From contig CAYGED010000001.1 of the NCBI GenBank assembly GCA_964348555.1, positions 1 through 34,230 on the forward strand: a stretch of DNA of 34,230 nt. The letters are read 5' to 3'. Source of the DNA: an uncultured Coxiellaceae bacterium (GTDB lineage Bacteria; Pseudomonadota; Gammaproteobacteria; Coxiellales; Coxiellaceae). Shown piece by piece: positions 1 through 34,230 of the stretch; position 1 is the first letter of the stretch, and every line of letters starts with the position of its first letter. The position numbers and the translations under genes were made by a program. Below the pieces are notes generated by a model. That model had not been told where the DNA came from, did no database searches, and saw only the letters and a program-made list of their open reading frames with translations.

Positions 1-22
1 TTTCTGAATAAAGGGGCTGAGG

Positions 23-1438
23 ATGGAAAATAAAGTATACGTTGATACGCCTCACCCGGAATACAATAAATATTTGCCGCTATGGAAATCATGCGAGGAT
101 TCGACGGCCGGGGAGCATGAGATACATGCGAATGGTGAAAAATATCTACCAAAGCTGACTAATGAAGAGGCCACTGATTACAGAAAGCGCGTGAATAGAA
201 CGCCTTTTTTTAATGCGATTGCTCGGACTATTCAGGGTTTGTGCGGGATGGTGTTCAGAAAACCTCCCATCATTGAGTTGCTTCCAAAAACTGAAACCTT
301 CTCGGAAGATATTGATTTAATTGGATCTTCACTTGTTTCGTTTTCTGCTGCCATTGTTGACGAATACTTAAAGCTAGGTCGGGTTGGTGTTCTGGTGGAT
401 TATCCAGAGCAATCAGAAGAAAGTGTGTTGACAATGGCAGACGCAGAAGTCAGGGGTTTGCGCCCTGCTTTAAAAAAATACGGCGCAGAGCACATCATCA
501 ACTGGAAAGTTGGCAGGATCAATAATAAGCATCAATTAACGATGGTTGTCTTGAAAGAATCCGCCGACATATCCACCGGTGAATTTGAGCACAAATCTGA
601 GGCCAGATATCGTGTGATTGATTTGTTTGAGAAAAGATACCGCCAGCGCGTATTTCGTAAAACCGACAAAGGCGAAGACGAACAGGTTGGATCGGACATA
701 TTCCCAGCGATTAATAACGCTCCGTTTACTTACATCCCATTTAAAATAATAGGTGGCATTAATCCAGAGCCTCCGCCATTGATGGGCTTGGTAGATATTA
801 ATCTGCATCATTATCAGGTTAATGCTGATTATCATCATGGACTACATTTATCGATGCCGACACTTTTTGTTACAGGATACCGTCCTATTAGAGAGCCGGG
901 AAAGCCAGCGCCGACAATCTATGTCGGCGGGACTGCTGCGAACATCCTGCCGGATACTGGCAGTGATGCGTTTTTCGCAGAAGTATCAAGCAGTTTTGAA
1001 GGGCATAGACAAGCGTTACTCGATCTGAAAAATGAAATGGCCGTACTTGGCGCAAGAATGTTGGAATCACAAAAAGCGAGCGTGGAAGCATCTGATACGG
1101 TGGCGCGTAGACAGAATGGCGAAGATAGTTATCTAGCAGAGATCAGCCAAATGATAAGCCGCGACATGAAATGGTTGCTGGATATATTTTCGCAGTGGGC
1201 GGGCGACAGCGGTGAAATTAATTTTCAGTTCAACCGTGATTTTGTTCCGGCAGGCATAAGCGCTCAGGATCTAACTGCATTAGTTGGTGCTTGGCAATCT
1301 GGTGCTATTAGCCAAGCGACTTTGTTTGATAATTTGCAGCGTGGCGAAATTATTGATGGCAAAGTTACATTCGATGAAGAGCAGGAACGTATCGCCGCAG
1401 CATCGCCATCTTTCGCTCCGGGTAACACAGAGCAATAA
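23..1438 (+). CDS. phage portal protein (DUF4055-like)
   Basis: 471-aa ORF; ATG 23 is preceded by purine-rich GGGGCTGAGG. It is the first gene of a coupled head operon, with its stop overlapping the next start (TAATG at 1436-1440). Size and gene order (portal, MuF-like, scaffold, capsid) fit. Family name recalled, not searched. Confidence 0.75.
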   Translation: MENKVYVDTPHPEYNKYLPLWKSCEDSTAGEHEIHANGEKYLPKLTNEEATDYRKRVNRTPFFNAIARTIQGLCGMVFRKPPIIELLPKTETFSEDIDLIGSSLVSFSAAIVDEYLKLGRVGVLVDYPEQSEESVLTMADAEVRGLRPALKKYGAEHIINWKVGRINNKHQLTMVVLKESADISTGEFEHKSEARYRVIDLFEKRYRQRVFRKTDKGEDEQVGSDIFPAINNAPFTYIPFKIIGGINPEPPPLMGLVDINLHHYQVNADYHHGLHLSMPTLFVTGYRPIREPGKPAPTIYVGGTAANILPDTGSDAFFAEVSSSFEGHRQALLDLKNEMAVLGARMLESQKASVEASDTVARRQNGEDSYLAEISQMISRDMKWLLDIFSQWAGDSGEINFQFNRDFVPAGISAQDLTALVGAWQSGAISQATLFDNLQRGEIIDGKVTFDEEQERIAAASPSFAPGNTEQ

Positions 1439-2460
1439 TGCCCGGAATAAGTCCAGAAGAACTTGCCCGCATCGATAGCGCGTTAAAAGTTTCTCTTGAC
1501 GTGCTGAGGCATAGCGCGCACGTCGAAGCGTCAGTGCTCAGGCTCCTTGAGGATATGCGCAGGGAATTGATTGTAAAGCTGGCGCAAAAGGGATTAACAA
1601 GCTGGGGCAGATCGCGGCTTAACCAGATGCTTAAAGATGCCGACATAGTTATATCGTCATACTACATTCAAGCGCTGGAAGTTTTAACGCCAACTTTAAC
1701 AACAGTAACGGGCATAAGTGCGGGGCAAGAAGTGGCGGCACTTGCGGCAACCGCCTCCATGCCAAGCAAGGCCGTCTTGACATCTCTGGTGAGTGATATG
1801 TTGATCGAGGGCAGTCCGGTCAAAGCTTGGTGGAGCAAAATAGCAAGAGACACATCGTTCCGTTTTTCGGGAGCCGTCAAGCAGGGTATTGCTCAGGGCG
1901 AGACGCTGGCGCAGATATTTAACCGGGTGAATGAGATTGTGGAGTTGGTCGAACGTAATTCAACAGCATTGGTACATACCAGCATCATGCGAGTAATGAA
2001 TGATTCGACCCGTGCAGTGCTGCAAGAAAACGCGGATATCACGCCGACAATGCGCTGGTTAGCAACTTTAGATTCTCATACCTGTATTAGATGCGCTCCG
2101 CGTGACGGTCTGGAATGGGATACTCTGACACTAACCCCTGTTGGTCATGATGTGCCGTTTAGAAGCATACCATTACATTTCGGATGCCGATGCAAGATGG
2201 TTGGAGTCACTAGCCTGATGAAGCGTGCTGATAAGCTGGGGATTGGTCAACGTGCAAGTTCTTCCGGGCCTGTACTAAGAACAACGACATTTGAGGAATT
2301 TCTTGGCAGGCAATCCAAGGACTGGCAGAATGATGTTTTAGGAAAAGGCAGGGCTGAGCTGTGGCGGGATAAAAAATTGAGTTTGTCTGATTTGATTAAT
2401 GGGCGGGGGAATCCTCTCGCGCTCGAAGAACTTGAGAAAAAATATGGCGCAACACATTGA
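1438..2460 (+). CDS. head morphogenesis protein (Mu gpF / SPP1 gp7-like)
   Basis: 340-aa ORF directly after the portal. The C-terminal Cys/His cluster CIRCAPRDG...HFGCRCKM is typical of the MuF family. Confidence 0.75.
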   Translation: MPGISPEELARIDSALKVSLDVLRHSAHVEASVLRLLEDMRRELIVKLAQKGLTSWGRSRLNQMLKDADIVISSYYIQALEVLTPTLTTVTGISAGQEVAALAATASMPSKAVLTSLVSDMLIEGSPVKAWWSKIARDTSFRFSGAVKQGIAQGETLAQIFNRVNEIVELVERNSTALVHTSIMRVMNDSTRAVLQENADITPTMRWLATLDSHTCIRCAPRDGLEWDTLTLTPVGHDVPFRSIPLHFGCRCKMVGVTSLMKRADKLGIGQRASSSGPVLRTTTFEEFLGRQSKDWQNDVLGKGRAELWRDKKLSLSDLINGRGNPLALEELEKKYGATH

Positions 2461-2510
2461 AATATGATATATATGTGTTGTAATTTTTTAACAATCCTAG
2501 AGGGATAAAA

Positions 2511-3137
2511 ATGTTTGATACTCCTGAGGAGAAGGCGGCGTTGGCTGCTGCAATTGAAGATGCTGTTTCAGGGCTGAAATCGAAGAATACCGAGCTGCTG
2601 GCGGAAATAAAAAAGGCAAGAAAAAATGCTGAAATAACACCAGAGCAACTTGCTGAAGTTGAGGCGGAACGTGATAAATTATCAAATGATTTGCAGGCAG
2701 CGAACAAACAATTAAAAATAGTTGCTGCGGAATTTGATAAAACGAAAAAATTACACGAAGAAGAAACCGGATTTACACAGAAGCTGCTGATTGACAATGG
2801 GCTGGTTAGCGAATTAACGAAACACGGAATAACGAACCCGGTGCACCTAAAAGCCGCTCAGGCCATGCTTAGAAGCGGAGTACAGATCGTGGTTGATGGA
2901 GAAAACCGCACAGCAAAAGTAGGTGATAAAGCGCTTTGCGATCATATTAAAGAATGGGCCACGAGCGATGAAGGAAAGTATTTCGTTACAGCGCCAAACA
3001 ACGCAGGCGGCGGGGCTGCCGGTGGAGGCGGAGATAGCCAAAATCAATTGACTATGAAACGTAGTGCTTTTGAGGCTATGAATCCATTACAGAAAGTTGA
3101 ATTTAGCAAAAAAGGCGGGAAGTTAACGCAAGATTAG
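2511..3137 (+). CDS. scaffolding protein
   Basis: 208-aa charged, coiled-coil-like ORF (EKAALAAAIEDAVSGLKSKNTELLAEIKKARK...) with a Gly-rich tract. It lies between the MuF-like and capsid genes. Confidence 0.6.
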   Translation: MFDTPEEKAALAAAIEDAVSGLKSKNTELLAEIKKARKNAEITPEQLAEVEAERDKLSNDLQAANKQLKIVAAEFDKTKKLHEEETGFTQKLLIDNGLVSELTKHGITNPVHLKAAQAMLRSGVQIVVDGENRTAKVGDKALCDHIKEWATSDEGKYFVTAPNNAGGGAAGGGGDSQNQLTMKRSAFEAMNPLQKVEFSKKGGKLTQD

Positions 3138-3229
3138 TAATTTGTAACAAAATAAGCGGCAGGGCTGCATGATGTTCCGGCGGGGCTGGAAAATAGCAAC
3201 TATTTTTTATCCCAACAAAGGAACAAATC

Positions 3230-4396
3230 ATGACTACGAATACCTTGACAAACCTGCTGCCAAACCTTTACGCATCCCTCGATGTTGTATCACGAGAACT
3301 CACCGGGTTAATACCTGCAGTTACGCTTGATGCGCGTATTAATCGGGTGGCAAAAAACCAAACCGTTTACGTTCCAATCACGCCAGCAAATACAGCGGGC
3401 GGAGATATCACCCCGGCAATGGCCGTCCCTGCCGAATCAGACCAAACCATAGGTAATGCCCCTATCACGATTTCCAACTACCGTTCATTTCCATTCTCAT
3501 GGGATGGAGAAGAGCAGAGCGGATTGAATTCTGGTGCTGGTTATGCCGACATCCGCAACAATCAGATTATTCAGGCCATCCGTGCTGCCGTGAATGAGAT
3601 TGAAACTGATTTATCGTCTTTGCAAAAGAAATTTAGCCGAGCTTATGGCACTGCCGCTACCACTCCGCTAGGAACTTCAGGGGATCTCACAGACGCGACT
3701 AATGTGCTTAAAATCTTGAAGGATAATGGCGCTCCCGTGTCTGATAATCATCTCGTTATGAACACGACCGCAGGTGCCAATTTTCTGGGTAAACAGGGTA
3801 ATTTTAGCGTTACAGATGATCCTAGCATCATGCGTCAAGGCATATTTCTGACGACAGCCGGGTTGAGTTTACGTGAATCCGCGCAAATTCCTACACAAAC
3901 AGCGGGAGCTATGGCCTCAGCTACCAGCACTTCAGCGGCATTTACTGTTGGTCAAACAGTTATCCCATTGGCCACCGCTGGTACTGGCGTTGTGGCTGCG
4001 GGAGATATTGTCACCTTCGCGAATGACACTAATAAATATGTGATCACGTCCGTTTCTTTTGCAGGTGCGAACCCTGCATCTGGAGATACAATCACGCTGG
4101 CCGCCCCCGGTCTTCGTGTTGCACAGGGAGCTGCAACCCGCGCGATAACTGTGATCGCCACATCTGCCCGCAACATGGCATTTAACCGTTCGGCTATCGT
4201 GTTGGCTACTCGTATGCCAGAGCGGCCAACAGAAGGAGACATGGCGCTAGATGTTTCTAGCGTCACAGACCCTAGATCTGGACTGACATTCGAGGTCGCA
4301 ATCTACCCCGGGTATCGAAAAGTGAGGTATGAATTGGCGATTGCATGGGGGGCCGCGTTAATCAAACCCGCTCATACTGCGATCCTGCTTGGATAA
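3230..4396 (+). CDS. major capsid protein (P22-coat-like / HK97-fold family)
   Basis: 388-aa ORF with AAAGGAACAAATC upstream of the ATG. It follows the scaffold gene; size and N-terminal pattern (LPNLYASLDVVSRE...) fit coat proteins. Confidence 0.75.
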   Translation: MTTNTLTNLLPNLYASLDVVSRELTGLIPAVTLDARINRVAKNQTVYVPITPANTAGGDITPAMAVPAESDQTIGNAPITISNYRSFPFSWDGEEQSGLNSGAGYADIRNNQIIQAIRAAVNEIETDLSSLQKKFSRAYGTAATTPLGTSGDLTDATNVLKILKDNGAPVSDNHLVMNTTAGANFLGKQGNFSVTDDPSIMRQGIFLTTAGLSLRESAQIPTQTAGAMASATSTSAAFTVGQTVIPLATAGTGVVAAGDIVTFANDTNKYVITSVSFAGANPASGDTITLAAPGLRVAQGAATRAITVIATSARNMAFNRSAIVLATRMPERPTEGDMALDVSSVTDPRSGLTFEVAIYPGYRKVRYELAIAWGAALIKPAHTAILLG

Positions 4397-4449
4397 TAGT
4401 TCAAGCCTCTGCTGACGCGGGGGTTTCTGCAATTCTCTAGGGGAAAATA

Positions 4450-5118
4450 ATGCCAACACTTACACAAAACACATCAGTAACAGACCGCCTGCCTATAGGC
4501 CATAAACTGACTATAACTCCATCTGTTTCGGCTATCGTTGAGCGGTATCAGGGCGATACCTTACTGGAAAAAGTCAGTATCACGTCCGCCACGTCGTTCG
4601 GCGAATATCTGGTTGAAATCAATTACAGAATCACATGTACCACTGGAACGGTCACTTATACCGAAAGCCAGTCTGTTGTTCAGACGTTACAGGGGTCTCG
4701 TACAAATGACAATGCAGGTACCGGTGAAATTGGTGAATATATTTCGTCTTCTGTTGTAATCGGATCGGCGGTTTCGTTGACTACAGATACTACGGCGAAC
4801 GTAACCAGTATTGTTTTGACTCCTGGTGATTGGGATGTGTCTGGTGTAATTGGATTTGTGCCTGCTGCAACCACATCTATTACGCACATGTCTGGCGGAT
4901 CATCTGAGACCAGTGCAACAATGGGCGGACTTGGAAAAGAATTCGCAACTACTTCTCAGGCTTACGTTCCAGGTGTTACCAACGAAATTGAATATGCCGT
5001 GCCGACCACAAGGTTTAGTGTTGCTGCAAGTACGACAGTTTACTTAACCGCTCATGCAATTTTCACCATTTCCACTTTAGGTGGTTATGGGATTATTGGC
5101 GCGAGGAGAGTGAGGTAA
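4450..5118 (+). CDS. capsid-associated structural protein (possible decoration protein)
   Basis: 222-aa Ser/Thr-rich ORF with GGGGAAAATA-ATG context, immediately after the capsid gene. Function inferred from position only. Confidence 0.4.
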   Translation: MPTLTQNTSVTDRLPIGHKLTITPSVSAIVERYQGDTLLEKVSITSATSFGEYLVEINYRITCTTGTVTYTESQSVVQTLQGSRTNDNAGTGEIGEYISSSVVIGSAVSLTTDTTANVTSIVLTPGDWDVSGVIGFVPAATTSITHMSGGSSETSATMGGLGKEFATTSQAYVPGVTNEIEYAVPTTRFSVAASTTVYLTAHAIFTISTLGGYGIIGARRVR

Positions 5119-5121
5119 AGT

Positions 5122-5643
5122 ATGGCGCTCATTGTCGAGACAGGTGCAATCGTCGCGGGAGCAGAAAGTTACATTTCTGTTTCGGGTGCTGATACCTATC
5201 ACTCTGACCGTGGGAATGCTTCTTGGGCGGCTCTGACAACTGCGGTAAAAGAGCAGAATTTACGCAAAGCGACGGAATACATGCTTCAAGTTTATCGGCA
5301 GCGGTGGAAAGGTTCCAGGATGTCATCCGGCCAGACATTGGACTGGCCGCGTGCATTTGTCTATATCGACCAGATATTGTCTGGATCTTCCTACGCTTTC
5401 CCTTCGCTGGTATCAAATACAGTTGTCCCGGTCGAGGTACAAAGAGCATGTGCAGAACTGGCATTGAAGTCCAGTACGGCGGAATTACTGGCGGATCTGA
5501 CGCAACAAAAAGCTAGTGTTACGGTCGGGCCAATATCTACCACTTACGACAGTTCAAGTCCACAATTTAAACGATACACGGCAATTGACGCAATGCTATC
5601 CCCTTATTTTGAGGGTGTCGATGGAAAGGCGGTGCGCGTATGA
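5122..5643 (+). CDS. head-tail connector/adaptor (gp6-like)
   Basis: 173-aa ORF with an N-terminus MALIVETGAIVAGAESYISVSGADTY typical of gp6/DnaT-like head-tail adaptors. ATGA overlap with the next gene. Confidence 0.5.
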   Translation: MALIVETGAIVAGAESYISVSGADTYHSDRGNASWAALTTAVKEQNLRKATEYMLQVYRQRWKGSRMSSGQTLDWPRAFVYIDQILSGSSYAFPSLVSNTVVPVEVQRACAELALKSSTAELLADLTQQKASVTVGPISTTYDSSSPQFKRYTAIDAMLSPYFEGVDGKAVRV

Positions 5644-6005
5644 GTTTATATGACGAACTCGCTGACGTATCGCTGGAATTGCTGACGGAGTTTGGACAAT
5701 CTGTTACGCGGCGCAGTTATACAGTGGGTGATTATGATCCTGCAACTGGCGCAAATGCGGTCGTCACGGCAGACACAACGCGCAAGGGGGCGATATTTGA
5801 CACAGGCTTGGTCAGTGGTGGTGTTCAAACACTCAGAGGGAATCTAGTACAGGCTGGCGACATGCGGTTATTGGTTGATGCCGAGGCGGGCATAAACTTG
5901 CAGGATCATTTCATAGTTGGCGGAGTGGAATATGTGATTGTCGGAATGGACGAAGTTTCGCCAGCGGGCACACGGGTTTTATTTGATTTGCATGTGAGAC
6001 GATAA
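5640..6005 (+). CDS. head closure / head-tail joining protein
   Basis: 121-aa ORF translationally coupled on both sides (ATGA at 5640, TAATG at 6005). Called from position in the connector block. Confidence 0.4.
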   Translation: MSLYDELADVSLELLTEFGQSVTRRSYTVGDYDPATGANAVVTADTTRKGAIFDTGLVSGGVQTLRGNLVQAGDMRLLVDAEAGINLQDHFIVGGVEYVIVGMDEVSPAGTRVLFDLHVRR

Positions 6006-6460
6006 TGAGTTTCGCTATCAATATGTCAAAATGGACAGAAAAAACAAAGCAAAGCATTGATCATGGCGTGCGCGAGGTTATTTTTACTGTTGCTGGATTT
6101 GTTGATGAGCGGTCTCCGGTGGGGAGTCGGGAGCTTTGGGCAGATAATATATCACGCGCTGAACGCGGGCTACCCCCAAGACCAGCCGGATATATCGGCG
6201 GACATTTTAGAGCAAATAACCAATATCATTTTGGCACACCGCCGGATAATGAGGTTGATGGCGTTGATCCTGATGGCGGGATGACGCTCGCTAAAATAAA
6301 GGCCGGTGTGCTGAGTTCGCCAGTAGCTGGGATACACTGGATAGCTAATAACGTGCCCTATGCAATGGCTCTGGAAAATGGGCACAGCAAACAAGCGCCT
6401 CAGGGAATCTACAAATTGGCGGTTATGGACACTGAAGCAGTAATACGGAGCATTCTCTGA
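6005..6460 (+). CDS. HK97 gp10-like neck / tail-completion protein
   Basis: 151-aa ORF with the ...NNVPYAMALENGHS... motif recalled from the HK97 gp10 family. Coupled starts and stops. Confidence 0.5.
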   Translation: MSFAINMSKWTEKTKQSIDHGVREVIFTVAGFVDERSPVGSRELWADNISRAERGLPPRPAGYIGGHFRANNQYHFGTPPDNEVDGVDPDGGMTLAKIKAGVLSSPVAGIHWIANNVPYAMALENGHSKQAPQGIYKLAVMDTEAVIRSIL

Positions 6461-6867
6461 TGGCTGGCGTTGTAAATATCCGGGCAGCATTGGAAACGGC
6501 GCTTAATGGGATGTCGCCATCGATAGCCACAAGTTTTGAGAATGCGGCGTTCATACTGCCAACTTATCCCGCACCTTATCAAATAGTGAATATTCTTTTT
6601 GCCCGTCCAGACAATAGGGAATATGGTGCGCGTCACGAAGAGCGTGGATATATGCAAGTAAAGTTAATGTATCGCCTACAGGTAGGGACGGCCGATATTG
6701 CCGCTAGAGCCGAGCTACTCCGTTCAACTTTCAAAAGGGGTAATACATTTACGAGCGGCGGAGTCACTGTCATGATAACTGAAACCCCGTCCGTTGGGGC
6801 TGGTGTGGTTGAAGGTGACAGATATGCGGTGGCTGTAAAAATTCCTTTTCACTCAAATATAGGATAA
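6460..6867 (+). CDS. tail terminator-like protein (gpU / DUF4128-like)
   Basis: 135-aa ORF with TGATG overlap to the previous gene. It is the last neck gene before the tail tube gene. Confidence 0.45.
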   Translation: MAGVVNIRAALETALNGMSPSIATSFENAAFILPTYPAPYQIVNILFARPDNREYGARHEERGYMQVKLMYRLQVGTADIAARAELLRSTFKRGNTFTSGGVTVMITETPSVGAGVVEGDRYAVAVKIPFHSNIG

Positions 6868-6871
6868 GTAT

Positions 6872-7015
6872 ATGCAAATATTACAAAGACAGGACGGCAC
6901 GTTGGTTGAATTAACTGATGAGGACGCCGCGAAATGGTTGAAGCTAGGGTTAGGCACAATTCCACCTCAGCCGAAACCTGAGCCACAAAAACCCACTAAA
7001 TCAACAGGAGCGTAA
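6872..7015 (+). CDS. small hypothetical protein (47 aa, Pro/Lys-rich C-terminus)
   Basis: ATG 6872 with AGGA 7 nt upstream; MQILQRQDGTLVELTDEDAAKWLKLGLGTIPPQPKPEPQKPTKSTGA. Fills the gap before the tail tube gene. Below the ORF-track cutoff. Confidence 0.3.
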   Translation: MQILQRQDGTLVELTDEDAAKWLKLGLGTIPPQPKPEPQKPTKSTGA

Positions 7016-7017
7016 AA

Positions 7018-8238
7018 ATGGCAATAGCAAAAGAAGTCAATAAATTACTGACAATATACAAACAAACGGGGCTAGGCGTTCCACGTTCTGGATCAGGGGG
7101 TCAGGCGTTACGTCGTGAGACATCATCCGGCAAGCTGACAATCGCCTCGTATGAAAACAATGAAATCGCAACGCACCAGCAATCAACCGGCGTAACGATG
7201 GGCGGTCGAAGCGCCACATTCACGCTGAACGGACTATTATCTGGGAATACGTACTCAAACATATTTGCATCGTTATTGCGGGGCACTTTCTCAGCAACTG
7301 CGGCTATCACCGGCGCATCGATTACTATCACGATGCCGGGTGGAGTTCCCACCCTAACAGATGCCGCTCAAACATGGCTGACAAAGGGCATTAAAATAGG
7401 TGATGTGATACGGATTACAGCGGGAACTTACGCCAATGCTGTTAATAGGGATAATAATCTGCTTGTTTTGAGTGTAACTGAAACAGTGATCACTGGATCG
7501 ACGTTGAATGGATCTGTGATGATTGCTGAGGGGCCAATTGCTGCATCAACAGTTACTGTTACAGGCAAAAAACTGGCCGCTCCGATAACAGCGCAGACCA
7601 GCGATTATTATACCGTCGAGGAATATCAGAGCGATATTGCAAAATCCGAATTATTCACCGACGTAGTGTTCGGTTCTGTGAATATCTCTATACCTGCGTC
7701 AGGTAATACAACCGTCGCGTTTGATGCTGTAGCACTTGACAGATCTTCGTCAGGGGCGCAGGTGCTCACCACACCAACAGCGGAAACAACTACTGCTGTG
7801 GTGCAAGGAATCAAGGGAGCTATCATAATCCAGGGCACAACAATCGGCTATGTTACCGGAGCGTCAATTAAAATTGATGGAACCGTGGCAGCGCTTGACC
7901 CGGTGCTTGGATCAAATGTTGGGCCTGATGTATCGAGAGGGATTCTGAAAGTATCCGGGCAGATAACAGCATTTTATCAGGATGCTATTTTATCCGGTTA
8001 TTTCAATGCAGGAACCAATATTAGCATTGCAATAGTTGATGCGGTTGATGAAACAAACGCCAGTGAGTTCGTGTCTTTTGTGATGTCGAAAGTTAAACTC
8101 ACCGGGGATGATAAAGATACTGGCGCAGACGGAATTGTTCGCACATATCCATTCACGGCGGAAATCAACGGCGCAGGCGGAACAGCATTGGCTAACGCAA
8201 AAACAATAATCACAATCCAAGACAGCTTGGCAGCATAG
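7018..8238 (+). CDS. major tail (tube) protein
   Basis: 406-aa ORF with AGGAGCGTAAAA-ATG context, directly upstream of the chaperone pair and tape measure. Confidence 0.65.
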   Translation: MAIAKEVNKLLTIYKQTGLGVPRSGSGGQALRRETSSGKLTIASYENNEIATHQQSTGVTMGGRSATFTLNGLLSGNTYSNIFASLLRGTFSATAAITGASITITMPGGVPTLTDAAQTWLTKGIKIGDVIRITAGTYANAVNRDNNLLVLSVTETVITGSTLNGSVMIAEGPIAASTVTVTGKKLAAPITAQTSDYYTVEEYQSDIAKSELFTDVVFGSVNISIPASGNTTVAFDAVALDRSSSGAQVLTTPTAETTTAVVQGIKGAIIIQGTTIGYVTGASIKIDGTVAALDPVLGSNVGPDVSRGILKVSGQITAFYQDAILSGYFNAGTNISIAIVDAVDETNASEFVSFVMSKVKLTGDDKDTGADGIVRTYPFTAEINGAGGTALANAKTIITIQDSLAA

Positions 8239-8252
8239 AGGAGTTTTTAAAA

Positions 8253-8702
8253 ATGGCAAAAGTACATGATTTTTCAGCATTAGATACAGTCAGCGCGTGT
8301 GATAAAGGCATTGAAATTGAATTGCATCATCCAGTCACTCATGCAGGTCTGGGTATTTTTTGGACATTGCTTGGACGCGATTCGCAAGTTTTCCGGGATC
8401 AAATACGGCAAAATATTGACGAGGCAACGCGCCGCTCTGCTTATGCCAGAAAACGCGGGAAAGAAGACGTGCCTGATACGGCTGATATCCAGGAACAGCG
8501 TGGAATATCGTTGCTGGTCGCGTGTTCTGTAGCCTGGCGATATGGCGAGAAAAATATGTTCCCATTTCAGAAAAAGGGAAACGCATTAGAAGAACTAGCG
8601 TTTACACCAGAAAATGTCAGGCGCGTGCTGACGGAATTACCGGAGGTGCGCCGACAGATTGATGAGGCCATAGGGGATCTGGAAAATTTTATGAAAGTCT
8701 GA
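8253..8702 (+). CDS. tail assembly chaperone (G-like)
   Basis: 149-aa acidic ORF between the tail tube and tape measure genes. Contains a slippery heptamer near its 3' end. Confidence 0.65.
   Translation: MAKVHDFSALDTVSACDKGIEIELHHPVTHAGLGIFWTLLGRDSQVFRDQIRQNIDEATRRSAYARKRGKEDVPDTADIQEQRGISLLVACSVAWRYGEKNMFPFQKKGNALEELAFTPENVRRVLTELPEVRRQIDEAIGDLENFMKV
8684..8690 (+). promoter_or_regulatory. -1 programmed ribosomal frameshift slippery heptamer A_AAT_TTT
   Basis: The zero frame reads CTG GAA AAT TTT ATG, so X_XXY_YYZ is satisfied (A AAT TTT). The site lies inside the 37-nt window where both frames are open. Confidence 0.55.
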
Positions 8703-9037
8703 TCAACGATCTGTTACTTTTCGCTGAATCAGAATTTAAGTTAAGCGCAATACAAGATGACGGGAATTCTTTACGGATTCATTTGGAGAATGTTTGGAGA
8801 CAAACTGGCAGGATGCCGGATCAGTTGGCGGATATGCCAGAATTGCCAGAATTATGCGAACATGTCTGGACGTATTTTGTGGAATTGCACGGCGAACGAC
8901 CAGGAGACGCAAAGATAACATCTTCTGGAATAATGGACTGGCAGCAGATTGAAGGCATTAGGCTGAAACGCTGGGAAATACGCGCGATACGATTAATAGA
9001 TAATACTTGGATGCAATCACGGGCGAAAAATGTCTGA
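8684..9037 (+). CDS. tail assembly chaperone -1 frameshift extension (GT-type fusion with 8253-8690)
   Basis: The -1 frame is open from 8666 to 9037 and has no ATG (the track start at 8783 is TTG). It overlaps the G ORF end. The encoded ...LPELCEHVWTYFVELHGERP...WEIRAIRLIDNTWM resembles DUF1799-type chaperone T segments. Confidence 0.55.
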   Translation, partial: KFYESLINDLLLFAESEFKLSAIQDDGNSLRIHLENVWRQTGRMPDQLADMPELPELCEHVWTYFVELHGERPGDAKITSSGIMDWQQIEGIRLKRWEIRAIRLIDNTWMQSRAKNV

Positions 9038-12000
9038 AGAAACACTAAAGATCAAGATTGACTCGAGTGAGGTTGATAAAGGGGCATCCTCACTCGACAA
9101 GCTATCTGCTTCTTCAGGAAAGGCGGAGGGCGCGACTGACAAATTAACCAGCGCGACGGCTCTGCTTGGCCGCGCTGTTTCTGTGGCGGCTGGTTCATAC
9201 GCGCTTTTCAAAGCGTCGCAATATGCGCAGGAAGCACTTGTGCTGAGTCAACGATATCAGGAATTGGGTATCGCTATGAGTCAAATCGGTCGTAACGCCG
9301 GGATTTCTCGCAATGAACTGGATATCACAGCCAAATCCCTGCAAAAACTTGGTATATCAATGATAGAGTCCCGCCAAACAGTATTAAGTTTGGTCGCCGC
9401 GAATATCGACTTGGCCAACGCAGAAAAATTAGCGGATCTTGCGCGGAATGCCGCAATCGTGGGGCAGTTAAATACATCTGACGCCCTAAATTCCATTGTG
9501 CACGGAATACGATCCGGTCAAATAGAAGTCTTGCGAACTATCGGCATTAATGTCAGTTTTGAACAATCTTATGCAAAATTAGCTAAAGAGCTGGGAGTCT
9601 CCACAACAGCCCTTTCCGAGCAACAGAAAATGCAAGCACGCATGAATATTGTGCTCGGCGAATCTTCTAAATTAACCGGATTGTATGAGCAGGCAATGGG
9701 CAATGCCGGAAAACAATTCAGATCAACTGAGCGGCTTGCTGAGGATTTAAAAATAAAGATTGGCGGATTATTCGATCAATCGGCTATACAAGCTGTATCA
9801 ATTTACACTGATCTGCTCAAAGATCTGGATGATCAAATTGATGATATGACAAAATCCGGGGAATTAGAAGACTGGAGTCACAGAATAGCTATAGAGTTTG
9901 CCGGGCTTGCGGACGTGACCAGTGTGTTTGTTGGTCAGATTGGTATTTTATACAAACTCGTATCAACTCAGCTCGGAAATATCAAAAGCGGGAATTTCCA
10001 GGGATTAACTATTGCTTTTGAGCAGGCGGACAAAGCGCTGATCGAACTTTATAAAAATGGCCAAAAATATCAGGATCAGGTTAATCGGCGTGTAATTGCT
10101 GAGAGTATGCTCACAAAAGAAGTCGATCGCGAAAGCCGGGCAACAAAAAATAACACGATTGAGAATAATCAAAATACAACCGTTATAGACAAAGCTGTCG
10201 CGGCTAAAAATCGTTTAACGCTTGCGGAGCTGCGGCAAAGTGAATCGACCAGGGCGACGATCGAATTATCACGGCGCGTTGAACAGATAATAGCTTCCGT
10301 TGCGACAAAACAGGAAATATACAACCAAACATTGGCGGAGCTAAATAGATTAAAACCTAATCTGCCCATAGAAATATATAACAGGGCATTGCAAAAAGCA
10401 CAAGAAGAATTGAAAGGAACAGAATCTCAAACACGACAAACGACAGACGAAGTAAGTCAACTTTGGATGCAGGCCGGACGTAATATACAAAGCGCTTTGG
10501 CTAACTCAATTTTTAACTTCTTTGACGATGGTTTGAAGGGGATGGTAAAAAATGTAGGGATAGCGCTGGGCAGAATTGCGTCTGAATTTGCGGCTTTGAA
10601 AATTGCCCAGACAATTGGCCTGTCTGCCATGTTTGCAGTGCCTGGGGCTGCGGCGGCATCTGGCGGTGGTTTTGGAGGAACAGCATTAAACATAGCCGGA
10701 CTTGGATCTTCTGCTCTTAATTTATTCAAAGGCGGCTTTGGCGCCACATCTACATTGAGTGGAATTGGTGGCATGTTGCCAGGTCAGGCTGGAGCATTTT
10801 TTGGCGGGATGGGTGGTGGTACAGTTGCTGGTGTATCGAGTTCGGCTGCTTTGGCTGGATCATCTTTCGCCGCTATAGCAGGGCCGGCCATCGCCATCGC
10901 TGCCGTGGATCAAATAACACGGATGTTAGCCGGAGATAAGTTGATTGGCGGAGGTATCGGCAAAGTGCTTAATTTTGTGCCGGTGCTGGGGCCGTTGCTG
11001 AATGGTTTATTTGGACGTGGGCCGATGAAACAACAAGGAACTCTGCTAAGCGGAGAAATCGGCGCTGAAGGATTCGAATCTGGTATGTTGCAAACAAGAT
11101 TCAAAGCGAAGGGTGGTTTGTTCCGTGGCGACAAAATCGATTTTGCCCGCATTGATGCCGTTACCGGGCAGATTTTCACGGACAGCAATAAGCTACTCGA
11201 TTACGCCAATGATCTATCAAAAGTGGGTAAGGAGCTTTTTGGCCTAATCAACGATACCACCAAACAAACATCCAGTAGCTTGCGCCAAATCGGGCAAAAT
11301 TTGGGAGTGAGCACAGAAGGCATTGACAGTTTCAGACATTCGATCAATCTGCTTTCTGAAAAAGGTAAAATGCTCACCGAAGAGCAAATCGGTGAAGAGA
11401 TCCAAAAAATCACCGACGGTCTCGCACATAGTCTAATACCTCAAATAGATGCTCTAGCAAAGCGAGGCGAAACAGCATTGCAGGCTGTGAGCCGTCTCGG
11501 CATTGAGTTTGGGGCCATTAATTCGGCTGCGATTGCACTTGGACTGTCGTTTGCAGACGCACGCACACATGCTCAAAGCATGGGATTTGAGCTGAGAACG
11601 GCATTCGTTGACGCAGCCGGTGGAGTAGATAATTTTAACCAGGGCATTGCGTTCATTGCGGAAAATTTCTTAACTGCAGAGCAGAAAATGGCTGTAAAAG
11701 TAGATTCGTTGAACGCGAGTTTAAACAAACTTTCCATTCCTTTAGATACAACAAAAGGTGAATTTTACGAGCTGCTTAAAGCATCCGGCGCTGCTGGCGA
11801 TGCAATAAAATTCGGGGGCTTGCTTGATATAGCGCCGTTATTTATAGAAATTACAAATGCGTCCGACGCCTTGGCTGTGGCTGCAAAATCAGCAGCTGAA
11901 GCAACTCGCCAGCAAGCCGAGGCAATAAGGGCGGCAGAAAGACGGGCATTTGTTGGAGATAGGCGGGCTATTGAATTAAGTGGATCTAAGCAGATTGTTG

Positions 12001-13706
12001 GTTTAAAAGAACAATTTGCCGATTTAGCCAAAGAAATTTTTGCGATTGATAAAAATTATCTGTATCGAGAGTTCATTCTGCCCAGGGTTTCATTCGATCC
12101 ACCTCAGGCATTTGGATTTAATGATCGGGCTGGTTTTGCGAGCGAATCTCAGCGCCTGCAATATGATAATGTATTCAGCGCCACAGCAAGAAATTTCACT
12201 GAGAGTGTTGATAATGCTCTGGCATCCATAAATAGTGGGGCTGTGTTTTCCTCAATAGAGGGGGCTTCCGCAGCAGTGGCACATTTGCAAACAGCATTGG
12301 ATGGACTAAAGGAGACGGCAGAGCAGAATAGCAAAATAGAGGCAGAGCGTTTATCTGTTGAGAAAAAAATAATGGACGAACGGCTCCGACTGGAATCGCA
12401 AATATTTGATATGACTGCATCGGTAGCAGAAAAACGCGCCAACGAACTAGAATTATTATCCCCATCAAACAGAGCGTTGCAGGAGCGTATTTTTGCGCTT
12501 GCAGATGAACAGAAAATTATAGATGAAACCAACGCAGAGCGCGAACGTGTATTGCAAGAACGCATCGGACTTGAAACTCAATTATTACAACTTCAGGGCG
12601 ACACGGCAGAATTGCGCAGGCGAGAGTTAATTTCATTATCCCCATCGAATCGAGCGCTACAAGAGCGGATTTGGATGATAGAGAGCGAAGCGAACGCTGT
12701 GGAAATGGCAAATAAGAGCGCTGATGAAGCATTCTCAGCGCTTGAACGTTCTGTCGAAGCCGAAAAAAATAAAATACTTACAAGTAATTCAGCCATCGAA
12801 TCTCAACGAAAAACAATAACCGATCGTTACAATCTGGATCTTGAATCACAGAATGATATTATCAGCCAATTTTCCGACTCTATTAATAGTTTGAAAGGAT
12901 TTTCTGAATCATTAAAAAGCTCAATTACTTCAACTGGCTCAATAAGTTTAGAGGCGGCCAGAAGCCAAATTGAATCCGCTATAAAAGCCGGAAATTTTAA
13001 CATTGAAAATGTTTCTCGCGCGGTCGATGTGCTCTCGAAAACAGAAGCGAGCGGATTTGCCAGCGCCATAGAATTTAAAAGAGCACAAGCTAAAAATATT
13101 CAATTACTCAACGAGTTAAGCATATCGACAGATGCCCAGCTGACACTTGAGCAGAGAACTCTGAGCGCATTAGAATCGGCGAGAGATAGATTGACCGACA
13201 ATTACAATGCGCAGATATCTCTACTTGATGAGCAAGTAAAATCAAACGAAAATGAGCTATCCAGATTGGATCAAATAATCGTTGACGCACAAACTCAGAT
13301 TAATGTATTGCTCGGCATTGATCTATCCATTATTGGAGTATCTTCCGCGTTAGCCGGATTGTCGTCTCAGATTGATGCCGCCGCCGCAGCGCAAGCATCT
13401 CAAGTCGCCGTCATGCAGCAATCAATGATTCTTGCTCAAACATCATCCGCAATCGTGCCGGAAAATATCGCCAGCTTTGATGTTGGGGGTCGTGTGCCAA
13501 GAACGGGTCTGGCTATGATCCATAAAAACGAACAGGTTTTGACTGCCGACGAAGCCGGGAGTATTGATGATAAACTGGCTGCAATAAGCGAAGCAATAAA
13601 AGAACTGACGGAAACAGTCGAGGTTTTAACCGCCGCATCGAACAAGAGCAAAAGAATATTTGAGGACTGGGACGGGCGCGGACTTCCGGCGACCAGGGCT
13701 GCATAA
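9030..13706 (+). CDS. tail tape measure protein
   Basis: 1558-aa ORF, largely helical/coiled-coil, with a Gly-rich hydrophobic segment ([16 protein letters not shown]...). It follows the G/GT chaperones and its start overlaps the T-segment stop. Confidence 0.9.
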
Positions 13707-15058
13707 TGGATATTGTAAAATCATTAATCATAGCAAAACCCTATCTGTACGCAGACAGCCATCTGGTTAGCAGCACGGTGTCAGAATCGGATTACATCGC
13801 GTACTCAAAAACCGGCGCTTATGTTGTCGGCGACAGACGTCAGGTAGTTTCGCCGTCAGGCACGGTAACTTTTACGATTGCGAGTCCGGTAGTAATGACA
13901 TGGACTCAATCTCAATTGCCTAATAATACACCAATAAAATTTACAACAACTGGGGCGCTTCCGACAGGGTTGGTTGTTGGAACGATATATTATGTCCGCA
14001 GATTATCAGATTCCACCTACAATATAGCCACAAAACCCGATGGTCAGGGTATCAATACGAGCGGGACTCAATCGGGCACACATACCGGAAATGCAACCCG
14101 TCATGACGTTTATGAGGCGTTGCTTCCCAGCGTTGTTATGACCGCATCAATAGCCAGCACAACTATGACCGTATCTGCCGTGACGACAGGTGTAATTGCT
14201 ATAGGACAAATCCTATCAGGAACTGGCGTTACTGCCGACACAACTGTTACTGGATTTATTACTGGCGCTGGGGGGACGGGTACTTACACAGTCAGCGTAT
14301 CGCAAACAGTAGCAAGCACAACAATCACGGGAACAGCGCCGGTAACGAATACATCATATTGGGAAAGGTACGGATCAACTAACAGATGGGCGATGCATGA
14401 CTCGAGCTCATCAAGTAAAACCGCAGCTACCACAACATTGACTAACGTTTATCAGGCTGTAGGATACGCAGATAGTGTTGGTCTGCTTGGCATTGACTGT
14501 ACAACAGTTAACATCATAGTTAGTGATGATATCGATGGGACGATTTACAACGAATCATACTCAACGGTTGATAATAGCGGAATTATAAATGCATTCCACT
14601 ACGCATTTGATCCGATTGTGAGAAAGAAGGATTTGTATATTAATGATTTGCCGTTATATGCAGATCCAGAGATTACAGTGACACTCACAACCGGGACAGG
14701 ATCAACAGTACTTTGCGGAACTTGCTATATCGGTAAACGATATAATGCAGGGCCAACAGGTTACGGAGTATCGCTTGGAATACGTGATTATTCGATAGTC
14801 TTGGAAGATCGATTTGGAAACAGGGAATTTACGGAAGGATCTTATAGCCGGAAAGCAAGTTGGATTTTAAAAGTTGATAATCGGGCTATAAGTGCACTGC
14901 ATAATATTTTGGCAGGATTCCGAGCCACACCGGCTCTTTATGTAGGATCGGCAGACTATGGACCAACATTTATTTTTGGAAAATTCAATGATTTTAATAT
15001 TGAGATTCCTCATTCAGCTTTTTCGCTTTGCTCGATTGAATTGGAGAGCCTGATATAA
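13706..15058 (+). CDS. minor tail / distal tail-tip protein
   Basis: 450-aa ORF coupled (TAATG) to the tape measure gene. Thr/Ser-rich beta-type sequence. Function from position only. Confidence 0.45.
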
Positions 15059-15498
15059 TGGCAATCACACAAATAATAACCGCTCTACCAACACCGGCAC
15101 CGTCCAGATTGACTCAAACTGAAGATCAGTTTGTCTCGGCTATGGATAATAGATTAGCTGCCGAACCTGGGTTAGTGACAGAGATAAATACTTGGACAGG
15201 ACAGGCAAATACATTAGCAACGGCAGTAACAACGAGTGAGACAAATGCTCTCGCATATGCCACAGAAGCAGATGCATCAGCTACCGCCGCCGCGTCCGGC
15301 GCGAATGCAACAGCCTGGGTGTCTGGGAATACTTACACCACAGGCCAGTCCGTATATAGCCCAATAGATTTTCAGACTTACCGGCATATAACGGCTACCA
15401 GCTCATTGACTACAGATCCGAGCGCTGACGCCGTGAACTGGGTTCTGATTTCCGCGCCGACAACTGCAAAATTGCATTCAATAGCTCTTTATTTTTAA
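15058..15498 (+). CDS. tail fibre-like protein with carbohydrate-binding-type motif
   Basis: 146-aa ORF (TAATG coupling). The AWVSGNTYTTGQSVYSPIDFQTYRH segment resembles CBM5/12-type W..G..Y..G..V motifs. The Ala/Thr-rich stalk is typical of fibres. Confidence 0.4.
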   Translation: MAITQIITALPTPAPSRLTQTEDQFVSAMDNRLAAEPGLVTEINTWTGQANTLATAVTTSETNALAYATEADASATAAASGANATAWVSGNTYTTGQSVYSPIDFQTYRHITATSSLTTDPSADAVNWVLISAPTTAKLHSIALYF

Positions 15499-15510
15499 AA
15501 GGATTTAAAA

Positions 15511-15960
15511 ATGGCAAATACATTCACAGCCCCTTTTGCACAGACTCCGCAGGTAGCATCGTGCGTAGTAACAACAGCTGTGGCGCTTACGCCAAACGGG
15601 GTCGACAGCTCAACCACTGTTACAAATTCCGTGCTGTTGTTAACGGCGGGCGCTAATGGATCAATATTAACCGAGCTATCTGCCATGCCTCGCGCAACGG
15701 TGACGGCATCATCATTATGTATTTGGTCGTCGACTGATGGCGGTACAACGAAACATCTTGTAGCTTGCGCGTTAATGCCAGCATATACGCTGGCCGCCAC
15801 AACACTAAACGCTAGGACTGCATTTTATCATGCAGATGGGTCTACGCTGATCGACGAGACAAATCCATTACGGTTGTCCGCGAGTGAGAAATTGTACGCA
15901 GGAACGCTCGTAACTTTGGCAACCGGTATTGTGTTTAACGCCCGCTACGTAGATTATTGA
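15511..15960 (+). CDS. tail structural protein (unknown role)
   Basis: 149-aa ORF with AAGGATTTAAAA-ATG context, inside the tail-tip block. Confidence 0.35.
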   Translation: MANTFTAPFAQTPQVASCVVTTAVALTPNGVDSSTTVTNSVLLLTAGANGSILTELSAMPRATVTASSLCIWSSTDGGTTKHLVACALMPAYTLAATTLNARTAFYHADGSTLIDETNPLRLSASEKLYAGTLVTLATGIVFNARYVDY

Positions 15961-18209
15961 TGAATCCATATTTACCAAAACTGAGCACGCCACATAACGG
16001 GCTGCCATCACGAAGGCGCAATTTAGCTCCATCCGCTCCGATTATTGGGAGTGGTTTGCCTGGATTGCCGCGCAGGGCTGCTGCTGCCGCTGTCGAGGAG
16101 GCTGTTTACGCCGAGGCGGTTGATTTTGATGGCGCAGCAGATTATTTGAGCAGGACATCGGATCTAATTGGTAATGCGGACAGTAAAACTTTTACTTTTA
16201 GCGCCTGGTTTATGTGGTCTCCGTTGTCCGGCCAATATCCACGTATCTATTCCTGGGGCACCGATAGCAGTAATTATGGGCACATAGCCCTGCCGGATAC
16301 TATTTCAGACACTATGGGGATACAGGCCAGATCTGGAAATGTAATTACTTTTGATGGCAATTTGAGCATCGGCCAATCTTTCAAAAACACATTCATGCAT
16401 ATATTGATTAGCATCAATATGGATTCGCAATCTAACAGCAGGGTATTTATCAATGATATTGATTCCAATATGGCATGGGGGACGTTTAATGTTGGGCAAA
16501 ATATAGATTTCACACAGTCTAGTCACCGTGTGGCTAATGATTCATATAATCCAAACCCGTCTTTTTATATCACCGGGCGCCTCGCTCACGTTTTTTTAGA
16601 CCACACCTTCAGAGACTTGTCTATTGAGGCTAACCGACGTCTGTTCATTACGTCTGATCGTAAACCGACACCAAAAACAACTCTATCAGCGCTTACTCCA
16701 ATCCTATATTTACCTATGGATGATCCCACAACGGCCCATATAAATAGTGGCACGGGAGGAAATTTTACACTCAACGGCACGATTGCGCGAAGCGGTAGAG
16801 GGCCAAATCAATTCAATGCGACTTACAGTGATTTGGACGGGGTGGCGGATTATGTGAGTGCTGCGGCGATCACTGGAATTGCTGATGGGAAGCAGTTCAC
16901 GATGGCTCTTGATTTTAATCCAGATTATATTGGCGCTACGCAAATTATAACATTTGGCTCAGGGTCGTCTTATAGGTTTATGGTGAGCGTAGACAATCCA
17001 GGGATTTTTTCAATCATTGCCACAACATCTGCTGGCTCCATTGTTCTCAACGCCTCGAGTAATTCTGCTGTTTTTGTTATCGGGAGGAACTATCGCGTCA
17101 CAGTTTCGATCGACTTGACCAGTACGGCGTTACGGCATGTGTACGTAAACGGGGAGTCGATAACGATGACCTGGAATACCTATACCAATTCGGCAATAGG
17201 ATTCAACATCACATCAACACCTCGATATCGCGTCGGTTGCAATGTGGACGCTGCCCCTGCAAATTTTGTCAACGGTCGCCTAGGCAACATCTTATTCCAC
17301 ACCGGTTACATAGACCTCTCCATCCCATCAAACCTATCCAAATTTGTCACAGGCACAGGCATTGATGCCAAGCCTGCCGAACTGGGCGCGAATGGCGAAC
17401 TGCCTTTGGGCGTTCAGCCACTTATTTATTTGCCAATGTACGGTAACAATGCCGGTAAAAATTATGGCTCCGGTGGAGATTTTACGGTTAATAGTGGGCC
17501 GTTTACAGGAGCGCGCGGGCCTAATGAGTTTCGGGGTAATCGTGCAACGTTCAACGGCACAGCATCAGTCATTTCAAAAACTGCGCAGCTTTCCGGGATT
17601 GCTGATAGCAAAGTATTTTTACTCTCATTTTTTATCAAAAAAACAGGATCAGTGCTTTATACAATCTGCGACACGACTGGGGCGGCTGTGCGTGTTACGA
17701 TTGATGCGAGTAATCGGCTTGTGATCGTTGCTGAGAATTCTGCCGGGACGGTAATATTAAGCGCGACTGTTACAACAACAATCACAAATACAACGGATAC
17801 GCACGTTATTATGTCCATTGACCTGGCAAATGCTTCAAATCGAGCAATTTATCTCAACAACGTATCAGCATCAGTAACATGGACAACATATACTAACGAT
17901 TTAATAGATTTTACCGTTACCGACTTTTATATTGGGTCAGAGGTTGGCGGAGGAAATAAATTTGCCGGGGATCTATCAGAATTCTTTTTAACGACGCCGA
18001 CATCTTACGTTGATATAACACAAGAGCCGGTGCGGTTAAAATTTCGCGATGCATTTGGATATTGTGTCGATCTGGGCTCCAATGGATCGACACCACTTGG
18101 AACGCAGCCTGTTGTTTATCTGCGTTTCGACCCTTCCGCATTCGGTGTTAATGCGGGGTCTGGTGGGAATTTCACGGCATCAAACATAAACGACGGTGGA
18201 CAATTATGA
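15960..18209 (+). CDS. receptor-binding / tail fibre protein with three tandem LamG (concanavalin-like) repeats
   Basis: ATG 15960 overlaps the upstream TGA; the track start 15957 is TTG. Three ~238-aa internal repeats each start with a D(F/L)DG.ADY / FNGTAS motif and an IADxK.F strand, and are joined by (I/V)YLP...GSGG(N/D)FT linkers. Confidence 0.55.
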   Translation: MNPYLPKLSTPHNGLPSRRRNLAPSAPIIGSGLPGLPRRAAAAAVEEAVYAEAVDFDGAADYLSRTSDLIGNADSKTFTFSAWFMWSPLSGQYPRIYSWGTDSSNYGHIALPDTISDTMGIQARSGNVITFDGNLSIGQSFKNTFMHILISINMDSQSNSRVFINDIDSNMAWGTFNVGQNIDFTQSSHRVANDSYNPNPSFYITGRLAHVFLDHTFRDLSIEANRRLFITSDRKPTPKTTLSALTPILYLPMDDPTTAHINSGTGGNFTLNGTIARSGRGPNQFNATYSDLDGVADYVSAAAITGIADGKQFTMALDFNPDYIGATQIITFGSGSSYRFMVSVDNPGIFSIIATTSAGSIVLNASSNSAVFVIGRNYRVTVSIDLTSTALRHVYVNGESITMTWNTYTNSAIGFNITSTPRYRVGCNVDAAPANFVNGRLGNILFHTGYIDLSIPSNLSKFVTGTGIDAKPAELGANGELPLGVQPLIYLPMYGNNAGKNYGSGGDFTVNSGPFTGARGPNEFRGNRATFNGTASVISKTAQLSGIADSKVFLLSFFIKKTGSVLYTICDTTGAAVRVTIDASNRLVIVAENSAGTVILSATVTTTITNTTDTHVIMSIDLANASNRAIYLNNVSASVTWTTYTNDLIDFTVTDFYIGSEVGGGNKFAGDLSEFFLTTPTSYVDITQEPVRLKFRDAFGYCVDLGSNGSTPLGTQPVVYLRFDPSAFGVNAGSGGNFTASNINDGGQL

Positions 18210-18856
18210 TAAAGGTAAATCTCTCAACAAAAAAAGCCACAAGAGAGCAGCTTCCAGATTTTTTATATGGGCTGAATCAGAAATCTCTATATGATTTATC
18301 GTGGTCAGATCCAGCGCTCGGAGTTTATGGGTTTGGATGGTGGCCAGAGGATGTACAGATGCCAGTAATTGATGATACAACGCAAAAATATGGTGATGAG
18401 GAGCTAAGTGCCGATTTAGTAAACAAAAAAGTGATCGTGTCGAGGGCTGTAATCCAGCTTTCTACAGCAGAGATCGCCGAAATAAAGCAAAAAATCCTTT
18501 CTGCGAAACTTGCTGAAATAGACAGGATGGCAAAGGATAAACGTGATTTTTTTATCAAAGATTACAGTCCTGGAGAGATGGCAAGCTGGCCCATAAAACG
18601 AAGTGAAGCGCTATCATATCAGTCAGCCACGACGCCATCAGACGCAAACGCCCCAGCGCTCTCGGCTGAGGCGGCTGTGCGCGGAATATCAACACAAAAT
18701 CTTGTCGCGAAGGTGATCGAAAATTCCGGGCTGTTAATAAATATAGAGTCAATGATTGCTGGCACGAGCGGAAAGCATCGTGATGCTTTATCTTCGATGT
18801 CTACGGCTCAAGCCATTCGTGATTACGATATATCGGTCGGCTGGCCTGTGTTTTGA
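18206..18856 (+). CDS. tail fibre assembly / accessory protein (DUF4376-like)
   Basis: 216-aa ORF with ATGA overlap to the fibre gene. The C-terminal W.IKRSEA...AEA..RG pattern is recalled from DUF4376. Confidence 0.4.
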   Translation: MIKVNLSTKKATREQLPDFLYGLNQKSLYDLSWSDPALGVYGFGWWPEDVQMPVIDDTTQKYGDEELSADLVNKKVIVSRAVIQLSTAEIAEIKQKILSAKLAEIDRMAKDKRDFFIKDYSPGEMASWPIKRSEALSYQSATTPSDANAPALSAEAAVRGISTQNLVAKVIENSGLLINIESMIAGTSGKHRDALSSMSTAQAIRDYDISVGWPVF

Positions 18857-18909
18857 TAAACCTAATAAGTTATTTTGTCGATTATAATCAATATTTTTAA
18901 GTGAATCTT

Positions 18910-19233
18910 ATGCCGGATAAAGACCCCACAAATTGGACTCTAGCAACATGGGCATTAGGTTTTATAATGGCGTCCATTGGCGGTGTAGTTAACTGGTATA
19001 ACAAGGTGAGAGGCGGGCATACGAAAGGGCATGACATTTTCGCGCTTGTGTTTGAGATTATCACCAGTGGTTTTGTTGGGATGATTGTTTTTATGGCGCT
19101 TGATGCAATGGGGCAGCCTATTGGATTGTGCGCCGCTGGCGCTGGAGTTGGCGGTCACATGGCAACGAGGTTGTTATTTGCGCTTGAAAGGTTGATAGAT
19201 TCAAAATTGAAGAGTTTTAATTCAAGAGACTGA
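18910..19233 (+). CDS. holin (multi-TMD)
   Basis: 107 aa from ATG 18910 (the track start 18901 is GTG). Hydrophobic segments: TLATWALGFIMASIGGVVNWY, IFALVFEIITSGFVGMIVFMAL, IGLCAAGAGVGGHMATRLLFAL. Charged C-terminus; directly upstream of the endolysin. Confidence 0.6.
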   Translation: MPDKDPTNWTLATWALGFIMASIGGVVNWYNKVRGGHTKGHDIFALVFEIITSGFVGMIVFMALDAMGQPIGLCAAGAGVGGHMATRLLFALERLIDSKLKSFNSRD

Positions 19234-19239
19234 ATACAT

Positions 19240-19284
19240 AGCCGCCACGCCTCTTAACAATGCGCAACCTTGGCGGCTTTTTAA
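19240..19284 (+). terminator. hairpin plus T-run between holin and endolysin (possible partial terminator)
   Basis: AGCCGCCA (19240-19247) pairs with TGGCGGCT (19271-19278) and is followed by TTTT. The 23-nt loop is atypically large. Confidence 0.35.
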
Positions 19285-19296
19285 AAACAGGGAAAT

Positions 19297-19767
19297 ATGA
19301 TTTTTAGCAAAAACGGAATTGAGTTATTAAAACGGCTCGAAGGTGCAAGCCCTCATTTATACAATGATTCTGCAGGACTGCCAACAATCGGGGTGGGGCA
19401 TTTGCTTACGCGGGATGAATTGAGTTCGGGTAAAATAAATATACTGGGAGTACCTGTTAAATATTCTGGTGGTTTAACCGTGGATCAGATTGAAAAACTC
19501 TTATCGCATGATGTTGCATTTGCAGAGGGCGCGGTCAACGTTTGCGAAGTTAATCTCACACAAAATCAATTTGATGCGCTGGTTTGTTTTGTGTTCAACG
19601 TTGGCCGGAGCGCGTTTGAAAAGAGCACATTAAAAAAGCACCTTATGTCCGGTGATGTAAGCAAAATCCCAGATCAATTCCGGCGATGGATTTACGCGGG
19701 CGGGAAAATATCGAAGGGGTTGATTGGGCGAAGGGAGCAGGAAATAAAATTATTTTTAACTAATTAA
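19297..19767 (+). CDS. endolysin, GH24 (T4/P22-type lysozyme)
   Basis: Catalytic triad spacing matches T4 lysozyme: E15 (RLEG), D24 (NDSAG), T30 (PTIGVGH). No N-terminal signal or SAR segment. Confidence 0.85.
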   Translation: MIFSKNGIELLKRLEGASPHLYNDSAGLPTIGVGHLLTRDELSSGKINILGVPVKYSGGLTVDQIEKLLSHDVAFAEGAVNVCEVNLTQNQFDALVCFVFNVGRSAFEKSTLKKHLMSGDVSKIPDQFRRWIYAGGKISKGLIGRREQEIKLFLTN

Positions 19768-19777
19768 AGGAAAAATC

Positions 19778-19975
19778 ATGCTTGCATTAATAAAACAGTA
19801 TCTTAAATCTAAAACTATCGTGCTCGTTGGTCTGCCGCTGGCTTTGCTTTCGGCTGCCAATGTGTATTTTGAGCATAATCTCAGCGCAGATGAATATTCG
19901 ATGGTTGGTGGGCTGTTTACGGCGCTGATCGTTTGGGCGCGAGCTAAAACAGATAGAGCGCTGGCGGATAAATAA
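19778..19975 (+). CDS. small two-TMD membrane protein (second holin/antiholin-like)
   Basis: 65 aa with hydrophobic stretches IVLVGLPLALLSAANVYF and MVGGLFTALIVWA and a charged tail. AAGGAAAAATC-ATG context. Lies between the endolysin and spanin genes. Confidence 0.45.
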   Translation: MLALIKQYLKSKTIVLVGLPLALLSAANVYFEHNLSADEYSMVGGLFTALIVWARAKTDRALADK

Positions 19976-20484
19976 TGCCTGCTTTTTTGTTTAGATATTT
20001 GCCTTACATGCTTATTATGGTTTCCGCGCTCGGGATGGTAGGATACTTTGGCTACAATATGTATGAGTCAGGACGCATTTATGAGCGGATTGAATGGAAA
20101 GAGCGGGAATACGGAAGGATTGCGCTACAAACTCAATTAGTCGCCGAAGCTGAGAAAAAGAACGCATCAGAACGCGATTTAAGGTACTCAAATTTAATGG
20201 AGGTGGTCAATGCACAGGCCAAACTTAATAACGATTTGCAGCGTGATATTGATAGTGTTGCTGGTAAGCGGCTGTACATCAGTGCCAAAAACTGTGGAAA
20301 TGATATCGGTGCCATGCCCGGAGCGGCCAAAAATACCGGCAAGCTTGGTGGCGGAGCCGTTCGAGCAGAACTTTCTGAATCGGATGCAGCAAACATTCGG
20401 GCAGACTATACCGACGCACAGCGAGTAGTTAATCAATACCTGCTGTGTCGGCAAGCATTGATTGGGATTGCGGACATTGAATAG
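19975..20484 (+). CDS. i-spanin (Rz-like)
   Basis: 169 aa with an N-terminal TMD (YLPYMLIMVSALGMVGYFGY) and a coiled-coil periplasmic domain. TAATG coupling. Contains an embedded lipoprotein ORF. Confidence 0.75.
   Translation: MPAFLFRYLPYMLIMVSALGMVGYFGYNMYESGRIYERIEWKEREYGRIALQTQLVAEAEKKNASERDLRYSNLMEVVNAQAKLNNDLQRDIDSVAGKRLYISAKNCGNDIGAMPGAAKNTGKLGGGAVRAELSESDAANIRADYTDAQRVVNQYLLCRQALIGIADIE
20210..20428 (+). CDS. o-spanin (Rz1-like lipoprotein), fully embedded in the i-spanin gene
   Basis: ATG 20210 with GGAGGT 5 nt upstream. Signal peptide plus lipobox LVSG|C. The mature part is short and Pro-rich (CTSVPKTVEMISVPCPERPKIP...). Confidence 0.75.
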   Translation: MHRPNLITICSVILIVLLVSGCTSVPKTVEMISVPCPERPKIPASLVAEPFEQNFLNRMQQTFGQTIPTHSE

Positions 20485-20871
20485 TTATCTTGGTTTGTAT
20501 TCTTCAATCTCAAATAGCCCAAATTTTTCTTGCAGAATTATGATGGTTGGGCTTAGTGATAATATCTCAATTGATACCAGATCCCCCGAATCGCCGGATA
20601 TTATTGCTCTATAATCATAATCGGTTGAGAAAAGTATCTCATCATTGTAAATGAAATTTTTGCATATATCTTCGCATACCGTATGTGTCCGCTTAATTTT
20701 ATTGCCATCGATAATCATGGTCCCAGTGTGCGTGTAATCACCAGATTTGGTGCCCTGGATGTACCCAGAAAAATTATTCACGCTCCTGACAATATCGTAG
20801 ATCTGAGCTTCCGCATTAATCGATAAAAATAAAGTCACAGCAAATATTATTTTTTTCATGATTTTTCTCAT
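20485..20871 (-). CDS. secreted hypothetical protein (Sec signal peptide)
   Basis: 128 aa; MRKIMKKIIFAVTLFLSINAEA|Q is a signal-peptide-like N-terminus. AT-rich. Its stop codon abuts the spanin stop (20484/20485). Confidence 0.55.
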   Translation of the reverse strand: MRKIMKKIIFAVTLFLSINAEAQIYDIVRSVNNFSGYIQGTKSGDYTHTGTMIIDGNKIKRTHTVCEDICKNFIYNDEILFSTDYDYRAIISGDSGDLVSIEILSLSPTIIILQEKFGLFEIEEYKPR

Positions 20872-20998
20872 TATTTTTACCTTTCGTAATTTTATATCTC
20901 ATCCCATGGCCTTCTGACAACTCTTTGAATGATAACCACAGGATTAACACAAATAACAACCCCATAAAAATCATAAGCCCTAACATCAGATCAGTCAT
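20816..20998 (-). CDS. small single-TMD membrane protein
   Basis: 60 aa; GGAGGGAG lies immediately upstream of ATG 20998. N-terminal TMD LMLGLMIFMGLLFVLILWL. The 3' end overlaps the next ORF by 56 nt. Confidence 0.4.
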   Translation of the reverse strand: MTDLMLGLMIFMGLLFVLILWLSFKELSEGHGMRYKITKGKNNEKNHEKNNICCDFIFID

Positions 20999-21090
20999 AC
21001 TCCCTCCAAATCAACAATTGCCGACAGCTTTCCGGGACTCCAACCAGCCGACCTTGATTCACGAATTACAGCGTTAAAAGTTTCCAATTG

Positions 21091-21735
21091 CTATTTGTTT
21101 TCATTTTTGGCCTCGTCATATTTCATGATTCCCCACACAATCGCGTACAGACACCATAAATATCGTGATGTGTATGTTTCAGTGCCGCCGCCATCAAAGA
21201 AATCGTTAAATTCAAAAATATTTCCGTCTATCTCGTGACTAAAATCATTTACAGAACGATATGCTTCGTGTTCGTTTCCTGAGTGAAACAACACATCATC
21301 TTTTATTGTTTCCCATAGTTCATTTTTATGTTCATCATCTTCAATATATGACTCAACGAAACTATCAAAATACTCCTTTACTCTTTCGTTAAACTCACCC
21401 TCATCGAACTCCATGAATCCCGATGATCTATCAACTGCCTGCAATTTTTCGCCCCAGTAACGGGGATTTATAACCAGGCCATCGTCGCCGCTCTTTTGCC
21501 TGAAAAATTGAAACATATCTGGCAGCCGAGAAAATACATAGCTTCCGCAATCGCCGTTTATTGCCAAAGTACCAGGCCAAGTTATCAATTCAAACCAGCA
21601 AATTGAACTGCTTGGATCTTTAAAAATTACGTGCCTATGAATGCCGTCAATGCCGTCATCATTTATGATCTCAATTCTATGATCCTTGACACATCTCAGA
21701 AACTGCTCTTCAGTGCATGTATGTTTGTTACTCAT
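21091..21735 (-). CDS. conserved hypothetical acidic protein (214 aa)
   Basis: Start preferred at ATG 21735 (MSNKHTC...) with GAGGAA 7 nt upstream. The sequence (WFELITWPGTLAINGDCGSYVFSRLPDMFQFFR...) resembles a phage/plasmid family I cannot name. Confidence 0.6.
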   Translation of the reverse strand: MSNKHTCTEEQFLRCVKDHRIEIINDDGIDGIHRHVIFKDPSSSICWFELITWPGTLAINGDCGSYVFSRLPDMFQFFRQKSGDDGLVINPRYWGEKLQAVDRSSGFMEFDEGEFNERVKEYFDSFVESYIEDDEHKNELWETIKDDVLFHSGNEHEAYRSVNDFSHEIDGNIFEFNDFFDGGGTETYTSRYLWCLYAIVWGIMKYDEAKNENK

Positions 21736-21746
21736 CGCGCATTTCC

Positions 21747-21905
21747 TCAGCTCGTTTTGCAAGATTTTATCGGTACTGACACAAGAAGCCTTCCTTGCTC
21801 CAATCCGATCCTTTCTTTTCGGGTTGATCTTTCAGAAAACCACTGACCCCATCCGAATCCTCCAACAAAAAATATTATGGCTATAACTGCAAAATAAGTA
21901 ATCAT
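21747..21905 (-). CDS. small single-TMD membrane protein (52 aa)
   Basis: AAGGGAGA upstream of ATG 21905; MITYFAVIAIIFFVGGFGWGQWFSERSTRKERIG.... The stop lies 9 nt before the next start. Below the ORF-track cutoff. Confidence 0.4.
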   Translation of the reverse strand: MITYFAVIAIIFFVGGFGWGQWFSERSTRKERIGLEQGRLLVSVPIKSCKTS

Positions 21906-21922
21906 GATTCTCCCTTAATTTA

Positions 21923-22198
21923 TTACAAACCTGCATTAAAACTAACCCCGCAAATCCTTTTGTCAATTAATCCCAGCAACAGTTTTGTCGCCTCATCTTG
22001 CATCATAATTCTTTTATCAACGCTTCTTGATGTATTTCTTTGAATATATTGCTCAATTTGAGCATCGCTGACATTAAAAACATGTGATCCGTGTGCTGAG
22101 TTTTTTAATCGCTCCCAACGCTGGATTTCAGCAATCCTCAAAACAGATTTGTTTGTGACGCCAAGAATTCCCATCAAATCTTTAGTTGTTCTTTTCAT
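21923..22198 (-). CDS. small DNA-binding-like protein (putative HTH)
   Basis: ATG 22198 with AGGAGG 4 nt upstream (the track start 22201 is TTG). TTKDLMGILGVTNKSVLRIAEIQRWER looks like a helix-turn-helix. Confidence 0.5.
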   Translation of the reverse strand: MKRTTKDLMGILGVTNKSVLRIAEIQRWERLKNSAHGSHVFNVSDAQIEQYIQRNTSRSVDKRIMMQDEATKLLLGLIDKRICGVSFNAGL

Positions 22199-22289
22199 CA
22201 ATCCTCCTAAATTCGATCACCCAAACAAATGGATTTGAATCCCATGATCCTCTGCCGTATATTGATTCCCATATCCCGGTATCTTTCAT
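22182..22289 (-). CDS. micro-ORF (35 aa)
   Basis: ATG 22289 lies 8 nt after the exonuclease stop; MKDTGIWESIYGRGSWDSNPFVWVIEFRRIDEKNN. No clear RBS; overlaps the next start. Confidence 0.25.
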   Translation of the reverse strand: MKDTGIWESIYGRGSWDSNPFVWVIEFRRIDEKNN

Positions 22290-22299
22290 TTTATTGATC

Positions 22300-23835
22300 C
22301 TAGTAACGAAAATTCCACAATGACAAAGCGACTCTTTTCGCAAACTCCTCAACTTTTTCATCATCATGTATCCTCATGCCAATACCGACCTCATTCCACC
22401 ATTTGTTAAACCCATCTAATTCTGGATTTTGATCAAGAATAGGAGACTTCACGGCGTCGATCAAAACTTTTTCATCAGAAAGTTTTTGCTCTGAAATTTT
22501 CTGTACTTCAGCGATGCGCTTTTCTTCATTTTCTTTTACTGCGCGCTCACACTCCGCCTCTTCCCTGCGCTTTTGCTCAGCAAGCCGGGAATCGACCAGC
22601 AATTTAAAATCATCTTCTGGCTTGGTTATGATTGATTGAAGATCTCTAAATAACGGCAAATCATCAGGCAAATGCGCCAAATTTTTGCGAACAATCCTCG
22701 CCAATTCATCCAGTTTAATTTTAATCGATGCAACCTCGGAATCAACGGCATTATGCAAACTCTCAAGAGTGCGCTTGTTTTTGCAAACAGTTTCTAAATT
22801 TTGTCTGGTAAAAATTGACGTCGCGAGTTGAGCGAAATTGACCGAAATAAATTCTCCCTGAATTTCGGAAACATGCAGACAGCACGCATCAAAAGCATCT
22901 TTAATTATTGATGTTTTTATCGTCTCCTTTTGTGATTTTACGATTTTTTCCAGAACCAATCTGACTCTAGCAAATGATTCATCGGTAAAATCTAATGTTC
23001 TGACTACTGCATCAATAGATTCGACCTGCCCGAGAATGTCTTTTTTCTTTGCTTTGATATTTTGCTCAACTTCTTTGCAAAATTTTATTGTTTCTTCTGC
23101 ATTAACAAAATCTTCATCTGTGATAAGATTTGTATTTATGCTTGAAATAAAAGTTTCCGCAGCCTCTTTAAATTGTGGCAAATTGCTAAAAGTAACATCG
23201 CCTTTGATTTGAATGGACAAAACTGGTAATTGCATCATAATTGCGGCCTCCGGTTTATCTTTAAATTCTTTCTGTTGGTAGTTGGTTAGATCGATTTTAA
23301 ATTGTTCCCAGCCAGATATAATTCGACGAAACCAGGATCGGTCTGGAAAAACTTCAGTTTCTTCCCATTTCCCGCGCGTTCCATCACTGCAAACGAACAA
23401 CAATTTATCCGCACTTGTGATCATTAGAATCTGCTGGCATTGAGCCATGTAATGATCCGGGACGACACCATCTTTAACTTTTTCGGCCAAATCAACAGAA
23501 TATAATTTATGCTCAAAAGCAAACGAGTTATCAATCGTAAGCCCATCGCAAGAAGCCGACAATTTATCAAGTGAGCAAACCACCGGATAAAAATCTAATC
23601 CATTAGATTCGAGTAATTTTCTTGCCATATCCTCCGCTTCATGCCCGTCTCTGAAAATCTCTTTTGTGAAATCTGAGTGCTCTTTAACTTCACCAGTGGC
23701 CTTTGAATGTAGTAATTCAGTTCGGCTAACGTATGGAGATATCCCCAGCATTGCAGACGCCTCGGATGCGCCAAAATGCTGAGATCTAAATTCGTGCCAT
23801 TCTGGCGACGACTGTAATAAATTATGAGTTTTCAT
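22300..23835 (-). CDS. YqaJ-type recombination exonuclease fused to a ~310-aa C-terminal coiled-coil domain (DUF1351-like?)
   Basis: ATG 23835 (MKTHNLLQSSPEWHEFR...) with GAGGA 5 nt upstream; overlaps the RecT stop. The N-terminal ~200 aa carry YqaJ/lambda-Exo-like motifs (SPEW..R....GASE; CSxDG; EHK). Confidence 0.8.
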   Translation of the reverse strand: MKTHNLLQSSPEWHEFRSQHFGASEASAMLGISPYVSRTELLHSKATGEVKEHSDFTKEIFRDGHEAEDMARKLLESNGLDFYPVVCSLDKLSASCDGLTIDNSFAFEHKLYSVDLAEKVKDGVVPDHYMAQCQQILMITSADKLLFVCSDGTRGKWEETEVFPDRSWFRRIISGWEQFKIDLTNYQQKEFKDKPEAAIMMQLPVLSIQIKGDVTFSNLPQFKEAAETFISSINTNLITDEDFVNAEETIKFCKEVEQNIKAKKKDILGQVESIDAVVRTLDFTDESFARVRLVLEKIVKSQKETIKTSIIKDAFDACCLHVSEIQGEFISVNFAQLATSIFTRQNLETVCKNKRTLESLHNAVDSEVASIKIKLDELARIVRKNLAHLPDDLPLFRDLQSIITKPEDDFKLLVDSRLAEQKRREEAECERAVKENEEKRIAEVQKISEQKLSDEKVLIDAVKSPILDQNPELDGFNKWWNEVGIGMRIHDDEKVEEFAKRVALSLWNFRY

Positions 23836-24664
23836 TTGCGTCCTCTTTCCCCAACAGTCTGATCGTCTTTTTTTGATCATCCGACAGCGTGTGCTTTGTG
23901 CTGATCATATTGATAATACTTTCGGGTGTGTGTTTGCCGGACTTTATTACGGATTCCCACGCCTCAATATTCATGTCAAGTTTTTCGTCAGCGTAATCCG
24001 GTAATTGTGGTGGACTATCATCAATTTCCTCAATTACAAAAACCTCCTTCCCTTCCATTTCTTCCGCAGTGGGTTGAGCGCCAAGCTCATGAAACGCTTT
24101 TCTTAGCGCCTGAGCTTCGGCACATTTAGATAATTGTCCGTATGGCCGTTTCATCCACATCGAGTTTGGCGATTTATCATCGCGCGATTTGGTAGCATAA
24201 TTTTCTTTCCAAAATTCCTTTGCCGTAAACTCAGCCACATATCCCGTTTTTGTTAATCTTTTAACAGTGATTTTGCACCAAAGCGGATATGTTATTTCTA
24301 CTGATCCCAATTTTTCCGTTATATTTTCCCCGAATTCGGGCTCTGAAACGCCAGCCAGTTGTTCGGTGCGGGATGCCTGTATCCGATACAATCCGATGCC
24401 TGGCATAATCACGTCACGCATCGCTTTGATATCTTTGCCATCCCTTGTTTTTTGCCCGGTTGAACAATACATAGGAACTATATGTACTGGTCTCAACATC
24501 GGATCGAGTCCGGCTGCTTTGCAATAACTCAATACCATTTTTATGGATTCGGGCCGCGCCCCAACGTACAGCGAATTGCTAAGTACTGCGAATAAATCAT
24601 TCTCATGCCCTTTAATCACCGGCATGGAATTAGTCAGCTCATTTATTTGATCACTCTGATTCAT
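23822..24664 (-). CDS. recT: RecT-family single-strand annealing protein
   Basis: 280 aa. The motifs ...SYCKAAGLDP...PGIGLYR...MWMKRPYGQLSKCAEAQALRKAF... are typical of RecT. Adjacent to the exonuclease gene. Confidence 0.85.
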   Translation of the reverse strand: MNQSDQINELTNSMPVIKGHENDLFAVLSNSLYVGARPESIKMVLSYCKAAGLDPMLRPVHIVPMYCSTGQKTRDGKDIKAMRDVIMPGIGLYRIQASRTEQLAGVSEPEFGENITEKLGSVEITYPLWCKITVKRLTKTGYVAEFTAKEFWKENYATKSRDDKSPNSMWMKRPYGQLSKCAEAQALRKAFHELGAQPTAEEMEGKEVFVIEEIDDSPPQLPDYADEKLDMNIEAWESVIKSGKHTPESIINMISTKHTLSDDQKKTIRLLGKEDANENS

Positions 24665-24666
24665 TT

Positions 24667-25143
24667 TTACCCCCGGAGTAAAGATTGTAGGTTAACGATT
24701 GCTCTACGCAGCGCCTCTTCTCGACCTGATATTGTAATATTCGAGTAATACAAGTCAAATGCACACATAAACGCATCAAATACATTACCAACCCATTCAA
24801 TATCACATTTTTTAAGTGGGTCATCATCACTAATAGATGTCTCAAACCTCCTAATTGCCAGCGAAATATCATCCATCGTTGGATAAATCCCCTGAACTTC
24901 GATGCTTAGATATAAACACGATCTCAAATCATTTATATTTATTTCTTCTCGCGCGGTTATGTTTATGGTTTTTGGTTTTTGACGATACAGATATTCTGGA
25001 ACCCATTTAGGATGCGTAACAAGATTATTCCAGTAGCCCTCAGGCTCCTCAAAAATTTCCCAATTTTCCCAAGGCTTATCTGTTTCCATTGCATCCTTGG
25101 CATATAGCATCATAAGCTCGCCATGTATATGTTTTTTAGTCAT
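24667..25143 (-). CDS. hypothetical early protein (158 aa)
   Basis: ATG 25143 (MTKKHIHGEL...) with GAGGAA upstream. The N-terminal KPWENWE...HPKWVPEYLYRQKPK motif recurs in phage early proteins. The stop is 2 nt from the RecT start. Confidence 0.6.
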   Translation of the reverse strand: MTKKHIHGELMMLYAKDAMETDKPWENWEIFEEPEGYWNNLVTHPKWVPEYLYRQKPKTINITAREEININDLRSCLYLSIEVQGIYPTMDDISLAIRRFETSISDDDPLKKCDIEWVGNVFDAFMCAFDLYYSNITISGREEALRRAIVNLQSLLRG

Positions 25144-25258
25144 TTTGTTCCTCGCAAATTTGATAAGTATCGCACCAACGCTGAGTCGCGCCATCATCCA
25201 AATACATAACTGCTGCTGCCATTATTAGTAAAACTGCTATTAATTTTGTGTCATTCAT
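25136..25258 (-). CDS. micro-ORF, single-TMD peptide (40 aa)
   Basis: AGGATGA upstream of ATG 25258; MNDTKLIAVLLIMAAAVMYLDDGATQRWCDTYQICEEQND. Its stop overlaps the next start (ATGACTAA). Confidence 0.4.
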   Translation of the reverse strand: MNDTKLIAVLLIMAAAVMYLDDGATQRWCDTYQICEEQND

Positions 25259-25261
25259 TAT

Positions 25262-25393
25262 TCATCCTAGATTACAGATTGTATCTGATAGTCTAAAGCC
25301 ATAATTATTAACTGTCGCCTGAGCCGTCGCCGTAGCCGTAGCCTGAGCCGTAGCCTGAGCCGTCGCCTGAGCCGTAGCCGTAGCGTGGCCCAT
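25262..25393 (-). CDS. low-complexity micro-ORF, Ala-Thr/Ala-Gln repeat peptide (43 aa)
   Basis: ATG 25393 with GAGGA 9 nt upstream; MGHATATAQATAQATAQATATATAQATVNNYGFRLSDTICNLG. It fits between neighbouring ORFs with 5-nt and 3-nt gaps. One of two alternative frames across the hexamer repeat. Confidence 0.4.
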   Translation of the reverse strand: MGHATATAQATAQATAQATATATAQATVNNYGFRLSDTICNLG

Positions 25394-25421
25394 TATTATC
25401 AATCCTCGATAAATTTGTCAT
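25308..25421 (-). CDS. alternative low-complexity micro-ORF, Gly-Tyr/Ser/Asp repeat peptide (37 aa)
   Basis: ATG 25421 to TAA 25308; MTNLSRIDNNGPRYGYGSGDGSGYGSGYGYGDGSGDS. AAGAGG lies 12 nt upstream, which is long spacing. Overlaps the other frame. Confidence 0.3.
   Translation of the reverse strand: MTNLSRIDNNGPRYGYGSGDGSGYGSGYGYGDGSGDS
25317..25382. repeat. 11 tandem hexamers GCC(TGA/GTC/GTA)
   Basis: Read directly: gcctga gccgtc gccgta gccgta gcctga gccgta gcctga gccgtc gcctga gccgta gccgta, followed by a degenerate gcgtgg. Confidence 0.9.
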
Positions 25422-25509
25422 ATGTTTTTTCAGCCTCTTCTGTTGTAGGAATATATTCAATCGAGTTTGTCAGAAACGCTTCTCCAGTTCTGTTCAATCG
25501 CCCCCCTTT
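25399..25509 (-). CDS. -1 frame continuation of the 25796 gene (would give a 132-aa product)
   Basis: The -1 frame encodes RLNRTGEAFLTNSIEYIPTTEEAEKTYDKFIED. The IE.IP.TEEA segment matches what I recall as the C-terminus of homologues. This segment has no own start codon. Confidence 0.45.
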   Translation of the reverse strand, partial: KGGRLNRTGEAFLTNSIEYIPTTEEAEKTYDKFIED

Positions 25510-25796
25510 ATTCCGTTTCTTGCGACTGCCGAAAGTGATAGCCCTCCTCCCTCCCACTTCCATAAACGAAGAGCGTTTGTTAATTTCAATTCCATGGAAT
25601 TTTTTGGGTTTATCCACACAACATCCCCTATATGCACTCCAGCGCTATAGGTTCTAATCAAACATCGCCTGCCTAGCATTGGGTGTGGTTCTGTTTCAAA
25701 CACTCCTGTCGATCCCGTTAAAATAGTTGTTGGGGCTGCGGGTAAAAGATCACATATCTCTTTTAACTGCCCTAGTGTTAAATTATTTATATCCAT
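25494..25796 (-). CDS. conserved small phage protein, zero-frame product (100 aa), first gene of the leftward operon
   Basis: AAGGAAAATA-ATG at 25796. The ...RTYSAGVHIGDVVW...LRLWKWEGGGLSLSAVARNGIKGG pattern is recalled from a widespread small phage protein family. It terminates right after a G6 run. Confidence 0.7.
   Translation of the reverse strand: MDINNLTLGQLKEICDLLPAAPTTILTGSTGVFETEPHPMLGRRCLIRTYSAGVHIGDVVWINPKNSMELKLTNALRLWKWEGGGLSLSAVARNGIKGGD
25503..25509 (-). promoter_or_regulatory. candidate -1 frameshift heptamer A_AAG_GGG within a G6 homopolymer
   Basis: The minus strand reads ATA AAG GGG GGC GAT TGA, so X_XXY_YYZ is satisfied. Could equally be an indel or sequencing-error site. 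Confidence 0.4.
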
Positions 25797-25991
25797 TATT
25801 TTCCTTGATTATTTATTAAAATTCCATATACAATCATCTACTATCTTTCCTTGTTTATTACCGTCTCTCCGGCATGTCACGTCTAGTTCGCTGGCTATTG
25901 TCTTCCGACGTTCTACAAAGTGGCGCACATCGGCCATGACGCAATTATGGAAACCAGCTTCCACGCCGCACCTGCTTCCGGCGAGTTCATA

Positions 25992-26007
25992 ACAACCAAC
26001 TGGTTGT
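25992..26007. promoter_or_regulatory. 7-2-7 palindrome ACAACCA-AC-TGGTTGT (candidate operator)
   Basis: Perfect 7-bp arms with a 2-nt spacer, too short for an RNA loop. Overlaps a minus-strand TTGACA (26010-26005). Confidence 0.35.
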
Positions 26008-26054
26008 CAAGGTGCAATTCTTTTCAATCAGCCTACGCTCCGATTTGTGGCTTG

Positions 26055-26082
26055 TTGATATGCTCACTTTACTACATGTAAA
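26055..26082 (-). promoter_or_regulatory. candidate leftward early promoter (TTTACA-16 nt-TATCAA)
   Basis: The minus strand reads TTTACA (26082-26077), a 16-nt spacer, then TATCAA (26060-26055). It is divergent from the rightward promoter. Confidence 0.35.
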
Positions 26083-26116
26083 TAATAAAAGCTATACCAA
26101 ATAGAAAATAAATTTA

Positions 26117-26145
26117 TTGACATATAAATTACTAGCTGGCAATAT
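26117..26145 (+). promoter_or_regulatory. candidate rightward early promoter (TTGACA-17 nt-CAATAT) with an AT-rich upstream tract
   Basis: Consensus -35 at 26117-26122 and -10-like CAATAT at 26140-26145. The predicted start coincides with ATG 26152. Confidence 0.4.
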
Positions 26146-26151
26146 AACAGC

Positions 26152-26385
26152 ATGAGCAAATTAATCGATTATATAAATGCAATGCCCGAGCTAGACCGTC
26201 ATGCGTTTGCAAAAAAATGTGGGACTTCTGTCGGGTACATTCGCAAGGTAATGTCGTCCAGAAAAAAACTATACTTTGGCCCTGCGATATGCCGGAAACT
26301 TGAGGTTGAGACTAACGGGCTGGTTACGAGAAAAGAATTGCGGCCAAAGGACTGGCATGAAATCTGGCCAGAAATTCAACAATAA
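26152..26385 (+). CDS. Cro / YdaS-like HTH regulator (77 aa)
   Basis: HAFAKKCGTSVGYIRKVMS is a helix-turn-helix. First gene of the rightward operon, divergent from the early-left operon. No Shine-Dalgarno upstream. Confidence 0.7.
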   Translation: MSKLIDYINAMPELDRHAFAKKCGTSVGYIRKVMSSRKKLYFGPAICRKLEVETNGLVTRKELRPKDWHEIWPEIQQ

Positions 26386-26471
26386 ATTCAACTCTCCCTA
26401 TGTTTGTTGAATCTACCGCAGAGTCCAGCGCACAACATATCGTGCGTAGACGGATGGACTTAAATACAAAT

Positions 26472-26654
26472 GAGATTATAGTAAAGCGCTTTGAGAAAGT
26501 AGGTTGGCTGTTTCGCAATCGTGTCACAAGCCACGGATATTGCGATTAATTTGCTAGGCGCTTGTGCCCTGGTGGAGCAGAAAGAATCGAGCCATGCACC
26601 GGGGGCTTAAGACCCCGGGAAGCGGAAAGTATCAAAGTGCTTTACTATGATTTC
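26472..26654 (+). ncRNA. candidate structured RNA element (unknown family)
   Basis: A 23-bp uninterrupted helix pairs 26472-26494 with 26632-26654 (20 Watson-Crick pairs plus 3 G:U pairs, plus sense only). Internal hairpins at 26513-26545 and 26599-26618. No ORF in the region. Confidence 0.5.
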
Positions 26655-26665
26655 TAGGAACTTTT

Positions 26666-26908
26666 ATGATAAATAACGAAAACAAAGTACCTCCGCCAGG
26701 CAGCCAGGATGCAATAGACCAGGGATGCAAGTGCCCTGTATTGGATAACGGCCACGGGCGCGGAGCTTATATTAAAGATGGTGAGTGGATATTTTGGTAT
26801 TCAACTGATTGCGAGTTGCACGCAAAACAAGTCAACCAAGTTGAAAATCTTATACCACATCATGATCACACAATCAGAAATAAAAGAGGTTGTTGCAGTA
26901 AAAATTAA
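26666..26908 (+). CDS. small Cys/His-containing conserved phage protein (80 aa)
   Basis: AGGA 6 nt upstream of the ATG. The PPGSQDAIDQGCKCPVLDNGHGRG...WYSTDCELH pattern is recalled from many phage hypothetical proteins and is probably metal-binding. Confidence 0.6.
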   Translation: MINNENKVPPPGSQDAIDQGCKCPVLDNGHGRGAYIKDGEWIFWYSTDCELHAKQVNQVENLIPHHDHTIRNKRGCCSKN

Positions 26909-27107
26909 TGGCTCGATTATAACAAATGATTTTTCAGAAATTGTTATTGCTGCAAAATGCAATAAAGTGCACGAATTCTACGATAGAAAACAAATGCAGT
27001 TTATGGCCGGATGCGATCTTGGTAAAAATTGGGAGAATTTATCAAATTCTAAAACTCTATTTTATCTGGTAGATGGTAAACCGACTTTCGATAAACCGAA
27101 TTTGTGA
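26862..27107 (+). CDS. hypothetical protein (81 aa)
   Basis: ATG 26862 (MITQSEIKEVV...) preferred over the upstream GTG/TTG-type track start. No clear RBS; overlaps the previous ORF by 47 nt. Confidence 0.4.
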   Translation: MITQSEIKEVVAVKINGSIITNDFSEIVIAAKCNKVHEFYDRKQMQFMAGCDLGKNWENLSNSKTLFYLVDGKPTFDKPNL

Positions 27108-27276
27108 TATGATTTAATTTCAATGCTCGTGAATGATAAACCTGAGTGTCTAAACAAGGAATTCAAAATTGAATCTTTTTAATTATCCAGAGTCATCCGC
27201 CAGCAAACTCCTTGTAATGCTGCGGATTCCTGCGCTTTATCACCGCAGGCTGGATACATAAGGAGATTTATAGGTA

Positions 27277-27654
27277 ATGGAAACCAACAAGCCACCACAA
27301 AGAACGCATGAAAATTATATTGTCAGTTTTACTGATGGCACTGTAAAAATTGGCACAACTAGACGTGGCACAAAAAGAATAGATGAAGTAGTAAAGGAAA
27401 AAAGGAAAAACAACAATATTTATGTTGTTTCGTATTATTTGAGCAATATAAGAACAAAAGAAGATGCGTTCAGGGCAGAAAGGGACACTTGTTACCTTAT
27501 GAGGAGGCGCGCTTTAGAAAATACGAGAGAATGGTTAAAATCAAATAGTTTAGACAGCTCTGATATTCGTGATTTTGCTGATTATGTTAAACAGACATTG
27601 GATTTATTTGCCAGCGGCATTGGATTGAAAAGGAGCTCAAAAAATGAGCTATGA
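27277..27654 (+). CDS. T5orf172 / GIY-YIG-like domain protein
   Basis: AAGGAG upstream. YIVSFTDGTVKIGTTRRGTKRIDEV resembles the T5orf172 (MUG113) N-terminal motif. Assignment from memory. Confidence 0.45.
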   Translation: METNKPPQRTHENYIVSFTDGTVKIGTTRRGTKRIDEVVKEKRKNNNIYVVSYYLSNIRTKEDAFRAERDTCYLMRRRALENTREWLKSNSLDSSDIRDFADYVKQTLDLFASGIGLKRSSKNEL

Positions 27655-28477
27655 ATTACACCCTTTATGTACATTATTCCCCAGACTATCTGGTGCTGAA
27701 TTTGAATCACTCAAAAATGATATACGTGAGAACGGACTTCGCGAACCCATTATTATTCACGATGGAATGATACTCGATGGAGGCAATAGATACCGCGCAT
27801 GTCTGGAAATTGGCATTGAACCAGGTGTAATGAAATTTGGGGGCGGGAATCTTGTATCTTATGTTATTTCCGCCAATCTGCACCGCAGGCATTTAACGCC
27901 AGGACAGCAAGCTGCTATAGTCGCAAGCGCGCAAGACTGGAGCAAAGCACAATCAGTAGGCAGCCCTCAATTCGGTAACGTTACCGGATTAGAGACTGTC
28001 GCTATACGAATGGCGCAATCAGGCGCAAGTGACAAAACGCAAAGGATGGCTGATAAGGTAGCAAAAGTAAACCCTGAATTGGCAAAAAAAGTAGGTCATG
28101 GAGAAATCAGCCTACCTAAAGCACTAAAGTCAATTACTCCGCAAAAAGATCATGTCCCACAAGAGCCAGAATACACTGAGTTAGACCGCCTAAAAGATGG
28201 TTTGTCGGATGCAAACGACACCATCCAACAACTTGCTGAGGAGAACACAAAACTAAGGGACGCGCTCGCAACCGGGCAGTTACCGGAGGAAGAAATTGTT
28301 TCTGCAGAGCAAACAATAATCGATCTGAGGAAACAGGTCAGAACAATCGAACTGGAATTGGATGCAGTAAAATCTTCACGCGATATCTATCAACGCGAAA
28401 ATGCAGAGTTAAAAAAGCAGTGCAAATATTATCAGAACAAGCTCAAAAAGCTGAGTGATGCAAATGTTCAAGCTTAG
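27644..28477 (+). CDS. ParB-like N-terminal domain protein with a coiled-coil C-terminus
   Basis: LHPLCTLFPRLSGAEFESLKNDIRENGLREPIIIHDGMILDGGNRYRAC matches the ParB/Srx fold boxes. AAGGAG RBS. Confidence 0.75.
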   Translation: MSYELHPLCTLFPRLSGAEFESLKNDIRENGLREPIIIHDGMILDGGNRYRACLEIGIEPGVMKFGGGNLVSYVISANLHRRHLTPGQQAAIVASAQDWSKAQSVGSPQFGNVTGLETVAIRMAQSGASDKTQRMADKVAKVNPELAKKVGHGEISLPKALKSITPQKDHVPQEPEYTELDRLKDGLSDANDTIQQLAEENTKLRDALATGQLPEEEIVSAEQTIIDLRKQVRTIELELDAVKSSRDIYQRENAELKKQCKYYQNKLKKLSDANVQA

Positions 28478-29942
28478 ACCGGCTCAGGAAAAAAGCCTTG
28501 AATCTCTGCGTGACGGATTCCGTGAAGGGCATAAAAGACAAATTCTCTACGGGCCAACGGGTTTCGGGAAAACAGAAATGGCTGTATCTTTGCTGGTTGC
28601 GACTGCCGCGAAAGGGAACCGGGCGGCAATGATCATGGATAGGCGCATACTGGTTGAGCAAACAAGTGCCAGGCTGGATAAATACGGCATTGATCATGGT
28701 GTATTGATGGCCGGAAGCTGGCGCTGGAAGCCTCACGAAAAAATACAAATCTGTAGCGCCCAAACTTTGGAGAAATGCGAAACATTCCCTGACTTTGATT
28801 TGATAATTATCGACGAAGCGCATACAACAAGAAAACAAGTTACGGATTTTATTAAAAACACTGGGATAAGATCGGTTGGTTTAACTGCCAGCCCGTTCAC
28901 CAAAGGTCTGGGTGCGATCTATGAAAATATTGTTTGCGAAGTCACTACAAGTAATCTGGTCTACAATAATTTCCTTGTGCCGCTAAAAATTTTTGTTGCC
29001 AAAGAAATTGACATGACCGGGGCAAAAAAAGTCGCTGGAGAATGGTCGCAAAGCGAAGCCACTGAACGCGGGATAAAAATAACTGGTGATATTGTTGCTG
29101 AATGGGTAAAAAAGACTCATGAGTTTTTTGATAAACCAGAAAAAACAATAGTGTTCTGTGCTGGCGTTGCACACGGGGCAGATCTTCAAAACAGATTCAA
29201 TGAGGCGGGATATAATTTTATCTCAATCAGCTATAAAGACGACGACGATTACAAACAGGAAGTGATCGGAGAATTTTCAAAACCTGATAGCTCTATAGTC
29301 GGGCTTATAGCCACGGACATTTTGACCAAGGGATTTGATGTTCCCGACGTGAAAATAGGCATATCCGCTAGACCATTCACAAAGTCGTTTTCATCCCATG
29401 TTCAGCAGATGGGCCGTGTTATGAGGTCATTTCCTGGCAAGGATTTTTCCTTGTGGCTTGATCATAGCGGTAATTTTTTGCGATTCAGGGACGATTGGGA
29501 TGAGCTTTTTTATAACGGCGTTTCGGAGTTGGATGATGGCAAGGAAAAGCCGAAGTCAGAGCCAACAGACAAAGAGAAGGAGGCGGCTAAATGCCCAAAA
29601 TGCAACGCCTTATGGCCGCCAAAATCAGATATTTGCTCTAACTGCGGACACGTTCGAGAGCGCAAAAATGATGTGCAGGTAAAACCCGGTGAGCTAGTTG
29701 AGATCGGGACATCGGCGAAGAAAGAAAAATATGATTCCGCATACAAAGAGTCTTTTTATCAGCAGCTTATGAAATACGCAAAAGATCGCGGGTATAAGGA
29801 CGGTTGGGCATATCACAAATATCATGCAAAATTTTCCGTTTACCCGAGTTGGAAAAAAACAGAAGCCGATTTTATATCCCAGGAAGTGTGTAATTTTGTC
29901 ACCTCGCAAAACATAAAAAATTCATATAGAAAGCGTGCATAA
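28458..29942 (+). CDS. SF2 DEAD/DEAH-box DNA helicase with a C-terminal zinc ribbon
   Basis: Walker A GPTGFGKT, motif II IIDEAH, motif III TASP, motif VI QQMGRVMR, and CPKCN...CSNCGH. The track start 28455 is GTG; ATG at 28458. Confidence 0.85.
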   Translation: MQMFKLRPAQEKSLESLRDGFREGHKRQILYGPTGFGKTEMAVSLLVATAAKGNRAAMIMDRRILVEQTSARLDKYGIDHGVLMAGSWRWKPHEKIQICSAQTLEKCETFPDFDLIIIDEAHTTRKQVTDFIKNTGIRSVGLTASPFTKGLGAIYENIVCEVTTSNLVYNNFLVPLKIFVAKEIDMTGAKKVAGEWSQSEATERGIKITGDIVAEWVKKTHEFFDKPEKTIVFCAGVAHGADLQNRFNEAGYNFISISYKDDDDYKQEVIGEFSKPDSSIVGLIATDILTKGFDVPDVKIGISARPFTKSFSSHVQQMGRVMRSFPGKDFSLWLDHSGNFLRFRDDWDELFYNGVSELDDGKEKPKSEPTDKEKEAAKCPKCNALWPPKSDICSNCGHVRERKNDVQVKPGELVEIGTSAKKEKYDSAYKESFYQQLMKYAKDRGYKDGWAYHKYHAKFSVYPSWKKTEADFISQEVCNFVTSQNIKNSYRKRA

Positions 29943-30775
29943 TGGATTTCATTCAATTTGCCGAGGCGCATGGACTGGAAATAACTCATCTTGTGGCTGG
30001 GAAAATAACCAGGTGTCGAACATCTGATCATCGATCAAAAAAGAATGGTGCGTACTATTTTGAGCATAACTTCGGGTGGGCGATGAACTGGGCAGCCCAT
30101 AATCGCCCCCAAATCTGGATCACTGACAAAGACGTTGACCAAAAAGATATTCAATTAAAGTTAAAAAGAAGTCAGGAAAAATACAGGATTGATCGTTACA
30201 GGATTAATCAGCAAGCCATTAAAAAAACAGAATACATACTCAGCCAGTGCCGACAGGATATATCGTCTTATTTGGCATCCAAAGGGTTCTCGGAAATGTG
30301 TTTCAACATGCTCTTCGAGGAAGGGAAAGACTCTTTGCTGTGCGTGCCGATGCGGATAAACGGGAGCATATCAGGATTGCAAACAATTTCGCCGGATGGC
30401 GGAAAAAAGTTTTTGTATGGCACAAATGCGAGCTTAGCGACATTCGACATCGGTAATGGATCTGATGTATTCCTCACGGAAGGTCTGGCCACGGGTCTGT
30501 CGCTTCAAAAAATACTTTCACAGTTAAAAGTATCATATAAAATTAAGGTGTGCTTTAGTGCTGGCAATATGATAAAAGTTGCGAAGCTGTATGATAATGC
30601 TATCTTGATAGCAGATAACGACTCTAGTGGCGCTGGTGAGCGTATAGCTATAGAGAGCGGGCGGCGATATTATATGCCTCCCGAAATCGATACCGATCTC
30701 AATGATGAGTGCAATCAATCCGGGTATTTTCTTGTTTCGCAAAAGATTAAAAAAATGTTGTATAGTAAATTATAA
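29942..30775 (+). CDS. Toprim-domain DNA primase
   Basis: TAATG coupling to the helicase gene. Toprim signature FLTEGLATG ... IADNDSSGAGE. The N-terminal C/H-containing segment resembles primase zinc-binding regions. Confidence 0.7.
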   Translation: MDFIQFAEAHGLEITHLVAGKITRCRTSDHRSKKNGAYYFEHNFGWAMNWAAHNRPQIWITDKDVDQKDIQLKLKRSQEKYRIDRYRINQQAIKKTEYILSQCRQDISSYLASKGFSEMCFNMLFEEGKDSLLCVPMRINGSISGLQTISPDGGKKFLYGTNASLATFDIGNGSDVFLTEGLATGLSLQKILSQLKVSYKIKVCFSAGNMIKVAKLYDNAILIADNDSSGAGERIAIESGRRYYMPPEIDTDLNDECNQSGYFLVSQKIKKMLYSKL

Positions 30776-30798
30776 TTGTGGTAATATTGTTTCTTGAT

Positions 30799-30854
30799 CG
30801 CTGGCCACGATTAGTTTGAGTTGGAGGCCAGTCCATCGAAGACTAATCGCAGCG
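30799..30854 (+). other. 3' UTR stem-loop upstream of the terminator (possible 3'UTR-derived sRNA body)
   Basis: CGCTG-(GCCA bulge)-CGATTAGT (30799-30815) pairs with ACTAATCG-CAGCG (30842-30854). A mutually exclusive alternative is CTGGCC (30801-30806) with GGCCAG (30826-30831). Confidence 0.3.
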
Positions 30855-30866
30855 AGAAAGAAAATG

Positions 30867-30910
30867 AAAAGCCGCCTTAGTCGAAAGATTTTGGCGGCTT
30901 TTTTGTTTTT
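30867..30910. terminator. Rho-independent terminator, symmetric (probably bidirectional)
   Basis: AAAAGCCGCC (30867-30876) pairs with GGCGGCTTTT (30893-30902), followed by TTTTTTGTTTTT. An A-run upstream gives a U-run on the other strand. Confidence 0.75.
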
Positions 30911-31183
30911 GTGGTGCCCGCTCTTACTGCTGAACCGTCAGGGCATAAAATGATTGGATGGGCAAAAGTCAATCAGGGATGAAATACGTAATGTGTGGGG
31001 AGGGTAAAGACCGGCGCACATTATAGAAAGCTCACCGGGGGGATAAGTGGATGCAAAAGAGCAACACCGCGTCGAGGTTAGCACGGTGACCACGCAAGGC
31101 TGACGGGTCGTAAAAGCGCTCATGGGCAGTTTTACGTGAAGGCTCAGGGATTGTCTGGGTCTTTGCACTAAGGGCAGTTGACT

Positions 31184-31211
31184 TTGACCTTAGACCAAGC
31201 GAGTTTAAACT
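31184..31211 (+). promoter_or_regulatory. candidate promoter TTGACC-16 nt-TAAACT (preceded by a second TTGACT)
   Basis: Tandem TTGACT and TTGACC at 31178-31189; -10-like TAAACT at 31206-31211 inside the palindrome AGTTTAAACT. It lies 22 nt upstream of ATG 31233. Confidence 0.3.
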
Positions 31212-31232
31212 ACATATTGGAAATTTTAATTT

Positions 31233-31442
31233 ATGGATGAGAAAGAGAAATTCGAGCATTGGTTTTCTGGTGGTAATCCTAGATGTACAAGCATTGAGAA
31301 GATCGACGGAATATATAAATTAACGGCTGCTTATAATTCATGGGTAGCGTGGCAGGCAAGTGCAAAAGTCGCTAGAAATGAGCACATCTGTGAAAAATGT
31401 ATGCTCAGGCAAAATCTTCCTCCCTATGATTGCCAATTTTAA
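31233..31442 (+). CDS. hypothetical protein (69 aa)
   Basis: ORF MDEKEKFEHWFSGGNPRCTSIEK...; no obvious Shine-Dalgarno. First ORF after the GC-rich gap. Confidence 0.45.
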   Translation: MDEKEKFEHWFSGGNPRCTSIEKIDGIYKLTAAYNSWVAWQASAKVARNEHICEKCMLRQNLPPYDCQF

Positions 31443-31529
31443 TATTGTTGCTTTTGCTCAGGTGGTACGGCTACTGAATTGGCGATTGTGATTCGTAATT
31501 TTTTTCAAAATACATTTTAGAGGATAAAA

Positions 31530-31727
31530 ATGGAATGGCAACAGATAGAAACTGCCCCCAAAGATGGAACATGGATACTAGCTATTAATTCCGACTCTAA
31601 TGGAGGAAGACCACATGTGGTGCATTTTTCAGAAAAGCATGGGAAGAAATTTCCGTGGACAACTGGTGCTGGTGCTGTTGCTAGAATGACTCACTGGATG
31701 CCTCTGCCAGAGCCACCTGAATTATGA
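31530..31727 (+). CDS. DUF551-family protein
   Basis: WQQIETAPKDGTWILA...THWMPLPEPP is the characteristic DUF551 pattern. GAGGATAAAA-ATG context. Confidence 0.75.
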   Translation: MEWQQIETAPKDGTWILAINSDSNGGRPHVVHFSEKHGKKFPWTTGAGAVARMTHWMPLPEPPEL

Positions 31728-32011
31728 CATGCCATTGCGTGGATTGCTCTGGAATAACAAAAGAGCAGCAATACTATATCGAACAATATCGACATGAAAC
31801 AGAAGTCCGTGAAGTTATGCGTAGATTCGGAACCAAAGAGCAGATCAAAACGTATTTGGAAGGGGTTGAGGAAAAACGAGGATTTGAGGCGATGCGGCGA
31901 TTGAGAATGGATTTGCTGGTCGAATGGAGAAAAAATGAATCCAACAAAACAAAAACACAAGCCCGAACCTATTTATCTTCGGGTAATAAAGGGCGGTCTA
32001 TTACCTGCTGA
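31724..32011 (+). CDS. hypothetical nin-region protein (95 aa)
   Basis: ATGA overlap with the DUF551 stop. N-terminal CHCVDC motif. The 3' end overlaps the next gene by 77 nt. Confidence 0.5.
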   Translation: MTCHCVDCSGITKEQQYYIEQYRHETEVREVMRRFGTKEQIKTYLEGVEEKRGFEAMRRLRMDLLVEWRKNESNKTKTQARTYLSSGNKGRSITC

Positions 32012-32414
32012 CAGTTATTCAGAAAGCCAATTGCGGGCAAAGAATTTTAAAATTGGTGATATTATCAAGGCCGATATTCGCAAACTTCGATCAACCGAAC
32101 TAAATAGGCACGCCCATAAGATTGCTATTTTGTGCAATAAAAATATCGATGAATTTTCAAGCTACACCGATATGCATTTGCTACTAAAAAGACTTCAAAT
32201 AGAATCTGGGGCCGCATGCGAAGAGGTAGGTGTGAAGCTTGCCGGAATGTGGTGCGTAGTAAGGCAGCCAAGGAGTTTTAGCTTTGAGCAGATGGATGAA
32301 AGCGAGTTTCGAGATGCTGTGAAAGTTATTTGCCGGCACATAAGCCGAGAGTATTGGAGCAGCTTAACACCGGAAGAAGTTGAACAAATGGCGGAGGTAA
32401 TGATCGATGAATAA
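31935..32414 (+). CDS. DUF1367-like protein
   Basis: GGAGA 5 nt upstream. IYLRVIKGGLLPADSYSESQLRAKNFKIGDIIKADIRKLRSTELNRHAHK resembles enterobacterial-phage DUF1367. Assignment from memory. Confidence 0.55.
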   Translation: MNPTKQKHKPEPIYLRVIKGGLLPADSYSESQLRAKNFKIGDIIKADIRKLRSTELNRHAHKIAILCNKNIDEFSSYTDMHLLLKRLQIESGAACEEVGVKLAGMWCVVRQPRSFSFEQMDESEFRDAVKVICRHISREYWSSLTPEEVEQMAEVMIDE

Positions 32415-32688
32415 AAATCAAAAACACATGGGCTTGGTATCATTAACCGGGTGCGTAATATGCCGGGAAATAACAGGAGAACGAGTGCCGGGGCATGTGC
32501 ATCACATAGCCGAGGGGTCTGGTGCAAGGAATGATTTTATGGTGGCTTGCCTGTGCGAAATGCATCATACCGGAGGGCTTGGTGTGCATGGCATGGGTGT
32601 TAAAAAATTTCTGACCTTGTACAGCCTGCCGACTGAATATCATTTAATAGGATTGGTAAATAAGTTTCTTGCGGAAGACGGCAGATGA
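32407..32688 (+). CDS. HNH-type nuclease-like protein (Ref/DUF968- or YbcO/DUF1364-like)
   Basis: CVIC...HVHHI...ACLCEMHH...H Cys/His pattern, in a nin-like position upstream of rusA. Confidence 0.55.
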   Translation: MNKNQKHMGLVSLTGCVICREITGERVPGHVHHIAEGSGARNDFMVACLCEMHHTGGLGVHGMGVKKFLTLYSLPTEYHLIGLVNKFLAEDGR

Positions 32689-33014
32689 TGAGCGATATAA
32701 AAGAGCATAAAATTCGGCTTGTAGAATTACTGGTCAAGCACGTCAAAAAAAGGAACGAATTATCGGACAAATTTGACGAGTTATTCGGTGCATTTTTAGG
32801 CGGTAGTGACAGCTATTATTCACGATTTATAAATGACTTGTTTGATGATCAAATAAAACTGGTAGCCGAGCTAATCGGGGACACAAAGGAAGGGCTGGAA
32901 TGGTTTATATATGATAATGAGTGCGGTGAAAAAGGGATGGAAGCACGGGTTGGTGAAAATGTCATGCGTAAAATAAATACTGTAGATGATTATATTGGGT
33001 TAATGGAGGATTAG
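32685..33014 (+). CDS. hypothetical protein (109 aa)
   Basis: ATGA-type overlap with the upstream stop. Acidic, helical-looking. No family recognised. Confidence 0.5.
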   Translation: MMSDIKEHKIRLVELLVKHVKKRNELSDKFDELFGAFLGGSDSYYSRFINDLFDDQIKLVAELIGDTKEGLEWFIYDNECGEKGMEARVGENVMRKINTVDDYIGLMED

Positions 33015-33016
33015 AT

Positions 33017-33091
33017 ATGTCCCCAATGTGGGTTTTAGTTATATTTGTATTGATTTTTGTGATTGGCGAAATTCTTTGTAGAAAGAAATGA
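33017..33091 (+). CDS. micro-ORF, hydrophobic 24-aa peptide
   Basis: GGAGGA 6-7 nt upstream of ATG 33017; MSPMWVLVIFVLIFVIGEILCRKK. Confidence 0.3.
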   Translation: MSPMWVLVIFVLIFVIGEILCRKK

Positions 33092-33115
33092 GCGGACATC
33101 CGTATAGCCGAATGG

Positions 33116-33173
33116 CCAACAAAGAAGCGGCAGCCCGTAAGCTGGTAGCCAACCCAGCCCGCTTCTTTGTTGG
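33116..33173. repeat. perfect 15-bp inverted repeat with a 28-nt loop upstream of rusA
   Basis: CCAACAAAGAAGCGG (33116-33130) and CCGCTTCTTTGTTGG (33159-33173). No U-tract on either side. Confidence 0.85.
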
Positions 33174-33196
33174 TAAAAAGTTTAAATATAAAAAAG

Positions 33197-33580
33197 ATGA
33201 TAATAAAATTCACAATCCTGGGCGAGGCGGCGAGCATGAAAAATTCAAGGCGCTTGGTTAAATTCAGGAATAAACCGGCTTTTATTAAATCAAAAAAAGC
33301 ATTGGATTTTGAACAAGCAGCTTTGCTGCAAATACCCGATTCTGCAAAGCATATGCTTGCGGGAGATATATGTTTCAAAGCACGAATTTTTTATGCGTCG
33401 CGCAGGTCAGACCTAGACGAATCCTTGATCATGGATGTATTGCAGGCTAAAATTTCTGGCGGGAATGTGATCAGGCGGGGGGTGTATCTAAACGACAGGC
33501 AGATTAAGGAGAAGCATATTTTTTGGGGATTGGATAGAATAAACCCAAGGGTCGAGGTTGAAATTACATTAATAATCTAA
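33197..33580 (+). CDS. rusA: RusA-family Holliday junction resolvase
   Basis: ATG 33197 (MIIKFTILGEAASMKNS...; the track start 33167 is TTG). Acidic catalytic pattern SRRSDLDESLIMDVL ... YLNDRQI, as in the RusA family. Confidence 0.75.
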   Translation: MIIKFTILGEAASMKNSRRLVKFRNKPAFIKSKKALDFEQAALLQIPDSAKHMLAGDICFKARIFYASRRSDLDESLIMDVLQAKISGGNVIRRGVYLNDRQIKEKHIFWGLDRINPRVEVEITLII

Positions 33581-33584
33581 TTAT

Positions 33585-33604
33585 AATAACCATGCGTGGT
33601 TATT
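33585..33604. terminator. 8-bp hairpin at the convergence point (possible terminator of the minus-strand cassette)
   Basis: AATAACCA-TGCG-TGGTTATT. On the minus strand it is followed by an A/T-rich tract; on the plus strand there is no U-run. Confidence 0.3.
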
Positions 33605-33796
33605 GCCCTTACGATACACTACCGATCCATCACGCCATTCGCCCAGATAAAAGCTTTTCACTAATTTTAAAGGATCTAAACAAAGGATATTTGCCCATAC
33701 GTGGCGGCTCTTATCAAATGCAGAAAGCGCATCTTCTAGGGTTTCAAACTTGCCTTGCAAATCATCAGCGCCAATCAAGTACCGTGCTGCATGTAA

Positions 33797-34174
33797 TCAA
33801 TTAAACAGAATCGAGCAATCGAAATCTGTATTGTATAAAACCTGCTCAAGAATATCGATTTTGCTCAAATCGATTTTTGTTTCTTCTTTTCCGTCAAATC
33901 CTTCTTTAATCGTTGCTCCATGCCCGGCTTCTCTCATTTCATTAACAGTTAATGAAGTGCTTGATATTCTCACTATCTCAGAATCATTAACATCTGCACC
34001 GCCTTCAAATTTATTCAAATACATTCTTTTAACAGTATCGCTGCTAGCGACAAATCTTGCACCGGTATATGCGTTTTCCCATGTTGCAAATTCAAATCCT
34101 TCTGTTTCCATCCGCGCGTTAACAGTTTTCAATGCTTTATTAACGTCTCCGGTCCATTTTAGCAGTTTGCTCAT
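33797..34174 (-). CDS. hypothetical protein (125 aa), opposite-strand accessory gene
   Basis: ATG 34174 (MSKLLKWTGDV...) with AGGAGAG 5 nt upstream. AT-rich. Transcribed against the right operon. No family recognised. Confidence 0.55.
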   Translation of the reverse strand: MSKLLKWTGDVNKALKTVNARMETEGFEFATWENAYTGARFVASSDTVKRMYLNKFEGGADVNDSEIVRISSTSLTVNEMREAGHGATIKEGFDGKEETKIDLSKIDILEQVLYNTDFDCSILFN

Positions 34175-34230
34175 TTCATCTCTCCTGGTTTTTGGCTTCG
34201 CGTTATTGCTAACCACGCAATCAATTATAC

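What the first reader, a model, noticed from the sequence alone, without database searches (positions are those of the whole stretch)
25262..25421. Hexamer VNTR open in all three minus-strand frames: two overlapping low-complexity micro-ORFs (AT/AQ repeat versus GY/GS/GD repeat)
25317-25382 is 11 in-register hexamers GCC(TGA|GTC|GTA). On the minus strand, the sense of the early-left operon, no frame has a stop across the repeat.

Frame A runs from ATG 25393 to TGA 25262 and encodes MGHATATAQATAQATAQATATATAQATVNNYGFRLSDTICNLG. It has GAGGA 9 nt upstream. It starts 5 nt after the stop of the frameshift-extended upstream gene and ends 3 nt before the next micro-ORF, so it fits the operon packing.

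Frame B runs from ATG 25421 to TAA 25308 and encodes MTNLSRIDNNGPRYGYGSGDGSGYGSGYGYGDGSGDS. Its RBS spacing is poorer (AAGAGG 12 nt upstream). Tyr/Asp differences in frame B are synonymous Ala codons (GCT/GCG) in frame A.

I know no phage early-region peptide like either. [G/S]Y[G/S] repeats drive low-complexity self-association in FUS-type proteins. Gly-rich cores occur in microcin-type RiPP precursors, but no modification enzyme is nearby. A 6-nt unit is slippage-prone yet frame-preserving, so copy number may vary between relatives.
Basis: partly seen in the sequence, partly recalled or inferred. Interest (0 to 1): 0.7.

Follow-up and report, generated by a model that had tools for sequence, protein, structure and literature searches.

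The report
Phage glycine-repeat microprotein gene

Summary

Comparison with relatives settles the frame.
- The upstream gene is DUF6948. It is split in this window by a 1-nt deletion.
- In 60 of 61 DUF6948 loci (42 of 42 non-redundant), the DNA just downstream encodes, in one frame only, a strict Gly-X repeat. X is mostly Ser, Tyr or Asp.
- Gly and Ser codons differ between loci, so the other two frames change or acquire stops.
- In most loci the start is an ATG or TTG inside the last codons of DUF6948, in the +1 frame.

The window's frame B (ATG 25421 to TAA 25308, 37 aa) is the shortest complete member of this family. Frame A, which a gene caller picked, has no relatives.

Repeat number varies in-frame between near-identical phages. 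Cultured phages carry the gene too. In phage phiPLPE it was published as a non-coding repeat.

No Pfam, PHROG or NCBIfam family and no paper I found describes the protein.

DUF6948 models as an Sm/LSm fold, and distant DUF6948 proteins carry fused Gly-rich acidic tails. I infer that the peptide is a detached disordered tail of a phage Sm-like protein. That function is untested.

The parts
25308..25421 (-). It ends in a double stop, TAA TAA.
   Evidence: The ORF is present. It is the only frame conserved in composition across 45 distinct homologous loci. The ATG is at -20 from the DUF6948 stop in the +1 frame, as in most relatives. The TAATAA stop is at the homologous place in the closest relative, L084.
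25317..25382 (-). Hexamer array of 11 units. On the sense strand it reads (GGC-TAC/TCA/GAC)n, encoding G-Y, G-S and G-D dipeptides.
   Evidence: Repeat number differs in-frame among near-identical relatives.
25434..25437 (-). GAGG, 12 nt upstream of ATG 25421. It is a possible Shine-Dalgarno sequence and lies inside DUF6948 codons (TTEEAEK).
   Evidence: Read from the sequence. The stretch is identical in L084. Purine-rich GGAG/GGAA occupies the same place in relatives. Function is inferred.
25399..25796 (-). DUF6948 gene, the obligate upstream partner, with a predicted Sm/LSm-like fold. Here it is split into ORF 25796-25494 and a -1-frame continuation to TGA 25401-25399.
   Evidence: Pfam DUF6948 scores 51.5 bits for the first ORF and 63.1 bits, covering model positions 2-84 of 85, for the joined product. 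The joined 132 aa align in one frame with all homologs. AF2 model and Foldseek search.
25501..25509 (-). Site of the frame break in DUF6948: A_AAG_GGG followed by GGC (G6 run at 25506-25501). It is a 1-nt deletion relative to the closest relative (AAAGGTGGG).
   Evidence: Nucleotide alignment with L084.
25262..25393 (-). Most likely not a gene.
   Evidence: tblastn of the ORF and of its non-repeat tail found no hit in 77 related loci. Composition in this frame varies between loci: A/T/P, A/M/L, A/V or E/P. A gene caller called it on the identical contig L073, the same kind of call as the MAMAMALAMA product in phage CV-1-33.

Best explanation
**What it is (shown).** The hexamer array is the body of a small gene read in frame B, from ATG 25421 to TAA 25308 on the minus strand. 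Its product is a 37-aa acidic, low-complexity protein in which glycine alternates strictly with Tyr, Ser or Asp. It is the shortest complete member seen of a widespread, uncharacterised phage family. That family's gene sits immediately downstream of a DUF6948 gene. In most members, including this one, it starts at an ATG or TTG inside the last 3 to 9 codons of DUF6948 in the +1 frame. The two genes are therefore probably translationally coupled.

**How the array behaves (shown).** Repeat number changes between near-identical phages. Because the unit is 6 nt, the frame is never broken, so tail length varies.

**How it probably works (inferred).**
- DUF6948 is predicted to have an Sm/LSm (Hfq-like) fold.
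- In distant DUF6948 subfamilies a Gly-rich acidic low-complexity tail is fused to the same domain.
- I therefore propose that the peptide is a detached, intrinsically disordered tail of a phage Sm-like nucleic-acid-binding protein.
- I propose that it acts on the DUF6948 ring.
- One way would be as an acidic nucleic-acid mimic, as the Hfq C-terminal tail does.
- The other would be as a Tyr-based multivalent self-association module.
- Either way it would tune an early-gene RNA or ssDNA function.

**Confidence by step.** The coding frame and family membership are about 0.9. The functional link to DUF6948 is about 0.7. The specific tail mechanism is about 0.3.
For: **Frame**
- Across 45 distinct loci, frame B is G 51%, S 17%, Y 12%, D 11%. 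The +1 frame switches between A/T/P, A/M/L, A/V and E/P, and the +2 frame carries stops in at least seven loci.
- Gly uses GGC, GGA, GGT and GGG. Ser uses both TCN (410 codons) and AGY (64 codons).
- In the closest relative, L084 (DUF6948 89% identical), the repeat uses GGT/TCC where the window uses GGC/TCA. Yet it encodes the same kind of peptide and ends at the same TAATAA.

**Start codon**
- The Tyr codon that creates the overlapping ATG is TAT-G in 25 of 25 non-redundant overlapping loci, and 5 more have TTT-G, giving TTG.
- TAC-G occurs only where the Gly-X gene starts elsewhere.

**Linkage to DUF6948**
- 60 of 61 DUF6948 loci (42 of 42 non-redundant) have a Gly-X ORF within 900 nt downstream, against 13 of 630 background windows.
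- The other neighbouring genes are not conserved.
- Natural fusions of DUF6948 with Gly-rich acidic tails exist: P0037, P0285, P0287, P0291, P0362, P0366.

**Copy number**
- Array-bearing ORF lengths differ by 132, 60, 69, 30 and 108 nt among loci whose DUF6948 genes are at least 97% identical.

**Cultured phages**
- Ralstonia phage NK-7 ('fibroin heavy chain-like protein') and Pectobacterium phage Koroua carry the gene.

**Fold and physical properties**
- The AF2 model of DUF6948 has pLDDT 84, with the core above 95. All of the top 50 PDB matches are Sm/LSm proteins (for example 1i8f: TM 0.79, rmsd 1.4 A, probability 1.0).
- BFVD matches include proteins named Sm-like.
- The tail of the fusion P0037 is modelled without structure, pLDDT 39-57.
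- The peptides are uniformly acidic: median net charge -6, pI 4.2.
Against: - No expression data exist for any member.
- The window's copy is atypical. It is the shortest (37 aa against a median of 87). It lacks the K-x-K-H-H-G head seen in most members. Its DUF6948 partner is frame-broken, so this copy may be decaying or may be an assembly-collapsed version.
- The Sm-like assignment rests on a predicted model with Foldseek E-values around 1e-3 and 10-17% identity. No Sm sequence motifs were checked.
- DUF6948 proteins are not markedly basic (median pI 6.5). That weakens a simple picture of an acidic tail binding a basic ring.
- Gly-X repeats of the same type are also fused to unrelated domains (DUF7666 and others). 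The module may therefore have a generic role unrelated to Sm biology.
- The low pLDDT of the tail may partly reflect the lack of alignment depth there.
Confidence: 0.6

Rival explanations
1. Frame B is a real gene, but the peptide works independently of DUF6948's nucleic-acid binding. It would be a generic low-complexity module, for example a Tyr-sticker/Gly-Ser-spacer condensate scaffold, a silk-like beta-sheet former, or an acidic decoy for a host factor. The adjacency to DUF6948 would then reflect co-expression only.
For: The same G-[YSD] repeat is fused to unrelated domains: DUF7666 in P0003, and several unnamed N- or C-terminal domains in P0004, P0018, P0023, P0013 and P0339. The composition resembles FUS-type [G/S]Y[G/S] tracts and silk (GX)n. 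Loci L045 and L046 carry literal (GA)n. NK-7 annotators called the protein fibroin-like.
Against: Adjacency to DUF6948 is near-obligate (60 of 61 loci) while the other neighbours vary. The start overlaps the DUF6948 end. Fusion to DUF6948 recurs in distant subfamilies. AF2 gives no beta structure for the tail.
Confidence: 0.22
2. In this particular window the cassette is a decaying or mis-assembled remnant. The DUF6948 gene is frameshifted. The repeat has contracted to 11 units, either in the phage or by short-read assembly collapse. The peptide may no longer be made or functional.
For: There is a 1-nt deletion in DUF6948 relative to L084. This is the shortest complete family member. The HHG head is lost. 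An independent Logan contig that is 100% identical ends at 25311, at the edge of the repeat. Three of the eight places shown for another phage also end inside their repeat. Related loci L049 and L050 have clearly lost their repeats.
Against: The ORF is intact, with the conserved ATG and double stop. The break site A_AAG_GGG is in register for a -1 slip and could equally be a G6 homopolymer error. The rest of the operon is intact.
Confidence: 0.1
3. Frame A (ATG 25393 to TGA 25262, the AT/AQ repeat peptide) is the gene, alone or together with frame B as a dual-coding pair.
For: It has better Shine-Dalgarno spacing (GAGGA 9 nt upstream) and packs tightly between its neighbours. A gene caller chose it.
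Against: tblastn of frame A and of its 16-aa non-repeat tail found nothing in 77 related loci. The equivalent frame reads VPVTVT in the closest relative and AMAL, AVAV or EPEP elsewhere. The GAGGA is simply the conserved Glu-Asp codons of DUF6948.
Confidence: 0.03
4. The array is a non-coding DNA repeat, such as an attachment site, iterons or slippage debris. This was suggested in print for the equivalent (KMGCCG)35 repeat of phage phiPLPE.
For: PMC3391216 (Table 3 and text) lists the phiPLPE repeat and speculates that it is a novel attachment site. The phiPLPE record leaves it unannotated.
Against: Amino-acid composition is conserved in one frame despite different Gly, Ser, Tyr and Asp codons. 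Start and stop codons are conserved. The repeat occurs as an in-frame tail fused to protein domains. No Rfam, promoter or terminator signal exceeds chance.
Confidence: 0.03
5. The Gly-rich peptide is a microcin-like or RiPP precursor.
For: It is a Gly-rich core with a short N-terminal leader-like head.
Against: Pfam, PHROG and PADLOC scans of the neighbouring genes find no modification, export or immunity gene. The conserved partner is a small Sm-like barrel. The repeats also occur as tails of larger cytoplasmic proteins.
Confidence: 0.02

Closest known systems
Unnamed Gly-X repeat genes downstream of DUF6948 in cultured phages: Ralstonia phage NK-7 XCO36015 ('fibroin heavy chain-like protein', 137 aa) and Pectobacterium phage Koroua XDF89605 (hypothetical, 89 aa)
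   Same: The position is the same, directly after DUF6948. The G-[S/Y/D] alternation is the same. In Koroua the start overlaps the DUF6948 end.
   Different: They are much longer. Their DUF6948 partners are only 36-38% identical to the window's. None has been studied.
The (KMGCCG)35 'repeat region' of Iodobacter phage phiPLPE (Comeau et al. 2012, PMC3391216)
   Same: It is the same hexamer type, directly downstream of the phiPLPE DUF6948 gene gp84.
   Different: It was published as a GC-rich non-coding repeat and a possible attachment site. It is not annotated as a gene. It has 35 units against 11 here.
Low-complexity tails of Sm-fold proteins: the GGFGGQ repeats plus acidic tip of Acinetobacter Hfq (PMC11617691). 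From my own knowledge: the acidic C-terminal domain of E. coli Hfq and the (RG)n tails of eukaryotic SmD1, SmD3 and LSm4.
   Same: A small Sm-type barrel is paired with a Gly-rich repetitive disordered tail. In Acinetobacter the number of repeats and the acidic residues matter for RNA binding and autoregulation (abstract of PMC11617691).
   Different: Here the tail is a separate, overlapping ORF rather than a C-terminal extension. The repeat is a strict dipeptide G-X with Tyr, Ser or Asp. The Sm fold of DUF6948 is only predicted, and RNA binding is untested.
LSm-like fold early proteins of T4-type phages (GoF, MotB.1, Frd.2; PMC12152347)
   Same: They are phage early proteins with an AlphaFold-predicted LSm-like fold and a suspected RNA role.
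   Different: They have no sequence relation to DUF6948, and no Gly-X partner is mentioned in the abstract, which is all I read.
FUS-type [G/S]Y[G/S] low-complexity domains and silk fibroin (GX)n
   Same: The composition and the alternation of Gly with small or aromatic residues are similar.
   Different: These are bacterial-virus microproteins of 37-152 aa. They are strongly acidic, about 11% Asp in the repeat. No self-association or beta-sheet data exist, and AF2 models the tail as disordered.

Membership tests
DUF6948-coupled Gly-X repeat microproteins (family defined here from 45 distinct loci) | The gene lies immediately downstream of a DUF6948 gene on the same strand. | tested here: met
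   The DUF6948 stop is at 25401-25399 and the repeat begins at 25382. 60 of 61 family loci show this arrangement.
DUF6948-coupled Gly-X repeat microproteins (family defined here from 45 distinct loci) | The start codon lies inside the last codons of DUF6948, in the +1 frame. | tested here: met
   ATG 25421 is at -20, formed by TAT-G, as in 25 non-redundant relatives.
DUF6948-coupled Gly-X repeat microproteins (family defined here from 45 distinct loci) | Gly alternates strictly with X, X is mainly Ser, Tyr or Asp, and the net charge is acidic. | tested here: met
   The window core is G 50%, Y 18%, S 18%, D 14%. Net charge is -2 and pI 4.1.
DUF6948-coupled Gly-X repeat microproteins (family defined here from 45 distinct loci) | There is a basic/His head, K-x-K-H-H-G, before the repeat. 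| tested here: not met
   The window has RIDNNGPR. The closest relative, L084, has RISYRG. The motif is common but not universal, so I treat it as typical rather than defining.
Sm/LSm/Hfq proteins with low-complexity tails | The partner or core has an Sm fold. | tested here: met
   This holds for a predicted model only. AF2 pLDDT is 84, and all of the top 50 PDB Foldseek hits are Sm/LSm (TM to target up to 0.79, rmsd 1.4 A, E about 1e-3).
Sm/LSm/Hfq proteins with low-complexity tails | The tail is covalently attached to the Sm core. | tested here: not met
   It is a separate ORF in this subfamily, where all C-termini end ...KFIED. It is fused in distant DUF6948 proteins: P0037, P0287, P0291, P0366.
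Sm/LSm/Hfq proteins with low-complexity tails | The protein forms a ring oligomer and binds RNA. | not testable with these tools
   This needs biochemistry or multimer modelling.
FUS-like [G/S]Y[G/S] self-associating low-complexity domains | There are multiple [G/S]Y[G/S] motifs. | tested here: met
   The 37-aa peptide has four Tyr flanked by Gly, plus one RYG. Tyr is 12% of the family's repeats.
FUS-like [G/S]Y[G/S] self-associating low-complexity domains | The domain shows reversible self-association or phase separation. | not testable with these tools
   No experiment is available. The AF2 tail is disordered, which is compatible but not informative.
Microcin-type RiPP precursors | Modification, export or immunity genes are adjacent. 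| tested here: not met
   The neighbours are DUF6948, a 40-aa ORF, a phrog_18768 protein, RecT and a YqaJ-type exonuclease. No enzyme or transporter is present.
Non-coding VNTR or attachment-site repeat (the phiPLPE interpretation) | No reading frame is under protein-level constraint. | tested here: not met
   One frame keeps its composition across different synonymous codons. The other frames do not.

The most novel reading that the evidence does not exclude
Phages encode a two-piece Sm-like system. It consists of a DUF6948 ring and a separately translated, translationally coupled, disordered acidic Gly-Tyr-Ser-Asp tail microprotein. The tail's length is set by a slippage-prone hexamer array, so it could act as a heritable rheostat (a contingency locus) for an early RNA- or ssDNA-handling function. 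The same Gly-X module would be a portable tag reused on several other phage domain families.
Probability: 0.2. Interest if true: 0.8.

Novelty: new variant of a known kind. Interest (0 to 1): 0.6.

Why it matters
- **A hidden gene family.** The work exposes a widespread phage gene family. 2310 of the 8000 database candidates that were scored matched the Gly-X profile at E <= 0.001. It accompanies nearly every DUF6948 gene examined.
- **An annotation problem.** The family is missed or mis-annotated. It has been read in the wrong frame (this contig and phage CV-1-33), left unannotated, and published as a non-coding repeat (phiPLPE). Assemblies often break on it.
- **A lead on DUF6948.** The work gives DUF6948 a first structural lead, an Sm/LSm-like fold, and a testable partner.
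- **A possible new arrangement.** If the tail hypothesis holds, this would be, as far as I found, the first case of an Sm-type protein whose low-complexity tail is a separate gene product. It would also make a small, genetically tractable model for how repeat length in a disordered tail tunes a nucleic-acid-binding ring.

Tried and rejected
- **DNA searches.** Near-identity searches of 24600-26200 against the phage and E. coli genome collections found nothing.
- **Family scans of the peptide.**
  - Pfam, PHROGs, NCBIfam and PADLOC scans of the window peptide and longer relatives gave only sub-threshold low-complexity noise (TrAA12, keratin, serine-rich protein).
  - In a separate Pfam scan of multi-domain repeat-bearing proteins, two (P0016, P0065) exceeded the TrAA12 cut-off. 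I read that as low-complexity matching too.
- **Exact look-up.** The frame B peptide is not on record as a called gene.
- **Genome-collection scan.** A scan with DUF6948 returned only five loci, all from metagenome-assembled genomes of unrelated phyla. This says little about the host.
- **PDB sequence search.** A search with DUF6948 gave only a chance TonB hit at E = 0.74.
- **Literature.** Searches for DUF6948, DUF7666, seven-residue repeat strings and 'fibroin heavy chain-like' plus phage found nothing relevant.
- **Link to recombination genes.** I considered that the cassette belongs with RecT and the exonuclease. I rejected this because those genes are almost never found in the related loci.
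- **+1 frameshift fusion.** I considered a programmed +1 frameshift that fuses DUF6948 to the repeat. The selected ATG/TTG argues for separate initiation, and I saw no recognisable +1 slippery site. I could not exclude it.
- **RNA elements and signals.** Rfam found nothing, and promoter and terminator scans were at chance level.
Full report
**1. The observation**

The plus strand at 25317-25382 is 11 in-register hexamers of the form GCC(TGA|GTC|GTA). Tandem Repeats Finder reports the array at 25317-25384 with periods 6, 12 and 24 and scores 70, 98 and 108. No other array in the window scores above 50.

On the minus strand none of the three frames has a stop across the array. Frame A (ATG 25393 to TGA 25262, 43 aa) and frame B (ATG 25421 to TAA 25308, 37 aa) exist exactly as described.

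**2. Context**

- The window appears to be a whole 34,230-bp contig: one search gives 34230 as the longest contig for the window's own DUF6948 fragment, P0122.
- It has a structural module on the plus strand. Its major capsid protein is about 50% identical to those of an Acinetobacter phage and a Paraglaciecola phage.
- It has an early-left operon on the minus strand.
- That operon reads, in order: DUF6948, the repeat, a 40-aa ORF, a phrog_18768 protein, RecT and a YqaJ/RecE-type exonuclease.
- Nothing close is in the phage or E. coli genome collections.
- An ENA contig (L073) and a Logan contig (L074) are 100% identical to the window. The Logan contig ends at 25311, at the edge of the repeat.

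**3. The upstream gene**

ORF 25796-25494 matches Pfam DUF6948 over only positions 2-54 of 85. Joining it at the G-run (25506-25501) to the -1 frame that runs to TGA 25401-25399 gives 132 aa. This product matches DUF6948 over positions 2-84 of 85 at 63 bits. It also aligns in a single frame with every homolog found.

Against the closest relative, L084 (P0121, 89% identical), the window lacks one base: AAAGGTGGG has become AAGGGGGG. Whether the break is an assembly error, a mutation or a -1 slip at A_AAG_GGG is open.

**4. What the repeat is**

I fetched 56 IMG/VR loci that encode DUF6948 relatives at 46-80% identity. I translated the DNA after the DUF6948 stop in all three frames.

*One frame is conserved.*
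- In nearly every locus one frame reads as a strict Gly-X repeat with X mostly Ser, Tyr or Asp. It is usually preceded by K-x-K-H-H-G.
- Over 45 distinct loci that frame is G 51%, S 17%, Y 12%, D 11%.
- The next frame changes from locus to locus: A/T/P, A/M/L, A/V or E/P. The third frame contains stops in at least seven loci.
- The cause is synonymous variation in the Gly-X frame.
  - Gly codons: GGC 1056, GGA 263, GGT 92, GGG 28.
  - Ser codons: TCN 410 and AGY 64.
  - Tyr and Asp codons: about 1:1 in each pair.

*The closest relative makes the same point.* L084 uses GGT/TCC/TAC/GAC where the window uses GGC/TCA/TAC/GAC. The frame B products are of the same kind, and both end at the same TAATAA. 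Frame A would read VPVTVT rather than ATAQAT. tblastn of frame A and of its non-repeat tail finds nothing in any related locus.

*Start codon.*
- In most loci the Gly-X ORF is in the +1 frame relative to DUF6948. It starts inside the last codons of DUF6948.
- The conserved Tyr of ...T-Y-x-K-F-I-E-D is TAT followed by G in 25 of 25 non-redundant overlapping loci, which creates ATG. Five more loci have TTT-G, which creates TTG.
- TAC-G is seen only in two loci whose Gly-X gene starts elsewhere.
- The window's ATG 25421 is at this conserved position, -20.
- The JGI gene caller called exactly this ORF in L084 (4377-4634, 85 aa).

*Linkage.* 60 of 61 DUF6948 loci with at least 200 nt of downstream sequence have such an ORF within 900 nt. 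For non-redundant loci the figure is 42 of 42. The background is 13 of 630 windows elsewhere in the same loci. The other neighbours (RecT, the exonuclease, the 40-aa ORF, the Cro-like gene) are not shared. So DUF6948 plus the Gly-X ORF is a two-gene cassette.

**5. Copy-number variation**

Among loci whose DUF6948 genes are at least 97% identical, the Gly-X ORF length differs as follows:

| Loci compared | Length (nt) | Difference (nt) |
|---|---|---|
| L085 vs L086 | 223 vs 355 | 132 |
| L037 vs L038 | 115 vs 175 | 60 |
| L017 / L019 / L035 | 160 / 229 / 259 | 69, 30 |
| L045 vs L046 | 322 vs 430 | 108 |

- All differences are in-frame.
- Several contigs stop inside the repeat. The 11 units in the window may therefore be an under-estimate.
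- The window's peptide is the shortest complete member: 37 aa against a median of 87 and a range of 37-152.

**6. Is it known?**

- No Pfam, PHROG, NCBIfam or PADLOC model covers the peptide. Scans give only low-complexity noise below cut-offs.
- A profile search of the 5.8-billion-protein collection scored 8000 candidates and returned 2310 hits at E <= 0.001. Where a source gave a name at all, it was 'hypothetical protein'.
- Cultured phages carry the cassette.
  - In Ralstonia phage NK-7 the gene is annotated 'fibroin heavy chain-like protein'.
  - In Pectobacterium phage Koroua it is 'hypothetical'.
  - In Chlorobiaceae phage CV-1-33 it was called in the wrong frame (MAMAMALAMA...).
  - In Iodobacter phage phiPLPE the repeat is unannotated.
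- For phiPLPE the repeat is in print as (KMGCCG)35, a GC-rich repeat speculated to be a new kind of attachment site (PMC3391216).
- I found no paper on the protein.

**7. How it may work**

*DUF6948 looks Sm-like.*
- An AF2 model of DUF6948 (P0121 with 57 aligned sequences) is confident: mean pLDDT 84, core above 95.
- All 50 best PDB matches are Sm/LSm proteins. Archaeal SmAP1 (1i8f) gives TM 0.79 normalised to the target and rmsd 1.4 A. E-values are about 1e-3 and probability is 1.0.
- BFVD returns DUF6948 proteins and, further down, proteins named Sm-like or RNA-binding.

*The repeat behaves as a tail.*
- The Gly-X search turned up P0037, a DUF6948 domain fused directly to a (GS/GD/GY/GF)n tail.
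- A full-library search with P0037 found more distant DUF6948 proteins with Gly-rich acidic tails: P0285, P0287, P0291, P0362 and P0366. One, P0258, has an N-terminal (GP/GT)n.
- AF2 models the P0037 tail without structure, pLDDT 39-57.
- The free peptides are uniformly acidic: median net charge -6, pI 4.2.

*Precedent and inference.*
- Sm-fold proteins with repetitive Gly-rich tails are well known. In Acinetobacter Hfq, GGFGGQ repeats plus an acidic tip affect RNA binding and autoregulation (PMC11617691).
- From my own knowledge, E. coli Hfq has an acidic C-terminal domain, and SmD1, SmD3 and LSm4 have (RG)n tails.
- My best inference is that the peptide is a detached, translationally coupled, disordered tail of a phage Sm-like protein, with its length varied by hexamer slippage.

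This step is inferred, not shown.

*Caveats.*
- The fold is predicted.
- DUF6948 is not notably basic (median pI 6.5).
- The same repeat is fused to unrelated domains such as DUF7666. A generic role, such as self-association, condensates or a decoy, is therefore a serious rival.

**8. Rivals rejected or down-weighted**

- Frame A as a gene: it has no conservation.
- A non-coding repeat or attachment site: contradicted by the codon-level evidence.
- A RiPP precursor: there are no enzymes, and the repeats also occur as tails of larger proteins.
- A known RNA or a promoter/terminator element: nothing exceeds chance.
- A remnant in this particular window remains possible. The partner is broken, the array is the shortest, and the HHG head is lost.

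**9. Verdict**

- It is a short member of a large, unnamed phage family coupled to DUF6948.
- The family itself is the interesting result. It is widespread, mis-annotated and unstudied, and it now has a concrete, testable hypothesis.
- I rate it a new variant of a known kind (Sm-type core with a low-complexity Gly-rich tail, here split into two genes), with interest 0.6.

Noticed in passing
window 25501-25509 (within the DUF6948 gene 25399-25796, minus strand): DUF6948 is split by a 1-nt deletion in a G6 run relative to the closest relative (AAAGGTGGG has become AAGGGGGG). The site A_AAG_GGG is in X_XXY_YYZ register for a -1 slip. It could be a homopolymer assembly error, a real inactivating mutation or programmed frameshifting. 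No homolog needs a shift.
   Followed up: partly
window 25262-25393; locus L082 1786-2031 (Chlorobiaceae phage CV-1-33 gene 25): Gene callers pick the wrong frame in these arrays. The 43-aa frame A product was called on the identical ENA contig. CV-1-33 gene 25 is annotated as MAMAMALAMA..., which is the off-frame reading of a Gly-X gene.
   Followed up: yes
L074 (ends at window 25311); L090, L091, L092: Short-read contigs frequently terminate inside or at the edge of the Gly-X array. Repeat numbers in assemblies, including this window, may therefore be collapsed.
   Followed up: partly
L083 about 1190-1460 (Iodobacter phage phiPLPE, record 46,046-46,255): The published (KMGCCG)35 'repeat region', speculated to be an attachment site, sits directly after the phiPLPE DUF6948 gene gp84. 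It is of the same hexamer type as this gene family and is unannotated in the record. The frame I translated reads TATAPATA; I did not translate the Gly-X frame.
   Followed up: partly
window 25136-25258 (minus strand): This 40-aa ORF, MNDTKLIAVLLIMAAAVMYLDDGATQRWCDTYQICEEQND, has a hydrophobic N-terminal half. It is largely conserved, with about 7 of 40 residues differing, and in the same position in the closest relative L084. It is probably a real small membrane protein of unknown function.
   Followed up: partly
L004, L006, L012, L014, L044, L047 (225-650 nt downstream of the DUF6948 stop): Some loci carry a second, separately started Gly-X gene downstream of the first, so the genes can occur as tandem paralogs. 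Several start with M-N-L-L or M-Q-N-K.
   Followed up: no
proteins P0003, P0007 (DUF7666 + repeat); P0023, P0042 (about 225 aa, repeat + unknown C-terminal domain); P0004, P0021 (repeat + another C-terminal domain): The same G-[Y/S/D/N] repeat is used as an N- or C-terminal module on several unrelated, uncharacterised protein families, mostly known only from metagenome assemblies. None of the partner domains has a known function.
   Followed up: partly
phrog_18306 (profile positions 53-99 and 150-238): This is the only PHROG that touches DUF6948. Its profile seems to include a Gly-X region upstream of the DUF6948 domain. That suggests members with an N-terminal repeat, like P0258.
   Followed up: no
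window 24667-25143 versus L084 5021-5647: The phrog_18768 protein downstream is 158 aa in the window but 208 aa in the closest relative. The two share their N- and C-terminal parts, and the relative has extra sequence in the middle. I did not examine whether that extra sequence is a duplication.
   Followed up: no

Follow-up and report, generated by a model that had tools for sequence, protein, structure and literature searches.

The window, by which we mean the whole 34,230-nucleotide stretch of DNA analysed here, is a phage genome with structural and lysis genes on its left side. The abiF RNA motif is matched at the Rfam gathering score at 19241-19278 (plus strand, 46.5 bits), with the holin gene (18901-19233) on one side and the lysozyme gene (19297-19767) on the other; no abiF gene adjoins it. 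The leftward early operon carries the YqaJ and RecT recombination genes, and the rightward early operon runs in the order cro-like helix-turn-helix gene, small Cys-rich ORF, T5orf172-like gene, ParB-like gene, SF2 helicase and primase. The cro-like gene matches PHROG 35 ('transcriptional repressor', 5.9e-13) and, under the Pfam cut-off, YdaS_toxin (2.2e-5). The small Cys-rich ORF matches no Pfam and no PHROG family, and homologues of it were found by protein search. In the same rightward operon, 3' of the primase gene, the Betaproteobacteria-1 RNA is matched at the Rfam gathering score (30988-31108, plus strand, 60.4 bits, E = 6e-9), which may hint at a betaproteobacterial host. The leader of the leftward early operon contains a segment of ~190 nt (about 25808-26000), with a minus-strand 51-aa GTG ORF at 25809-25964, that is missing from three of the relatives described below (L018, L049 and L045); on this comparison it is a second optional insertion in the control region.

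The first optional insertion, and the subject of this analysis, lies in the 280-nt gap between the stop of the cro-like gene (26385) and the next ATG (26666). Both flanking genes are encoded by the plus strand, with nothing terminator-like detected between them in a scan of the region; promoter-like matches within the element are no commoner than in shuffled sequences, and the region has no tRNA or tmRNA. Its features are as follows, with L049 and L018 denoting the two relatives that carry full-length copies.

26152-26385, plus strand: cro-like helix-turn-helix gene.
26386-26461, plus strand: leader, outside the insert, with covariation across seven distinct sequences.
26472-26494, plus strand: 5' arm of the closing helix P1, GAGATTATAGTAAAGCGCTTTGA, from the inverted repeat and the pair table.
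26495-26504, plus strand: purine-rich joiner GAAAGUAGGU from P1 to P2, invariant in the window, L049 and L018.
26505-26509, plus strand: 5' strand of P2, UGGCU, with AGCCA at 26590-26594 as its predicted partner in the consensus fold (provisional).
26513-26545, plus strand: optional hairpin of 7 + 4 bp, from the window's own minimum-energy fold.
26550-26576, plus strand: variable hairpin P3, from the consensus fold.
26590-26594, plus strand: 3' strand of P2, AGCCA, within the invariant block AAUCGAGCCAUGCAC (26585-26599).
26599-26618, plus strand: hairpin P4, with a CCGGGG/CCCCGG stem and an 8-nt loop GCUUAAGA that contains the self-complementary CUUAAG.
26624-26631, plus strand: joiner GGAAAGUA from P4 to the 3' arm of P1, its AAAGTA invariant in 5/5 copies.
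26632-26654, plus strand: 3' arm of P1, TCAAAGTGCTTTACTATGATTTC, from the inverted repeat and the pair table, ending one base before AGGA.
26656-26908, plus strand: AGGA ribosome-binding site (26656-26659) and small Cys-rich ORF (ATG 26666, 80 aa).

The first-pass annotation had found no credible ORF in the gap, and comparison with relatives bears this out. Neither short ORF of the gap (26400-26549 and 26562-26657) is conserved, and L045 has ACG in place of the ATG at 26400. The relatives show indels of 1, 2, 3 and 29 nt, while L018 carries an in-frame TAA; the frame-breaking indels together with this stop rule out the element as coding sequence.

A repeat finder returns the two P1 arms as an inverted repeat of 23 nt per arm, 87% complementary and 137 nt apart. 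The pair table confirms that the arms pair without gaps, through 20 Watson-Crick pairs and three wobbles (G:U 26474/26652, U:G 26477/26649 and G:U 26488/26638), just as had been annotated. This is the longest ungapped helix of Watson-Crick and G:U pairs within a 300-nt span anywhere in the 34-kb window on either strand, the runner-up having 16 pairs, and the minus strand of the 280-nt gap offers no run longer than 13. Over 3000 shuffles of the gap, the maximum was 20 and 23 was never reached. One detail of the first description needed correction, in that the 3' arm is separated from AGGA by a single base (26655) and not by two. Structure is favoured on the plus strand, as had been proposed: the plus-strand RNA folds at -75 kcal/mol (z = -5.9, 0/200 shuffles as good), against -57.8 kcal/mol (z = -3.5) for the minus strand. 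Rfam 15 gives no match in the element region of the window at the gathering score, and searches of the window, L018 and L049 at E <= 10 returned only chance-level matches (sX8, Six3os1 and Glutamine-II, the last scoring 12.4 bits where the threshold is 33), so that the earlier statement that no known RNA family is recognisable holds.

Useful relatives were found through protein searches with the cro-like and small ORF proteins and with cluster members; all are metagenomic phage contigs, several of them from Hainich samples. Including the window, the element occurs in five variants. L049, which is 89.6% identical to the window over leader and element, and L018, about 76% identical over the same stretch, are full-length; L028 (sample ERZ1292625) is partial, with only the 3' 82 nt, since its contig begins there, and has GCAC in its 3' arm in place of the window's GTGC; and in L020/L021 the element has decayed, with the 3' half present, the 5' arm degenerate and no excess of folding energy (z = -0.3). 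At least four distinct relatives have an empty site (L045-48, L015-17, L019 and L050/L052). In these the leader joins the ribosome-binding site of the next gene directly, and what is lacking, with clean boundaries, is the segment around 26470-26655. Since the empty junctions are alike, emptiness is apparently the ancestral state and the element apparently an insertion; its absence from close relatives makes it accessory.

Presence of the element does not track similarity of the cro-like gene or of the leader. L045, which is empty, has nearly the same cro-like gene as the window and a leader 93% identical to it, whereas the most divergent relative, L018, has the element; filled and empty sites are diverged by 7% or more. 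Such a patchy distribution would be explained by repeated gain and loss, or by recombination via the conserved flanks. A tie to one replication module was considered and rejected: the element occurs alongside differing helicase types (an SF2 helicase in the window and L049, DnaB in L018) and is absent from other modules. In L049 a different gene lies 3' of the element, which ties the element to the junction and not to one downstream gene.

That gene in L049 (L049:1742-2467 region) is an ORF of 177 aa from the ATG at 1742, or of 187 aa from 1712 according to the gene caller. Its opening residues, MKDENKIPVPGSD, duplicate the N-terminus of the small Cys-rich ORF (first 13 codons), and the intact small Cys-rich ORF comes after it at 2288. 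From its sequence, the 177-aa ORF looks like a gene inserted by recombination at the start region of the small ORF. L018, and only L018, carries a further insert of ~160 nt between leader and element (L018:2706-2865), with hairpins of its own (CCTGGGAAAATTTCCAGG and CCCCGGAGAGTACGGGG) and possibly a 29-codon ORF, so the same junction has been struck more than once. The helicase gene of L020 (L020:2529-3935) contains the intein domains Hom_end_hint and Intein_splicing.

P1 is well kept where the element is full-length. Its 5' arm is identical to that of the window at 21/23 positions in L049 and 20/23 in L018, its 3' arm at 22/23 and 20/23, and in the relatives 97% of the cells of the stem are paired. 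The window has 23 contiguous pairs and L018 has 22; L049 pairs at 22/23 positions, the exception being an A:C mismatch at 26481/26645. In four columns only one side varies, and every such change gives a plus-strand G:U or U:G; the G:U at 26488/26638 is shared by 3/3 full-length copies. Changes on both sides of a pair are lacking inside the stem, the poorly aligned outermost pair aside. The first-pass annotation had taken wobbles compatible with one strand only as the signature of selection on RNA. The stem does contain five wobble columns, against one A:C column in L049, and the hairpin at 26599-26618 contains two against one C:A; by our own arithmetic this tally has a probability of about p = 0.1 under random transitions. 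The argument is thus suggestive and not decisive. A similar division applies to covariation, which had been named as a check on the helix: the stem is conserved and P4 shows compensatory changes, but no double changes fall inside the stem itself.

The consensus fold was computed from the three full-length copies and runs in the order P1, joiner GAAAGUAGGU, P2 leading to the variable arm, CUUAAG hairpin, joiner GGAAAGUA and back to P1. The segment 26482-26512, which includes the first joiner, is invariant in all three copies, and GAAAGUAGGU presumably has a role in the junction. The heptamer GAAAGUA occurs twice, on opposite sides of the junction (26495-26501, at the start of GAAAGUAGGU, and 26625-26631), and the two copies could, judging from their sequence, form a two-fold symmetric purine-rich internal loop. 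The pairs of P2 are all invariant and therefore provide no covariation for or against the junction helices. The P2 and P2b pairings are provisional. The single-sequence fold and the consensus fold differ in P2, P2b and P3, the second of these being a pairing of CGAUU (26543-26547) with AAUCG (26585-26589) that flanks P3. The P3 region has two pairs with changes on both sides and several wobbles. The hairpin at 26513-26545 is present in the window as first described, but erosion of its outer stem in L049 and its complete deletion from L018 show that it is dispensable. An alternative pairing of 26584-26591 with 26645-26653, from a consensus fold of the 3' halves, was rejected, since L020 shows one compensatory change and three broken pairs.

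The hairpin at 26599-26618, likewise present as first described, is conserved in a more informative manner. Its stem is CCGGGG/CCCCGG in the window, CCAGGG/CTCTGG in L049, CCAGGG/CCC(A)TGG in L018, CAGCGG/CCACTG in L028 and GCAGGG/CCTTGC in L020 (all stems anchored on the loop), so that three pair positions have changed on both sides among the five copies and one cell is truly unpaired, while CTTAAG in the loop is invariant in 5/5 copies. On this comparison P4 is the best-supported helix of the element. L020 lacks the 5' arm and retains the covarying CUUAAG hairpin, so the stem is not indispensable for the role of the 3' half. For the structure as a whole, 13 to 58 of 500 shuffles reach the observed covariation values, and these statistics are weak because there are only three full-length copies.

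Conservation along the element is itself patchy. Identity to L018 is 18/18 at 26495-26512 and 14-15/15 at 26584-26598, compared with about 76% in the flanking genes, and falls to 21/38 in the variable arm, the most divergent stretch. This pattern is consistent with a functional RNA whose core is conserved and whose periphery varies, and it argues against recent wholesale transfer.

Immediately upstream of the insert, the leader at 26386-26461 is a conserved structure in its own right. Hairpin 1 pairs 26386-92 with 26406-12; hairpin 2 pairs 26421-27 with 26455-61 and 26428-33 with 26442-47, around an internal loop whose AGWCGGA sequence is conserved. Among the seven distinct sequences, 97% of cells are paired and 8 pairs are changed on both sides; 0/500 shuffles are as good, and sliding the partners abolishes the signal. 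The leader is found in all relatives except L020/L021 and L054, with or without the insert. We take a TTGACA hexamer at 26117, ~240 nt upstream of the leader, to be the -35 element of the rightward early promoter, although the promoter scan did not flag it. The leader has no Rfam match, and local alignment of leader or element with the leftward leader scores within the shuffle range, which gives no second copy. In HK022, about 270 nt separate the transcription start from putR (PMC9378689); given the missing second copy and Rfam match, the analogy with put is only positional. On sequence grounds the leader is nonetheless a conserved RNA at the nutR/putR position and a better nut- or put-like candidate than the insert; alternatively, it is a candidate processing site.

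Tentatively, and with less than full conviction, we read the element as an accessory self-folding RNA module that is processed by RNase III and uncouples cro from the downstream messages. The 183-base module (26472-26654), sitting between the conserved leader and the ribosome-binding site of the next gene, would be co-transcribed with the rightward early operon and would adopt a Y-shaped fold made of a 22-23 bp closing stem, a purine-rich three-way junction, a long variable arm and the short CUUAAG hairpin. Its paired ends would bring leader and ribosome-binding site together again, and keeping the two side by side in this way would explain why the insertion is tolerated. An uninterrupted duplex of 22-23 bp, or two turns, is the textbook requirement of RNase III, and the window and L018 both offer at least about 20 bp of uninterrupted double-stranded RNA. 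By analogy with such substrates, we infer that the host RNase III would cut the long duplex and so separate the cro-like message from the messages of the small Cys-rich ORF and the replication genes; the cut could also free a core RNA of roughly 140-150 nt. On this evidence we regard the element as a probable accessory to RNA processing rather than a control switch that the phage needs.

Several other readings of the same observations have to be weighed against RNase III processing. The first-pass annotation had set aside a MITE-like selfish DNA insertion, in which the arms would be terminal inverted repeats served by a transposase acting in trans and the RNA fold a by-product. That dismissal was too quick: presence/absence polymorphism bounded by inverted repeats is what an insertion is expected to produce. 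The element is short and non-coding, its 23-nt repeats coincide exactly with the ends of the indel, the empty sites appear to be the ancestral state, and its distribution is independent of cro and leader similarity, L018 being filled and L045 empty. Moreover, conservation is highest in the arms while the core varies, and near-invariant arms without double changes could mean that a protein such as a transposase recognises them as DNA. Correia elements behave likewise once in transcripts (PMC2649163, PMC10969869). No convincing target-site duplication was found: the window flanks AAAT/TAGG contain no direct repeat, and L049 has at most a degenerate AAAG(G)ATT on both sides. Each phage has one copy, always at the same junction, with none elsewhere in the window or in about 290 kb of related loci. 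Dispersed copies were sought in IMG/VR, the JGI metagenomes and the genomes of 185,579 species, a set in which the host genome is possibly not included. The 3'-domain pattern gave one true match in JGI metagenome contigs (L028, at the same junction), 0 in IMG/VR and 0 in the 185,579-species collection; in IMG/VR the arm pattern gave only chance matches in which the partner arm is absent, two further core patterns gave nothing, and the leader pattern gave one chance match. Annotated phage, E. coli genome and plasmid collections contain no similar DNA. Conservation also reaches asymmetrically inside the arms (26495-26512 and 26584-26631), and the inner hairpin covaries, with G:U on the plus strand only. 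We consider a MITE-like selfish insertion rather unlikely, though it is the main rival. A site acting as DNA, be it an operator, a partition site, a replication origin or a single-strand initiation hairpin for the ParB-like, helicase or primase genes, is very improbable. Replication genes do lie within 1-2 kb downstream, hairpins of single-stranded DNA tolerate G:T pairs too, and the 5' arm holds a perfect 10-bp palindrome, AAAGCGCTTT; this palindrome is broken, however, in the 3' arm of every copy, sites like it are not enriched in the window and do not occur in the promoter region, and the element keeps company with differing replication modules and is lacking from relatives.

Two further readings assign the function to the RNA after its release or during transcription. 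DicF is an sRNA processed from a prophage operon, downstream of a cro-like gene, and offers a precedent for a trans-acting non-coding RNA gene within the operon, whose released Y-shaped core would be a decoy or regulator, perhaps as a dimer through the CUUAAG loop. The junction strands and the loop are invariant beyond the needs of pairing, the CUUAAG hairpin with its compensatory changes survives decay of the stem in L020, and the accessory, moron-like distribution suits an add-on function. This reading must contend with a promoter and terminator signal no stronger than chance, with a tiny family, with the failure to identify a target or partner, and with loop-loop dimerisation that is suggested purely by sequence; we think it improbable. 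More speculative still, and a long shot in our judgement, is a mobile RNA cassette that lands at early-operon junctions of leader and ribosome-binding site, is excised by RNase III and acts in trans as a Y-shaped RNA; if so, it might dimerise via CUUAAG kissing loops and serve as an anti-defence decoy or as a regulator of the host or of rival phages. The suggestion that the element is an RNA antitermination element equivalent to lambda nutR or HK022 putR is not supported by the comparison with relatives, and we give it hardly any weight. The element does lie downstream of a cro-like gene as putR and nutR do, no N-like family was recognised among the 20 ORFs scanned (N proteins being small and poorly modelled), and HK022 put acts as a protein-independent RNA of two stem-loops (PMC9378689). 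It is, however, absent from at least four distinct relatives, among them close ones sharing the operon layout, has no second copy in the leftward leader and no terminator-like site after it, and with 183 nt and a three-way junction is unlike an RNA of about 70 nt and two stems; the conserved feature is the leader at 26386-26461, which suits the role better. A riboswitch was also considered and rejected, P1 being a very stable helix of 23 bp and not a short competing one, and no Rfam aptamer matching the element.

If the reading as an RNase III-processed accessory module is right, phages carry optional self-folding RNA inserts in the leaders of their early operons, akin to chromosomal palindromic insertions but with a conserved structured core, and the locus would be a tractable case of an insert tuning the balance between cro and replication-gene expression. 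The element is rare, with five variants that are all metagenomic, and its practical impact is limited for now. The leader possibly matters more than the insert, being a candidate for a control RNA that needs no protein in a group of uncultured phages, of which several come from groundwater.

Among known phage RNAs, the element resembles HK022 put in being an RNA of the early operon downstream of cro with no dedicated protein; put measures about 70 nt, has two stem-loops and is present in both early operons (PMC9378689), whereas the element has 183 nt, a closing stem with at least three inner helices, a single copy and an accessory distribution. The leader at 26386-26461 is like put in size, in its two stems and in position. 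The early sites of T7 and the lambda N leader are cis-acting RNase III hairpins in polycistronic early phage transcripts, and the element shares with them about two turns of double-stranded RNA beside a ribosome-binding site. Each of those sites is a fixed part of its phage and consists of one hairpin, in most cases with an internal loop, while the stem described here closes a 137-nt multi-helix core and is optional. Retron msr-msd RNA is likewise a structured RNA flanked by pairing inverted repeats (a1/a2); we rejected a retron ncRNA as an explanation, since none of the neighbouring ORFs scanned has a reverse transcriptase domain and Rfam gives no retron match. Intervening sequences of 23S rRNA are optional inserts of ~100-200 nt whose ends pair in a long stem and which RNase III removes. 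The element is similar in that its paired ends make it tolerable to the host RNA, but those sequences occupy rRNA helices, and a cut in the element, which lies in an mRNA leader, would divide the message.

The closest parallels are the Correia elements (CREE/NEMIS) of Neisseria and the ERIC elements of enterobacteria, which are small and non-coding, have inverted repeats of about 25 bp, leave intergenic sites either filled or empty and form a long hairpin once transcribed. In the case of Correia elements, the transcribed inverted repeats form a hairpin that RNase III cuts or binds, and expression of neighbouring genes changes (PMC2649163, PMC10969869). Our element differs from both in having no sequence similarity to them and no detectable TA or other target-site duplication, and, where they are dispersed in tens to hundreds of copies, it occurs once per genome, at a fixed junction and in a phage; its core, unlike theirs, has conserved junction strands and a covarying hairpin. 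No described RNA family matches it, and its behaviour resembles that of palindromic insertions in transcripts and of RNase III processing hairpins. It departs from these in architecture, with a long stem closing a conserved three-way junction, and in setting, at the leader junction of a phage early operon.
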